IMG/VR virus record: IMGVR_UViG_3300044630_006441
Coordinates: 32,001-96,000 of that record
Source of the DNA: a virus
Strand: one strand, 5' to 3'
DNA: 64,000 nucleotides
The translations under genes were made by a program, and so were the position numbers. Positions 1 through 64,000 of this stretch are shown piece after piece. Numbering within the stretch: the stretch's first letter is position 1; every line of letters begins with the position of its first letter. A model generated the notes under the pieces. It made no database searches, was not told the origin of the DNA, and was given only the letters and a program-made list of their open reading frames with translations.

Positions 1-9606: not shown

Positions 9607-9894
9607 ATGAAACAAGAGAATTTCTACAGGCGTGAATTCTGGTTCGACAACGGCTTCGGCTTGTCGGTTGTCTCACACTCTGACAGCTACGGTGGCTACA
9701 AGGGTTTGTTTGAGATTGCCCTGCTTCACCGTTCCGATAGGGATCGGTTGTTTTACGGGCCAAGCTGGGAAGATGTTCGGGGTTACCTTGATTTCGCCGA
9801 TGTGGCCAAGGTGATCCAAGAGGTGAAGGACTATCCGGAAGACCGACCAGTCGGTGATCTGGGCGGACCTTATGCGTCGGTTTTGGTTAGCTAA
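9607..9894 (+). CDS. Conserved phage hypothetical protein
   Basis: FDNGFGLSVV..SYGG..GLFEIA motif; AAGGAG RBS. Confidence 0.75.
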   Translation: MKQENFYRREFWFDNGFGLSVVSHSDSYGGYKGLFEIALLHRSDRDRLFYGPSWEDVRGYLDFADVAKVIQEVKDYPEDRPVGDLGGPYASVLVS

Positions 9895-9909
9895 CAAGGG
9901 GGATTTGCA

Positions 9910-10269
9910 ATGAACAAGCTTTTTGTTGATCTGTTCGTCGCCGCCTATATCAAGTGCGGCTTGTGGGCCTGCTGTGATGAGAACGGCGAGCCGCTGGATG
10001 GTCTGTACACCACGGACGATCTGAGCAAGGCAGCCAAACAAAACATCCGAGAGGAATGTCGGTGCTTCATCGACGAAAACGCCGAGCTGCTGGCCGGAAC
10101 GGACGCGGAGGCTGCTGGGCAGGATTTTTACCTGACCAGGAATCGGCATGGTGCCGGATTCTGGGATGGTGATTGGGGTGAGGCTGGTCAACCGCTGACC
10201 GACTCCGCCCATGTGTGGGGGTCGTCTTACTTTTACCCGGATGACAACGGTGAGATTTCGGTGATGTGA
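9910..10269 (+). CDS. Conserved phage hypothetical protein
   Basis: AGQDFYLTRNRHGAGFWDG motif; stop is a repeat TGA. Confidence 0.8.
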   Translation: MNKLFVDLFVAAYIKCGLWACCDENGEPLDGLYTTDDLSKAAKQNIREECRCFIDENAELLAGTDAEAAGQDFYLTRNRHGAGFWDGDWGEAGQPLTDSAHVWGSSYFYPDDNGEISVM

Positions 10270-10432
10270 GACAATTTGGGCCTGACAGGCACTCTGGCTG
10301 AGGGGGGCAAGGCGCCCCCCAAAGCCTACGCCAACGGAGGAAAGCAATGCTGCTACCTGTGATCACTCTGGCGGTTGGTTTGGTTTTGATTGAGGCGGCT
10401 GTTCTTTCTATGGGAACCTTGGAGGACTACCA

Positions 10433-10750
10433 ATGAGCAAGGGCTACAACGGCTGGACGAATTACGAAACCTGGTGTGTCAACCTGTGGATGGACAACGA
10501 AGAAGGGTCCTACGACTACTGGCGGGAAGTTGCTGAAGATGTCTGGGATGCGGAGGACCCCGAAGAGTCCCAGCGCCTGCTGGCCGACCGGATCAGGCAA
10601 CAAATCGAGGAAGGACAGCCTTTGACCAAGGGGCTGTATGCCGACCTGATCGAGGCGGCGCTGTCCGAAGTAGACTGGGATGAAATCGCCAGCCACTTCA
10701 TCTATGACCTGAAGGCGGAAGCCAAGAAGGAGGAAGTCGAGACCGAGTAA
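10433..10750 (+). CDS. Conserved acidic phage protein
   Basis: YNGWTNYETWCVNLWMDN motif; GGAGG RBS. Confidence 0.8.
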   Translation: MSKGYNGWTNYETWCVNLWMDNEEGSYDYWREVAEDVWDAEDPEESQRLLADRIRQQIEEGQPLTKGLYADLIEAALSEVDWDEIASHFIYDLKAEAKKEEVETE

Positions 10751-10804
10751 AGTCAGCGCTTGGGGGTGGGCAAGGTGCCCGCCCCCTTCTTTGTGGAGGA
10801 CGCG

Positions 10805-11095
10805 ATGAAACACGCCAAGCAAGAAGACGGGATTTTCTACGGAACGACCGAACAGGGATACGATCTCTACCTGTGCGAGTCGATGGGTGGGCAGAGTCTG
10901 GTGGCCCGGTTCGGGGATCGTCCGGCCGACTACGAAAGCTGCCCGCTGCTGGTGTTCAGGAGCTGGCTCAAACCCGGCGCATCAATCAAGGTGGGGGCCA
11001 AGTCGTTCCCCATGATCGAGTGGATGGACCACCCGACCACACCGGACTATGTCCGGGGCTGGAAAAAGATCTTTGAGTTGAAAGGGGGTGCATGA
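10805..11095 (+). CDS. Hypothetical protein
   Basis: GGAGG RBS; coupled to next gene. Confidence 0.7.
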   Translation: MKHAKQEDGIFYGTTEQGYDLYLCESMGGQSLVARFGDRPADYESCPLLVFRSWLKPGASIKVGAKSFPMIEWMDHPTTPDYVRGWKKIFELKGGA

Positions 11096-11421
11096 TGGGT
11101 TGGACGCATTGCCAGAGTTGGAAGAGCAAGGAGCAGGTGGTCGAGATGATCATGGAGGGGCGGAAAGGCCCCTCGGCCATGGCATGGGAGGGGGGAACCT
11201 GGGTCCACTGGTCCGTCGCCACGCTACGGGACGGCAATGAAATCATCTGCTGCTACCTGATCGAGCCATCGGCTCAGGGGTGGGGCTACAAGGGTATGGA
11301 CGAGTGCATGGGACCCTACTATTACAGCTGCCCGCTGGAGTTTCTCGAGCGGACAGACAACAGCCTGTACAAGAACGAGAAATGGCGTCTCGAAGTTCTG
11401 AAAAGGAGGACCGCGGCATGA
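11092..11421 (+). CDS. Conserved phage/plasmid hypothetical protein
   Basis: WGYKGMDECMGPYYYSCP motif; ATGA overlap. Confidence 0.75.
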   Translation: MMGWTHCQSWKSKEQVVEMIMEGRKGPSAMAWEGGTWVHWSVATLRDGNEIICCYLIEPSAQGWGYKGMDECMGPYYYSCPLEFLERTDNSLYKNEKWRLEVLKRRTAA

Positions 11422-11669
11422 GAATCAAGAGTCTGGGGCGCCCCCACCTGATCTCGGTGGGGGCTTTTGATTACGCATGGGATTTTGAATGGGAGGACGA
11501 CAACTGGGCAATAGTTCGGGGCTACCGCCACTATTTCAGCGTGAGCGAATCCTTTACGGATTTTGCAGTGGCGAGAGCATCCAAACAGAAATTGTCCAAA
11601 GGACTGAATGGGCCTGACCGACAACCGCTGGTGGACCTGTTCAACGGATTGTGGACCAGGCTGGACTGA
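11418..11669 (+). CDS. Hypothetical protein
   Basis: AGGAGG RBS; ATGA overlap. Confidence 0.7.
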   Translation: MRIKSLGRPHLISVGAFDYAWDFEWEDDNWAIVRGYRHYFSVSESFTDFAVARASKQKLSKGLNGPDRQPLVDLFNGLWTRLD

Positions 11670-11672
11670 CAC

Positions 11673-11709
11673 AAGGGGGGAGGGGCGAAAGCCCCTCCCC
11701 CTTTTTTTT
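11673..11709 (+). terminator. Rho-independent terminator (near-identical to 8293)
   Basis: Same GAAA-loop stem plus T8. Confidence 0.9.
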
Positions 11710-12217
11710 ATTTGTATTTGGTTTTGAGACAATTACGCCCCAACCTGCACTAATAGATACGCCCACATTTTCCCGTCGCCGCGGCCCGCCAACCTGGCCC
11801 CCCACCCCATCCCGGCCCACCTGGCCAACCCCATCCCCTCTTTTTTCTTCTTGTTTTTGTACCGGCCCCTTCGGGCCGGTTGGCAATAATGGATAGCAAG
11901 CAAGTGAGACAATATCGACCTGACCTGCACTAAGGGATTGCGCACTCCTACCCGCGCACATCAACAACTGCTATCAAATGATAGTGAGACAATTTGCCTC
12001 CGACAGGCACTCTCAATGCCGAGGGCAAAACGCCCAAAGCAAACGAGAAGCTTGTGCGATGAGACAATTTGCTCACGACAGGCACTCTGGTTGAGGGGGG
12101 CAAAACAACAAATTGCCCGCCTTCAATAAAGGGTGCCCAACACGGTGAGACAATATCGCCGCAACAGGCACTCTCAGTGAGCGGTGGTTTCGCTCAATAA
12201 CTTGTAGCGAGGATGAC

Positions 12218-13117
12218 ATGGCTGTTTCCAAGAAACGCAAGAAGGCGGCTTCTTTCAAGCGGGATCAGGCGATGCGGTTGGCCTATATGGTCTCGCACGC
12301 CAAAACCGAATGGGAGGCCATCGAGGCCATCCAGAACACGCTGGACGGTTTACCCGCCGACAGCGGATGGGTGGACTGGGGCAACCGTCTGCTGGCCTAC
12401 CTCAAGGGCGAGGTCAGCACCCCACCCTTGCAGGTGATCAAGGCGGATGGCAACAAAAAGTTGCCCTTCTACGCATGGTCTGTCCTGCCGCTGTTCAGCT
12501 GCCCGGGGAAGGGGGCGTGCGCTAAATTCTGCTATTCGCTGAAAGCGTGGCGGTATCCGCAAGCCTATTTTCGTCAGGTCATGAACACGATTCTCTACCG
12601 GTTCCGCAAGGATCTGGTGGCGGACCTGTTCTTGTCCCTGCCGGAAGGTGTCACCCTGCGGTTGTTCGTCGATGGGGATTTTGATTCCGCCGAGACGGTG
12701 GACTTCTGGTTCAAGCTGCTGCGCCTGCGGCCCGATATTGTGTCCTACGGCTACAGCAAGAGCTGGGATGAGTTGTACGATTACGCCGGTTTGTGGCCGG
12801 ACAACTATGTCCTGAACCTGTCCAGCGGTGGGCGGGTTCGCAAGGTCACCCTCGAGATGATGCAGCAACTGCTGATCACCCGGGGCCGGTTTGTGGCGGT
12901 GCCCGTTGATGCCAAGTTCATCAAGATGGGCAACAAGCGGTTCAAATCCGCTGAATACCACGCCGCGGTGCGGGAATCCGCCCGCCGTCTGGGCCTTGGC
13001 AAGGCCATGAGCTGCCCCGGCAAGTGCGGCAGCTGCATCAAGCGTCCGAGCGGTAACGAGCACGCCTGCGGGTCTCGTCGCCTGATCGGTTTAACCATCG
13101 CCATCGGCATCCACTGA
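12218..13117 (+). CDS. Gp88-like protein (Cys-rich, possibly Fe-S binding)
   Basis: GNKKL...SCPGKGACAKFCY...LRLFVDGDF...YGYSKS...CPGKCGSC. Confidence 0.7.
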   Translation: MAVSKKRKKAASFKRDQAMRLAYMVSHAKTEWEAIEAIQNTLDGLPADSGWVDWGNRLLAYLKGEVSTPPLQVIKADGNKKLPFYAWSVLPLFSCPGKGACAKFCYSLKAWRYPQAYFRQVMNTILYRFRKDLVADLFLSLPEGVTLRLFVDGDFDSAETVDFWFKLLRLRPDIVSYGYSKSWDELYDYAGLWPDNYVLNLSSGGRVRKVTLEMMQQLLITRGRFVAVPVDAKFIKMGNKRFKSAEYHAAVRESARRLGLGKAMSCPGKCGSCIKRPSGNEHACGSRRLIGLTIAIGIH

Positions 13118-13187
13118 GACAATATCGTCTCGACAGGCACTCTGGTTGAGGGGGGTTTTCGCCCCCCTCTTTGAAAGGAACAAGCAA

Positions 13188-13421
13188 ATGAAGAAGATCA
13201 CTCTGACAAGTCATCCGCTGGTTCACACGCCGGGTATGCTACGGTATGCCGAGGCTGGCTACCAAACCAGCAAGGGACGGGGGCGGACCCCATTCATTAA
13301 CATCTTCGCCGAAGGCTACGGTCTGGACCGCAAGCTGACGGTGGCGTTGCTGTCCGGGAAGATCCCCTACCGGGTGGAAGGGGACACGGTGGTTCTGGAA
13401 GTCAAGGAGGGTCAGGTATGA
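13188..13421 (+). CDS. Hypothetical protein
   Basis: AAGGA RBS after repeat 13115. Confidence 0.7.
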   Translation: MKKITLTSHPLVHTPGMLRYAEAGYQTSKGRGRTPFINIFAEGYGLDRKLTVALLSGKIPYRVEGDTVVLEVKEGQV

Positions 13422-13669
13422 AACACACGGTGTGGGCAAGGCTTGGAATCAGTATCGAGTTGGACAAGCCGCTTGAGGCATTCGCCAACGAGGATGAGCT
13501 GGTCGAGGCGGCAATCAAGTCAATTCAGGCAAAGCGGTTCGAGGTGGAGGGGGATGCTTATATCCCCGGCCCCTGTCTGGATGACCACGATGAAGATTTG
13601 CAGTTCGACTACCGTGACGATCTGGAACTGGGCAGTTTTTACCAAAACGAGCAGGGGGAAATCCTATGA
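13418..13669 (+). CDS. Hypothetical acidic protein
   Basis: AAGGAGG RBS; ATGA overlap. Confidence 0.7.
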   Translation: MKHTVWARLGISIELDKPLEAFANEDELVEAAIKSIQAKRFEVEGDAYIPGPCLDDHDEDLQFDYRDDLELGSFYQNEQGEIL

Positions 13670-14061
13670 GCTACATGCGTGAAGCGTTCGAGCAAGTGGT
13701 CCAGGACCGCAAGGCGGTGGTCCGGGAAAGCTGGTATGTCATCCTCTGGGAGGACACCCAGTACTACGGTGGCCCCGAGGAGGGGGGCTGGTACGGCTGG
13801 GATCACGAGCCGGTGGAGTACGCCGTCTACCCCAACGAGGAGACGGCCCATGCGGTGGCCGAGAAGGTGCGGGAACGGGCCGATGAGCTGACCCGCCTTT
13901 CCCGTCGCCGCCACGGGGAGCGGTGTCTGGCCGAGCTGGAATGGTTGGATGCCCGCGGTCTGGATGCGGATTACCTGCCCGAGCCTGACCAAACCAGCTA
14001 CAGCGTGACCGTGGGGAATATGATGCCGGAAGCTGTCTACGGTGGACGACACTACGATTGA
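13666..14061 (+). CDS. Conserved phage hypothetical protein
   Basis: YGGPEEGGW motif; stop is a repeat TGA. Confidence 0.78.
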   Translation: MSYMREAFEQVVQDRKAVVRESWYVILWEDTQYYGGPEEGGWYGWDHEPVEYAVYPNEETAHAVAEKVRERADELTRLSRRRHGERCLAELEWLDARGLDADYLPEPDQTSYSVTVGNMMPEAVYGGRHYD

Positions 14062-14146
14062 GACAATATTGTCCGGACAGGCACTCTGATCGAGGGGGGT
14101 GGCAAGGTGCTGCCCCCCTGTTTTTGGAACAGAAAGGATGAACACA

Positions 14147-14728
14147 ATGGACGAACTCATCAACGCTCTGAAGGCTCTGGTCAAGGAAACCATCGAGGAA
14201 GGGATCAGCGAGGCCGACATCTCCCAGAAGGTGGAAGAGGCGGCGGAGGAGCTGGACTTTGAATCGCTGGTCACGGACCATGTGGATCTGGGGGACTTGG
14301 TCAAGGAACATGTGGACTTCGAGGATCTGGCCAACGATGCCATCGCCTGTTCGGTGGAGGAGGTCGTCGAGCGACAGGTCCGGAAGCTGGACTGGGGCAC
14401 GATCATCGGCAGGGAGGTCAACCTGACCGAGACCATCACGGAGAATGTAGACCTGACCGAGATCGCCAACCAGAAGATGAGCGAGATGCTGGCGAAACGC
14501 TGGGAGAACAGTCAGAAAATCCTCGACACCTACATCGAGGATCGGCTGGACATCGAGCTGCGCAGCAAGGTCGAGGTGGTGGTCGAGGAGAAGCTGACCG
14601 GTTCCTTCCATGACATCGACCGGGAACTGCGCGATCAGGTCAACCGGGCGGTGGGGCCGCTGATCGACGAGATCAACGCCCTCAAGGCCCAGCTGGCGAA
14701 GCCCTGGTGGAGGAAGATCTTCGGTTAG
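14147..14728 (+). CDS. Highly acidic helical protein with about 10-aa periodic repeats
   Basis: LDFESLVTDH/VDLGDLVKEH/VDFEDLANDA...VNLTETITEN/VDLTEIANQK; PWWRKIFG tail. Confidence 0.75.
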   Translation: MDELINALKALVKETIEEGISEADISQKVEEAAEELDFESLVTDHVDLGDLVKEHVDFEDLANDAIACSVEEVVERQVRKLDWGTIIGREVNLTETITENVDLTEIANQKMSEMLAKRWENSQKILDTYIEDRLDIELRSKVEVVVEEKLTGSFHDIDRELRDQVNRAVGPLIDEINALKAQLAKPWWRKIFG

Positions 14729-14790
14729 TCTTCGGTAAGCAGGGGGTGGGTATGGTGCCCGCCCCCTTTTCGTCAACGAAAGGAAGTGCC

Positions 14791-15225
14791 ATGAGTTTTT
14801 ACGCAACGATGGTCGGCGAGATTTTTTACCCTGACCAAGAGGATTTCAACGCTGTCCTGTCCGTTCTGGAGGAAGGGGGCTGGATCGAGAAGGATTTTTT
14901 CCTGGACGGAGGCGGGGACCGGATCAGCAAGACCCCCAACATCGACCGGGAGCAAAGGGTGATCTCGATCCCCCATGCCTGCCACCGCAACTTGTCCGAG
15001 GTGGAGTTCTTCCCGCCGGGGGCGAAGGGCCGGATCGTCGCGACATCGACCGATGGGTGCTTCGAGGGGTGGGAGATCGAGGACGGGGAGAGAGCCAGCT
15101 ACGATCTTGACGAGTGGGCGGCTGAGAACATCGGGGAGAAGTGTCCGGACTGCGATACGGACTTCGACGGGTTCTGTGACTGGAGAAGCATGGTCGAGGA
15201 TGAGTTCCACAACTGCCACAACTAG
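14791..15225 (+). CDS. Hypothetical acidic protein
   Basis: AAGGA RBS. Confidence 0.72.
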   Translation: MSFYATMVGEIFYPDQEDFNAVLSVLEEGGWIEKDFFLDGGGDRISKTPNIDREQRVISIPHACHRNLSEVEFFPPGAKGRIVATSTDGCFEGWEIEDGERASYDLDEWAAENIGEKCPDCDTDFDGFCDWRSMVEDEFHNCHN

Positions 15226-15235
15226 GAGGACAATC

Positions 15236-15445
15236 ATGAAAGACAGACATCCCGAGGCGATCCAATTCGCCAGACTGAGCATCGGTAGCCGGTTCCGGTT
15301 CGAGAGCGAATGGTCTTTCCCGGGTCTGAAGACCGGGGTGGCCGTCAAGACGGGTGCCCGAGGGTATCGGTACGATGACGGCATGGTGTGTGTGGTGGGG
15401 AGCCAGAAGGTTCTGGTCGTCGAGGAAAAGGAGGCCGCGCAATGA
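15236..15445 (+). CDS. Hypothetical protein
   Basis: AGGAGG RBS. Confidence 0.68.
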   Translation: MKDRHPEAIQFARLSIGSRFRFESEWSFPGLKTGVAVKTGARGYRYDDGMVCVVGSQKVLVVEEKEAAQ

Positions 15446-15777
15446 TGATTCCCGTGACGGGTTCGGAAGAGTTCAGCCATATCCAGATCAAGGTCACCTA
15501 CTCCAAGGGGGGCCTGAACTACTGGAACTACAAGGAGGAACCGCGGGCGATCTGGCTCAGCGTCACGCCTGTCAAGCTGAACAAGCATGACGGGTACGAG
15601 ACCATCAGCCAGATTGCCGGGACGGGGCTGCGCCATCTGGTCGAGGAGGTGAGCCGCAAATCGATGTCCAAGATCCAGAAGCTGGAGAAGCAGGTCGAGA
15701 AGGAGGTGCTCTACCGTTCCGGAATCACCTGGGATATAGTGAAGAAGGTCGCCGAGCAGAAGCGGTTGACCGTCTGA
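15442..15777 (+). CDS. Hypothetical protein
   Basis: AAGGAGG RBS; overlap with previous stop. Confidence 0.7.
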   Translation: MMIPVTGSEEFSHIQIKVTYSKGGLNYWNYKEEPRAIWLSVTPVKLNKHDGYETISQIAGTGLRHLVEEVSRKSMSKIQKLEKQVEKEVLYRSGITWDIVKKVAEQKRLTV

Positions 15778-15839
15778 GCAACCGAAGCGGGGGTGAGCTA
15801 CAACACCCCCGCCTAGGGCGGGACTAACCAACCCGCATG

Positions 15840-15870
15840 GCCGGGGGGCGAAAGCCCCCTGGCTTTTTTT
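15840..15870 (+). terminator. Rho-independent terminator
   Basis: GCCGGGGGGC-GAAA-GCCCCCTGGC plus T7. Confidence 0.88.
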
Positions 15871-16103
15871 ATTTGTTTTTTGTCCAGGAAAACCCGCTGC
15901 ACTTATTGAATGTCTTGGTTTTGTCCCAGCCCGATAGGGCTGGTCGGCTTATTTGGCTGAGCAAGCATGAGACAATTACCCGGGAACCTGCACTTATAGA
16001 CCACGCGCCTACAGCAAGCAGGCCGCGGTGGGTGGTTGAGACAATATCGCCCTGACAGGCACTCTCAGTGCGGAAGGAAAAACGCAAACGAAAGGAGCGA
16101 ACG

Positions 16104-16280
16104 ATGAAGAAGTTCAAAGCGACAGTGATTCGCACCGTGATCGAGAGCATCGAGTTTGAGATCGAGGCCAACACGCAGGAGGAGGCGGAGGAGCAAGCCT
16201 ACAACGAGGCTGTCGATGCCAGCGCGGAAAGGTGGGACGGGGAAACCACCGGGATGGAAGTCGATCTGGAGGAGATTTGA
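16104..16280 (+). CDS. Small acidic protein (DpnD/PcfM-like), paralog of 19700-19882
   Basis: KFKATV..IEFEIEANTQEEAEEQA; stop is a repeat TGA. Confidence 0.68.
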   Translation: MKKFKATVIRTVIESIEFEIEANTQEEAEEQAYNEAVDASAERWDGETTGMEVDLEEI

Positions 16281-16324
16281 GACAATATTGCCCCGACAGG
16301 CACTCTCAGTGAAAGGAGAAAACG

Positions 16325-16600
16325 ATGAAAGTACGCTACGACTTCGACCGGGACCACCAACCCGGCGAATACATCGGGTTCGAGATCCGGGTCTGTTTCA
16401 ATGACGGGGATGACTGCATCTCCAACATCGAGGACGAAGACCACTTCGAGTTCCACAAGGAGGAGGGGACGCATCTGTTCTGGGGCGTGTACGGGGTCAA
16501 CCCGGACGGGATGTCCGAGAGTCTGGGAGACTTCTCCAGCGAGGAGGCGGCTCTGGACACCGTCAGGAAACTGGGGGGCAGACTATGTTCGTCGTGGTGA
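16325..16600 (+). CDS. Hypothetical acidic protein
   Basis: AAGGAG RBS after repeat. Confidence 0.7.
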   Translation: MKVRYDFDRDHQPGEYIGFEIRVCFNDGDDCISNIEDEDHFEFHKEEGTHLFWGVYGVNPDGMSESLGDFSSEEAALDTVRKLGGRLCSSW

Positions 16601-16812
16601 TGGAGATCGGTGGGGGCTTCTTCAACACTTGGTCGGAGAATGATGACAGTCCGGTGGTCTTCGAGACCTTCGAGGACGCGGTCATGGAGCTGGCCGAGTT
16701 CTACACGGACTACCGGAAAGAGATCGGTGAGGAACCGGACAGTTTCCGGATCGTCGAGGTGACGGATCGATACCAACACTGGCATGAGGGGGGCGAAGCC
16801 TATGCAGCTTGA
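16585..16812 (+). CDS. Hypothetical acidic protein
   Basis: Operon context. Confidence 0.65.
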   Translation: MFVVVMEIGGGFFNTWSENDDSPVVFETFEDAVMELAEFYTDYRKEIGEEPDSFRIVEVTDRYQHWHEGGEAYAA

Positions 16813-17029
16813 TCGCAGGGGTGGCGAGGGGGTCCTGTTCCTGACCGACGAGGACCTCGAGCTGGTCGGGATCGACCCGGCCAAGGTCGGGGACGGCGAG
16901 TGGCGGGACATTCTGGATTACCTGAAGGACTACTACAACGACAATTTCTCAATGGTTCTGGCGGAGGCAGCCGAGTATGTCTTGGCCCACGCCAACAAAA
17001 AGGAGGTGGGTGATGATCAAGGTGTGTGA
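16802..17029 (+). CDS. Hypothetical acidic protein
   Basis: Operon context. Confidence 0.62.
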   Translation: MQLDRRGGEGVLFLTDEDLELVGIDPAKVGDGEWRDILDYLKDYYNDNFSMVLAEAAEYVLAHANKKEVGDDQGV

Positions 17030-17318
17030 TGCCCAGACGATTGCGGCGATTGCCAGCGAGTTCATGACGGACGCACGGTACGGGGACTGGTACAAGCGGG
17101 AGTGCGATTCCCGGTCGGGCACCCCGGGCATCTGGTCCGACATCGGGTCGGTGGGGGTCAAGATCATCGAGGCCGAGAAGGCGTTGAAGCTTGACTGGCA
17201 TCAGTACGAGTTCATGGAGGCGATCTTCGCCATCGTGGACCATATGTACGAGGAGGGTCTGGAGCAGGACTGGACCGCGGTTCTGGAGAGAATCCTGAAG
17301 GAACAGCAAGGAGACTGA
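17013..17318 (+). CDS. Hypothetical protein
   Basis: AAGGAGG RBS. Confidence 0.7.
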   Translation: MIKVCDAQTIAAIASEFMTDARYGDWYKRECDSRSGTPGIWSDIGSVGVKIIEAEKALKLDWHQYEFMEAIFAIVDHMYEEGLEQDWTAVLERILKEQQGD

Positions 17319-17320
17319 GC

Positions 17321-17584
17321 ATGGAATGGGATGTGTGGGTCAAGCAATACCAGGGTGAACTGCTGTCACGGACGGGGCTGTCCCTCGAGGACGGGCCGAT
17401 GGAGTCCACCCTGCGGAGCTTTTTCGACAACGAGGAAACGCCTAGCGAGGCGGTCTCATGGGTGATCGACAAACACGATCTGGATGACCTGCGGGTCGAG
17501 GCTTACGAGCGGGACACCTACAACCGGTTCCGCGAGGAGGCACTCGCCCGGTTCGGGTATGCGCCACCAGCGAGGAGGTTCTAA
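17321..17584 (+). CDS. Hypothetical protein
   Basis: AAGGAG RBS. Confidence 0.7.
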   Translation: MEWDVWVKQYQGELLSRTGLSLEDGPMESTLRSFFDNEETPSEAVSWVIDKHDLDDLRVEAYERDTYNRFREEALARFGYAPPARRF

Positions 17585-17712
17585 TGGCGGAGTACTGGTG
17601 CGGGGTCTGTCTGGAGCAGATCGACCCCGCCGAGGGGGACATTCACAGTCTGCCCAATGGTGAGGACTGTCATGCGGAGTGCTGCCCGGAGTGTGAGACA
17701 ATTTGCCGGTGA
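17584..17712 (+). CDS. Small Cys-rich (Zn-finger-like) protein, 42 aa
   Basis: MAEYWCGVC...CHAECCPEC; GAGGAGG RBS; stop inside repeat 17694. Confidence 0.55.
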   Translation: MAEYWCGVCLEQIDPAEGDIHSLPNGEDCHAECCPECETICR

Positions 17713-17759
17713 CAGGCACTCTGGGTGGGAAGAGGAAACCAAACAGAAAGCGAGGAACG

Positions 17760-18032
17760 ATGAGCGAGAATAGCGTGATCGTGGAGACGGAAGTGGAAAA
17801 CCGCGATGGCAAGAAGCGGTGGTGCGCGGTTGAGGTGCGCTACCGGGGACTGAAGGAGCGGATCGAGTTCGCCATGCCAGCGATCATCAGCCTGCCGCTG
17901 GGGCCGGAACGCAACGACCTGGAGTTGCTGCTGTGCGCCCTGCTGGCGGGCAAGGGGGAGTTCTTCACCCAAGTGACCCGGGCGGTGGTGCTGGACGAGA
18001 AGCGGCAGCTTAAGAAAAAGAAAGGCAAGTGA
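17760..18032 (+). CDS. Hypothetical protein
   Basis: GAGGA RBS after repeat. Confidence 0.65.
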   Translation: MSENSVIVETEVENRDGKKRWCAVEVRYRGLKERIEFAMPAIISLPLGPERNDLELLLCALLAGKGEFFTQVTRAVVLDEKRQLKKKKGK

Positions 18033-18080
18033 ACGCAACATAACGCAGATTATCGGACACTGTTTGAGAAAGGAGCGACG

Positions 18081-18341
18081 ATGTACCAAGAAGAGTGGGG
18101 GCAGAGGGCAACCCCGATGGATGCCTGCCGGGAATACGCGCTGAACGCGGGGAGGGAGCGGACGGAATCGGCCTGGATCTTGACAGACTTCGATGCGTGG
18201 ATGCCGAACCCCTTCTACCAGGGTCCGCCGGTGCCACACCCGGAAGATTGGTATGACGACGATGTGGGGAGTGAGCAACCGCCACCGCGGCCAGTCGTCG
18301 AGAAACAGGCGCCGCCGGTCGATGAAGACATCCCGTTCTAG
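18081..18341 (+). CDS. Conserved phage protein ending in SSB-tail-like DEDIPF
   Basis: AWILTDFDAW.PNPFY.GP..PHPE; C-terminal DEDIPF. Confidence 0.75.
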   Translation: MYQEEWGQRATPMDACREYALNAGRERTESAWILTDFDAWMPNPFYQGPPVPHPEDWYDDDVGSEQPPPRPVVEKQAPPVDEDIPF

Positions 18342-18344
18342 GAC

Positions 18345-18379
18345 AAGGCTGGGGGGCGAAAGCCCCCCGGCCTTTTTTT
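18345..18379 (+). terminator. Rho-independent terminator
   Basis: GGCTGGGGGGC-GAAA-GCCCCCCGGCC plus T7. Confidence 0.88.
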
Positions 18380-26390: not shown

Positions 26391-26552
26391 GTCAGCGACA
26401 ACTCACTGTGAAAAGCAAGTTCGACCCATACAACCAGGCGCGGCCTGTTGATTCGGTCGAGGTTCAATGGACTCTGACTTACTAGGAGGGGCAAAGATGA
26501 CCCAGCTAATGACGATTGCGGCCCTGGTGGGAATTCACTGGCTGATTCTTTT
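26391..26552 (+). ncRNA. Candidate structured RNA or long leader upstream of the csrA-like gene
   Basis: TTCTTG-17-TATAGT at 26351-26379; stems GTCAGC/GCTGAT, TCGACC/GGTCGA, CAACCAGG/CCTGTTG, ACTAGG/CCTGGT; T-run at end. Confidence 0.45.
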
Positions 26553-26579
26553 TGGACACTGGAATAAGGAGAACCAAGA

Positions 26580-26762
26580 ATGAAAAAAGGATTGTTGCTC
26601 AAGAGACGAGAAGGCGAGTCTTGTCTGTGCTTTGTCGGACAAGACGACAGAGAGATTCTGCGAGTGATCGTAGAATCTATCCAGGGTAACTCTGTGCGAC
26701 TGCGGTTTGTTGCCGACGATTCGGTTGACATCCTGCGTTCCGAATTAGTGGAGAGCAAATGA
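26580..26762 (+). CDS. csrA: CsrA/RsmA-like carbon storage regulator
   Basis: LLLKRREGES...VIVESIQGNSVRLRFVADDSVDILRSEL matches the CsrA pattern. Confidence 0.75.
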   Translation: MKKGLLLKRREGESCLCFVGQDDREILRVIVESIQGNSVRLRFVADDSVDILRSELVESK

Positions 26763-27082
26763 ACAGAAAACCAAACAGGTTGCTTCGTATTCTTTTTAAA
26801 TGCGAGCAGGAAATACACAATCAATACGGGAACGACCCTGATGATTTGGCCAAGGGAGCGCCGCCACCCTGGTCGCAGAAACAGTGGGAATGGTTTCAAC
26901 AACGCGTCGAATTGTTCAAAACCGAGGCGGACTGGGCCACCGAAGAAGAAATGCGCACACTCCACAACTGGCTCGGGAAGAGCGCGCTAGAATTAAACGC
27001 CAAGGATGTTATTGTGCGGTCTTGCGTTGAAGGTCTTGTTCACACAGTCAATAAGTTTTTACACAGCAAAGGTCACCACTAA
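26759..27082 (+). CDS. Hypothetical protein
   Basis: Coupled to csrA-like gene. Confidence 0.62.
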   Translation: MNRKPNRLLRILFKCEQEIHNQYGNDPDDLAKGAPPPWSQKQWEWFQQRVELFKTEADWATEEEMRTLHNWLGKSALELNAKDVIVRSCVEGLVHTVNKFLHSKGHH

Positions 27083-27178
27083 TGAAGTTCATGATTGCGC
27101 TTTTCATCGTCGCCGCTTTCTTCAAGTCTTTTATGGATTCCTCCATGATGTACGCCGACAGCAAGGGCGGGAAATAGC

Positions 27179-27496
27179 ATGGGTCGTCATCCCATAGAAG
27201 AGATCACCGAGAAACAACGGGAAGTTCTCAGGCTGATCATCCTTGAAACTGAAAAGAATGGTTGCCAGCCCAGCCGCGATGAACTTGCGGCGAAGCTTGG
27301 AACCACCAAGCATGCGGTCAACCAGAAGGTTTGGCAGTTGTGCAAAAAAGGTTATCTGGTGCCGTCGACCAAGAAAGGGGAACGCTGCCTGGTCATCCCA
27401 GGCGTGCGGTTCCGGGCTGAGTTGGTCGACAGATCTGCGGCATCGGGCAATTTGCGGGTCATCGAAGAGATTCTCGAGGCCGCGAAAGCAAACTGA
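27179..27496 (+). CDS. LexA-type DNA-binding domain protein without peptidase domain
   Basis: ITEKQREVLRLI....EKNGCQPSRDELAAKLG.TKHAVNQKVWQLCKKGYL. Confidence 0.8.
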   Translation: MGRHPIEEITEKQREVLRLIILETEKNGCQPSRDELAAKLGTTKHAVNQKVWQLCKKGYLVPSTKKGERCLVIPGVRFRAELVDRSAASGNLRVIEEILEAAKAN

Positions 27497-27500
27497 GGCA

Positions 27501-27959
27501 TCAGCCCACGCTGACCCGCTGCTTCCATAGTTCAAGCTGCGGGCCAGCGCCCCTGAACATTTGCGTTCCATATATCCTGACAACCGTCAACATCTTCTTT
27601 GAGAGATTCTGGAACAACTCCTGACCGGCTGGGGAGTCCAGGGCGCCAGCCCAAACTTCCTGACCGGCCAGGTGCGCCAGGCCCGCGGGCGTTTGATGCG
27701 CCGCCACGGGATACAGCATCACGCCACTCTTGTCCGGCCTCAAATGGTCGGGAATCCAGCCGTATAAGAACGCGCAATTCCAGGAGCCGCAGACATCGGG
27801 GCGGGAGGGATCGGTCCAGATACCGCACCCACCGCCCTTCTTTCTGTGTTTGCAGTCTGTGTATTCTGGCTTGCCCAGCTCTCTCACTTCTAGCACTCGA
27901 CAGCAAACATCGCATTCCCCGCAGCTTTTTGTCAGCACATTCAACGGTATCTTTTTCAT
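27501..27959 (-). CDS. YkgJ-like Cys-cluster (Zn/Fe-chelating) protein
   Basis: CGECDVCC...CKH...GCGIW...RPDVC..WNC...RPD. Confidence 0.72.
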   Translation of the reverse strand: MKKIPLNVLTKSCGECDVCCRVLEVRELGKPEYTDCKHRKKGGGCGIWTDPSRPDVCGSWNCAFLYGWIPDHLRPDKSGVMLYPVAAHQTPAGLAHLAGQEVWAGALDSPAGQELFQNLSKKMLTVVRIYGTQMFRGAGPQLELWKQRVSVG

Positions 27960-28055
27960 GACGTTCCTTGATGGTTCGGTCCTGTCATCCTACTGGTTAT
28001 AAGTAGTTTGACATAGCCCCCGGTTGGGCAAGCCGTCGCATCAGCGGGACTGAGG

Positions 28056-28247
28056 TCAATGGTGCTGGTCGTAGACCCCGACCGTCGTGTAGTGGTCCTT
28101 CAGATAATATCTAAATATATCTGTCGTAAGCTTGGTGCCCGGTATGGTAATGAGGAGTTCACGGCCGGGAGAGGGGAAGGTCCCTCGCTGCCAGAGAACA
28201 GCGTTGTCCGACAGGACGACTCTGGCGGTCAAAGTGGTTTTAACCAT
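28056..28247 (-). CDS. Hypothetical protein
   Basis: Short ORF co-oriented with 27501-27959. Confidence 0.4.
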   Translation of the reverse strand: MVKTTLTARVVLSDNAVLWQRGTFPSPGRELLITIPGTKLTTDIFRYYLKDHYTTVGVYDQHH

Positions 28248-28649
28248 CCCAGGCTATTCTTAACCTTTTCGCCGGGCCTCCTCATACCCTGAACCCTAAG
28301 AAAACCTTAAACCCCTGGCATTCAACTCTGAACCCACACCACCCTGAAGCAGCGTCGACAGGAAGAAGGGTAAGCAGACCCCCAAGCCGGTGCGCGAAGC
28401 GTTGACGGTAGACGCCAAAGGTTGTGCTGCCCTCAACTCCAATGTCAGGTTTAAAGGTAAACCTGTCAGAAAAAGTAGCAAAAGTAACGATTGTTACAGA
28501 TTAATGAAGAATTCTTATTGACAGCAAAAAAACAAAAGAATAAGTATGGGTAAGTTGAGGTGATTGACGCCCGCAATAATCTCAATTTTGTTATGGAGAA
28601 TCATGGTCAAGAATGACCCTTGGTCCTGTCCCCAGATCGAGGCTTTTAA

Positions 28650-29216
28650 ATGGATATTGATCACGATGATCCCGTGGCCGCTCTTTACCTGAATGGTTAT
28701 TTGGATGCCATTTTCAGGAAGAGGCCCCTGCTCAGGCGGGAATGGGATGTGGAAGACCTGTGCCAAGAACTCTCGATGAGTTACATTCGCAAGGTCCCCG
28801 AAGAAAAGAGAAAGGCCTTGTCGGAAAAACACAAGGAATATCTCGTCAAGCGCATGGCCGTCCAACTGTCCAAGGACAAGCTGCGCCAGATGCAGCGGGC
28901 CAAGCGCGACTGCCGCCGCTCAGTTCAGTCTGAATCCGATTTTGTGATGGCGGAAGGCAGTGTGCTGCAAGGCCTGTGTGACCAGGAGTCCTGGGAGTCT
29001 GTGCGTCGACGCATCGACGATGAGACCTGGTTGGTCTTCTGCATGAGGAACAACGGCTTCAAGTGGGACAGGATTGCCCGCCAGATGGGCCGGGACAATC
29101 ACAACGCCGTGCGGATGCGTTATTGTCGGAACATCAAGAGACTGGCTATCCTTTTTCAGGGTGGCAACGGAGTCTCTGATGATCGAACGGCGCGGGGACT
29201 TGTTCGCCCAGCATGA
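28650..29216 (+). CDS. ECF-type sigma factor
   Basis: DVEDLCQE (region 2); QRAKRDCRR motif; region 4 GFKWDRIARQMG..NAVRMRYCR. Confidence 0.78.
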   Translation: MDIDHDDPVAALYLNGYLDAIFRKRPLLRREWDVEDLCQELSMSYIRKVPEEKRKALSEKHKEYLVKRMAVQLSKDKLRQMQRAKRDCRRSVQSESDFVMAEGSVLQGLCDQESWESVRRRIDDETWLVFCMRNNGFKWDRIARQMGRDNHNAVRMRYCRNIKRLAILFQGGNGVSDDRTARGLVRPA

Positions 29217-29598
29217 CTGGATAGGCATCCCGACCAATGGAACCGTCACGCACTCCAAGGCAGGCCCGAAGCTTGTCATGGGTTCAGGTCTCGCCAAAGA
29301 GGCGCGTGACAAATGGCCGGGGCTGGATCAGTTCTGGGGCCAGCATGTGCGGGATCATGGCAATGTCCCGTGCGAGGCACCCTGGTTGCGGCTGATCTCG
29401 GTCCCAACACAACATCATTTTTCTGAAAGATCTGATCTAGGATTGATTCAACGCTCGGCGCTGTTCCTGGCGCACTGGGCGTGGGAGCAGAAAATCGAAC
29501 TGGTTTACCTGCCCAGGCTTGGGTGTGGCCTGCGGTGGTCCGAGGTGAAGCCTTTGCTCGAAGGCATACTCGATGACCGTTTTATTATCTTGAATTAG
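29179..29598 (+). CDS. Macrodomain (ADP-ribose binding or hydrolase) protein
   Basis: GDLF...IPTN...MGSGLAKEARDKWP...VPTQHH...LPRLGCG. Confidence 0.8.
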   Translation: MIERRGDLFAQHDWIGIPTNGTVTHSKAGPKLVMGSGLAKEARDKWPGLDQFWGQHVRDHGNVPCEAPWLRLISVPTQHHFSERSDLGLIQRSALFLAHWAWEQKIELVYLPRLGCGLRWSEVKPLLEGILDDRFIILN

Positions 29599-29624
29599 AA
29601 GGGGTGCTGCGGCGCCCCTTTTTT
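29599..29624 (+). terminator. Rho-independent terminator
   Basis: AAGGGGTGC/GCGCCCCTT stem plus T-run. Confidence 0.75.
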
Positions 29625-29742
29625 ATTTATCTCCACTGCACTAATCCGCCCACATTTCCATGCTTGGCAGGGTAGTATCTGTCGAGTGATCCTTCTAATC
29701 AAACCGGGGTATAGTCCTATGATAAATCCAGGAGCGCCTGCT

Positions 29743-30210
29743 ATGGACATCTCGGTTGAATATATGGTTAAGCGTCATCTGCCAGATGTTCTTGAAGTAG
29801 AACGTGCAGCATGGACTTATAACGACAAAGACTTCGGTGAGATACTCCATCCTTTCCATTGGGATGAAGGAAAGTTTATTGCCGAAGTGCGTCGAAAATC
29901 TACCGTGTTTTACGTTGCCGCCGAAGGGCCGGTAGTGGGTGGGTTTGCGGTGGTCTCCCGCAACAAGGACCGTTCCAGCACCACGGTGGAACGCCTGGCT
30001 GTCCACCCTCTTTTCCGTCGACGCGGTCTTGGCTCTGCCATGCTCGAAGAGATCCTCACCCGAAGCGTGAGCAATAAATTCACGGCGCATGTTCGCGAGC
30101 ACGACGAAGACTCGATCTACTTTTTCCGGGCCAAGGGGTGGCAGGGCAAGCTGGCCCCCAACCTGTATGGTCGTGACCAGGACGGAATCATTTTCTCTCG
30201 TCCAGACTAA
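29743..30210 (+). CDS. GNAT (RimI-like) acetyltransferase
   Basis: LAVHPLFRRRGLGSAML motif A; VRE.D..SIYFFRAKGW. Confidence 0.85.
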   Translation: MDISVEYMVKRHLPDVLEVERAAWTYNDKDFGEILHPFHWDEGKFIAEVRRKSTVFYVAAEGPVVGGFAVVSRNKDRSSTTVERLAVHPLFRRRGLGSAMLEEILTRSVSNKFTAHVREHDEDSIYFFRAKGWQGKLAPNLYGRDQDGIIFSRPD

Positions 30211-30279
30211 TTACTTAACAATCATCCTAGTCAAGAATATGCTGACATTGTCAGCCTCTATTCTTTTCTAGGAACGACC

Positions 30280-30768
30280 ATGCCAAACCAGCTGCTTGAA
30301 GACGCACGGGACATTCTCGATTCCCTGTTGCAGGTCAGCCAGAACTCACCCTTCCATCAACGCGTCACGGACGCCTATGTCAATGTCTCCCGGGGCATTG
30401 AGGAACTAAAGAAGGCCATCTCCGACCGGGAAACCGCCTTCCAGCAGCAGCTCATCCACGAGGCCATGAAGCCCACCTGGGCCTCTACCGCTGACGTGGA
30501 AAAGGCTATCTCCAGCGAAAACCCTGCTTCCCATCTGATCTCGATCCGCCCCACCGACAAGTTCGAGGGGTTCGAGCTGACCAACGCCCTGTTCCAGACC
30601 AAGGTCATCCCGATCGCCGTGGTCACAACACCGGCAAACGCCGCCGAGAAGCAGATCACCCTCAACGCCATCACCATCATCGATGGCGGACTCAAGATCG
30701 CCTTCGGCCCCGATGACCGCTTCTATTCGGTTGAGACGGCCACCCTGCTTGCCGAGGAGGTTTCATGA
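30280..30768 (+). CDS. Hypothetical protein
   Basis: AGGA RBS; strong coding bias. Confidence 0.7.
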   Translation: MPNQLLEDARDILDSLLQVSQNSPFHQRVTDAYVNVSRGIEELKKAISDRETAFQQQLIHEAMKPTWASTADVEKAISSENPASHLISIRPTDKFEGFELTNALFQTKVIPIAVVTTPANAAEKQITLNAITIIDGGLKIAFGPDDRFYSVETATLLAEEVS

Positions 30769-30983
30769 TCCGCACCTTGGTTGAAGGTGATTTGATGACG
30801 ATCGCGGATTACCGGCTGTACCGCTGGTTTGACGCGATCGAGAAGGCGAAGACGACCGGTTACCGTGTCGTTTCGGTGCGGTGTGTGCGTGGTTGGTTTT
30901 TCAATTCTTATGTCGCGGCATTGACTCTCAGTTCGGGTTTCAATGTCGATTTTACGATTGGTCCTGTGCGGACACGTTCTTAG
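30765..30983 (+). CDS. Hypothetical protein
   Basis: GAGGAGG RBS; coupled. Confidence 0.6.
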   Translation: MIRTLVEGDLMTIADYRLYRWFDAIEKAKTTGYRVVSVRCVRGWFFNSYVAALTLSSGFNVDFTIGPVRTRS

Positions 30984-30992
30984 GAGATTGCC

Positions 30993-31316
30993 ATGTCCTT
31001 GATTTTGACAGACAGCCAGGAAGTCACCCTTTCAGTCACGCCGGTCAGCAGGGCGGGGAATGTCGTTGGGGTTGAGACCCCGACATGGGCCTCGTCTGAC
31101 CCGTCGGTCCTTGAAGTCCAGGTCGACGAGAAAGACCCACTCAAAGTCCTGGTCAAGACGACCGGCAAGGTTGGTTCGGCCCAGGTCCAGTTCTCCTGCG
31201 ACGCCAAGCTTGGCGAGGGTGTCAGCCCTCTCCTGTCCACCCTGGATGTCGAAGTGGTTGCCGGTGAGGCCGTCAACCTGAAGATCGACGCCGCCACCCC
31301 CACCGAGAAGGCGTAA
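30993..31316 (+). CDS. Ig-like domain protein
   Basis: VTLSVTPV..AGN....PTWASSDPSVLEV beta-sandwich pattern. Confidence 0.68.
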   Translation: MSLILTDSQEVTLSVTPVSRAGNVVGVETPTWASSDPSVLEVQVDEKDPLKVLVKTTGKVGSAQVQFSCDAKLGEGVSPLLSTLDVEVVAGEAVNLKIDAATPTEKA

Positions 31317-31324
31317 GAAGCCCT

Positions 31325-31582
31325 ATGGTAAAGCGCGCAAAATACGTCGAAGCCCTTCAAAAGATGAATGATGATTCCTTTTGGGACGGCATCTACGACG
31401 ATGTCGAGCGGCTTTACCTCATGGAGCCACTCATCAATGCCATGGAGGCGTTCGCTGTCGCTGACCAGGCCCTTGCTCTCGCCAAGGAGGTGATCATCTC
31501 TTTGGTGGAGGGCAAGCCTGGGGCGAAGGCGATGGCGGAATTATTCCTGAAGGAGATTGCCGATGAACCCGATGGCCCTTGA
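31325..31582 (+). CDS. Hypothetical protein
   Basis: Operon context. Confidence 0.6.
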   Translation: MVKRAKYVEALQKMNDDSFWDGIYDDVERLYLMEPLINAMEAFAVADQALALAKEVIISLVEGKPGAKAMAELFLKEIADEPDGP

Positions 31583-31895
31583 GGAGGCTGGGTTCAAGGA
31601 GTTGCCTGTCCCGGCCATGTGGAACTGCACAAGGCTGTGGGGCTACTGCCGGAAAGATAAGCGCGGACGCCAATTCACCGTCAATGTCCGCTACTACGAC
31701 CTCAGAAAATACCACTACAACGGAGAATCCTGGGACGCCATCTCTCAGTTCTGGTTCCGGATCAACGACAGGGAATGCACCACCAATGTGGAACTGATGG
31801 ACATCGAGGGCATGTCACCTGAGGACATCATCGATTGGTTCCATAGCGTCTGGCAGGATATGGGCGCGCATCACGACAAAATGTGGGGAGAGTAG
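31557..31895 (+). CDS. Hypothetical protein, paralog of 32702-33022
   Basis: Shared GF(K/R)E..VP, YYD.RKY, WF.S.WQ.MGA. Confidence 0.7.
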   Translation: MPMNPMALEEAGFKELPVPAMWNCTRLWGYCRKDKRGRQFTVNVRYYDLRKYHYNGESWDAISQFWFRINDRECTTNVELMDIEGMSPEDIIDWFHSVWQDMGAHHDKMWGE

Positions 31896-31896
31896 G

Positions 31897-32175
31897 ATGC
31901 CGAAGCATTGGCATGATTCCATCAGGATTCAGCAACCCGCCGACATGAAAGCGGGCAAGGACGAGATTCAGACATTGGACATCAAGGTCGAACCCGCAGA
32001 CGACCGCCATTACATCGTCATCAAGACCAAGCGGTGGGCCTTCGAGGTGGATGAGCTGGAAGACTTCATCGTCTACCTCAAGCAGTTGTGTCAGTCGGCC
32101 GACCAGGCCGTGGATGAGGCGCTGTCCTCGACCGAGTTCCCTGGCTGTGAAAGTTTCCGTTTGGGGGTGAAGTGA
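31897..32175 (+). CDS. Hypothetical protein
   Basis: YIVIKTKRWAF motif. Confidence 0.68.
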   Translation: MPKHWHDSIRIQQPADMKAGKDEIQTLDIKVEPADDRHYIVIKTKRWAFEVDELEDFIVYLKQLCQSADQAVDEALSSTEFPGCESFRLGVK

Positions 32176-32702
32176 TGTTGACCGAGGGCGAACTGAATGC
32201 GATTGCCAAGCGGGTGGAGAATGCTACCCCGGGTCCCTGGTTCCCGGCTGCCACCGATGATGATGTGGCCATGAGTGCTTGCTATGTGACCACGACCCCG
32301 TGCAGGTTTGAGCACGATAACAAATTTGGTATGGCGCCTGAAACGGCCGACTTCGACAATGTCATTTGCGTGACGCTGTTGCAACACCCTCGTCTGGCCT
32401 GCCACAAGTCCGACAAGTGGGACGAGAACACGGAATTCATCGCCCATGCCCGTGAGGACGTGCCCGCCCTCGTCGAGACAACCAGGGCCTTGATGGTAGA
32501 CAACGGCGAGCTTCAGTCGTTGTGCGGCATGATGAACATGAAGATCGAGAAGCTGGAGCTTTTGCTGAAGGTGATCGCCCGCCACCCGTCCGTGCTGAAT
32601 CTCCCCATCCGCGACATGGACAACAAGACAACCGGCTCCCTCATCCTGTCAGACAAGATTGACGACATCTCCAATCTGCTGTTTTTGTTGGAGCAACAGT
32701 AA
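32172..32702 (+). CDS. Ead/Ea22-like protein
   Basis: ATPGPW...NTEFIAHAREDVPALV. Confidence 0.72.
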   Translation: MMLTEGELNAIAKRVENATPGPWFPAATDDDVAMSACYVTTTPCRFEHDNKFGMAPETADFDNVICVTLLQHPRLACHKSDKWDENTEFIAHAREDVPALVETTRALMVDNGELQSLCGMMNMKIEKLELLLKVIARHPSVLNLPIRDMDNKTTGSLILSDKIDDISNLLFLLEQQ

Positions 32703-33022
32703 TGGACATTGAATCCATCCTGGCGTCTGGCTTCAGGGAATTCGGCGTCCCGCCTGGACTTTCGTGCGACCGCTTTTTCCAGAGGCCGGAGCGGGATGAG
32801 AATGGCGACTGCTATTTTTTGAACATTGGATACTACGACAACAGGAAATATGTGGGCGGGCACGAAGGGTACCAGGCAGATGTCCAGTTTTACATGGGCG
32901 ATTATTACGCAAATCTTTCTGTCTCGATCCCGCGCAACAAGAATATCGAAGAGGTTGTCTGCTGGTTCAAGTCGATGTGGCAGAAGATGGGGGCGGGGTA
33001 CGCCAGGAGAAATTCGGAATGA
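32702..33022 (+). CDS. Hypothetical protein, paralog of 31557-31895
   Basis: See paralog. Confidence 0.7.
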   Translation: MDIESILASGFREFGVPPGLSCDRFFQRPERDENGDCYFLNIGYYDNRKYVGGHEGYQADVQFYMGDYYANLSVSIPRNKNIEEVVCWFKSMWQKMGAGYARRNSE

Positions 33023-33234
33023 ACGCCATCACCAAGACGGAAGTTGTGATCAAGAATTCCGGAGACGGAGTCTGGAAGTGGCTTGTTGAAGTCGAGTATT
33101 TTTTTGACGGCGATACCTGGAGAATCCTTGAGGAAGGGATCGAGTCCTCGTATCTGACAGCCAAAGAAGCCGCCGATGAATCGCTCTACCAGACAGAGAA
33201 AGAGATTCTGGCAGAACAACGCAGCAAGGAGTAG
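33019..33234 (+). CDS. Hypothetical protein
   Basis: AGGAG RBS; coupled. Confidence 0.58.
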   Translation: MNAITKTEVVIKNSGDGVWKWLVEVEYFFDGDTWRILEEGIESSYLTAKEAADESLYQTEKEILAEQRSKE

Positions 33235-33237
33235 ACC

Positions 33238-33477
33238 ATGGAAAATTCCGACTATTGGAAAAATCAATATAATTTTGAAAAATCAGAAAAGAAATTTTTA
33301 ATTTTTTTATTGGGTGGTATGTGTTTGTTTGTGGCGATTATGAATCTACTTATTTCTATATCTTCAGCAAGAAAAGACAGTGAAATTTTGAAATTGAAAA
33401 AACAAATAGTGTCCAACGCCTGGGACCAGGAATGGGCAAAAAAATTGATCGCCGAGGACTATAGCAATGACAAATGA
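33238..33477 (+). CDS. Small membrane protein (AT-rich gene)
   Basis: One hydrophobic helix; AAGGAG RBS. Confidence 0.6.
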   Translation: MENSDYWKNQYNFEKSEKKFLIFLLGGMCLFVAIMNLLISISSARKDSEILKLKKQIVSNAWDQEWAKKLIAEDYSNDK

Positions 33478-33670
33478 ACAGCTTTTAGAAATGACAAAGT
33501 CTGGCCATTGTTACCCCTTCCCGACCGATCGTGAGGCTATCAGCAGGCTGGCCGCTGAATTGCTGCGGGTTCGTATGATCGTGCAAACCCAGTCCCCCGC
33601 CTACATCGTCCGCGGTGATCGTTACATTGCTGACTGGGCAAAAGCTATTCTGAATGGCGAAGATCTTTGA
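33467..33670 (+). CDS. Hypothetical protein
   Basis: GAGGA RBS. Confidence 0.58.
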   Translation: MTNEQLLEMTKSGHCYPFPTDREAISRLAAELLRVRMIVQTQSPAYIVRGDRYIADWAKAILNGEDL

Positions 33671-33757
33671 GGCCTAAGTTACGGCCCAAGCTAATGTTAG
33701 ATCTGCATAAGCTATGCAAAAAGCTATTCGCAAAACGGCGACAGGAGGAAGCTGACA

Positions 33758-34003
33758 ATGGCAGATGAAGAAGATGATGAGCGTTTACAGCAACTTAGGC
33801 GGGATATTAAGTGGGCAAGCGATCTTTTGTGGTTTGTCTGTTGTTGGGCGACTACCACGGGGGTCGGCTTGTTTTTGTTGTCGTTGATCGCTCAAAACTC
33901 TGGTGATTTGCTGGCGTCGGAAACTTTATGGTATAGTGGTTGGCACCTAATATCTGTTGGGTTGTGTGGGTTGTTAGTTTGGAAGTTGCAGGATTTCATT
34001 TAA
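33758..34003 (+). CDS. Two-helix membrane protein
   Basis: Two hydrophobic segments; AGGAGG RBS. Confidence 0.58.
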   Translation: MADEEDDERLQQLRRDIKWASDLLWFVCCWATTTGVGLFLLSLIAQNSGDLLASETLWYSGWHLISVGLCGLLVWKLQDFI

Positions 34004-34044
34004 AATCGGGTAGCAGCTACCTGAATTTGGGGGAGGGGTGTTTC

Positions 34045-34557
34045 ATGAATTGGTCAGAAATTTTTGAATACAATGACGGGAAACTTTTTTGGAAAGTTTC
34101 TTTTAGTAGTAGGATCTTAGTTGGATCTGAGGCTGGATTTTGTTCGGACCAATATCTTGCTGTTGTAATCCACAGAAAACGATTTTTTATTCACCGGATT
34201 ATATGGGAAATGCACATCGGGCCGATCCAGAATAAAATGTTTATCAAACACATTGATGGCGATCGAAAAAACAATAGGATCTCCAATTTAAGATTGGTGA
34301 CTCGCTCACAACTTCTATCTGATTTACATAAGCCAAGATACAGGATCGGTAGAACGTCAGAATTTCTTGGTGTCTCTTGGTGTGCCTCCAATCAAAGATG
34401 GACAGCTCAAATATGCTCAAATGGTAAACGCTATAGTTTAGGTAGTTTTACTTCAGAATTTGAAGCCAATAACGCTTACATACAAGCAAAATTAAAGCTT
34501 CACGATAAAATTGCCGATTTGTCTTTGCCACACCAACTGCTGGCTGAGGAGAAATAA
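34045..34557 (+). CDS. HNH homing endonuclease with AP2-like domain
   Basis: HRIIWEMH...KHIDGDRKNNRISNLR; TSEFLGVSW...WTAQI...LGSF..E.EA..AY. Confidence 0.88.
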   Translation: MNWSEIFEYNDGKLFWKVSFSSRILVGSEAGFCSDQYLAVVIHRKRFFIHRIIWEMHIGPIQNKMFIKHIDGDRKNNRISNLRLVTRSQLLSDLHKPRYRIGRTSEFLGVSWCASNQRWTAQICSNGKRYSLGSFTSEFEANNAYIQAKLKLHDKIADLSLPHQLLAEEK

Positions 34558-34757
34558 TGGAAGAGATTTTAAGTAGCCGAGATTTGGTTGATATTGTGAA
34601 GCTGCTGGCTATTTGTCTTGACAAAAGCTATCCAGCAGATCGAGAAATTGCTCGCAAAGCGATCATTGAGATTCTCGAAAATAAACCTGTGGTCGTTCGT
34701 GACCTAGACGGCAAAATATTAAATAACCCCACCGGCCCGCTGCCTGGGGGTGAGTGA
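34557..34757 (+). CDS. Hypothetical protein
   Basis: Coupled; ends in GPLPGGE. Confidence 0.55.
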   Translation: MEEILSSRDLVDIVKLLAICLDKSYPADREIARKAIIEILENKPVVVRDLDGKILNNPTGPLPGGE

Positions 34758-35071
34758 TGAGCGACAATTGGTCCACATGGCATTGCGAGAAGTGTCAGAT
34801 TGTTTTGCCGTGGAAAGACGGCATGGAAAACCTGAAGTGTGTTGGCTGTGAGATGAAGGCCGAGAACGCCAGGCTGCGTGACCAGCTTCGCTGGCGAGAT
34901 GCAAAAACTGAAAAGCCACAAGAAGGCGAATTGTGCCTGATTGTCATGCGAAATATGATTTGGCCTAATGTGATTCAGTATTCCGAGTTTGGTTCCTACC
35001 GTAGCCCTTGGGATACAGACTTTATTTTGCACTGGAGACCCGTTGGCCCGCTGCCTGGGGGTGAACGATGA
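34754..35071 (+). CDS. DUF551-like phage protein
   Basis: LRWRDAKTEKP...HWRPVGPLP. Confidence 0.65.
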   Translation: MMSDNWSTWHCEKCQIVLPWKDGMENLKCVGCEMKAENARLRDQLRWRDAKTEKPQEGELCLIVMRNMIWPNVIQYSEFGSYRSPWDTDFILHWRPVGPLPGGER

Positions 35072-35364
35072 CTGTGAGCTTGGTTGAAATGCTGGGTCTC
35101 GACTTGTTGTCAAAAGTGGGTAGCAAGATCGCTGAGCTAGAAACGGAGAATGTCGAGTTGCGTGAACAGCTCCGCTGGCGTAAGTGGCCGGAGGAGAAGC
35201 CGGAGGAAACTGGACGCAATCCATACACGGTGATTTTGGGCTGTGATTGCGTGCAAGCTACATTCTCATCTGGCAGATGGTTGATGGACGAGCGCATGAG
35301 CTTTGAAGATGTTGCTGACATGGTAACCCACTGGCGACCAATTGGCGAACTGCCGGGAGAGTGA
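35068..35364 (+). CDS. DUF551-like phage protein
   Basis: LRWRKWPEEKP...VTHWRPIGELP. Confidence 0.65.
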   Translation: MTVSLVEMLGLDLLSKVGSKIAELETENVELREQLRWRKWPEEKPEETGRNPYTVILGCDCVQATFSSGRWLMDERMSFEDVADMVTHWRPIGELPGE

Positions 35365-35573
35365 GCGATGAGCAATTGGTTCTGCCCAGACTGCGTTGGC
35401 TTGTTATTGCAATTGTTCAAATACTCCAGGAGTTGATTGTGGATAAGCCGCTACTATTTTTAATCGCTGGCTATTTTGGCGGGCAGATGTTAGCGTATTT
35501 GTTTTTGTTTGGAATGAGTTTTATACGAGTCAAAAAAAGAAGGATGAGTGATGAACGGCAACGATTTAGGTAG
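35361..35573 (+). CDS. Small membrane protein
   Basis: Two hydrophobic segments; GTGA overlap. Confidence 0.5.
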   Translation: MSDEQLVLPRLRWLVIAIVQILQELIVDKPLLFLIAGYFGGQMLAYLFLFGMSFIRVKKRRMSDERQRFR

Positions 35574-35786
35574 AGAAATAGCTCGACAAGCGTTCATCGT
35601 CGCAATGCTGATATTTGGCTCCGGAATTGCAGCTGGACTGTTGGCTCGATGGCTGTGGCCGATAGTCAAGGCGTGGATTCATTGGGCGACAGGGTGAAGC
35701 TGCCGGTACAACACATCTCGTTGAATTCCCCCATCGAATGAACTACTCAAGCTCGGGTGTATTTATTTGGGACATTTTAATCCCAA

Positions 35787-36326
35787 ATGAGGCTTCCGAT
35801 GTTCTGGTACTGGGTTGGTTACATTCTGACTGCCTGGCTCACCGCCGACTTTCTTACCGGCCTTTTTCACTGGTTTGAAGACCGGTACGCCAAAACCTCC
35901 TGGCCTATTTTCGGCCCCCTAGTTGCCGCCCCCAACGAGTTGCACCACAGCGAACCCCGCGCTTTTCTCCGTGGGAGCTACTGGGATCGCAACAACACCA
36001 CGATGATCCCTTGTCTTTTGATCGCAGCTTGGCTGGGATACCAGGAGCTTTGGTGGGGGATGTTAGTCGGTATTTTCGCCTCGCAGGCTAATCAACTCCA
36101 CGCTTGGACCCACCAGGGCAGCGTTCCCCGCCCGGTCAAAATCCTTCAGGAAACTGGCATCTTGCAGAATGCCCGCCACCACGCCCGACATCACATAAGT
36201 CCTTACGCCACACACTTTTGCGTCATGTCTAGTTGGCTGAACCCCCTGTTTGACTCCATCGGTTTCTGGCGCGGGCTGGAAAAAATCGTTTTTCTGCTGA
36301 TCCGGGTTCGACCCAAGCAAGGTTAA
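35787..36326 (+). CDS. CarF/TMEM189 (PEDS1, Kua)-family lipid desaturase
   Basis: ADFLTGLFHWFED, LHHSEP, NQLHAWTH, LQ..GIL..HHARHH, FCV.S.WLNP; hydrophobic helices. Confidence 0.88.
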   Translation: MRLPMFWYWVGYILTAWLTADFLTGLFHWFEDRYAKTSWPIFGPLVAAPNELHHSEPRAFLRGSYWDRNNTTMIPCLLIAAWLGYQELWWGMLVGIFASQANQLHAWTHQGSVPRPVKILQETGILQNARHHARHHISPYATHFCVMSSWLNPLFDSIGFWRGLEKIVFLLIRVRPKQG

Positions 36327-36333
36327 TGTAGTT

Positions 36334-36500
36334 GCCGGAATGATCTAAGCTGCCGGGGCCGCACCATCCCCTTCGGCGTGAGCCGACCGTGTGACAGGCC
36401 AGCAGCCATGGGCCAGGTAGTGTTTGAGTGCGGTTGAGGCGCTACCAGAAGATATCGGGCCGCATACTCGATAATGAGGGTTCGAGTCCCTCTTTCGGCG
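36334..36500 (+). ncRNA. tRNA-like structured RNA, about 167 nt
   Basis: Acceptor-like GCCGGAA/TTTCGGC followed by G; canonical T-arm GAGGG-TTCGAGT-CCCTC; structured interior of about 135 nt. Confidence 0.6.
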
Positions 36501-36525
36501 ATTGGGGTGGGTCAGGAACAGACCC

Positions 36526-37080
36526 ATGGTGGCTTTAGCCAAGATGGCAATCGTTTACCTGATCATTTTTGAGCGGGTATGGGTTCCCCCAACCGTAGTC
36601 CAAGAAAATCCTTTCGTCAGGAATCTGATCGCCCAGGTCGCCCAGGACTTGGAACTCTACGAATACCCTGAATGCAAAACGCTATGGAAGGCACGGGACG
36701 CCTACGAGCAAGCGAGGTTCTGTCGTGGGCGCCTAGCCGACATCCAGAAGTTCTTCTTCATCGACTTTGGGGTGGAGGGGTCAACTTGCTACATGCTCTG
36801 GGCAAACAAATACAACCGCCCGTTTGACGAGCTTTGCCGTCGCCGCATCCTGGAAAGCTATGGGGAGTCCAAGAGTTTCTGGATGTTTGTCCAGCGCGAG
36901 AACGATGAGATCTACAGGGTTTACGACTTGCTTGACGACATGCACCGGGCTATCCCACTCTATTGTAAGCGCCTGAAATTAGACCGCTTACGGCAGCTTC
37001 TGGGGGACGAGGCCTATGAGGCTGGATGGTTCCCCAACCCCACACCGACATGGCGTTTTTTGCCAGAGAATTCCAAATGA
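36526..37080 (+). CDS. Hypothetical protein with N-terminal hydrophobic segment
   Basis: Long ORF in + strand operon. Confidence 0.65.
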   Translation: MVALAKMAIVYLIIFERVWVPPTVVQENPFVRNLIAQVAQDLELYEYPECKTLWKARDAYEQARFCRGRLADIQKFFFIDFGVEGSTCYMLWANKYNRPFDELCRRRILESYGESKSFWMFVQRENDEIYRVYDLLDDMHRAIPLYCKRLKLDRLRQLLGDEAYEAGWFPNPTPTWRFLPENSK

Positions 37081-37257
37081 ACAGTGAATACAACCTAAAT
37101 CGCCTAGTTGTTGATCTCGCTTGCATTTTGTCATTTACGTTTATTGTTTGGCAATTATTGAGGAAAAACGACTAGACGGTTCAATCGTGTGTTTCTATCG
37201 TGATGAGTCGGCGTGGGCAGGTTGCCTCGCTGATTTCATGGATGAGGATTAGCAACG

Positions 37258-37638
37258 ATGAATCGATTTGCTTTCGGTCTGCTGGCTTTGGCTTTGGTTG
37301 CCTCGGCTGCTTCTGCTGGCCCTTTTGGTCGTCGGAAGGCGGTTGCTGTGTCTTGCCCTAGCGGCAACTGCGCTGTAACCCAAACCCAGACTCATACAAC
37401 CACCACGACCACAACGAATACCAGCACCTCGTCAGCACAAGGCGTTGCCAATCTAATCGTCGTGAGCGGACGTTTTCGGCATTGGGGCGGTTACAATGGG
37501 TACGAGGGCATCGGTATGGGGCCTACTCCAGAGGCTGCCCTAAGAAATTGCTGTTTCTTTGGACGCTTTCAAATTGCTGATGTAGGCTACGCACAAAAAC
37601 CAAACGGTTCTTGGGTTGCTGTAGCTAGGTATCGGTAA
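37258..37638 (+). CDS. Secreted protein with signal peptide
   Basis: MNRFAFGLLALALVASAASA; CPSGNC; Thr run; EGIGMG...NCC. Confidence 0.75.
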   Translation: MNRFAFGLLALALVASAASAGPFGRRKAVAVSCPSGNCAVTQTQTHTTTTTTTNTSTSSAQGVANLIVVSGRFRHWGGYNGYEGIGMGPTPEAALRNCCFFGRFQIADVGYAQKPNGSWVAVARYR

Positions 37639-37665
37639 TCTTTGCCTGTTTTGAGATCCGGCTAT

Positions 37666-38130
37666 ATGACCGAAGAAATTCTTTGGCATGATTTTTTTGA
37701 GTACTCTGACGGATTCCTGTATTGGAAAGTCAGACCAAGCAATCGTGTTAGAATTGGTCAAAAAGCCGGATCTAAAACCTCCCATGGATATTTGATGGTT
37801 AATTTCCAGGGGAAGGGCGAAAGGCAGCCAAAATATGTGCATAGGATTGTCTGGGAAATGCACTTCGGTTTTATTCCGGAGGGAATGGTGATAGACCACA
37901 TTAATCGCAATAGGTCTGATAACAGGATCGAAAATTTGCGCGTGGTTACACCGTGTGAAAACACACAAACAGACGATGGAAAATGCGTTTATTTTGATGC
38001 TAGGAGATCTAACCAGAAAAAGCCTTGGTATGCCAGGTTTAAGCGGAACGGAAAAGGCTTCTTTAAGACTTTTGGGTCCGAACAAGAAGCTGAAAGTTGG
38101 GTTGCTTCTGTAAGAGCAGTTACAGCGTGA
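37666..38130 (+). CDS. HNH homing endonuclease
   Basis: YVHRIVWEMH...IDHINRNRSDNRIENLRVVT..EN. Confidence 0.9.
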   Translation: MTEEILWHDFFEYSDGFLYWKVRPSNRVRIGQKAGSKTSHGYLMVNFQGKGERQPKYVHRIVWEMHFGFIPEGMVIDHINRNRSDNRIENLRVVTPCENTQTDDGKCVYFDARRSNQKKPWYARFKRNGKGFFKTFGSEQEAESWVASVRAVTA

Positions 38131-38141
38131 CACCCATGAAA

Positions 38142-38243
38142 TTGTCGGCTGTGTTTGGGGTTGGTTTACCGACCGCAATAAGGACTGGAAACGGTCGACG
38201 CAGTCGATAATGCGCACGAAGGATTGAACTCCCTTTTGTGCGC
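38142..38243 (+). ncRNA. Candidate structured RNA immediately 5' of tRNA-Met
   Basis: 13-bp stem 38142-38154/38198-38210 enclosing two hairpins (one with GAAA loop), then hairpin 38212-38243. Confidence 0.45.
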
Positions 38244-38246
38244 TGG

Positions 38247-38318
38247 ACGGGAGTAGAGAAGTAGTATCTCGCCACCCTCATAAGGTGGAGATCGCTGGTG
38301 CGAATCCAGCCTCCCGCA
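38247..38318 (+). tRNA. tRNA with CAT anticodon (Met, or Ile2/fMet type); CCA not encoded
   Basis: Cloverleaf: ACGGGAG/CTCCCGC, D-stem GAGA/TCTC, CCACC-CTCATAA-GGTGG, GCTGG-TGCGAAT-CCAGC. Confidence 0.88.
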
Positions 38319-38459
38319 ATGGTTTGTTGAACGGAAGGAGTCCTTTGATGAACAAGACCAGACAACGAATCGTCCGCAGGAAGCAGATCATTGCCGCCTT
38401 CAACAAGATAGGGGCAAAGCAGAGGCCTGTTGCTCGATAAAACAAATCGAGTTCTTCCA

Positions 38460-38490
38460 GGGCGGTGACCACAAAGGTCGCCGCCTTTTT
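38460..38490 (+). terminator. Rho-independent terminator
   Basis: GGCGGTGACC/GGTCGCCGCC plus T-run. Confidence 0.8.
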
Positions 38491-38506
38491 TATTGGAGTT
38501 TTGCGA

Positions 38507-39034
38507 ATGTATATTATGCGCCCCAATGAGGGCTACAAGCAGTCGCTCCGGGATTTGGCGAAAACACTTTTACAGAAAGGTGAAATTCGTCACTTTGTTG
38601 AAATTGGTTGTTTTTCAGGTGAATCCGCAGTCATCTGGCACGAGTCCCTCCCAGACTCCGCCATCTGGTGCATCGACCCCTGGTTGCCCGGATACGACCC
38701 CAACGACGCAGCCAGCAATTCAAACATGACCGCCGTCGAGAAAGCTTTCGACCAGCGCACCTTTGGCTGCGAGAGGTTGATCAAGCTGAAGGGCGTGTCT
38801 GAGACCTTCAAGGATCAGCCCTGTCTGCAATCAATCGATGTCGCCTACATCGACGCCATGCACACATACGAGGGCGTGAAAGCTGACATCCAGTTCTGGT
38901 TGCCGCGCTGCAAATTGGCCATTGCCGGACACGATTACAACGGCGGTTGGCCGGGGGTCATCAAGGCTGTCGACGAAATGCTTGGCAGACCCGATCAGAT
39001 TTTTCCGGACAGTTCCTGGTTGAAGTGGATTTGA
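38507..39034 (+). CDS. Class I SAM-dependent methyltransferase (Methyltransf_24-like)
   Basis: VEIGCFSGES, CIDPW, YIDAMHTYEGVKADI, IAGHDY, WPGVIKAVDE. Confidence 0.88.
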   Translation: MYIMRPNEGYKQSLRDLAKTLLQKGEIRHFVEIGCFSGESAVIWHESLPDSAIWCIDPWLPGYDPNDAASNSNMTAVEKAFDQRTFGCERLIKLKGVSETFKDQPCLQSIDVAYIDAMHTYEGVKADIQFWLPRCKLAIAGHDYNGGWPGVIKAVDEMLGRPDQIFPDSSWLKWI

Positions 39035-39035
39035 G

Positions 39036-39332
39036 ATGTACCAGCCCAAAAGAAAAGCAGTCTTCTGCAAATGCACCAATCACCATCATCATGCGATCTT
39101 GACCCTACAGCATTGGCAAGATTCCAAGCTGGGCCTCACCGATCTGGAATGCTGTCTTGATCTCCACATCGCCCCGCACCCATCCTTCCTTAAGAGGTTG
39201 CGGAAAGCCATTCGGTATGTGTTCACCGGCAGAGGTGATTGCTACGAGGAGGTCATGATCACAGAAGAAGATGCCGAAGAGATGCGGGATTTGTTGGGGG
39301 AATTTGTGGCGTTGAATCGGGCATTACGCTGA
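39036..39332 (+). CDS. Hypothetical protein
   Basis: FCKC...H; FLKRLRKAIRYVFTG. Confidence 0.65.
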   Translation: MYQPKRKAVFCKCTNHHHHAILTLQHWQDSKLGLTDLECCLDLHIAPHPSFLKRLRKAIRYVFTGRGDCYEEVMITEEDAEEMRDLLGEFVALNRALR

Positions 39333-39341
39333 GGAGAAACG

Positions 39342-39680
39342 ATGGAAGAAATTTACCTGAAGTTGAAGAAGGCTGTGGATTTCGCCTCGCCCCTAGAGAA
39401 GTTTGAGGAAGCCGTTGGCGGCATCTCTGTCGAACTGGACAAACTCGACATTGATTTCATACTCAGTTGCCGCAGTCTCCTCCCCAAGTTTCTCCAGATG
39501 AACTCTGACCTGTTGGATCAGGTCAGCGAACTGGAATCCGAGCTAGAAGCCGCCGAATGGGTGGTTCAGGATATGACCGACGAAAATCTTGAGCTGATGG
39601 CCAAGGTTGAAGAATTGGAAGAACGCATCGCCATCATGTCGGAAAATCAATCTAGTCATCCAGAAGGATGGGATGGATGA
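39342..39680 (+). CDS. Coiled-coil acidic protein
   Basis: GAGGAG RBS; heptad pattern. Confidence 0.68.
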   Translation: MEEIYLKLKKAVDFASPLEKFEEAVGGISVELDKLDIDFILSCRSLLPKFLQMNSDLLDQVSELESELEAAEWVVQDMTDENLELMAKVEELEERIAIMSENQSSHPEGWDG

Positions 39681-40135
39681 ATCGCAAAAGAATGGAATAC
39701 ATCAAGGCCTGTGAGCGAGGCACTCGTGAAGCGGGCGTGAGGCTTCTGCGTGGCCGCGTGGTCAAGGGTGAAGACGGGCGCATTGTCACCAAACTGGTCA
39801 TCGGTCACCACCCCAGCCAGGAAGACGCCGATGGCTTTCTGGAAACCGTCAGGGTCATGCTGAATTCCCAGAGAGGAAGGACGACCGACTATTTCCAATG
39901 GGGTTTTGCTTTTGCCGGAGATGATGATTTCGGCAATTCCTACTTCAAGGTGGTGCCGCTTGATTATTACGAGCGACATCGGTCTTTTGATGGTAACCCT
40001 TTCCCGTACTTTCAGTTGCCTGGTTCGCTTGGATTTATTCACGAGAGTGGATCGACTTTTCGATATGGCGGCGACGAGGTAGAGGCTAGGGCCATTCTCA
40101 TCCGGGTGGGACTCAAGGAGTTGGATTGTGAGTGA
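39677..40135 (+). CDS. Hypothetical protein
   Basis: Coupled. Confidence 0.65.
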   Translation: MNRKRMEYIKACERGTREAGVRLLRGRVVKGEDGRIVTKLVIGHHPSQEDADGFLETVRVMLNSQRGRTTDYFQWGFAFAGDDDFGNSYFKVVPLDYYERHRSFDGNPFPYFQLPGSLGFIHESGSTFRYGGDEVEARAILIRVGLKELDCE

Positions 40136-40400
40136 CTACGAAGAAATGCTTTTGTGTGATGGTTTAGAAGATGCCTTAGTCGGGGTCTCGTATCGGTGCA
40201 ATCAACCGCCAATTGCCGTTTATGACATTGAAAAAATCATTGCGATCTACATGGATCGGGACGGCATGTCTGAGGAAGAAGCCCGCGAATTTTTTGAATT
40301 CAATGTGATCGGGGCGTGGGTAGGGGATAGGACCCCAGCTTTCATCGCTCCCATGAGGATTGATGAGTTAAATTCGGCAATTGAGGAAAGCTCAGAGTAA
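40128..40400 (+). CDS. Conserved phage hypothetical protein
   Basis: DGLEDALVG...AVYD...DGMSEEEAREFFEFNVIGAWVGDRTPAF. Confidence 0.8.
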   Translation: MSDYEEMLLCDGLEDALVGVSYRCNQPPIAVYDIEKIIAIYMDRDGMSEEEAREFFEFNVIGAWVGDRTPAFIAPMRIDELNSAIEESSE

Positions 40401-40499
40401 TCTTTTAACTTTCCTAACAAAAACCCTTGCGGTCGCCCTACACAAAACCCTACACTGGGTTTGTCGGGCGATTTTTTTTGTTATTGCTGGAGTGGGATT

Positions 40500-41015
40500 G
40501 TGAGCGACGAAATTTCCAAAGCTTTGCAGTACGGAAGACCCAAGAAAGACGATCCTCGCAAGAAACCGGCCAAGCCGGATGAGCGCAAAAGGGGTTCCAA
40601 GCGCAATCCCAAGGATTCAGCTTCCAAGCCAAACAATTCGATTGAAGTCTCTGAAGAAACAGAGAAGAAGATCCGCAAGCTGATGGAAGAACACAACGCC
40701 AAAGATCCCAAGTTCAAAGCGAACATGGCCATGTTGAAATCCGTGTTCCGTCGCGGGGCCGGGGCGTTCAGCGCCAGCCATGCGCCCGGTATGGATCGCA
40801 CTCGCTGGGGCCTGAATCGGATCAAGGCTTTTCTCTATCTCCTGCGCAACGGCAGGCCCTCCAATCCGAACTACAAGCAGGATAATGATCTCCTTCCGGA
40901 TGATCATCCCAGAGCGAGCAAGAAGAAAGAGAAGTCTAAAGGCAGCAACCTGAACGACATTCTTGATCGCATTGAAGACGCCGTGAAAGACATTCGTCAG
41001 GCGCTGGGCGGATGA
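40500..41015 (+). CDS. Conserved phage protein
   Basis: LKSVFRRGAGAFS.SH.PG..R..WG..R.KAFL...YKQDNDLLP. Confidence 0.75.
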   Translation: MSDEISKALQYGRPKKDDPRKKPAKPDERKRGSKRNPKDSASKPNNSIEVSEETEKKIRKLMEEHNAKDPKFKANMAMLKSVFRRGAGAFSASHAPGMDRTRWGLNRIKAFLYLLRNGRPSNPNYKQDNDLLPDDHPRASKKKEKSKGSNLNDILDRIEDAVKDIRQALGG

Positions 41016-41443
41016 GTTCATTCCGGGTTTTACTCGGGGAAAACGGAACCTTTTTCGTTGGCGACGACGAAGGGAAGCCTGTTGTTCCATCCGGACAAAA
41101 CCTAGAAGAACTCCAGGATTGCTTGATCGACATGCTTGGAGCCTTGGAGCCTCAAGATGCTCTGGGCGGTTCGGCAAGATCGCCCAAGTGGACTAGTGTC
41201 CGCAAAGAACACCTGGCTGCCCATCCATCTTGCGCAGCTTGCGGTTCACACAAAAGTGTTCAGGTTCATCATAAAAAACCATTTTATCGTGAGCCGTGTC
41301 TGGAGTTGGACGCTGAAAATTTGATTACATTGTGTCCTCTATGCCACTTTTACTTCGGGCATTTGCTCAGGTGGACAAGCTGGAATGTCGATGTAAGCAA
41401 GGACGCGGCGTGGTTCTTGGGAAAGATTGAGGGGAGACCATGA
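41012..41443 (+). CDS. HNH endonuclease domain protein
   Basis: RSPKW..VRKEHL..HPSCAACG....VQVHH..P....LELD.ENLITLC..CH. Confidence 0.82.
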   Translation: MSSFRVLLGENGTFFVGDDEGKPVVPSGQNLEELQDCLIDMLGALEPQDALGGSARSPKWTSVRKEHLAAHPSCAACGSHKSVQVHHKKPFYREPCLELDAENLITLCPLCHFYFGHLLRWTSWNVDVSKDAAWFLGKIEGRP

Positions 41444-41826
41444 GACACTGGGGAATGTTGCTGTTTTTGGTCGGGTGGATTACCGGCCTTTGGTTTTTCT
41501 CGATACGCCCGCTTTTCAATTTAGAAATGCAGGCGAAGGCTACTGAGGCCAGCCTGCGTTTCGAGAAGCAGCGCGCACAACTGCTCGATGATGAGATCTC
41601 CGAGCTTCGGTCCAGGCCGACTTATGAGGAGGGCTACAGGGACGCCGTCATTCGTGCCGGTGCGCCAGAAAACGCCAGCGCATACAAGGACGGATACGAT
41701 GCTGCCCTTATCGCTGTTGGCGATGCCAGCTATGCCGAAGGCTATCACGCAGCCATCAAGCAGTTTGGCTTCCCAGCCCGCCCCAACCAAGCCATTGCCA
41801 AAGCCAGGAAGGAGAACAACCAATGA
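41440..41826 (+). CDS. Membrane-anchored protein with YxxGYxxA repeats
   Basis: N-terminal TM helix; YEEGYRDA/YKDGYDAA/YAEGYHAA. Confidence 0.68.
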   Translation: MRHWGMLLFLVGWITGLWFFSIRPLFNLEMQAKATEASLRFEKQRAQLLDDEISELRSRPTYEEGYRDAVIRAGAPENASAYKDGYDAALIAVGDASYAEGYHAAIKQFGFPARPNQAIAKARKENNQ

Positions 41827-42356
41827 GCATTGTTTGCGTCCGAAGCGTGCGCGAAGTCACCAACGAGCAATATGCCGAAGCTTACAAGCAGTATCGTGCG
41901 TGCCTGTACAAATCCTCCAGAAACTGGATTAAGAGGTATGGTGAGGACGAGGCTCTGCATATCGCTGGCATAGCCCTGTGGCGCGCTCTCCAAAGCTACG
42001 ATGAAAGCCGTCGGATGACCTTTATCGGGTATTTGATCAACTGCATTCGTTGGTCTTTCCTGGATCATTACGGCGATGATCAGAAGAACGCTTTGGTCAG
42101 CAATACTGACTGTGCTTTCGACCCCTCCTACTCGATCGCTGATCCAACTTACACGGTGCCGGAGCCAGACGAAAGGCCGGAGGCTATCAAGCCATACCTG
42201 GGCGACAAGGCCAAGAGAATCGTGGATCTGGTGCGGGACGGCCGGAATACCACCGAGATTTCTACCGAACTGAAGATCTCTCGCCAGAGAGTCCATCAGA
42301 TCTTTGGCGATATCCGGGCCACCTACAACCAGTTGTGCAAGAACGGAAAAATCTAA
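41823..42356 (+). CDS. Sigma70-family factor
   Basis: IALWRALQSYDESRRMTFIGYLINCIRW (region 2); TTEISTELKISRQRVHQI (region 4 HTH). Confidence 0.88.
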   Translation: MSIVCVRSVREVTNEQYAEAYKQYRACLYKSSRNWIKRYGEDEALHIAGIALWRALQSYDESRRMTFIGYLINCIRWSFLDHYGDDQKNALVSNTDCAFDPSYSIADPTYTVPEPDERPEAIKPYLGDKAKRIVDLVRDGRNTTEISTELKISRQRVHQIFGDIRATYNQLCKNGKI

Positions 42357-42470
42357 TCCGTTTGGGCATTCTTGAAACTCGCAACGCGCATCCTTGTCAT
42401 TCATGGGTGCGCGTAAATCTTTTTGTCAACACGATTAATAACCCAGACAAACATAATTTCTAAAAAACTA

Positions 42471-42498
42471 TTGTCAAACCTGTACAGCTTGCTATTAT
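42471..42498 (+). promoter_or_regulatory. Sigma70-type promoter
   Basis: TTGTCA-16 bp-TATTAT in AT-rich intergenic region. Confidence 0.55.
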
Positions 42499-42556
42499 GT
42501 GAATGTCGGGAGCAAAAGTTGCGACCGCAAAAAGTGTGACGGAAGGAAGAGTCAAC

Positions 42557-43747
42557 ATGAGCAGCGAAAGTGTCCTGGTGGGGTCTGGCAAGAGCGGCGA
42601 CTTTGTTCACCAGAGCCAGCAGATGGGTGACAAGAACGGATTCAAAAACGTGTCCAAGAAGTGGTTGGACAAGTGCATTTCTTTCGACCAGGGGCTGGAA
42701 AAGCTCTACTCCGGCCGCAGCCAGACCGAGGATTTCGAGGGGACAATCTCTCAGTTCCGCCCCAGCCTGACCGACACTGGCCGGTTTGTGATCCGTGACC
42801 AGTCCAGCGGTCGCGACTTCAAGCCCACCCCCCACGCGCTCAACCAACTGTCCCGCTGGGCCGGTGTTGGCAACTTCCTGCCCACCAAGCTGTTCAACAG
42901 CGAAGATGCCCAGGATCACGAGACGCTTGTCCGCGTTTTCGAGAACGGTCTTCGCCATATCGACAGCGACAAGAACCTTTTCTGGCGTTGCCGTCAGGAT
43001 GGCACCCTGCGCGCCGTGCTGAGCAACCGCTACATGGAGGTCAACAACGAGTGGTTCCTGAAAACCCTCCAGGAGATCATCCCCGGCGGTATGCTGTCCC
43101 ACTGGCGGGGCGATGCCGACACCATCTATGGCAACATCCTGATCCCCGATTCCATCCGGGAAGAGTCGGACAGCGACTACGGTGGAATGCTCAGCATCGG
43201 CAATTCCGAGGTCGGCCTGCGCCACCTGTTTTCGTTGCCGTCGGTTTTCCGGGCGATCTGCCAGAACGGCTGCATCTGGGACCAGAAGAAGGGCGAGTCC
43301 CTCAAGCTGCGTCACAACGGTGAGCCGGACTACGAAGTCCTGTATGTCGCCATCCGGCAGAACCTGGAAAATCAGATTCCCCTCCTGCCCCGTGGTATCG
43401 GCCAACTGTTGGACGCCCGCGCCAAGAAGTGGGATGGGGGGTCGATCTATCCGCTCTTCGCCGCCCTGGCCAACGAGAACAAGATCGCCAGGGAGCCTAT
43501 CAGCAAGGTCCTGGGCGCCTACCAGGAAGAGCTGCTGGCTGCCGACTCAAGCCGCAACAATCTGTTCGGCGTGATCAATGCCTTCACCCGCGCTGGCCAG
43601 GGCCTATCTAACGAGCAATGGTACAGCTTCGATATCCTTGGCGGGAAGCTGAGTGGTATGTCTTCTAACGAATGGGACGGCCTCAAGAATCGCGCCAAAG
43701 CGATGAAGGCAGAGACCGTCGATAAGGTTCTTGGTCTGGCTTCCTGA
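42557..43747 (+). CDS. DUF932-domain protein
   Basis: LRAVLSNRY...G.LSIGNSEVG....FRAICQNG...LRH. Confidence 0.8.
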   Translation: MSSESVLVGSGKSGDFVHQSQQMGDKNGFKNVSKKWLDKCISFDQGLEKLYSGRSQTEDFEGTISQFRPSLTDTGRFVIRDQSSGRDFKPTPHALNQLSRWAGVGNFLPTKLFNSEDAQDHETLVRVFENGLRHIDSDKNLFWRCRQDGTLRAVLSNRYMEVNNEWFLKTLQEIIPGGMLSHWRGDADTIYGNILIPDSIREESDSDYGGMLSIGNSEVGLRHLFSLPSVFRAICQNGCIWDQKKGESLKLRHNGEPDYEVLYVAIRQNLENQIPLLPRGIGQLLDARAKKWDGGSIYPLFAALANENKIAREPISKVLGAYQEELLAADSSRNNLFGVINAFTRAGQGLSNEQWYSFDILGGKLSGMSSNEWDGLKNRAKAMKAETVDKVLGLAS

Positions 43748-43770
43748 GCCTAAAATCTAATCAAACCTCG

Positions 43771-43804
43771 AATCCGTCCGGACCTATTCCGGGCGGATTT
43801 TTTT
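43771..43804 (+). terminator. Rho-independent terminator
   Basis: AATCCGTCCGGA/TCCGGGCGGATT plus T-run. Confidence 0.82.
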
Positions 43805-43947
43805 ATTAAGTATTAAAAATTATTTTACTTCTGTGTTTATTCAATCATAATGGATTGTCGGCCTGCGGGGGAAGCTGGTCGATCGTATGTTCGATTGTGT
43901 GTTAGTTATCGTATTTGATTTAGGGGGAGTATAATTGGGGGATAACT

Positions 43948-44277
43948 ATGAAGACCAACTATCAGGTTTCACCAGAAGAGTTCATCATGGCTTGGGAGAC
44001 CAGCGAGTCTGTTCCCGAGGTGGTGGAGAAGCTCAGGCGCGTCGCCAAGGCCAAGGGCACCAAGAGCATGTCGAAGACCATTGTCCTGTCCAGGGCGTCT
44101 TCCTACCGCACCCTTGGCGTTGATTTGAAAAAGATGAAGCGCAAGCATGGGAAGCCGATCGACGTCAAGGCTTTAAACAGCTTGATTTCAAGGATCAACA
44201 AGGGCGGGGGGCTTTTCGACAAGGATGTTGTGGCCATCGACCCGCGAAAAATAGGTGCCGACAAGGTAACGGCCTGA
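43948..44277 (+). CDS. Basic hypothetical protein
   Basis: EEFIMAWETS.S..EV...RAS.YR..GV.LKKM. Confidence 0.72.
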   Translation: MKTNYQVSPEEFIMAWETSESVPEVVEKLRRVAKAKGTKSMSKTIVLSRASSYRTLGVDLKKMKRKHGKPIDVKALNSLISRINKGGGLFDKDVVAIDPRKIGADKVTA

Positions 44278-44351
44278 CCGTCTGGCGGAGTGTCTAGTTT
44301 TCTGGGTGGTGTATTGAATTGTGACCTTGCCCCACCTAGAGGACTAGACAC

Positions 44352-44618
44352 ATGCCTGACCTGTATGGAAATCCCGTTGTTTCTGGCCAGATGATCCCGC
44401 ATGGCAACGAAGCCCTGACGCAGAACACCCAGAACATCACCGAGCAGTTCCTGGCCGACGCCAAATATGTGCAGAAAAAGGAAATCTTCGATATTCCTTA
44501 CGATGTTCTGCCCACCCCGACAGAAGCCGCCACCGTCTCCCAGACTAGCATCAAGCAGACCAACCCCCAGGGCATCGTGTCCCGGGGCTTCTTCTGTCTT
44601 GGTGACTCCATCAGCTAA
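44352..44618 (+). CDS. Hypothetical protein
   Basis: GAGGA RBS; strong coding bias. Confidence 0.65.
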   Translation: MPDLYGNPVVSGQMIPHGNEALTQNTQNITEQFLADAKYVQKKEIFDIPYDVLPTPTEAATVSQTSIKQTNPQGIVSRGFFCLGDSIS

Positions 44619-44632
44619 TTCCGAGGTGTTCC

Positions 44633-44986
44633 ATGGATTTTTCCACCCTGATCAGCAAGCTCTTTGAAGCCCGCCAAGTCGCCCACAATGCCCATTTGGC
44701 CACCCGTTCCTACGCGGCCCACAAGGCGCTGAACGAGTTTTATGACGGCATCCTGGAAATTGCTGATGAGCTGGCCGAGGTCATCCAGGGGGAGTTTGGT
44801 TTATTGAACCTAAACATCCAGCCTGTTCCAGCCAATGTTGACTTCGCAGCTTACCTGAAAGAGCTGTGCGCCATGCTCAAGGCATCCGGCCAGATGATCC
44901 CGGGGGTTCAGACCTATCACATGAACATCATCGATAACGCTTTGGCTCTGAGCTACAAGACCCTTTACCTGTTGACGCTGTCCTAA
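44633..44986 (+). CDS. Ferritin/Dps-like four-helix protein (DUF5856-like)
   Basis: AHNAHLATRSYAAHKALNEFYD.I.E.AD.LAE..QG...TLYLLTL. Confidence 0.75.
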   Translation: MDFSTLISKLFEARQVAHNAHLATRSYAAHKALNEFYDGILEIADELAEVIQGEFGLLNLNIQPVPANVDFAAYLKELCAMLKASGQMIPGVQTYHMNIIDNALALSYKTLYLLTLS

Positions 44987-45080
44987 TATCCCGGGACGCC
45001 TCTGGCCGCAAGGCTATGCGGAACCTTTCCGACCGAATTAACGGTATCGCCTGAGGGACGCCTCAGGAATCGGGTGCAAA

Positions 45081-45281
45081 ATGAGTTTAGTTGAAGGAAG
45101 AGATTATTATTTGGAAAACGGAAGTTGTGTCCTGACAAGGACTTACCTTCTTTCACGAGGAAAATGTTGTCATGGCGGGTGCCGCCACTGCCCTTATGTG
45201 GTCAATATGGGTAGGAGGACTTCGGATGAGCCAGATTGTGTGCTTCGTGAAGGCGGCGAAAAGACCATCGACCCGGTTTGA
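45081..45281 (+). CDS. DUF5522-like Cys-rich protein
   Basis: DYYLENG..VLT..YLL.RG.CC..GCRHCPY. Confidence 0.75.
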   Translation: MSLVEGRDYYLENGSCVLTRTYLLSRGKCCHGGCRHCPYVVNMGRRTSDEPDCVLREGGEKTIDPV

Positions 45282-45492
45282 TACCGCCACCGAGAGTTTG
45301 GTTTATTCTTTGATGCCAGAGGCGCCTGTCTCAGCCCAACAAATGGCCGAGATTGTACTGTCCTGGGTCAAGGTTCATCCGGACGACGGCCCCATCCATG
45401 GCGGGGCTAAAGAGATCAATCTGGCCATGGAAAATCTGCTCCTTCGGGGGTGGATTCAGACATCTATTTTGAGGGCTGCCGTAGCTGTCTAA
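45226..45492 (+). CDS. Hypothetical protein
   Basis: AGGAGG RBS. Confidence 0.55.
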   Translation: MSQIVCFVKAAKRPSTRFDTATESLVYSLMPEAPVSAQQMAEIVLSWVKVHPDDGPIHGGAKEINLAMENLLLRGWIQTSILRAAVAV

Positions 45493-45546
45493 CGGTGTAT
45501 TGCTGGATAGGTATTCTTCCTATCTGGCGACGCTGGAGGTACGGCC

Positions 45547-45843
45547 ATGGATACACAGACCGCTCTGCAAATCCTTGAACGATTTGGCCTGCCAATCTTT
45601 CTCCTCTGTGTTTGTGGCTTTGCTTTATACAAGGCCGGGATATGGACGGCGAATAAGATCTTTGTTCCGGTCGCCGAGCGCCATATCAAATTCTTGGACG
45701 ATGTCAGCTGTGCGGTGGACAAGATCGCCATCAACCAGGAAAACCTGGTTCGGAACATGAACGATCTGACCACCCATGTCAAAAGCCACAGCCGCCGCAT
45801 GTCCACCCTGGAAAAGGTCACCGAAGAAAGCACTATCAACTAA
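45547..45843 (+). CDS. Holin-like single-TM protein
   Basis: ILERFGLPIFLLCVCGFALY followed by coiled C-terminus. Confidence 0.5.
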   Translation: MDTQTALQILERFGLPIFLLCVCGFALYKAGIWTANKIFVPVAERHIKFLDDVSCAVDKIAINQENLVRNMNDLTTHVKSHSRRMSTLEKVTEESTIN

Positions 45844-45854
45844 GGGGGTGACCC

Positions 45855-46028
45855 GTGTGTGCCGTTTACGAGGTGCATGGGACTCCACCGGAGAAAAAGC
45901 GATCCGTCCGTCTTGCCACATTCCCTGATCGTGGTATCAATTGGCAGAAGGCCTGGAAGAAAGCCCAGGAATTCATGGATGACGGATATCGCAATGTCCG
46001 AGTTATCGAAGTCCCAAGCAACCAATAA
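45855..46028 (+). CDS. Hypothetical protein, 57 aa
   Basis: GTG start after GGGGG RBS; MCAVYEVHG...VRVIEVPSNQ; followed by terminator. Confidence 0.5.
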   Translation: MCAVYEVHGTPPEKKRSVRLATFPDRGINWQKAWKKAQEFMDDGYRNVRVIEVPSNQ

Positions 46029-46055
46029 TTGATCGTTTGTAATATCGGACCTATC

Positions 46056-46091
46056 ATCCTGTTAGGAATTGATTCCTGACAGGATTTTTTT
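46056..46091 (+). terminator. Rho-independent terminator
   Basis: ATCCTGTTAGGAAT/ATTCCTGACAGGAT plus T-run. Confidence 0.8.
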
Positions 46092-46808
46092 GTGATTTAC
46101 CCAAAAATCAGTTGTTTGTGCCCCACCTATGGCCGACCGCACGCCCTGGAAGAGGCCATCCACTCGTTCCTCATACAGGATTATCCTGGCGAGAAAGAGT
46201 TAGTAATCCTTAATGATCTTCCGGACCAACAACTCCACTTCAAGCATTCGCAAGTCAAGATAGTCAATCTTCCCAACCGAATCACCAACCTGGGTGAGAA
46301 GTTCAACCTGACGGCGCTGGAGGCTACCGGCGATGTTTTTGCCGTTTGGGATGATGACGATATTTTCCTGCCCCATCGCCTGACCTACTCGTTCGAGAGG
46401 ATGTGGCGGGGTTTGTTTCACACCGGGCTTGGTTTCTACGAAGTCGGCCCCCAGCAAATCGAGTACGCCCAGAACCTCTTCCATTCCTGCCTAATGCTCA
46501 CCAAGAAAGCCTTCTGGGACATTGGCGGGTATCGGCGGGTGGACTGGTGCGGGGCAGACACCCTGCTCTTCCAGGACCTGATCGCCCGATACGGCGAGTT
46601 CTCCAAGACAATCCCCGACCAAGACCGCTTCTACATCTACCGCTGGTCTACGGTCCAGTCTTATCACGTTAGTGGATGGTCTTCCGAAAAGGTCTCTTCG
46701 CTGGTCGAGGACTTTGTCAAAGACCGCATCCAGTCTGGACAGCTTCAGTCCGGCGTGGTTGAGCTTCGCCCCTACTGGTCGTATGACTATCCGGAGTTTC
46801 TCCCTTGA
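46092..46808 (+). CDS. Glycosyltransferase family 2
   Basis: ISCLCPTYGR...ELVILND...WDDDD..LPHRL. Confidence 0.88.
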   Translation: MIYPKISCLCPTYGRPHALEEAIHSFLIQDYPGEKELVILNDLPDQQLHFKHSQVKIVNLPNRITNLGEKFNLTALEATGDVFAVWDDDDIFLPHRLTYSFERMWRGLFHTGLGFYEVGPQQIEYAQNLFHSCLMLTKKAFWDIGGYRRVDWCGADTLLFQDLIARYGEFSKTIPDQDRFYIYRWSTVQSYHVSGWSSEKVSSLVEDFVKDRIQSGQLQSGVVELRPYWSYDYPEFLP

Positions 46809-47881
46809 TCAATGTCTGCACGCCGGTCAATGAGTTGGGCTACGGAACCGTTGGTCGCAATCTTGTAAAAGCCTTCATCGAAATTGGTGCAAAACCAGCC
46901 CTCTTCCCCATCGGCAATGCCGTGGTGTCGAACAGCGACCTTGAGGCCTTTGGCAAGGCCGTGGAGCGGGCGAAGTTCTACAACTCCAGGTCCCCGTCTT
47001 TCCGACTGTGGCACGCCTGGGATTTGGCTCAGCACCCAACCAAGGTCAAGCGTTCGGCTGCGACCTTCTTTGAGCTGGACAGCCTGAAGACCGAAGAGAT
47101 CTATCAGCTCACCCAGATGGATCATGTGTTTGCCTTCGGTGAATGGGCTGCCGATGTGATGCGCCGATCCGGCGTGACTTCCGACATCCAGACAATCCAC
47201 TGCGGCGTGGACCGCAAGATCTTCAGCGAACAGCCCCTCCCCCAGGATGGCCCGACCCGGTTCATCAATGCGGGCAAGTGGGAGCTTCGCAAAGGGCATG
47301 ATGTCCTGCTCCAGGCTTTCCTGCGCGCCTTCAAGCCGGACGACGATGTCGAACTAGTCATGCTGTGCGACAACCCGTTCCTGACACCGGAAGAGACCAA
47401 CGAATGGGTCAGGTACTACAAGGACACGCCGATGGGGAGCAAGATTCGCATCCCCATGAGATTGGAAACGCAGGACGGGGTAGCTGACCTTTTTGCGTCG
47501 ACGCATTGCGGGGTTTTCCCGAGTCGTGGGGAAGGCTGGAATCTGGAGGCCCTCGAACTGCTGTCGATGGGACGCCATGTCATTGCCACCGCCTGCACGG
47601 CACACCTTGACTACCTGAACAGCCAGAACTCCACCCTCATCCCGGTCGGTGTTTTGGAACCTGCCTACGACGGCAAATGGTTCACCGGGCAGGGGAAGTG
47701 GTACCAACTCAGGGAGCCTTCGATCATGGCCACCGCGGAAGCCATGCGGGCTGTCCACGAACAGCGTCGACAAGGAAAGCTGACCCTGAACGAAAACGGG
47801 ATCGAGACAGCCAAGCGGCTTTCGTGGGAAAGCGCCGCCAGGAAAATCTGTTCTGTTCTGGGAGTCGCCAATGCTCTGTGA
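46805..47881 (+). CDS. Glycosyltransferase family 4 (GT-B)
   Basis: GKWELRKGHDVLL.AF...FPSRGEGWNLEALE. Confidence 0.9.
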   Translation: MINVCTPVNELGYGTVGRNLVKAFIEIGAKPALFPIGNAVVSNSDLEAFGKAVERAKFYNSRSPSFRLWHAWDLAQHPTKVKRSAATFFELDSLKTEEIYQLTQMDHVFAFGEWAADVMRRSGVTSDIQTIHCGVDRKIFSEQPLPQDGPTRFINAGKWELRKGHDVLLQAFLRAFKPDDDVELVMLCDNPFLTPEETNEWVRYYKDTPMGSKIRIPMRLETQDGVADLFASTHCGVFPSRGEGWNLEALELLSMGRHVIATACTAHLDYLNSQNSTLIPVGVLEPAYDGKWFTGQGKWYQLREPSIMATAEAMRAVHEQRRQGKLTLNENGIETAKRLSWESAARKICSVLGVANAL

Positions 47882-48275
47882 CCTCAAGCTGGCCATCGCC
47901 CTAGCGTGCGTGCCGTTCGGGACGGGGAATGAGATCAAGTTCCTGGTCTCCAAGAAGCAGCCATGCGAGATGCCGACCTGCTCTGCTGTCCCCGGCGAAG
48001 ACATTCTCCAGACCGTTTCCGACCTCCTGCGCAAGCTGACCGGTGTCGGGGCCAGGATGGGGGACAAGGGCTGGGTGGAAATGCGGTTGGGTTCTATCGT
48101 CACAACCTCTGTTGATCCTTGGTCTATGTTGTTGATCTATGGCGGCATGGTTCCTGAAGAACTGCCTATTCGCGAGGAGGGTTACGAATGGAAAACGTGG
48201 ACAAGCCTGGGAAGGCAAGGCGCAGTCGATCCGCTGCACCTAAAAAACATGCTGCTGGCAGCCCAAAAGATTTGA
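47871..48275 (+). CDS. Hypothetical protein
   Basis: Operon context. Confidence 0.55.
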   Translation: MLCDLKLAIALACVPFGTGNEIKFLVSKKQPCEMPTCSAVPGEDILQTVSDLLRKLTGVGARMGDKGWVEMRLGSIVTTSVDPWSMLLIYGGMVPEELPIREEGYEWKTWTSLGRQGAVDPLHLKNMLLAAQKI

Positions 48276-48601
48276 AGGAGTTGCACATCAAAGTGCATTT
48301 CATGCTGGATGGTGACGACATCCGCTGCACCATGGATGTCCCCGAGCCGGAGACGACATCAGAAGCTGTCGACAACGCGGAAAAGCTGGGCACGCTACTC
48401 GCCCTGATCCAGACCGGAAAGATTATTACGGTCGTGAACTTCGCCCTGGCCCGCTGCGGACTGGTCAATGACCGGGTTGCCGAGTTTGAGTACGCCATGA
48501 AGGCCATGCACGTCGGCATGTCGCTTGGCCTACCCGACGACAGCAAGAGTGTCCCGGTCGTCAGCCCCACCGAAGCGTTTCTCTTCAAGAAGGAAGTCTG
48601 A
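48188..48601 (+). CDS. Hypothetical protein
   Basis: GAGGAGG RBS; ends in PVVSPTEAF. Confidence 0.6.
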   Translation: MENVDKPGKARRSRSAAPKKHAAGSPKDLKELHIKVHFMLDGDDIRCTMDVPEPETTSEAVDNAEKLGTLLALIQTGKIITVVNFALARCGLVNDRVAEFEYAMKAMHVGMSLGLPDDSKSVPVVSPTEAFLFKKEV

Positions 48602-48602
48602 C

Positions 48603-49397
48603 ATGTCAGCAAGGATTATCGCCGATTCCATCAACCCGGCGGGCAACCGGATCACCACGCTGGTGGTTCGTTTCCCGAGGTTCATCCTGGCCGAATGGAA
48701 TACCCATCGGCAATTCTCCAGGAATGCGGCTTCGAGCAGGGCGATCCCGACCACCAAGATCATCGATCAAGTCCAGAACGACCCGGCGATGCCGGTCCAT
48801 TGGGGCAAGAACCAGCCTGGCATGAAGGCCCGTTCCGAGCTTTCCCCCTCCGATCAGCCGGTTGCCGAAGCCATCTGGTTGCAGGCTCGAGATCAGGCAG
48901 TCTTCAAGGTTCAGGAGATGCTTTCCCTTGGCGTCCACAAGCAGATTGTCAACAGGATGCTGGAACCGTGGATGAAGGTCAGCGTGCTGGTCACCGCCAC
49001 CGAGTGGGATAACTTCTTCAAGCTGCGCTGCCACCCGGACGCCCAGCCTGAGATGCAACATCTTGCCATGGAGATCAAGGAGGCTTTCCAAAACAGCACT
49101 CCGGTGGTGCTGAATCCGGGGGAGTGGCATACGCCCTTCGGGGATCGCTGCGAGGGCCTGACCAACGAAGAGCGGCTCAAGGTTGCCACCGCCCGCGCCG
49201 CCCGTCTTTCCTACGAGACCTTCGATGGGCAGATCGATGTCCAGAAGGATTTCGCCCTCCACGACGATCTAGCCAAGTCGGGACACTGGTCACCCTTTGA
49301 GCACTCAGCCGTCGCCCTGATGGGGGATGTGTGCGTCGGTAATTTCCGTGGCTGGAAACAGTATCGAAAGTTCTTCGCTGGAGAAGACGGCAAATGA
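48603..49397 (+). CDS. thyX: FAD-dependent thymidylate synthase
   Basis: PRFILAEWNTHRQFSRNAASSRAIP; NFFKLRCHPDAQPEM; HWSPFEH. Confidence 0.92.
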   Translation: MSARIIADSINPAGNRITTLVVRFPRFILAEWNTHRQFSRNAASSRAIPTTKIIDQVQNDPAMPVHWGKNQPGMKARSELSPSDQPVAEAIWLQARDQAVFKVQEMLSLGVHKQIVNRMLEPWMKVSVLVTATEWDNFFKLRCHPDAQPEMQHLAMEIKEAFQNSTPVVLNPGEWHTPFGDRCEGLTNEERLKVATARAARLSYETFDGQIDVQKDFALHDDLAKSGHWSPFEHSAVALMGDVCVGNFRGWKQYRKFFAGEDGK

Positions 49398-50014
49398 AGA
49401 AGAAAATCCAATGGCTGAAATGGGTTGACCCATTGCGCTGGCAGGACACGAAAGACCCGGAGCTTTCCGGCGAGCAGTCCACAACGGATTCTTTTTCCGA
49501 AGATGACGACCAGGAGTCGGCCCGTCATGTCCGCATGATATCCGGGCCATATGGCCTTGTTCCCGTTGGCGAGCACGGCTTGTCCAGCAAGCTGTACAAA
49601 CTCTGGGTTGCCCACACCAATTTTGACATCACCGAGTCCGTGGTCGAGACGGTCGAGGAAATACCCGGCGTTGAGATCCTCAGGGTCTGGACGCGGTACC
49701 GCATGTGGATTGGCATCGCCAACCTGTTTGATACGACCGAGGTGCAAAAGGCGATTGACTATGCCCTGTGCGGGGAACCGGAACCTCCCCCTCCCCGCTC
49801 GATCAGCAAGAAACAGGATGCTGCCGTCAACATCCTCATCAAAAGACTCCAGAAGGAACACGAGAATGAAGCTTGGGCTGTTTGTCGACTACCAGATGGG
49901 ACTCTTTGGGCTGGTACTGGAGCCGACTCCGAGACAGTCATCAAGACCATTACAGATGAAGGACTCGCCGACAACATCATCGCGTCCAGCTGGGAGAAAA
50001 GTGGTCGTGCGTGA
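49394..50014 (+). CDS. Conserved phage hypothetical protein
   Basis: WVAHTNFDIT...GVEIL.V.TRYR..IGI..LF. Confidence 0.72.
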   Translation: MKKKIQWLKWVDPLRWQDTKDPELSGEQSTTDSFSEDDDQESARHVRMISGPYGLVPVGEHGLSSKLYKLWVAHTNFDITESVVETVEEIPGVEILRVWTRYRMWIGIANLFDTTEVQKAIDYALCGEPEPPPPRSISKKQDAAVNILIKRLQKEHENEAWAVCRLPDGTLWAGTGADSETVIKTITDEGLADNIIASSWEKSGRA

Positions 50015-50522
50015 AGTCACCGATCAACAGATTAGGGACGCCCTGAATGTTGAGGACAACCGCAACATCATGCGGAAGGTGACCTCCAAGTATGCGGCCC
50101 TGATCAATGCCGACGACCTGTACACTTGCAGCCTGTACGCCCTCTGGCGGACCCTGCAATGCCACGATCCCAGCTACAACCAGAAGTTCACGACCAGCCT
50201 GTTCCGCTTCTGCGAGTGGGAATGCCAGCGTGAGCTTCGGAAAAAGCGCACCAAGGTGCTGTCCATGACCGTCCCACTTGAGCAGGCATCCCAGTCCGAG
50301 ATTGGCGAGGAGACCCTTCCATCTGTCGACGACGAGTGGATACGGGAGGCCATCAATCAACTGGACGAGGAGGATCGTGAGATTGTCCAGTTCTATTTCA
50401 TTGAAAACCACAGCCTCCGAGAAGTCTCAGCCAAGTTTGGCCTGTCGAAACAGGCTGCCCGCAAACGCAAGGCTGAGGCGATGCAAAAATTGAAAGAACG
50501 ACTCGAGTCCTGTTCTGGTTAG
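50001..50522 (+). CDS. Sigma70-family factor, paralog of 41823-42356
   Basis: ALWRTLQCHDPSYNQKFTTSLFRF; LDEEDREIV...SLREVSAKFGLSKQAARKR...AMQKLK; shared VREVT start. Confidence 0.88.
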   Translation: MVVREVTDQQIRDALNVEDNRNIMRKVTSKYAALINADDLYTCSLYALWRTLQCHDPSYNQKFTTSLFRFCEWECQRELRKKRTKVLSMTVPLEQASQSEIGEETLPSVDDEWIREAINQLDEEDREIVQFYFIENHSLREVSAKFGLSKQAARKRKAEAMQKLKERLESCSG

Positions 50523-50562
50523 TATCAGTAGCCCAACGGTATGTCTTAAGCAGGAGAGCGAT

Positions 50563-50820
50563 ATGGCCACCAATGTAGAGCAAGTCAAGCGTTATGTCGA
50601 AATCGTCGTGAGCGCAGCCGCCTGGATTCAGAAGATGATCCCCGGCCAGGCTGACGACAAGGCCATCGAGGCTTTGGCCAAGCTGGCCAGCCAGCCTTGG
50701 TTTGCCGAATTCGCCACCTACATCCTGAACCTTTTCGAGGACGGCAAAGAGCCTTCCTTGGCCGAGCTGAACCTCGCCCTGACCCAATTCGTCCCCACCA
50801 AGATTGGCCCCGTTAACTGA
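50563..50820 (+). CDS. Small amphipathic protein, holin-like candidate
   Basis: AGGAG RBS; IPGQADDKAIE motif. Confidence 0.5.
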   Translation: MATNVEQVKRYVEIVVSAAAWIQKMIPGQADDKAIEALAKLASQPWFAEFATYILNLFEDGKEPSLAELNLALTQFVPTKIGPVN

Positions 50821-50828
50821 GGTGCTTT

Positions 50829-51647
50829 GTGCGTAAGGCTTTTTTTGCCCTGTCCTTTGTCCTGTCCTTTGCGCTGGGTGCTTCGGCGCAGGATAAGTAT
50901 CCGCTGCCCAAACAGTCGATTGTCGGGGCGGAAAAGCCTATCCCCCTCGGTGAACTGGTTGACCTGGGCCTGTCACCCATCGAGAACAAGCCAGCCAATC
51001 TTGTTGCCTCCGCCGTCGACTGGAAAGTGTTTGAGGGCAATGTCCCCAAGCGCGTCCGTCCGACTGGGGATGGGATCTTCTTTGGCGCAGGCGTTCAGCC
51101 TAAAAAATTACTTGTCATTGCCTCCGTCAGTTACCTATATGTGACTAAGGAAGGCGACAAGATCACAGATGCTCAGACTAGGATTCAGGTCCTAACCACT
51201 GAGTTGCAGATTGGCCAGTCCGAACCGATCCCGGGTCCAACTCCCACACCCACCCCAGGCCCGGGACCCGCTCCGACCCCCACCCCCACCCCAACGCTGC
51301 CGGACGGGCGGTTCGGGCTGGCCAAGACCTCCTTCCTGCTGGCGACCTCCAAGGTGGCTGCTCCCAGAGAAAAAGCCGCCCTCGCCATCTCCGAGGCTTT
51401 TGAGTCCATCGCCTCTTCGGTCGCAGCCGGAGCCTACAAGACCGGCGACGCCATCCTGAAAGCAACCAAAGACGCCAACAACTCCGCTCTGGCTTCAGCG
51501 AACCTCAGCCCGGAACCCTGGGAAGAGTTCGGCACCGAGCTTCAGAAGGTCCTGTACGAGATGTACAAGACCAAGAAGATCACGACTGCTGAAGACTACG
51601 CGGACGCATGGCGGGAAATCGCAACCGGTCTGAAGGCGGTGAAATAA
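50829..51647 (+). CDS. Secreted protein with Pro/Thr linker
   Basis: Signal peptide; PGPTPTPTPGPGPAPTPTPTPT linker; helical C-terminal domain. Confidence 0.78.
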   Translation: MRKAFFALSFVLSFALGASAQDKYPLPKQSIVGAEKPIPLGELVDLGLSPIENKPANLVASAVDWKVFEGNVPKRVRPTGDGIFFGAGVQPKKLLVIASVSYLYVTKEGDKITDAQTRIQVLTTELQIGQSEPIPGPTPTPTPGPGPAPTPTPTPTLPDGRFGLAKTSFLLATSKVAAPREKAALAISEAFESIASSVAAGAYKTGDAILKATKDANNSALASANLSPEPWEEFGTELQKVLYEMYKTKKITTAEDYADAWREIATGLKAVK

Positions 51648-51648
51648 C

Positions 51649-52584
51649 ATGAATACTGAGATTATCGACGCTTACCGTAGCGGTAAAGAATCTGGCTGGC
51701 CAGGCGCTGAACAAGCTGCCGTCGGCTACCAGATGGTGAAGGATGACTACAACTTCGTCGATTTCCAGATCGTCGGAGCGGTTGGCGCCCCGCCCAAGTT
51801 CTCCGAGAATTACCGGGTGGCCCGCAAGGTTCTTGGCCGGGATATCGGCGGGAAACTGAGCGTGCAACTCATCGGAGACTGCGTGTCCTGGGGGATGAAG
51901 CACGCCATTGAGTATCTCTCCTGCGTGGACATCCTCATGCGGAAAGACGCTGAGGAGTTCCATCCTGTATTTGCCCCGTACATCTACGGCATTAGCCGCG
52001 TGCAAATCGGTGGCGGCAGGATCGGCGGGGATGGCAGCATCGGCTCGTGGGCAGCTGCCGGTGTGATGAAGTACGGCACCATCTTCGCCAACAAGGATGA
52101 GTGTCCCCCCTACGGCAAAGACATTGCGCGCAGGTGGGGCAGCAAGGGGCCGGACGCCAAGTTCATCGAGGTGGGCAAGAAATATCTTGTCCAGTCCGCC
52201 GCCAAGGTGAAAAGCTGGGACGAGTTGATTGCGGGTCTGGCCAACGGCTATTCCTGCACGGTCGCCAGCGACCAGGGCTTCGACATGACGCCCGGGGCGG
52301 ACGGCTACCACGACCCCAGCGGCTCCTGGGCGCACCAGATGTGCATCTATGACTACTGCCTGCTGGATCAGGAGCATGTCTACATTGCCAATTCGTGGGG
52401 CGATTCCCACGGCGTGGTCAAGAATCCGGGCACGGGCGAGGAAATGCCGCGTGGCACGCTGAAGGTCAAGCGCAAGATCATCGAGCGCATGATCGGGCAG
52501 GGGGACACCTTCCTGGTGTCTCAGTTCAACGGCTTCCCCGCCCAGGACATCCCCGCAGCCCTGTTCGATCTGGTAGGCAAATGA
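51649..52584 (+). CDS. Papain-like (C1) cysteine peptidase
   Basis: QLIGDCVSWG (Q/C), WAHQM (H), IANSWG (N). Confidence 0.85.
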   Translation: MNTEIIDAYRSGKESGWPGAEQAAVGYQMVKDDYNFVDFQIVGAVGAPPKFSENYRVARKVLGRDIGGKLSVQLIGDCVSWGMKHAIEYLSCVDILMRKDAEEFHPVFAPYIYGISRVQIGGGRIGGDGSIGSWAAAGVMKYGTIFANKDECPPYGKDIARRWGSKGPDAKFIEVGKKYLVQSAAKVKSWDELIAGLANGYSCTVASDQGFDMTPGADGYHDPSGSWAHQMCIYDYCLLDQEHVYIANSWGDSHGVVKNPGTGEEMPRGTLKVKRKIIERMIGQGDTFLVSQFNGFPAQDIPAALFDLVGK

Positions 52585-52808
52585 AATCCATCGCCCTGAG
52601 CATGTTTCTGGTGGGAACAGCACAGCCCGCCGAGACTTTCAATGTGATTCCTTCTGCCGACTGGATTGCCTCCTACGGTTCGGCCCTGGCCCAGGACCCC
52701 GCCAATCTTGAGCATTGGTGGTGGGACGACAGACTGAAGTGCTGGTGGCGACGCGGACCCAAGAGACCCATCGATGAGCGATTTTCAGCGAGACGAACCG
52801 GCCATTGA
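52581..52808 (+). CDS. Hypothetical protein with signal-like N-terminus
   Basis: ATGA overlap; MKSIALSMFLVG. Confidence 0.5.
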   Translation: MKSIALSMFLVGTAQPAETFNVIPSADWIASYGSALAQDPANLEHWWWDDRLKCWWRRGPKRPIDERFSARRTGH

Positions 52809-53121
52809 ACCCGTAAAGAGCGGCCAGTACCCCGTCCTTCAGGGGTATCTGGAACAAAATCTGGTCGGTTTTGATCCGTTTACGATCCTGATGATCATTT
52901 CAATCGGGATTCAGGCCCTGCGCCTGCTGTGGGAGTGCAAAAAAGCCCGTTCCGCCCTCCAGGCGTTGGCCCGCAGTAACGGCCCAGCCACCCGGATGTA
53001 TGTCCACCATAAGGTGTATAAGCAGTTGATCCGGGCCGGATTTGAAGAAGAAAAGGCGCACGCAGCGTCGCAGGCCCTCCGACTAGCATTTGCCGAGGGG
53101 CGGTTCGACGATGGCGGATGA
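52774..53121 (+). CDS. Membrane protein
   Basis: GFDPFTILMIISIGIQALRLLWEC. Confidence 0.68.
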   Translation: MSDFQRDEPAIEPVKSGQYPVLQGYLEQNLVGFDPFTILMIISIGIQALRLLWECKKARSALQALARSNGPATRMYVHHKVYKQLIRAGFEEEKAHAASQALRLAFAEGRFDDGG

Positions 53122-54196
53122 TTTTCGACGATTTGGTGGGTCTGCATCGACCTTAAAAGTGACGGTCGATGCGACCTCCACATCAATATTCGTCGAACCA
53201 TCTATCAGTTTTCCATCAAATCCGCCCTTTGACATCGTTATCGATTCCGAAATCATTACCGTCCGCACAATAGCATATAGCTCTTTATATCAAGCAACTT
53301 GGCTGATTGTTTCTCGCGGCCAAGAATCTACTGTGGCGACCAAACACCTCAAGGGTCGTCCGGTAACTCCGGTTCTCACCAAAAAAGCCTTTCTGAATGT
53401 GGTCGACGACAAGGGATCTGCCTCTGCCCGTCCCGTTCCGGCCACCTCTATCACCGTAAAACCTGTTGAAGGCAACGGGATTTTCCTGATAGACCCCATG
53501 ACCAACGACTGGCGGCGATTCCAGGCGGAAGAAGATGTTTTGCCGCCCGTCTTAAGTGATGGGGAATACGCAGACATATATGCCTACTGGAACGAGACCG
53601 CCCAAGAAACTCGCTATTTTATGACGGTTTGGTCGAGTTCCATGCCCAGGCTGGTCACGACCCTCAGGGATGGGGTGTCCGTGAGGGCGGACACCTTCAG
53701 CATCACCCCAAGGCGCTACATCGGCACGGTTCAGCGGCAGGGAAGTCTGTACACGCCGACAGCAAACCGGGTCAATCTGGCGACAGCCAACAATCCAACG
53801 GCCCGCCACGAAGGGTTCAAGGTTGTGCGGCTTAATCCAACCGTAACCGGCGTGACCCTGCATGGTCTACAGTCGGCCCGCGACGGCAAGACGGTAGTCC
53901 TGAGCAATATCTCTTCCACGCAGGCAGTCCTGCTGAAGCACTTCTCCTCGTCGGCGTTGACCAACGAGAAGCTCATACTCCCAAGCGGTGGAGATTTGAC
54001 CATACCGCCCGGGGGTGGGGTGGTGTGTGTTTACGATGTTGTGACTAGAGCCTGGCGAATCGTCAATAACTGCTTTATCCGTCCTCCCCGAGGCAACGAC
54101 CCTGATCTGGTCATGAATGCCCTAGAAGATGGCCTGGGTAATCTGCTGGCTTATTCCGACGGTTCAGCCGATCTGATTCTTTATCAAGGAAATTAA
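53111..54196 (+). CDS. Virion tail/fibre-associated protein, paralog of the N-terminus of the next gene
   Basis: IDSEII.V...VSRGQESTVA..H..G motif typical of phage tail proteins. Confidence 0.62.
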   Translation: MADDFRRFGGSASTLKVTVDATSTSIFVEPSISFPSNPPFDIVIDSEIITVRTIAYSSLYQATWLIVSRGQESTVATKHLKGRPVTPVLTKKAFLNVVDDKGSASARPVPATSITVKPVEGNGIFLIDPMTNDWRRFQAEEDVLPPVLSDGEYADIYAYWNETAQETRYFMTVWSSSMPRLVTTLRDGVSVRADTFSITPRRYIGTVQRQGSLYTPTANRVNLATANNPTARHEGFKVVRLNPTVTGVTLHGLQSARDGKTVVLSNISSTQAVLLKHFSSSALTNEKLILPSGGDLTIPPGGGVVCVYDVVTRAWRIVNNCFIRPPRGNDPDLVMNALEDGLGNLLAYSDGSADLILYQGN

Positions 54197-54198
54197 AA

Positions 54199-57100
54199 AT
54201 GGCTGGGAAACTGCATCGTTTTTCTAACCAGGCTGTCACCTATCTTGCGACCCCGATCAGCTCGACAGATACCGAGATCACGGTCGCTAACATCCTGCGT
54301 TTCCCGCCCGCCCCCTTTGAGGTCACCTGCGGACAAGAGGTGATGCGGGTCACCGCCGTAGATGAAGAGACCAATACCCTGACGGTGTTGCGCGGTCAGG
54401 AAGGCACCACCGCCGTATTGCATTACGCCAGCGACCCCATCGCCCACACAGTCACCCGGGATGGGCTGCTTGATACTGCGGAGAACAATGGGGTTGCCAA
54501 CGCTGCTTTGTCTTTTTCGGCAACTGACACGGAGGCTGCTGGCTCAGGCACGGTTTATCTGGCCCCGCTCCAGGGCAACAATATTGCCCTATACGATTCA
54601 GTTGAAAGTCGCTGGCGCAAGTTCACCCTCGACCCAGCCCCTTCGGTGTCGGCGTCCGAGCCTGCCGGTAAGTGTGTGGATGTTTTTGCCTACTGGAACG
54701 GCACCGCTGTCGCCTTACAAAAAGTTGTGTGGGATCGAGAAACGGGTCGCCCATCCGGGTACGACCTTGTCCGGGTAGATGGCGTTCTTGTCAGCGAAGA
54801 TTCAACCACTTGGCGCCATGTCGGTAGCTACCAGATGCTGGCCAACTCGGCGGTGGCCCTGTCTTCGCACACCCCAGCCCTCTCCGGGGCAAGCACGAAC
54901 GAATTGATGCGGTACAACAAAACCATCATTCGTGTAGACCCACCCATCAATGGTTTTGAAATCAACGGGGTGGAAAAGATCGCCGACGGAGAAACGGTCT
55001 ATGTGCTGAATGTCAGCGGGACCGACAGCTTTTACCTAAAGCACAATTCGGGGCTGACCCCGGCCGGTTGCAAGCTGCTCGTTCTTGACCAGGAAGATTA
55101 TCCAGTCTATCCCCTGAGCGGCGTCACCCTTGTGTACGATGCCGTGGCTGCTGGCTACAGGGTGTTGGGGGCTTGCTGCACCACGACCACGACGACCACG
55201 ACTACCACAACGACGACTACGACCACTACCAGTACGACCACTACGACATCCACAACGCCCTCTCTGGGCACAACGACTACCACAACCACCGCCAATCCGA
55301 ACACGACCACGACCACCACATCGACTACTACGCCTTCTCCTGTCGTCGTCCAAAACTGTTTGCCGGAAGTGACTTATGTCCGCGCAGTAGATGCCGGTAA
55401 TGGTTCTTATCGTTTTGAGTTCAGCGGTGATAACACGAATTGGTTTGAAATCACCTCACAAACTCCAAAGTGGGTGGCCAACAAAACTTATTTGTTCCAT
55501 TTGACCAATACCTCAGCCCACCCTTGGCGTGTGTTTGACAGCCAGGGCTTTAGTCGTTTGGTTAAGGCGACTACGAATGGTGCCAGCGGCAATGTGGCCG
55601 ATGGCTTTTACGGTGGGGATGTGACTTTGACGGTCACTCTGAACGACAATGTCCCGTTCAGTTTTGACTGTGCCACTCATACCTACGAGGGTGCGAACAA
55701 CGCTTTTGTTTACAACGGCACTTGCACGGAGTGCGCCCAGCCGAATATGTATGTGCGTTTGAACATGGACCCGGCCACCTTGCCTGCGCCGCCAGCATGG
55801 CCTTCAAATGTGCCCGAGGTTCAGGTTCGTTTTAAAAATGACGGCGACTTTTATTTTGGCCCACCGGGTGGTTTTGGAAACGGTATAGCTCGCGGCAAGT
55901 TGGATTTTCCAAGCATTAGCGGTGTTATTTCGGGTTTAGTTTTAAAATTATATGGCGTTACGGCTTCTCAAGGCATTACCGATGCAGTAATTTTATTGCG
56001 TTCGCCAACAGGTAAGGATGTATTGATTGCTGGAAGACTGCCCGTTCCCGAAAATAGCGTTGGCGTTGATTATACGATCAACAACGACTTAAACAGCCCA
56101 CTTTTGTCTTTTGGAACTTCTGGTTCGTTCAGACCAAACCCAAATGGTAATCAGGATGGGAATTTTTGGAACGATTCTTCTAGTCCATATGGCACTACTT
56201 TTTCTGATCTTTTTAATGATTCGCCTACTGGCGAATGGACACTTGGATTAGTCGCCAATACGGTGGGTGGTCCATATGAAGTAAAAATTAAAAGTTGGTC
56301 TTTGGAAGTGCTTACTTCGACCAATGAATCGCATACCGTTTGGTCGATCAGCCGCCAGGACGCTGGAAAGACGGCGATTGCTGCTTTTCCGTATCAGCCA
56401 GATACCGTTGTTCAAAATGGCTTAGTGGATGGATTTACCACCTATCCCACAAGTCTAGGTGCGAACAGCGTCAGCTATTTCCGTTTCCGCTCCCAATATA
56501 CCGCCAACTATTATTTGAATGCGGGCGGCTTTAATACGGGCGGCATACGGCTGGATATTTATAGGAATTGGGATGCTTCTGGCAGTCCAGACACAACTTA
56601 CACAAATCTGTTTGATTCACAACAAAAAAGATTGTCCTGCACCTCTGGTGAGTTCATTACTTTTAAGTTCACTAATACTGTCGATTCTTCCAAGCAGATA
56701 CGCTTGAAATTGCAAACTCCTGGCGTACATTACGAGATCAGCGCCGACGAACAAAACTGGTTCATGCCTAATAGGTGGAAGTGGGGTGGGAGTAGTGCCA
56801 CCGCTGCGGCTACCTACAATCTGAATCTAAAACGACTCACCAATAGCAAATTCGCTATCCGGCTGCTTGAGGGTACGGTCACGACCAGTTTTACGGCCAT
56901 GCCTGGCGGTGGTGGCGTTGGTCAAGTTACTAGCGAATCTAACACATTTTACTATTACGATTCCACCAAATCTGAAACGCAAGAGTTGGTGTTCACAATG
57001 GGTGGTTCTAGTCCCACCACTCGACACATGGAAACCCTCACGGGTGTTCTGCATACTGAAAACGATGCCAACGACCCAGAGCGCCAAGCCATTAAATATG

Positions 57101-58311
57101 ACAGCGCATGTCGGGGCGGCACTCCTCCTGAGGATACGACCCCGCCACCGACTACTACTGGTCAGCCCTGGGTGGCTGGCTACTACTGCGTAAGCGACAG
57201 CTATCAAGGCACAACTTCTTGTAGCTATATCAGCAGTCGTCCGGCTTCAAATCCGTTGGTTACTTATTCTGGACCTTATGCGTCTTCGTTGGCTTGTAAT
57301 GCGACTTGTGTCACGACGACTACGACAACAACTACAACAGCTAACCCAAATACAACAACCACTACTACAACAGCTAACCCAAATACAACAACCACTACCA
57401 CAACTGCTGATCCAAATACTACTACCACTACTACAACAGCTGATCCAAATACTACGACGACAACGACGACTAGCGACCCGAATACTACTACGACGACCAC
57501 AACTAGCACTACTACGACAACAACAACCGAACAGCCAACTGTTAAGATGTGCTGGACTTATCGAAATGATGTTGACTCAAATGACTACAGGACGCTTTGT
57601 CAGCCTCTTGACCAGCAGGCCCCAAATACAATTACGATTGGGATCGCCACTTATACAAATATTGGTGCTAACGCTGCATATAATGTGAACGATTGTGCTG
57701 ATTGTTTTGCGAATCCTGATGGAACGACCACAACTAGTACTACAACTACAACTACTACCAGTACTACGACGGCTGCGCCGACCACAACAACAACAACAAC
57801 AACAACAAGTGCCCCACGCCTTTGGTGTGCAACATATTATTATAATGGTAGTCATGATTATATAGCAAGATGTTATGATTATGATAGTGCGTGGTATGGG
57901 TCACAATTTTTATATCCAACTATTTCGTATAATACACATACATATCAAGTTGTTAATGGTCGAGAAATTACAGATTGCGCAAATTGTTCGCCAGACACCT
58001 CAACATCTACGACTTCGACAACAACAACGACTACGCCCGCCCCAACCACCCAGAGTCCAACCACGGCCACTCCAACACAAAGTCCAACCACCTCAAGTCC
58101 AACAACGACCGGTGCTGGTACAACTGGTGATCCAACCATAACGACTCAGCCAGGCACAACCAGCGCACCTTCGTACAGATACAACTGTGTCCCAACAGCT
58201 CAGTCTGGCTCTGGCATTTATTACGATTGTCAATCAACTGGTAGCACGACAAATGGTACTTATGCCACGCTTCAAGACTGTTTGAATGCTGGCTGTCAGG
58301 GTTGGAGATAG
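54199..58311 (+). CDS. Large Thr-rich tail fibre/adhesin-like protein with proprotein-convertase P-domain-like module
   Basis: N-terminal RGQEGTTA..H module; ILLRSPTG...GEWTL P-domain-like segment; poly-Thr linkers separating Cys-rich mini-domains. Confidence 0.7.
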   Translation: MAGKLHRFSNQAVTYLATPISSTDTEITVANILRFPPAPFEVTCGQEVMRVTAVDEETNTLTVLRGQEGTTAVLHYASDPIAHTVTRDGLLDTAENNGVANAALSFSATDTEAAGSGTVYLAPLQGNNIALYDSVESRWRKFTLDPAPSVSASEPAGKCVDVFAYWNGTAVALQKVVWDRETGRPSGYDLVRVDGVLVSEDSTTWRHVGSYQMLANSAVALSSHTPALSGASTNELMRYNKTIIRVDPPINGFEINGVEKIADGETVYVLNVSGTDSFYLKHNSGLTPAGCKLLVLDQEDYPVYPLSGVTLVYDAVAAGYRVLGACCTTTTTTTTTTTTTTTTTSTTTTTSTTPSLGTTTTTTTANPNTTTTTTSTTTPSPVVVQNCLPEVTYVRAVDAGNGSYRFEFSGDNTNWFEITSQTPKWVANKTYLFHLTNTSAHPWRVFDSQGFSRLVKATTNGASGNVADGFYGGDVTLTVTLNDNVPFSFDCATHTYEGANNAFVYNGTCTECAQPNMYVRLNMDPATLPAPPAWPSNVPEVQVRFKNDGDFYFGPPGGFGNGIARGKLDFPSISGVISGLVLKLYGVTASQGITDAVILLRSPTGKDVLIAGRLPVPENSVGVDYTINNDLNSPLLSFGTSGSFRPNPNGNQDGNFWNDSSSPYGTTFSDLFNDSPTGEWTLGLVANTVGGPYEVKIKSWSLEVLTSTNESHTVWSISRQDAGKTAIAAFPYQPDTVVQNGLVDGFTTYPTSLGANSVSYFRFRSQYTANYYLNAGGFNTGGIRLDIYRNWDASGSPDTTYTNLFDSQQKRLSCTSGEFITFKFTNTVDSSKQIRLKLQTPGVHYEISADEQNWFMPNRWKWGGSSATAAATYNLNLKRLTNSKFAIRLLEGTVTTSFTAMPGGGGVGQVTSESNTFYYYDSTKSETQELVFTMGGSSPTTRHMETLTGVLHTENDANDPERQAIKYDSACRGGTPPEDTTPPPTTTGQPWVAGYYCVSDSYQGTTSCSYISSRPASNPLVTYSGPYASSLACNATCVTTTTTTTTTANPNTTTTTTTANPNTTTTTTTADPNTTTTTTTADPNTTTTTTTSDPNTTTTTTTSTTTTTTTEQPTVKMCWTYRNDVDSNDYRTLCQPLDQQAPNTITIGIATYTNIGANAAYNVNDCADCFANPDGTTTTSTTTTTTTSTTTAAPTTTTTTTTTSAPRLWCATYYYNGSHDYIARCYDYDSAWYGSQFLYPTISYNTHTYQVVNGREITDCANCSPDTSTSTTSTTTTTTPAPTTQSPTTATPTQSPTTSSPTTTGAGTTGDPTITTQPGTTSAPSYRYNCVPTAQSGSGIYYDCQSTGSTTNGTYATLQDCLNAGCQGWR
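57313..57528 (+). repeat. 33-bp coding tandem repeat, (T7-A/S-N/D-PN) x5
   Basis: TTTTTTTANPN/TTTTTTTANPN/TTTTTTTADPN/TTTTTTTADPN/TTTTTTTSDPN; one more unit near 55270. Confidence 0.9.
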
Positions 58312-58459
58312 GATCAATTCTTAGTTAGAAAATAGGGTTTTTTCACCCTATTATTTGACAGGTCCCAAGCAGGGGTCTTGGTGTACTTTCCTTTCGCCGC
58401 AATTATTTAGGTAGTTAAATCGGGTCGGGTCGGCACCGCCCTGTGGAGGGTTTTTTGTC

Positions 58460-60109
58460 ATGTCTGCTAGCGTTTTTCGCAACAAGTTTTCAGAAGATAT
58501 CTTTAACTATAAGTATAGGCACGAAGGGTGCGAAACCTGGGAAAAATTGGCTGCGGTGCTGGTTGAGGATGTCTGTCGGCAGTGGATGACTGACGACGAA
58601 AAAGAAGCCTTGACGCAAGCCGTTGCCCAGATGAAGTTTATACCCGGTGGTCGTTATATTTACTACGCCGGACGCCCCATCAAAGCCTTTAACAATTGCT
58701 ATCTTCTGCGAGCAGAATCTGACACGCGTGAAGACTGGGCTATGCTTAGCTGGAAAGCTGAAAGCTGTTTAGCTACAGGTGGTGGTATTGGTGTAGATTA
58801 TTCTATCTATCGCCCGAAGGGCACGCCCCTGAAGCGGACGGGCGGGGAAGCTTCCGGCCCCGTCTCCAAAATGCGCATGATCAACGAGATTGGTCGCGAG
58901 GTCATGCAGGGCGGTTCACGCCGATCGGCCATTTACGCCTCGCTGAACTGGCAGCACCAGGACATCAAGACCTTCTTGTACGCCAAAGACTGGCACTCCA
59001 TGAAGGTGCCGGGTACGGACAAGACGGTGTGGGATTGCAAAGTCGCTGACTTCAATTACCCAGCCCCGCTGGACATGACCAACATCTCCGCTAATTACGA
59101 CGATGCTTGGCTGAACCTGCCTGATCGCCACAACAACGAGATTTTTAAGATCAACTGCCGTCAGGCCATGGAGACAGGCGAGCCAGGATGGTCTTTCAAT
59201 TTCGGCGACAAGCAGAACGAGACCTTGCGGAATGCCTGCACGGAAGTAACCTCCGAGGACGACTCGGATGTGTGCAACCTTGGTTCTTTGAACATGTCCC
59301 GCATTGAGACCGCCGAAGAGTTCCGTCAGATCGTGGAACTGGCCACCAAGTTCTTGATCTGCGGCACCATGGTGGCCCACCTGCCCTACGAGAAGGTCTA
59401 TGATGTGCGGGCCAAAAATCGCCGTCTGGGCCTGGGCCTGATGGGGATGCACGAGTGGCTTGTCCAAAGGGGTGACCGTTATGAAGTGACCCCAGAGTTG
59501 CACAAGTGGCTGGCCATCTACCGGGACGAGTCCGACGCCGTGGCCAAGTCATTCTCGGCTCACCTCAGCATCAGCGAGCCTGTCGCCAAGCGGGCAATCG
59601 CCCCCACCGGCTCCATCGGTATTCTGGCCGGAACCACGACCGGCATCGAGCCTGTCTTTGCGGTGGCCTACAAGCGTCGTTACCTGAAGAACGGCACCCA
59701 ATGGCACTACCAGTATGTGGTGGACAGCGCCGCCAAGGATCTGATCGAGCGATACGGTGTCGATCCCCACAAGATCGAGTCCGCCATCGATCTGGCCAAG
59801 GACTACGAGCGCCGCCTGAAGTTCCAGGCCGACACCCAGGATTATGTTGACCAGTCTATCTCGTCGACGATCAACATGCCCAGCTGGGGTTCGGAACTGA
59901 ACAACGAGGACAAGATCGACGACTTTGCGTTGACCCTGTCCAAGTACGCCCCCCGCCTGCGCGGCTTCACCGTTTACCCGGATGGTGCCCGCGGTGGCCA
60001 GCCCCTGGTCTCCGTCGACTACGACGAAGCAGCCAAGCAGCAGGGCGTGGAATACCTGGAGCATGATGTGTGTGTGATTGGCGGCAAAGGCGGTACTTGC
60101 GGCAGTTAA
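58460..60109 (+). CDS. nrdJ: Ribonucleotide reductase, probably class II (B12-dependent)
   Basis: FIPGGR, FNNCY, GGGIG, QGGSRRSA, NACTE, CNLGSLN, RRLGLG, IAPTG, C-terminal Cys pair; no beta subunit nearby. Confidence 0.8.
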   Translation: MSASVFRNKFSEDIFNYKYRHEGCETWEKLAAVLVEDVCRQWMTDDEKEALTQAVAQMKFIPGGRYIYYAGRPIKAFNNCYLLRAESDTREDWAMLSWKAESCLATGGGIGVDYSIYRPKGTPLKRTGGEASGPVSKMRMINEIGREVMQGGSRRSAIYASLNWQHQDIKTFLYAKDWHSMKVPGTDKTVWDCKVADFNYPAPLDMTNISANYDDAWLNLPDRHNNEIFKINCRQAMETGEPGWSFNFGDKQNETLRNACTEVTSEDDSDVCNLGSLNMSRIETAEEFRQIVELATKFLICGTMVAHLPYEKVYDVRAKNRRLGLGLMGMHEWLVQRGDRYEVTPELHKWLAIYRDESDAVAKSFSAHLSISEPVAKRAIAPTGSIGILAGTTTGIEPVFAVAYKRRYLKNGTQWHYQYVVDSAAKDLIERYGVDPHKIESAIDLAKDYERRLKFQADTQDYVDQSISSTINMPSWGSELNNEDKIDDFALTLSKYAPRLRGFTVYPDGARGGQPLVSVDYDEAAKQQGVEYLEHDVCVIGGKGGTCGS

Positions 60110-60132
60110 CGCAATATTAAATCCAATCGCCA

Positions 60133-60163
60133 GAGGCCCGATCGAGTCATTCGGTCGGGCTTT
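60133..60163 (+). terminator. Probable terminator hairpin
   Basis: GGCCCGATCGA/TCGGTCGGGCT followed by TTTC. Confidence 0.6.
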
Positions 60164-60207
60164 CTGGTTACTATCCGGTAGGACTCAATACCCACACAGG
60201 AATTGTC

Positions 60208-60717
60208 ATGAGCAGCAAGAAACGCCAGTCGCCCCTCGAAGCTTTCATTTCCGAAGTCGAAGCCTATGTGAAATCCTTCGATCCACCCGTTCAATCGATG
60301 CCCGAAGAAAAGGTGGAGCAGGCTCTGGACGCCATCCGGAATGAGATTTTCAATGTCCTGACCAAGGCCTCGGAGGGGTATGACGCTCCTGAATCCGCCC
60401 GCAACAACGCCCGGAAGGTCCTCAAGTGGAAAGAGAAGTACGGCAAAGAATGTCGTGGTATGACCGCTGTTGGCTGGGCGCGGGCGAGGGATCTGGCGAA
60501 TGGGGCCAAGCTGTCAGCGTCGACGGTGAAAAGGATGGCCAGCTTCAATCGCCATCGGAGCAATTACGAGAAGGCCCGCAACAAGCCCGAAGCAAAGAGT
60601 AAGCCGTGGACCATCCCGGCCATCGTGGCGTGGCTCGGGTGGGGCGGGACCTCCGGCGTGGAATGGGCGATCCGCACCTCCCAGTCGATCCAGAACAAGT
60701 CCAAGAAGAGGAAGTAA
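60208..60717 (+). CDS. Conserved phage protein
   Basis: GMTAVGWARARDLANG..LS..TVKRM.SF.RH...AW.GWGG..G..WA. Confidence 0.78.
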   Translation: MSSKKRQSPLEAFISEVEAYVKSFDPPVQSMPEEKVEQALDAIRNEIFNVLTKASEGYDAPESARNNARKVLKWKEKYGKECRGMTAVGWARARDLANGAKLSASTVKRMASFNRHRSNYEKARNKPEAKSKPWTIPAIVAWLGWGGTSGVEWAIRTSQSIQNKSKKRK

Positions 60718-60719
60718 CC

Positions 60720-61454
60720 ATGCACAAGATCGCCTTCATCGTCCCGACCTCCCAGTCTGCCGACATCAGCGGATTCCTCAATGCGTTGACCAAGCAGGTT
60801 GCCGACAAGAATCCTGATCTGAACTACGAGATCGTCGTGGTTCGTCAGGCGGAAGAGAGGGCGCTCAATGCTGGCTGGTTGTGCAATGTCGGCGTGCAGG
60901 TGACTGACGCCGCCTACTTCGCCTTCCACTCCCCTGACCTGATCCCCGGCAAAGATGCTGACTATCACCTTGAGGACGCATTTGTCCAGATGGGGGAGGT
61001 GCAGATCATGCCGATGGAGATTTACAGCCAGGTGAACGGGTATTCCAACGGATACCCCGGCACCAATGTCCACACCGGGGACATGTTTGACCGCTGCATC
61101 CGAAATGGCATTTTCATGGCACGCCGCGAGGCCACCTTCCCTCCGTTGGCGCAAGATGTCATGGAGCACTTCAAGGCCAGCAAGCGGGTGAGCACGGCCT
61201 ATGACCGTTCCAAGGACGGCATGAGCAACCTGTTCTACAAGGTCATCTCCACCAAGCAGCTGGATGCCTTCAAGGGCAAGGAAGTCCTGGTGACCTCGCT
61301 GGATGTCCAGGTCGAACCCGTGGCGACCACGACAACCACGGAGGCGCCCACCACGACCCAGGCTCCTCCGGTTATTGAAACATTGGACACGGAAGAATTC
61401 CATACTTTCTGGCGCACGCGAGGGGAAGAAGATGGGGCGGAACCAGGGATTTGA
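60720..61454 (+). CDS. Degenerate GT7 (galactosyltransferase-like) protein with Thr-rich tail
   Basis: YEIVVVRQ....LNAGWLCNVG...FAFHSPDLIP...VNGYSNGY. Confidence 0.62.
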   Translation: MHKIAFIVPTSQSADISGFLNALTKQVADKNPDLNYEIVVVRQAEERALNAGWLCNVGVQVTDAAYFAFHSPDLIPGKDADYHLEDAFVQMGEVQIMPMEIYSQVNGYSNGYPGTNVHTGDMFDRCIRNGIFMARREATFPPLAQDVMEHFKASKRVSTAYDRSKDGMSNLFYKVISTKQLDAFKGKEVLVTSLDVQVEPVATTTTTEAPTTTQAPPVIETLDTEEFHTFWRTRGEEDGAEPGI

Positions 61455-61671
61455 GGTTGGGGATGTTGTCTGCCTGAACAGCGGCTCGCCTCCGATGACC
61501 GTCATCTCGTTCTCAAGCGATGATGGTCTGGTGCTGGCTTACGCCGACCTGAACGGCAACATGATGCGGGAAAGCCTCCCCCGCCAAGCTGTCAATCTGA
61601 CCGAGTCGCGCTGGTGTCTTGATGTCACCAATGCCGATGTCGATTACGACGACGAGGAAGAGGACTACTGA
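61432..61671 (+). CDS. DUF2158/YodC-like protein
   Basis: FEVGDVVCLNSGSPPMTV. Confidence 0.75.
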   Translation: MGRNQGFEVGDVVCLNSGSPPMTVISFSSDDGLVLAYADLNGNMMRESLPRQAVNLTESRWCLDVTNADVDYDDEEEDY

Positions 61672-62045
61672 TGCCAACCTACGATTATCGCTGCAATAGC
61701 TGCGGTTACGAGTTTGAGCTTTATCAGTCGTTTAACGACAAGGTCAAGCGGACCTGCCCAGACTGCAAAAAGAAAACACTTGAGCGTTTGATCGGGTGCG
61801 GGCTGGCTGGTTTCTGCCAGCAGGAAGCGACCACGATTGGCCAGCTTGGTGAACGCAACGCCAAGGCTGCTGGGAAGGCCAAGGTCGAAGAACTTGGGGC
61901 CAAACAGGAAGCAGACAACAAGAAGGCCCAGCAACTGCTGGGTAAAGAGCCTGGCAAAAAGCCGTGGTGGCGCACCACCGACAAGCCTCTCGACCTCAAG
62001 AAAATCAAGAATGTCAAGAAGTATATCGAGGAAGGGAAAGGCTGA
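61671..62045 (+). CDS. FmdB-family zinc-ribbon protein
   Basis: MPTYDYRCNSCGYEFE..QSFND.....CPDC....LERLI. Confidence 0.88.
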   Translation: MPTYDYRCNSCGYEFELYQSFNDKVKRTCPDCKKKTLERLIGCGLAGFCQQEATTIGQLGERNAKAAGKAKVEELGAKQEADNKKAQQLLGKEPGKKPWWRTTDKPLDLKKIKNVKKYIEEGKG

Positions 62046-62260
62046 TGTCTGTCACCCCCAACGATCCCACGAATCCGCACATCGCCGTGATCTATCTTTT
62101 TTCCGAAGTCCATGAGAGGTTGCCGGATGGTTCGGCCTCTGGCAATCCCGTGGAGAAGAAAAGGATGACCCTTCACCTGAAGGGTGTTGACAGGTGGACT
62201 TGTGAGCGTCGATTGAACGAGGCCATTGAGGAACTGATGAAATGCTGCGCAACGTCGTGA
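62045..62260 (+). CDS. Hypothetical protein
   Basis: Coupled. Confidence 0.58.
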   Translation: MSVTPNDPTNPHIAVIYLFSEVHERLPDGSASGNPVEKKRMTLHLKGVDRWTCERRLNEAIEELMKCCATS

Positions 62261-62574
62261 ACACGCAAACCCCAGCCAAGTTCGGCTTTCAGGATGGTGG
62301 CCATGTGATCCTGGAATGCTCCAGCTGCAACAAACCCCTGGTCGATGTGTGGTCGGTGCAGCCAGACCAGCCGTTTGAGTGGAAGGTCAAGGCCAAGTGC
62401 TGCTACTGCGGCGACTCCTCTTTCCAGAAGGAAGTGAAGGGGCTGTTCAGGTACTCCGGGGCGCAGAAGCCCAGCGAGACCGACACGGAAGACACGATCC
62501 TGGTGACGCAGGTCACCCACCTTGAGGCCGACGGCCAGAATGTGCTCTTTTACACGGCACCAGGAGAGAAGTAA
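62242..62574 (+). CDS. Zn-finger protein
   Basis: CSSC...CCYCGD. Confidence 0.65.
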   Translation: MLRNVVNTQTPAKFGFQDGGHVILECSSCNKPLVDVWSVQPDQPFEWKVKAKCCYCGDSSFQKEVKGLFRYSGAQKPSETDTEDTILVTQVTHLEADGQNVLFYTAPGEK

Positions 62575-62939
62575 TGGCACGCATTATTGACGAGGCCAAG
62601 AAGTTTCTGGAGCAGAAAGCCAACCCGATCGAGATCGTTTCCTACGACAAGAAGGCAAATCCGATCGATCCGGAAAATCACGGGTGTGTTGCGCGTATTA
62701 CTATTCACGAGAAGACGGGCCTTGAAAAATGCGAAGTGCGTGTCTGCACTCGCGGTATCGACTCCGGCCTGTTCTTCAATCCCCTCACGCACCATCACGA
62801 CGACCTTGTGCGGTTTGATAGCCACACCGGCAAGATGCGCTTTTGTTGGCGGGAAGTGAACAAGACCTCTTTCGACCAGTATGTCCAGTTTTTGCAAAGT
62901 GGGAACCAGGCCATGTTGCGCATGGCCCAGAGGAGCTGA
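62574..62939 (+). CDS. Conserved phage hypothetical protein
   Basis: GLFFNP...WREV....FDQYVQFL.S.N...L..A.R. Confidence 0.7.
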   Translation: MARIIDEAKKFLEQKANPIEIVSYDKKANPIDPENHGCVARITIHEKTGLEKCEVRVCTRGIDSGLFFNPLTHHHDDLVRFDSHTGKMRFCWREVNKTSFDQYVQFLQSGNQAMLRMAQRS

Positions 62940-62941
62940 TC

Positions 62942-63247
62942 ATGGCTAAGAAGAAAGTGGAAGCCAAGACCCTGTCCAAGGCCGAACATTATTACCTGGA
63001 GTCTCTGGCGGGCCTGAAGAGCCTGGCCGAAGTCGCAGAAGACCTCGGCTGTCAGCCTGAGCAGATTGCCGACGCCTACAAGAAAGCGAAGGCCAAGTCC
63101 CCCGGCAAGTTTGGTCGCCCCTCCCAAGGCGTTACCGTGATGACCGAGGCTGCCGCCATCGAGGGAGACGAACACGGCAAGGCCAACCGCGCTGGCAACC
63201 AGTTCATGACCCGCTACGCCAAGGATCTCTACCGGGGTGAGGCATGA
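62942..63247 (+). CDS. Conserved phage hypothetical protein (HTH-like N-terminus)
   Basis: LSKAEHYYL...EVAEDLG; GVTVMTEAAA..GD. Confidence 0.7.
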   Translation: MAKKKVEAKTLSKAEHYYLESLAGLKSLAEVAEDLGCQPEQIADAYKKAKAKSPGKFGRPSQGVTVMTEAAAIEGDEHGKANRAGNQFMTRYAKDLYRGEA

Positions 63248-63654
63248 TTTGGGGGACATTGGAGCAGGTATTGGCCAATGTCACGCTGGACCGCGCTTTT
63301 CTCCTGATCGAACTAAGTGATGGCAGCTTTGCTGTCGTCGAAGGGACGAACGAAGACTGGGAAAAGCTAGATAGTATACCACAAAAGATAACAAGAGTTT
63401 GCGTGCGCTTCAGGTCTTCCCGGCTGGAAGTCAGCCCCCCAAACGCCAAGGGATATTTCTTCCGGCCCGGGGTGGGCGCTTCGCTGTCGTCGCAAATTCA
63501 ACAGTACAACCTGTTTGTTGTTGGGCATCTTGAAGAAGATGGGGAAACTGTACAAACCTTTAGCGTGGTTGTGCCTGAACTTTTGGTTGTGAATTCTGAC
63601 CGGCGTGATCGTCACGATCCAGAAACTGTCGGTTCGTCCTTGATAACATCCTAG
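63244..63654 (+). CDS. Hypothetical protein
   Basis: Coupled; GAGG RBS. Confidence 0.65.
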   Translation: MIWGTLEQVLANVTLDRAFLLIELSDGSFAVVEGTNEDWEKLDSIPQKITRVCVRFRSSRLEVSPPNAKGYFFRPGVGASLSSQIQQYNLFVVGHLEEDGETVQTFSVVVPELLVVNSDRRDRHDPETVGSSLITS

Positions 63655-63688
63655 CCATCGACCTATCCTCTCACCTGAGGGGCGGGAA

Positions 63689-64000
63689 ATGGCAAAGAAA
63701 GCTTCCGAGCATAGTCGTTACGAAAGCCGTTACGGTGGTGGATGGGTTGCGCCGCAACAAATCCTCGCCGAGGTGATGTGTGAACGGCAAGCAGCCAAAG
63801 AGAAGACTTCTTTACCAGCCAAATTCTGGGAGTTGCCACGCTGGAAGAAGACATTTCTGCTCCAGCTTCGGTTGGTTCTCAAGCTTTTGGAAAAACATCA
63901 TCCCTCTGTGATTTCCAGGGCCATCCGTTCACCGGAGGGTAAAAAGGTATTTTCTTTCGGTGCTCCTTTTTTCAAGGATGTGCTAGTTCGCGAGCAGGAA
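63689..64000 (+). CDS. Conserved phage hypothetical protein (3' truncated by window edge)
   Basis: MAKKASEHSRYESRYGGGWVAPQQILAEVMCERQA...LPAKFW; open to end. Confidence 0.65.
   Translation, partial: MAKKASEHSRYESRYGGGWVAPQQILAEVMCERQAAKEKTSLPAKFWELPRWKKTFLLQLRLVLKLLEKHHPSVISRAIRSPEGKKVFSFGAPFFKDVLVREQE

What the first reader, a model, noticed from the sequence alone, without database searches (positions are those of the whole stretch)
36330..36503. tRNA-like RNA whose D and anticodon arms are replaced by a 135-nt structured insert
Seen: acceptor-like stem GCCGGAA (36334)/TTTCGGC (36493), extendable to 11 bp with G-U pairs, stacked on a perfect T-arm (36476-36492). The interior has a nested domain GCTGC/GCAGC capped by TCGGC-GTGA-GCCGA, then interleaved helices GGTAGTGTTT (36416)/AGGCGCTACC (36437) and GAGTGCGGTT (36426)/GGCCGCATACTC (36458), forming a pseudoknot or a switch. 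Established: tmRNA has this tRNA-like-domain plus pseudoknot plan but is about twice as long and has G3-U70 and A73, which are absent here. Inference: an undescribed tRNA mimic (mini-tmRNA-like, anticodon-nuclease decoy or Y-RNA-like).
Basis: partly seen in the sequence, partly recalled or inferred. Interest (0 to 1): 0.7.

Follow-up and report, generated by a model that had tools for sequence, protein, structure and literature searches.

The report
Phage tRNA mimic with locked anticodon
A lake-water phage carries a 167-base RNA gene built on a tRNA frame, with two extra hairpins in its D-loop, one of which pairs with the RNA's own anticodon loop; the same design turns up in the 'species 1' RNA of phage T4, whose job is still unknown.

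Summary
The element is real: a 167-nt RNA gene at 36334-36500 (+) in a 145-kb freshwater phage. It is not a tRNA that lost its D and anticodon arms. It keeps a full cloverleaf frame: a 7-bp acceptor stem, U8, a 4-bp D-stem, a 5-bp anticodon-type arm, a 4-nt variable loop and a T-arm. About 103 nt are inserted in the D-loop as two hairpins, P1 (variable) and H2 (conserved).

A diverged copy in a related 149-kb phage shows 10 base pairs changed on both sides, and 99% of pair positions stay paired. The H2 loop is complementary over 6 bp to the anticodon-type loop in both lineages, with one compensatory change. That loop lacks U33 and a purine at position 37, and it has 8 nt in the second lineage. 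The discriminator base differs, so ordinary decoding is unlikely.

ARAGORN and Rfam do not recognise the RNA. tmRNA, Y-RNA, intron and attP readings fail.

Phage T4 RNAC (species 1 RNA, function unknown) has the same plan, and its loop-loop pairing covaries twice across T4-like phages. Most likely this is a stable, non-decoding tRNA mimic; what it binds is inferred only. Only two sequence variants exist in the collections searched. The scan had noted this same stretch once more, but not on other DNA.

The parts
36321..36333 (+). 5' leader; GGTTAAT lies 6-7 nt before the first base of the RNA in every copy, including the copy that sits in another gene context
   Evidence: sequence comparison. 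GGTTAAT is not enriched genome-wide, and no sigma-70-type promoter was found. Its role, promoter -10 or RNase P leader, is open.
36334..36340 (+). acceptor stem, 5' strand (GCCGGAA)
   Evidence: Pairs with 36493-36499. In the homologue, 4:69 changes G:C to U:A, 5:68 changes G.U to G:C and 1:72 changes G:C to G.U. In L008, 3:70 changes C:G to U.G.
36341..36342 (+). U8 G9 connector
   Evidence: Invariant in both lineages (41 alignment).
36343..36346 (+). D-stem 5' strand (AUCU)
   Evidence: Complementary to AGAU at 36450-53. Invariant, so there is no covariation test. True tRNAs align to the model in this register.
36347..36348 (+). A14 A15 of the D-loop
   Evidence: Invariant. A15 can form the Levitt pair with U at 36475 (inference from tRNA rules).
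36349..36406 (+). P1: 58-nt irregular hairpin, first insert in the D-loop; base helix conserved, interior hypervariable
   Evidence: The base helix GCUGC/GCAGC is kept (one C:G to U.G change). The interior is unalignable with the 54-nt hairpin of the homologue.
36407..36415 (+). single-stranded linker CAUGGGCCA; candidate carrier of G18 G19
   Evidence: CA(U/A)GGGCCA is conserved in both lineages. The contact with the T-loop is inferred.
36416..36446 (+). H2: 10-bp hairpin with an 11-nt loop, second insert in the D-loop
   Evidence: 5 of 10 pairs changed on both sides between lineages.
36428..36433 (+). H2 loop strand GUGCGG of the loop-loop pairing (contains UGC)
   Evidence: Pairs with 36460-65. 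The homologue has GUGCGA with UCGCAC: G:C to A:U, plus G.U to G:C. Chance of 6 bp in shuffled loops is 0.03-0.08 per sequence.
36447..36449 (+). AGA, the end of the D-loop
   Evidence: Invariant. Bacterial tRNA-Leu D-loops also end in AGA.
36450..36453 (+). D-stem 3' strand (AGAU)
   Evidence: Invariant.
36454..36454 (+). A26 connector
   Evidence: Invariant.
36455..36471 (+). anticodon-type arm: 5-bp stem, 7-nt loop CCGCAUA (C33, GCA, U37)
   Evidence: Stem pairs 27:43 (U:A to C:G) and 31:39 (G:C to A:U) are compensatory. The loop is 8 nt (UCGCACAG) in the homologue.
36472..36475 (+). 4-nt variable loop UAAU
   Evidence: U(A/C)AU in the two lineages.
36476..36492 (+). T-arm GAGGG-UUCGAGU-CCCUC
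   Evidence: Weak Rfam tRNA hit of 17 bits. Pair 52:62 changes G:C to A:U. Identical to the T-arm of bacterial tRNA-Leu.
36493..36499 (+). acceptor stem, 3' strand (UUUCGGC)
36500..36500 (+). discriminator position (G here, U in the homologue); no CCA encoded

Best explanation
This is the gene for a stable, non-decoding tRNA look-alike.

Shown. A 167-nt RNA on the + strand keeps the whole tRNA frame: a tRNA-Leu-type acceptor stem and T-arm, U8, a D-stem, A14/A15, an anticodon-type arm and a 4-nt variable loop. Two hairpins sit in its D-loop, on either side of a conserved GGG. The second hairpin (H2, 10 bp) is as long as the D-stem plus anticodon stem beside it. Its loop is complementary over 6 bp to the anticodon-type loop in both lineages.

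Inferred. The free acceptor/T-arm end lets the host's tRNA enzymes (RNase P, a 3' trimming enzyme, the CCA-adding enzyme) cut the RNA out of the phage transcript and keep it stable. The locked, irregular anticodon loop keeps it out of normal decoding. The molecule acts by being mistaken for a tRNA.

It belongs to the same design class as phage T4 RNAC (species 1 RNA).
For: Structure. A homologue in a related complete phage (TerL 91% identical) scores 92 bits, E 3e-21. On the alignment, 99.2% of pair positions are paired and 10 pairs changed on both sides (0 of 500 shuffles reach this; slid controls give 0-2). Neighbouring proteins are only 50-80% identical, while the RNA's single-stranded core blocks are identical.

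tRNA frame. Real tRNAs align end to end to the model when the insert is skipped (L212 at 29 bits; T4 tRNA-Gly at 36 bits). With the two hairpins removed and the D-loop trimmed, ARAGORN at a relaxed threshold draws the cloverleaf I propose. The 24-nt T-arm plus 3' acceptor strand is identical to 31 bacterial tRNA-Leu genes.

Not a decoder. It has C33 and U37, a 7-nt loop versus an 8-nt loop in the homologue, and discriminator G versus U.

Loop-loop lock. There is 6-bp complementarity in both lineages, with one G:C to A:U change.

Separate module. The RNA sits after the desaturase gene here, and two genes before it in the relative.

Strand. G.U pairs in four helices fit only the + strand.

Expression hint. 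One river metatranscriptome contig matches 36344-36502 exactly, and sequencing adapter abuts 36344.

Parallel family. T4 RNAC has an acceptor stem, a T-arm, an anticodon-like hairpin and a D-region hairpin. The apical loop of that hairpin, UUGACG, is the complement of the anticodon-like loop, CGUCAA. All 48 pair positions of this contact are paired across 8 phages. There are compensatory changes in Yersinia phage TG1 (UUGAUG/CAUCAA) and Klebsiella phage kv_tblp5 (UUGGCG/CGCCAA).
Against: Only two sequence variants exist in all collections searched, so each covariation is a single event. The D-stem and the GGG linker never vary.

An alternative pairing of UCU (36344-46) with GGG (36410-12) is preferred by the energy model and cannot be excluded.

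The loop-loop complementarity is only modestly unlikely in a single sequence (p 0.03-0.08).

No processing, CCA addition, stability or binding partner has been observed.

The RNA-library contig runs 255 nt on into the next gene. It could be precursor or carried-over DNA, and contig depth cannot rank genes.

The long P1 arm at the tRNA elbow might hinder RNase P, which reads the elbow.

Neither phage encodes a CCA-adding enzyme, Ro or RtcB that would point to a pathway.

The function of the T4 analogue is itself unknown (PMC3014915, PMC9697503).
Confidence: 0.5

Rival explanations
1. It is an RNA-processing or 'punctuation' signal. The tRNA-shaped fold between genes exists mainly to recruit RNase P or RNase Z, which cut the polycistronic phage transcript and protect the new mRNA ends. 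The excised RNA itself would have no job.
For: The RNA starts 7 nt after the stop codon of the desaturase gene and ends 26 nt before the ATG of the next gene. The RNA-library contig continues from the RNA into the downstream gene. T4 RNAC is likewise cut from a long tRNA-cluster transcript (PMC2330249).
Against: A bare acceptor/T-arm minihelix would be enough for that. Here an elaborate H2 hairpin, its loop-loop contact and about 40 invariant single-stranded bases are conserved while flanking proteins drift to 50-80% identity. In the relative the RNA lies in another gene context, with a 164-nt spacer before the next gene.
Confidence: 0.15
2. The tRNA frame is a stabilising scaffold, and the variable P1 hairpin is the working part: a small regulatory RNA or a protein- or ligand-binding arm that differs between phage lineages.
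For: The P1 interior is completely rewritten between lineages, yet it keeps its place, its base helix and its length (58 versus 54 nt). tRNA scaffolds are known to stabilise inserted RNAs (established in RNA engineering, e.g. PMC7590224).
Against: No significant antisense target for either P1 was found in the phage genome; all matches were at chance level. The most conserved parts are H2 and the core, not P1.
Confidence: 0.1
3. It is a working, aminoacylated tRNA (anticodon GCA, Cys) with expansion arms. The loop-loop lock opens on the ribosome, or acts as a regulated switch.
For: The full cloverleaf spacing is kept, with GCA at positions 34-36 in both lineages. The relative has U73, the cysteine discriminator. 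The scan has seen other conserved phage tRNAs with extra hairpins.
Against: It has C33 instead of the near-universal U33, and a pyrimidine at position 37. The loop is 8 nt in the relative. The discriminator is G in the window lineage. The acceptor stem and T-arm are of the Leu type. The Rfam tRNA score of 17 bits is below the cut-off of 29. The six paired loop bases include the whole anticodon.
Confidence: 0.08
4. It is a tRNA gene interrupted by intron-like inserts that are removed from the D-loop after transcription.
For: The inserts sit exactly in the two length-variable parts of the D-loop. Removing them in silico gives a cloverleaf.
Against: No group I or other ribozyme family matches, even at E up to 10. 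At about 100 nt the insert is shorter than any self-splicing intron I know of. Bacterial tRNA introns lie in the anticodon loop. Covariation between H2 and the anticodon-type loop shows H2 works within the same molecule. The remaining anticodon loop would still be irregular.
Confidence: 0.03
5. It is a small tmRNA-like or Y-RNA-like (YrlA) molecule.
For: The 5' and 3' ends pair next to a T-arm, as in tmRNA. tRNA-like modules occur in YrlA (PMC4201824).
Against: ARAGORN finds no tmRNA. There is no Rfam hit, no G3:U70, and no reading frame shared by the two lineages. The anticodon-type arm is a closed hairpin, not a long helix leading to pseudoknots. Neither phage has a Ro/TROVE gene. In YrlA the RNA ends form the Ro-binding stem, not the acceptor stem.
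Confidence: 0.02
6. It is a decayed tRNA remnant, or a phage attachment site that copies the 3' part of a host tRNA-Leu.
For: The last 24 nt are identical to many bacterial tRNA-Leu genes. Another viral contig (L006) carries such a hybrid tRNA-Leu.
Against: Compensatory changes run through all helices, including the acceptor 5' strand 160 nt away. The homologue's acceptor stem and T-arm have diverged from the tRNA-Leu sequence yet still pair.
Confidence: 0.01

Closest known systems
Phage T4 RNAC (species 1 RNA, rnaC; NC_000866 70908-71046), a stable RNA from the T4 tRNA gene cluster with unknown function
   Same: Phage-encoded, about 140-170 nt, and near tRNA genes and homing-endonuclease genes. 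The 5' and 3' ends form an acceptor-type stem next to a canonical T-arm. There is an anticodon-like hairpin and a large hairpin in the D region. The loop of a D-region hairpin is complementary to the anticodon-like loop, and the pairing is kept by compensatory changes.
   Different: No detectable sequence homology: my model gives 9.3 bits, E 0.09, on the T-arm only. RNAC has one D-region hairpin that does the kissing; here there are two (P1 variable, H2 kissing). The RNAC acceptor stem has two U.U mismatches in most phages. It has a 3-bp D-like stem without a U8 connector, a 6-nt loop and a longer anticodon-like stem. I did not find the loop-loop pairing of RNAC mentioned in the papers I could search.
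Bacterial tRNA-Leu (class II tRNA)
   Same: The acceptor stem (GCCGGAAUG versus GCCGAAAUG) and the 24-nt T-arm plus 3' strand are the same as in 31 tRNA-Leu genes. The D-loop begins AA, has GG in the middle and ends AGA in both.
   Different: The discriminator is G or U, not A73. There is no long variable arm and no Leu anticodon. The D-loop is 103 nt. The Rfam tRNA score is below the cut-off.
T-box riboswitch Stem I bound to tRNA
   Same: A helix runs alongside the tRNA body, and a codon-like loop pairs with the anticodon (here UGC in the H2 loop with GCA). This resemblance is from established knowledge only.
   Different: Here both partners are in one molecule. There is no T-box sequence, no antiterminator and no Rfam T-box hit.
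tmRNA
   Same: An acceptor stem plus a T-arm formed by the two RNA ends, with extra structured RNA in between.
   Different: About half the size. No G3:U70, no tag reading frame and no pseudoknot series. A closed anticodon-type hairpin is present. Not called by ARAGORN or Rfam.
YrlA-type bacterial Y RNAs (PMC4201824)
   Same: A non-coding RNA with a tRNA-like module; also found in phages.
   Different: In YrlA the RNA ends form the Ro-binding stem and the tRNA-like part is internal. No Ro/TROVE gene is present here, and there is no Rfam hit.

Membership tests
tRNA (Rfam RF00005 / ARAGORN) | Score at or above the family cut-off, or a call by a tRNA finder | tested here: not met
   17.1 bits against a cut-off of 29, for the 3' part only. 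ARAGORN made no call. Its intron mode gave a spurious 1829-nt 'intron' spanning protein genes.
tRNA (Rfam RF00005 / ARAGORN) | 7-bp acceptor stem stacked on a 5-bp T-stem with a UUCRANY T-loop | tested here: met
   with compensatory changes in both stems.
tRNA (Rfam RF00005 / ARAGORN) | D-arm: 3-4-bp stem with a loop of about 7-11 nt carrying A14, G18 G19 and A21 | tested here: inconclusive
   A complementary 4-bp stem, A14/A15, GGG and a terminal AGA are present and invariant. However, the loop is 103 nt, the stem has no covariation, and an alternative pairing exists.
tRNA (Rfam RF00005 / ARAGORN) | 7-nt anticodon loop with U33 and a purine at position 37 | tested here: not met
   CCGCAUA (C33, U37) here, and the 8-nt UCGCACAG in the homologue.
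tRNA (Rfam RF00005 / ARAGORN) | Aminoacylation and use in translation | not testable with these tools
   The discriminator is not conserved (G versus U), which argues against a fixed identity.
tmRNA | G3:U70, a tag reading frame with a resume codon, pseudoknots, and a tmRNA finder or Rfam call | tested here: not met
   C3:G70 (U3.G70 in L008). No frame is shared by the two lineages. No ARAGORN or Rfam call.
YrlA / Y RNA | A Ro-binding stem formed by the RNA ends, an Rsr/Ro60 partner, and an Rfam match | tested here: not met
   No Rfam hit at E up to 10. No TROVE domain in either phage. A host-encoded Ro was not testable.
Intron-containing tRNA (group I) | A self-splicing intron fold inserted in the anticodon loop | tested here: not met
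   No intron or ribozyme family matches at E up to 10. The insert lies in the D-loop and is about 103 nt.
T4 RNAC (species 1 RNA) family | Sequence or profile homology to rnaC | tested here: not met
   My model scores 9.3 bits, E 0.09, on rnaC. blastn searches with rnaC return only T4-like phages.
T4 RNAC (species 1 RNA) family | Architecture: acceptor stem + T-arm + anticodon-like hairpin whose loop pairs with the loop of a D-region hairpin | tested here: met
   This RNA. RNAC.
T4 RNAC (species 1 RNA) family | A stable RNA excised from a tRNA-cluster transcript | tested here: inconclusive
   One metatranscriptome contig covers 36344-36502, with adapter at 36344, but it runs on downstream. tRNA-Met lies 1.75 kb downstream on the same strand.

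The most novel reading that the evidence does not exclude
Phages of unrelated lineages (T4-like coliphages and this freshwater phage) make a class of 'self-decoded' tRNA mimics. Each has a tRNA body that carries its own codon-like loop already paired to its anticodon loop. Such a molecule would present a ready-made codon-anticodon helix. It could act on the ribosome or on tRNA-directed immune nucleases in a way no known RNA does. This would also give T4 RNAC, unexplained since the 1970s, a testable mechanism.
Probability: 0.15. Interest if true: 0.85.

Novelty: new variant of a known kind. Interest (0 to 1): 0.64.

Why it matters
Phage tRNA genes are now seen as weapons against host tRNA-cleaving defences. 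Phage RNAs that are tRNA-shaped but do not decode are almost unstudied: T4 RNAC and RNAD have been called 'function unknown' for decades (PMC3014915, PMC9697503).

This element shows that a tRNA frame can carry about 100 nt in its D-loop and lock its own anticodon loop. I could not find this layout in reviews of non-canonical tRNAs (PMC7609411). The same locking principle holds in T4 RNAC, where it is supported by two compensatory changes.

That link makes an old open question testable in T4 and E. coli, a tractable system, through loop mutants and compensatory double mutants. It also defines a search pattern for more such RNAs, which standard tRNA finders miss.

Tried and rejected
- Exact 14-mer scan for the H2 loop in viral contigs: about 115 chance hits and only the known copies.
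- Gapped-pattern scans of viral contigs, metagenome contigs and prokaryote genomes: no third variant. L213, L215, L218 and L220 are chance matches in coding or AT-rich DNA.
- Covariance models R1 and R2 over 100 related viral records found by terminase similarity: one diverged homologue only. The complete 141.8-kb relative with 60% TerL identity has none. A sub-threshold tRNA hit in G015 is coding sequence.
- Antisense targets of P1 in the phage genome: chance-level matches only.
- GGTTAAT as a repeated phage promoter: not enriched. The sigma-70 promoter scan found none, and the one terminator-like site lies inside the desaturase gene.
- Phage-encoded CCA-adding enzyme, Ro/TROVE and RtcB: absent in both phages.
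- Three of the four RNA runs laid showed contigs only over the desaturase gene and none over the RNA. This says nothing either way.
- Contig depth (62.8 for the RNA contig, 3.2 for the desaturase contig) was not used as evidence. The two contigs come from different strains, and the tool warns against ranking genes by depth.
- An 11-nt tetraloop-receptor reading of CUAAG...CAUGG: one extra base, and U to A in the homologue. Dropped.
- Host inference from the tRNA-Leu-like 24-mer: it occurs in many phyla and is not informative.
- Literature searches found no description of this layout.

Full report
**Where it is.** The window is bases 32001-96000 of a 145,196-bp, 97%-complete viral record. Most of the public runs that hold the stretch are lake-water or freshwater metagenomes. 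Around the finding, small genes are packed on the + strand. A lipid-desaturase gene ends at 36326 (Pfam Lipid_desat, E 4e-40). An unknown 192-codon frame follows at 36502 (likely ATG at 36527). HNH homing-endonuclease genes lie at 33940-34557 and 37642-38130. The only tRNA gene that finders report is tRNA-Met at 38247-38318.

**Standard finders.** ARAGORN finds nothing at 36330-36503, and neither does Rfam at gathering thresholds. A permissive Rfam scan gives only a 17-bit tRNA hit over 36444-36500 (cut-off 29) and two T-arm look-alikes. ARAGORN in intron mode reports a tRNA-Ala with an 1829-nt 'intron' that spans protein genes; this is an artefact. The predicted folding energy is not unusual (z -0.98).

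**Reading the sequence on a tRNA ruler.** The order and spacing of parts are:
- acceptor strand 36334-40, pairing with 36493-99 over 7 bp
- U8 G9
- AUCU (36343-46), complementary to AGAU (36450-53)
- A14 A15
- a 58-nt hairpin, P1 (36349-36406)
- a linker CAUGGGCCA
- a 10-bp hairpin, H2 (36416-46), with an 11-nt loop
- AGA
- one base (A26)
- a 5-bp stem with a 7-nt loop CCGCAUA (36455-71)
- a 4-nt variable loop
- a T-arm with a UUCGAGU loop
- a discriminator G, with no CCA encoded

So the D and anticodon arms are not replaced. About 103 nt sit inside the D-loop as two hairpins flanking a GGG. These are the places where ordinary D-loops vary in length (established tRNA knowledge; the assignment of G18 G19 is inferred).

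**Relatives.** Exact and gapped pattern scans of IMG/VR, JGI metagenomes and GTDB genomes were run, together with covariance-model searches of 100 related viral records found by terminase similarity. They find just two sequence types. The window type recurs almost unchanged in seven viral and three metagenome contigs. Its flanks differ, and one copy has C3 changed to U, which keeps a U.G pair. The second type lies in a complete 149-kb phage whose terminase is 91% identical (92 bits, E 3e-21). Proteins around the RNA are 50-80% identical between the two phages. The RNA has also moved: it directly follows the desaturase gene here, and lies two genes before it there. It therefore behaves as a separate module.

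**Covariation.** On the two-lineage alignment, 99.2% of pair positions are paired and 10 pairs differ on both sides. No shuffle out of 500 reaches this, and sliding the partners by 1-3 columns gives 0-2. Changes on both sides occur in the acceptor stem (one pair, plus three one-sided changes that keep pairing), the T-stem (one pair), the anticodon-type stem (two pairs), H2 (five of ten pairs) and the loop-loop contact (one pair). The P1 base helix is kept, but its interior is unrelated sequence of similar length (58 versus 54 nt). The D-stem, U8 G9, A14 A15, the GGGCCA linker, AGA and A26 are identical in both. That argues for constraint but cannot test the D-stem pairing. The energy model prefers pairing UCU with GGG instead, so this one helix stays open. 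G.U pairs in four helices fit only the + strand.

**The lock.** The H2 loop GUGCGG (36428-33) can pair with CCGCAU (36460-65) of the anticodon-type loop. In the second lineage the loops read GUGCGA and UCGCAC. One pair has changed G:C to A:U and one G.U to G:C, while the unpaired loop bases changed freely and the anticodon-type loop grew to 8 nt. In shuffled loops, a 6-bp match arises in 3-8% of trials per sequence. The single-sequence evidence is therefore modest, and the argument rests on retention plus compensation. H2 has 10 bp. That equals the D-stem (4) plus A26 (1) plus the anticodon stem (5), so its loop can reach the anticodon loop by lying alongside the tRNA body (inference).

**tRNA relationship.** True tRNAs align to my model from end to end once the insert is skipped. 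With both hairpins removed and the D-loop trimmed, ARAGORN at a relaxed threshold draws the proposed cloverleaf with GCA at 34-36 (illustration only). The last 24 nt equal the T-arm and 3' acceptor strand of 31 bacterial tRNA-Leu genes from many phyla. Their 5' ends read GCCGAAAUG against GCCGGAAUG here, and their D-loops also start AA and end AGA. The frame thus looks derived from tRNA-Leu. However, the discriminator is G or U rather than A. Position 33 is C, position 37 is a pyrimidine, and the loop length is not fixed. These features argue against ordinary charging and decoding.

**Expression.** One river metatranscriptome contig matches 36344-36502 without a mismatch. Sequencing adapter abuts 36344, about 10 nt inside the predicted 5' end. 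This is what short inserts from a defined RNA end would give. The contig also runs 255 nt into the downstream gene of that strain. It is a hint of transcription on the + strand, not proof. DNA carry-over is not excluded, and contig depth cannot be used.

**Known families.** tmRNA, YrlA/Y RNA, group I introns and an attP or tRNA remnant each fail on defining features (see the membership table).

**The closest known thing is phage T4 RNAC.** RNAC (species 1 RNA) is annotated in the T4 tRNA cluster next to the SegB homing endonuclease. It is described as of unknown role (PMC3014915, PMC9697503) and as made from the 1.75-kb tRNA-cluster transcript (PMC2330249). Its fold shows an acceptor-type stem, a canonical T-arm, an anticodon-like hairpin with the loop CGUCAA, and a 60-nt hairpin in the D region with UUGACG at its tip, the exact complement. 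I collected diverged RNAC genes from T4-like phages. The whole fold covaries, with 23 pairs changed on both sides (0 of 500 shuffles). The loop-loop contact is paired in all 48 pair positions. Compensatory changes occur in Yersinia phage TG1 (UUGAUG/CAUCAA) and Klebsiella phage kv_tblp5 (UUGGCG/CGCCAA). The contact is retained in two phages whose large hairpin is otherwise rewritten, and it is reduced to 4 bp in Pectobacterium phage PM2. There is no detectable sequence homology between RNAC and the lake-phage RNA. This is a shared design, not shown common descent.

**Interpretation.** The structure and its conservation are well supported. I commit to a stable, non-decoding tRNA look-alike. It would be cut out by tRNA-processing enzymes through its free acceptor/T-arm end. 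Its anticodon-type loop is locked by H2, and it acts by engaging a tRNA-recognising protein. The current literature on anti-phage tRNases (PMC10264068, PMC13056530, PMC12851939) makes a defence enzyme a reasonable candidate. Nothing here identifies the partner, so this step is inference. Rivals are a processing signal, a scaffold for P1, a working expanded tRNA-Cys, and an intron-bearing tRNA; they are listed with odds.

**Limits.** The main limits are the two-variant sample, the untested D-stem and the lack of direct RNA data.

Noticed in passing
L224:2909-3047 (-) = phage T4 rnaC; alignments A6 and A7: T4 RNAC (species 1 RNA) has a loop-loop pairing, UUGACG with CGUCAA, between its D-region hairpin and its anticodon-like loop. 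Compensatory changes keep it in Yersinia phage TG1 and Klebsiella phage kv_tblp5. rnaC homologues occur in about 750 phage records, mostly unannotated or called 'hypothetical protein' or 'tRNA-Lys'.
   Followed up: yes
window 38141-38243 (+), just upstream of tRNA-Met 38247-38318: A structured stretch abuts tRNA-Met. It is partly conserved in the related phage G002, which lacks 21 nt covering the GGACUGGAAACGGUC hairpin. Its role is unknown, possibly a pre-tRNA leader structure.
   Followed up: partly
window 38247-38318 (+): The phage tRNA-Met(CAU) has an A1:C72 mismatch and a UGCGAAU T-loop, with no CCA encoded. The relative's copy keeps the mismatch at 1:72 (A1:A72).
   Followed up: no
window 35787-36326 (+): A phage-encoded 179-aa lipid desaturase (Pfam PF10520, E 4e-40), an unusual auxiliary gene. 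It is 75% identical in the relative. River metatranscriptome contigs cover it at 96-98% identity.
   Followed up: partly
window 33940-34557 and 37642-38130 (+): Two HNH (HNH_3, one with an AP2 domain) homing-endonuclease genes flank the region holding the tRNA-like RNA and tRNA-Met. The RNA occupies different positions in the two phages. This resembles the SegB endonuclease in the T4 tRNA cluster (PMC2330249).
   Followed up: partly
L006:6441-6527 (-): An unrelated viral contig carries a tRNA-Leu(CAA) whose 3' two-thirds match Luteibacter-type tRNA-Leu exactly, but whose 5' acceptor strand pairs poorly. It looks like an integration-site hybrid.
   Followed up: no
G000 66576-68500 (window 34576-36500): ARAGORN in intron mode calls a false tRNA-Ala(CGC) with an 1829-nt intron, borrowing the T-arm and acceptor 3' strand of this RNA. 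This is a trap for automatic annotation.
   Followed up: yes
L211:1440-1500 (-), downstream of the homologue in G002: The homologue is followed by a U-run (GGUUUUUCUAAAUU). About 40 nt further on there is a TTGACA-containing stretch before the next gene, so in that phage the RNA may be its own transcription unit.
   Followed up: no
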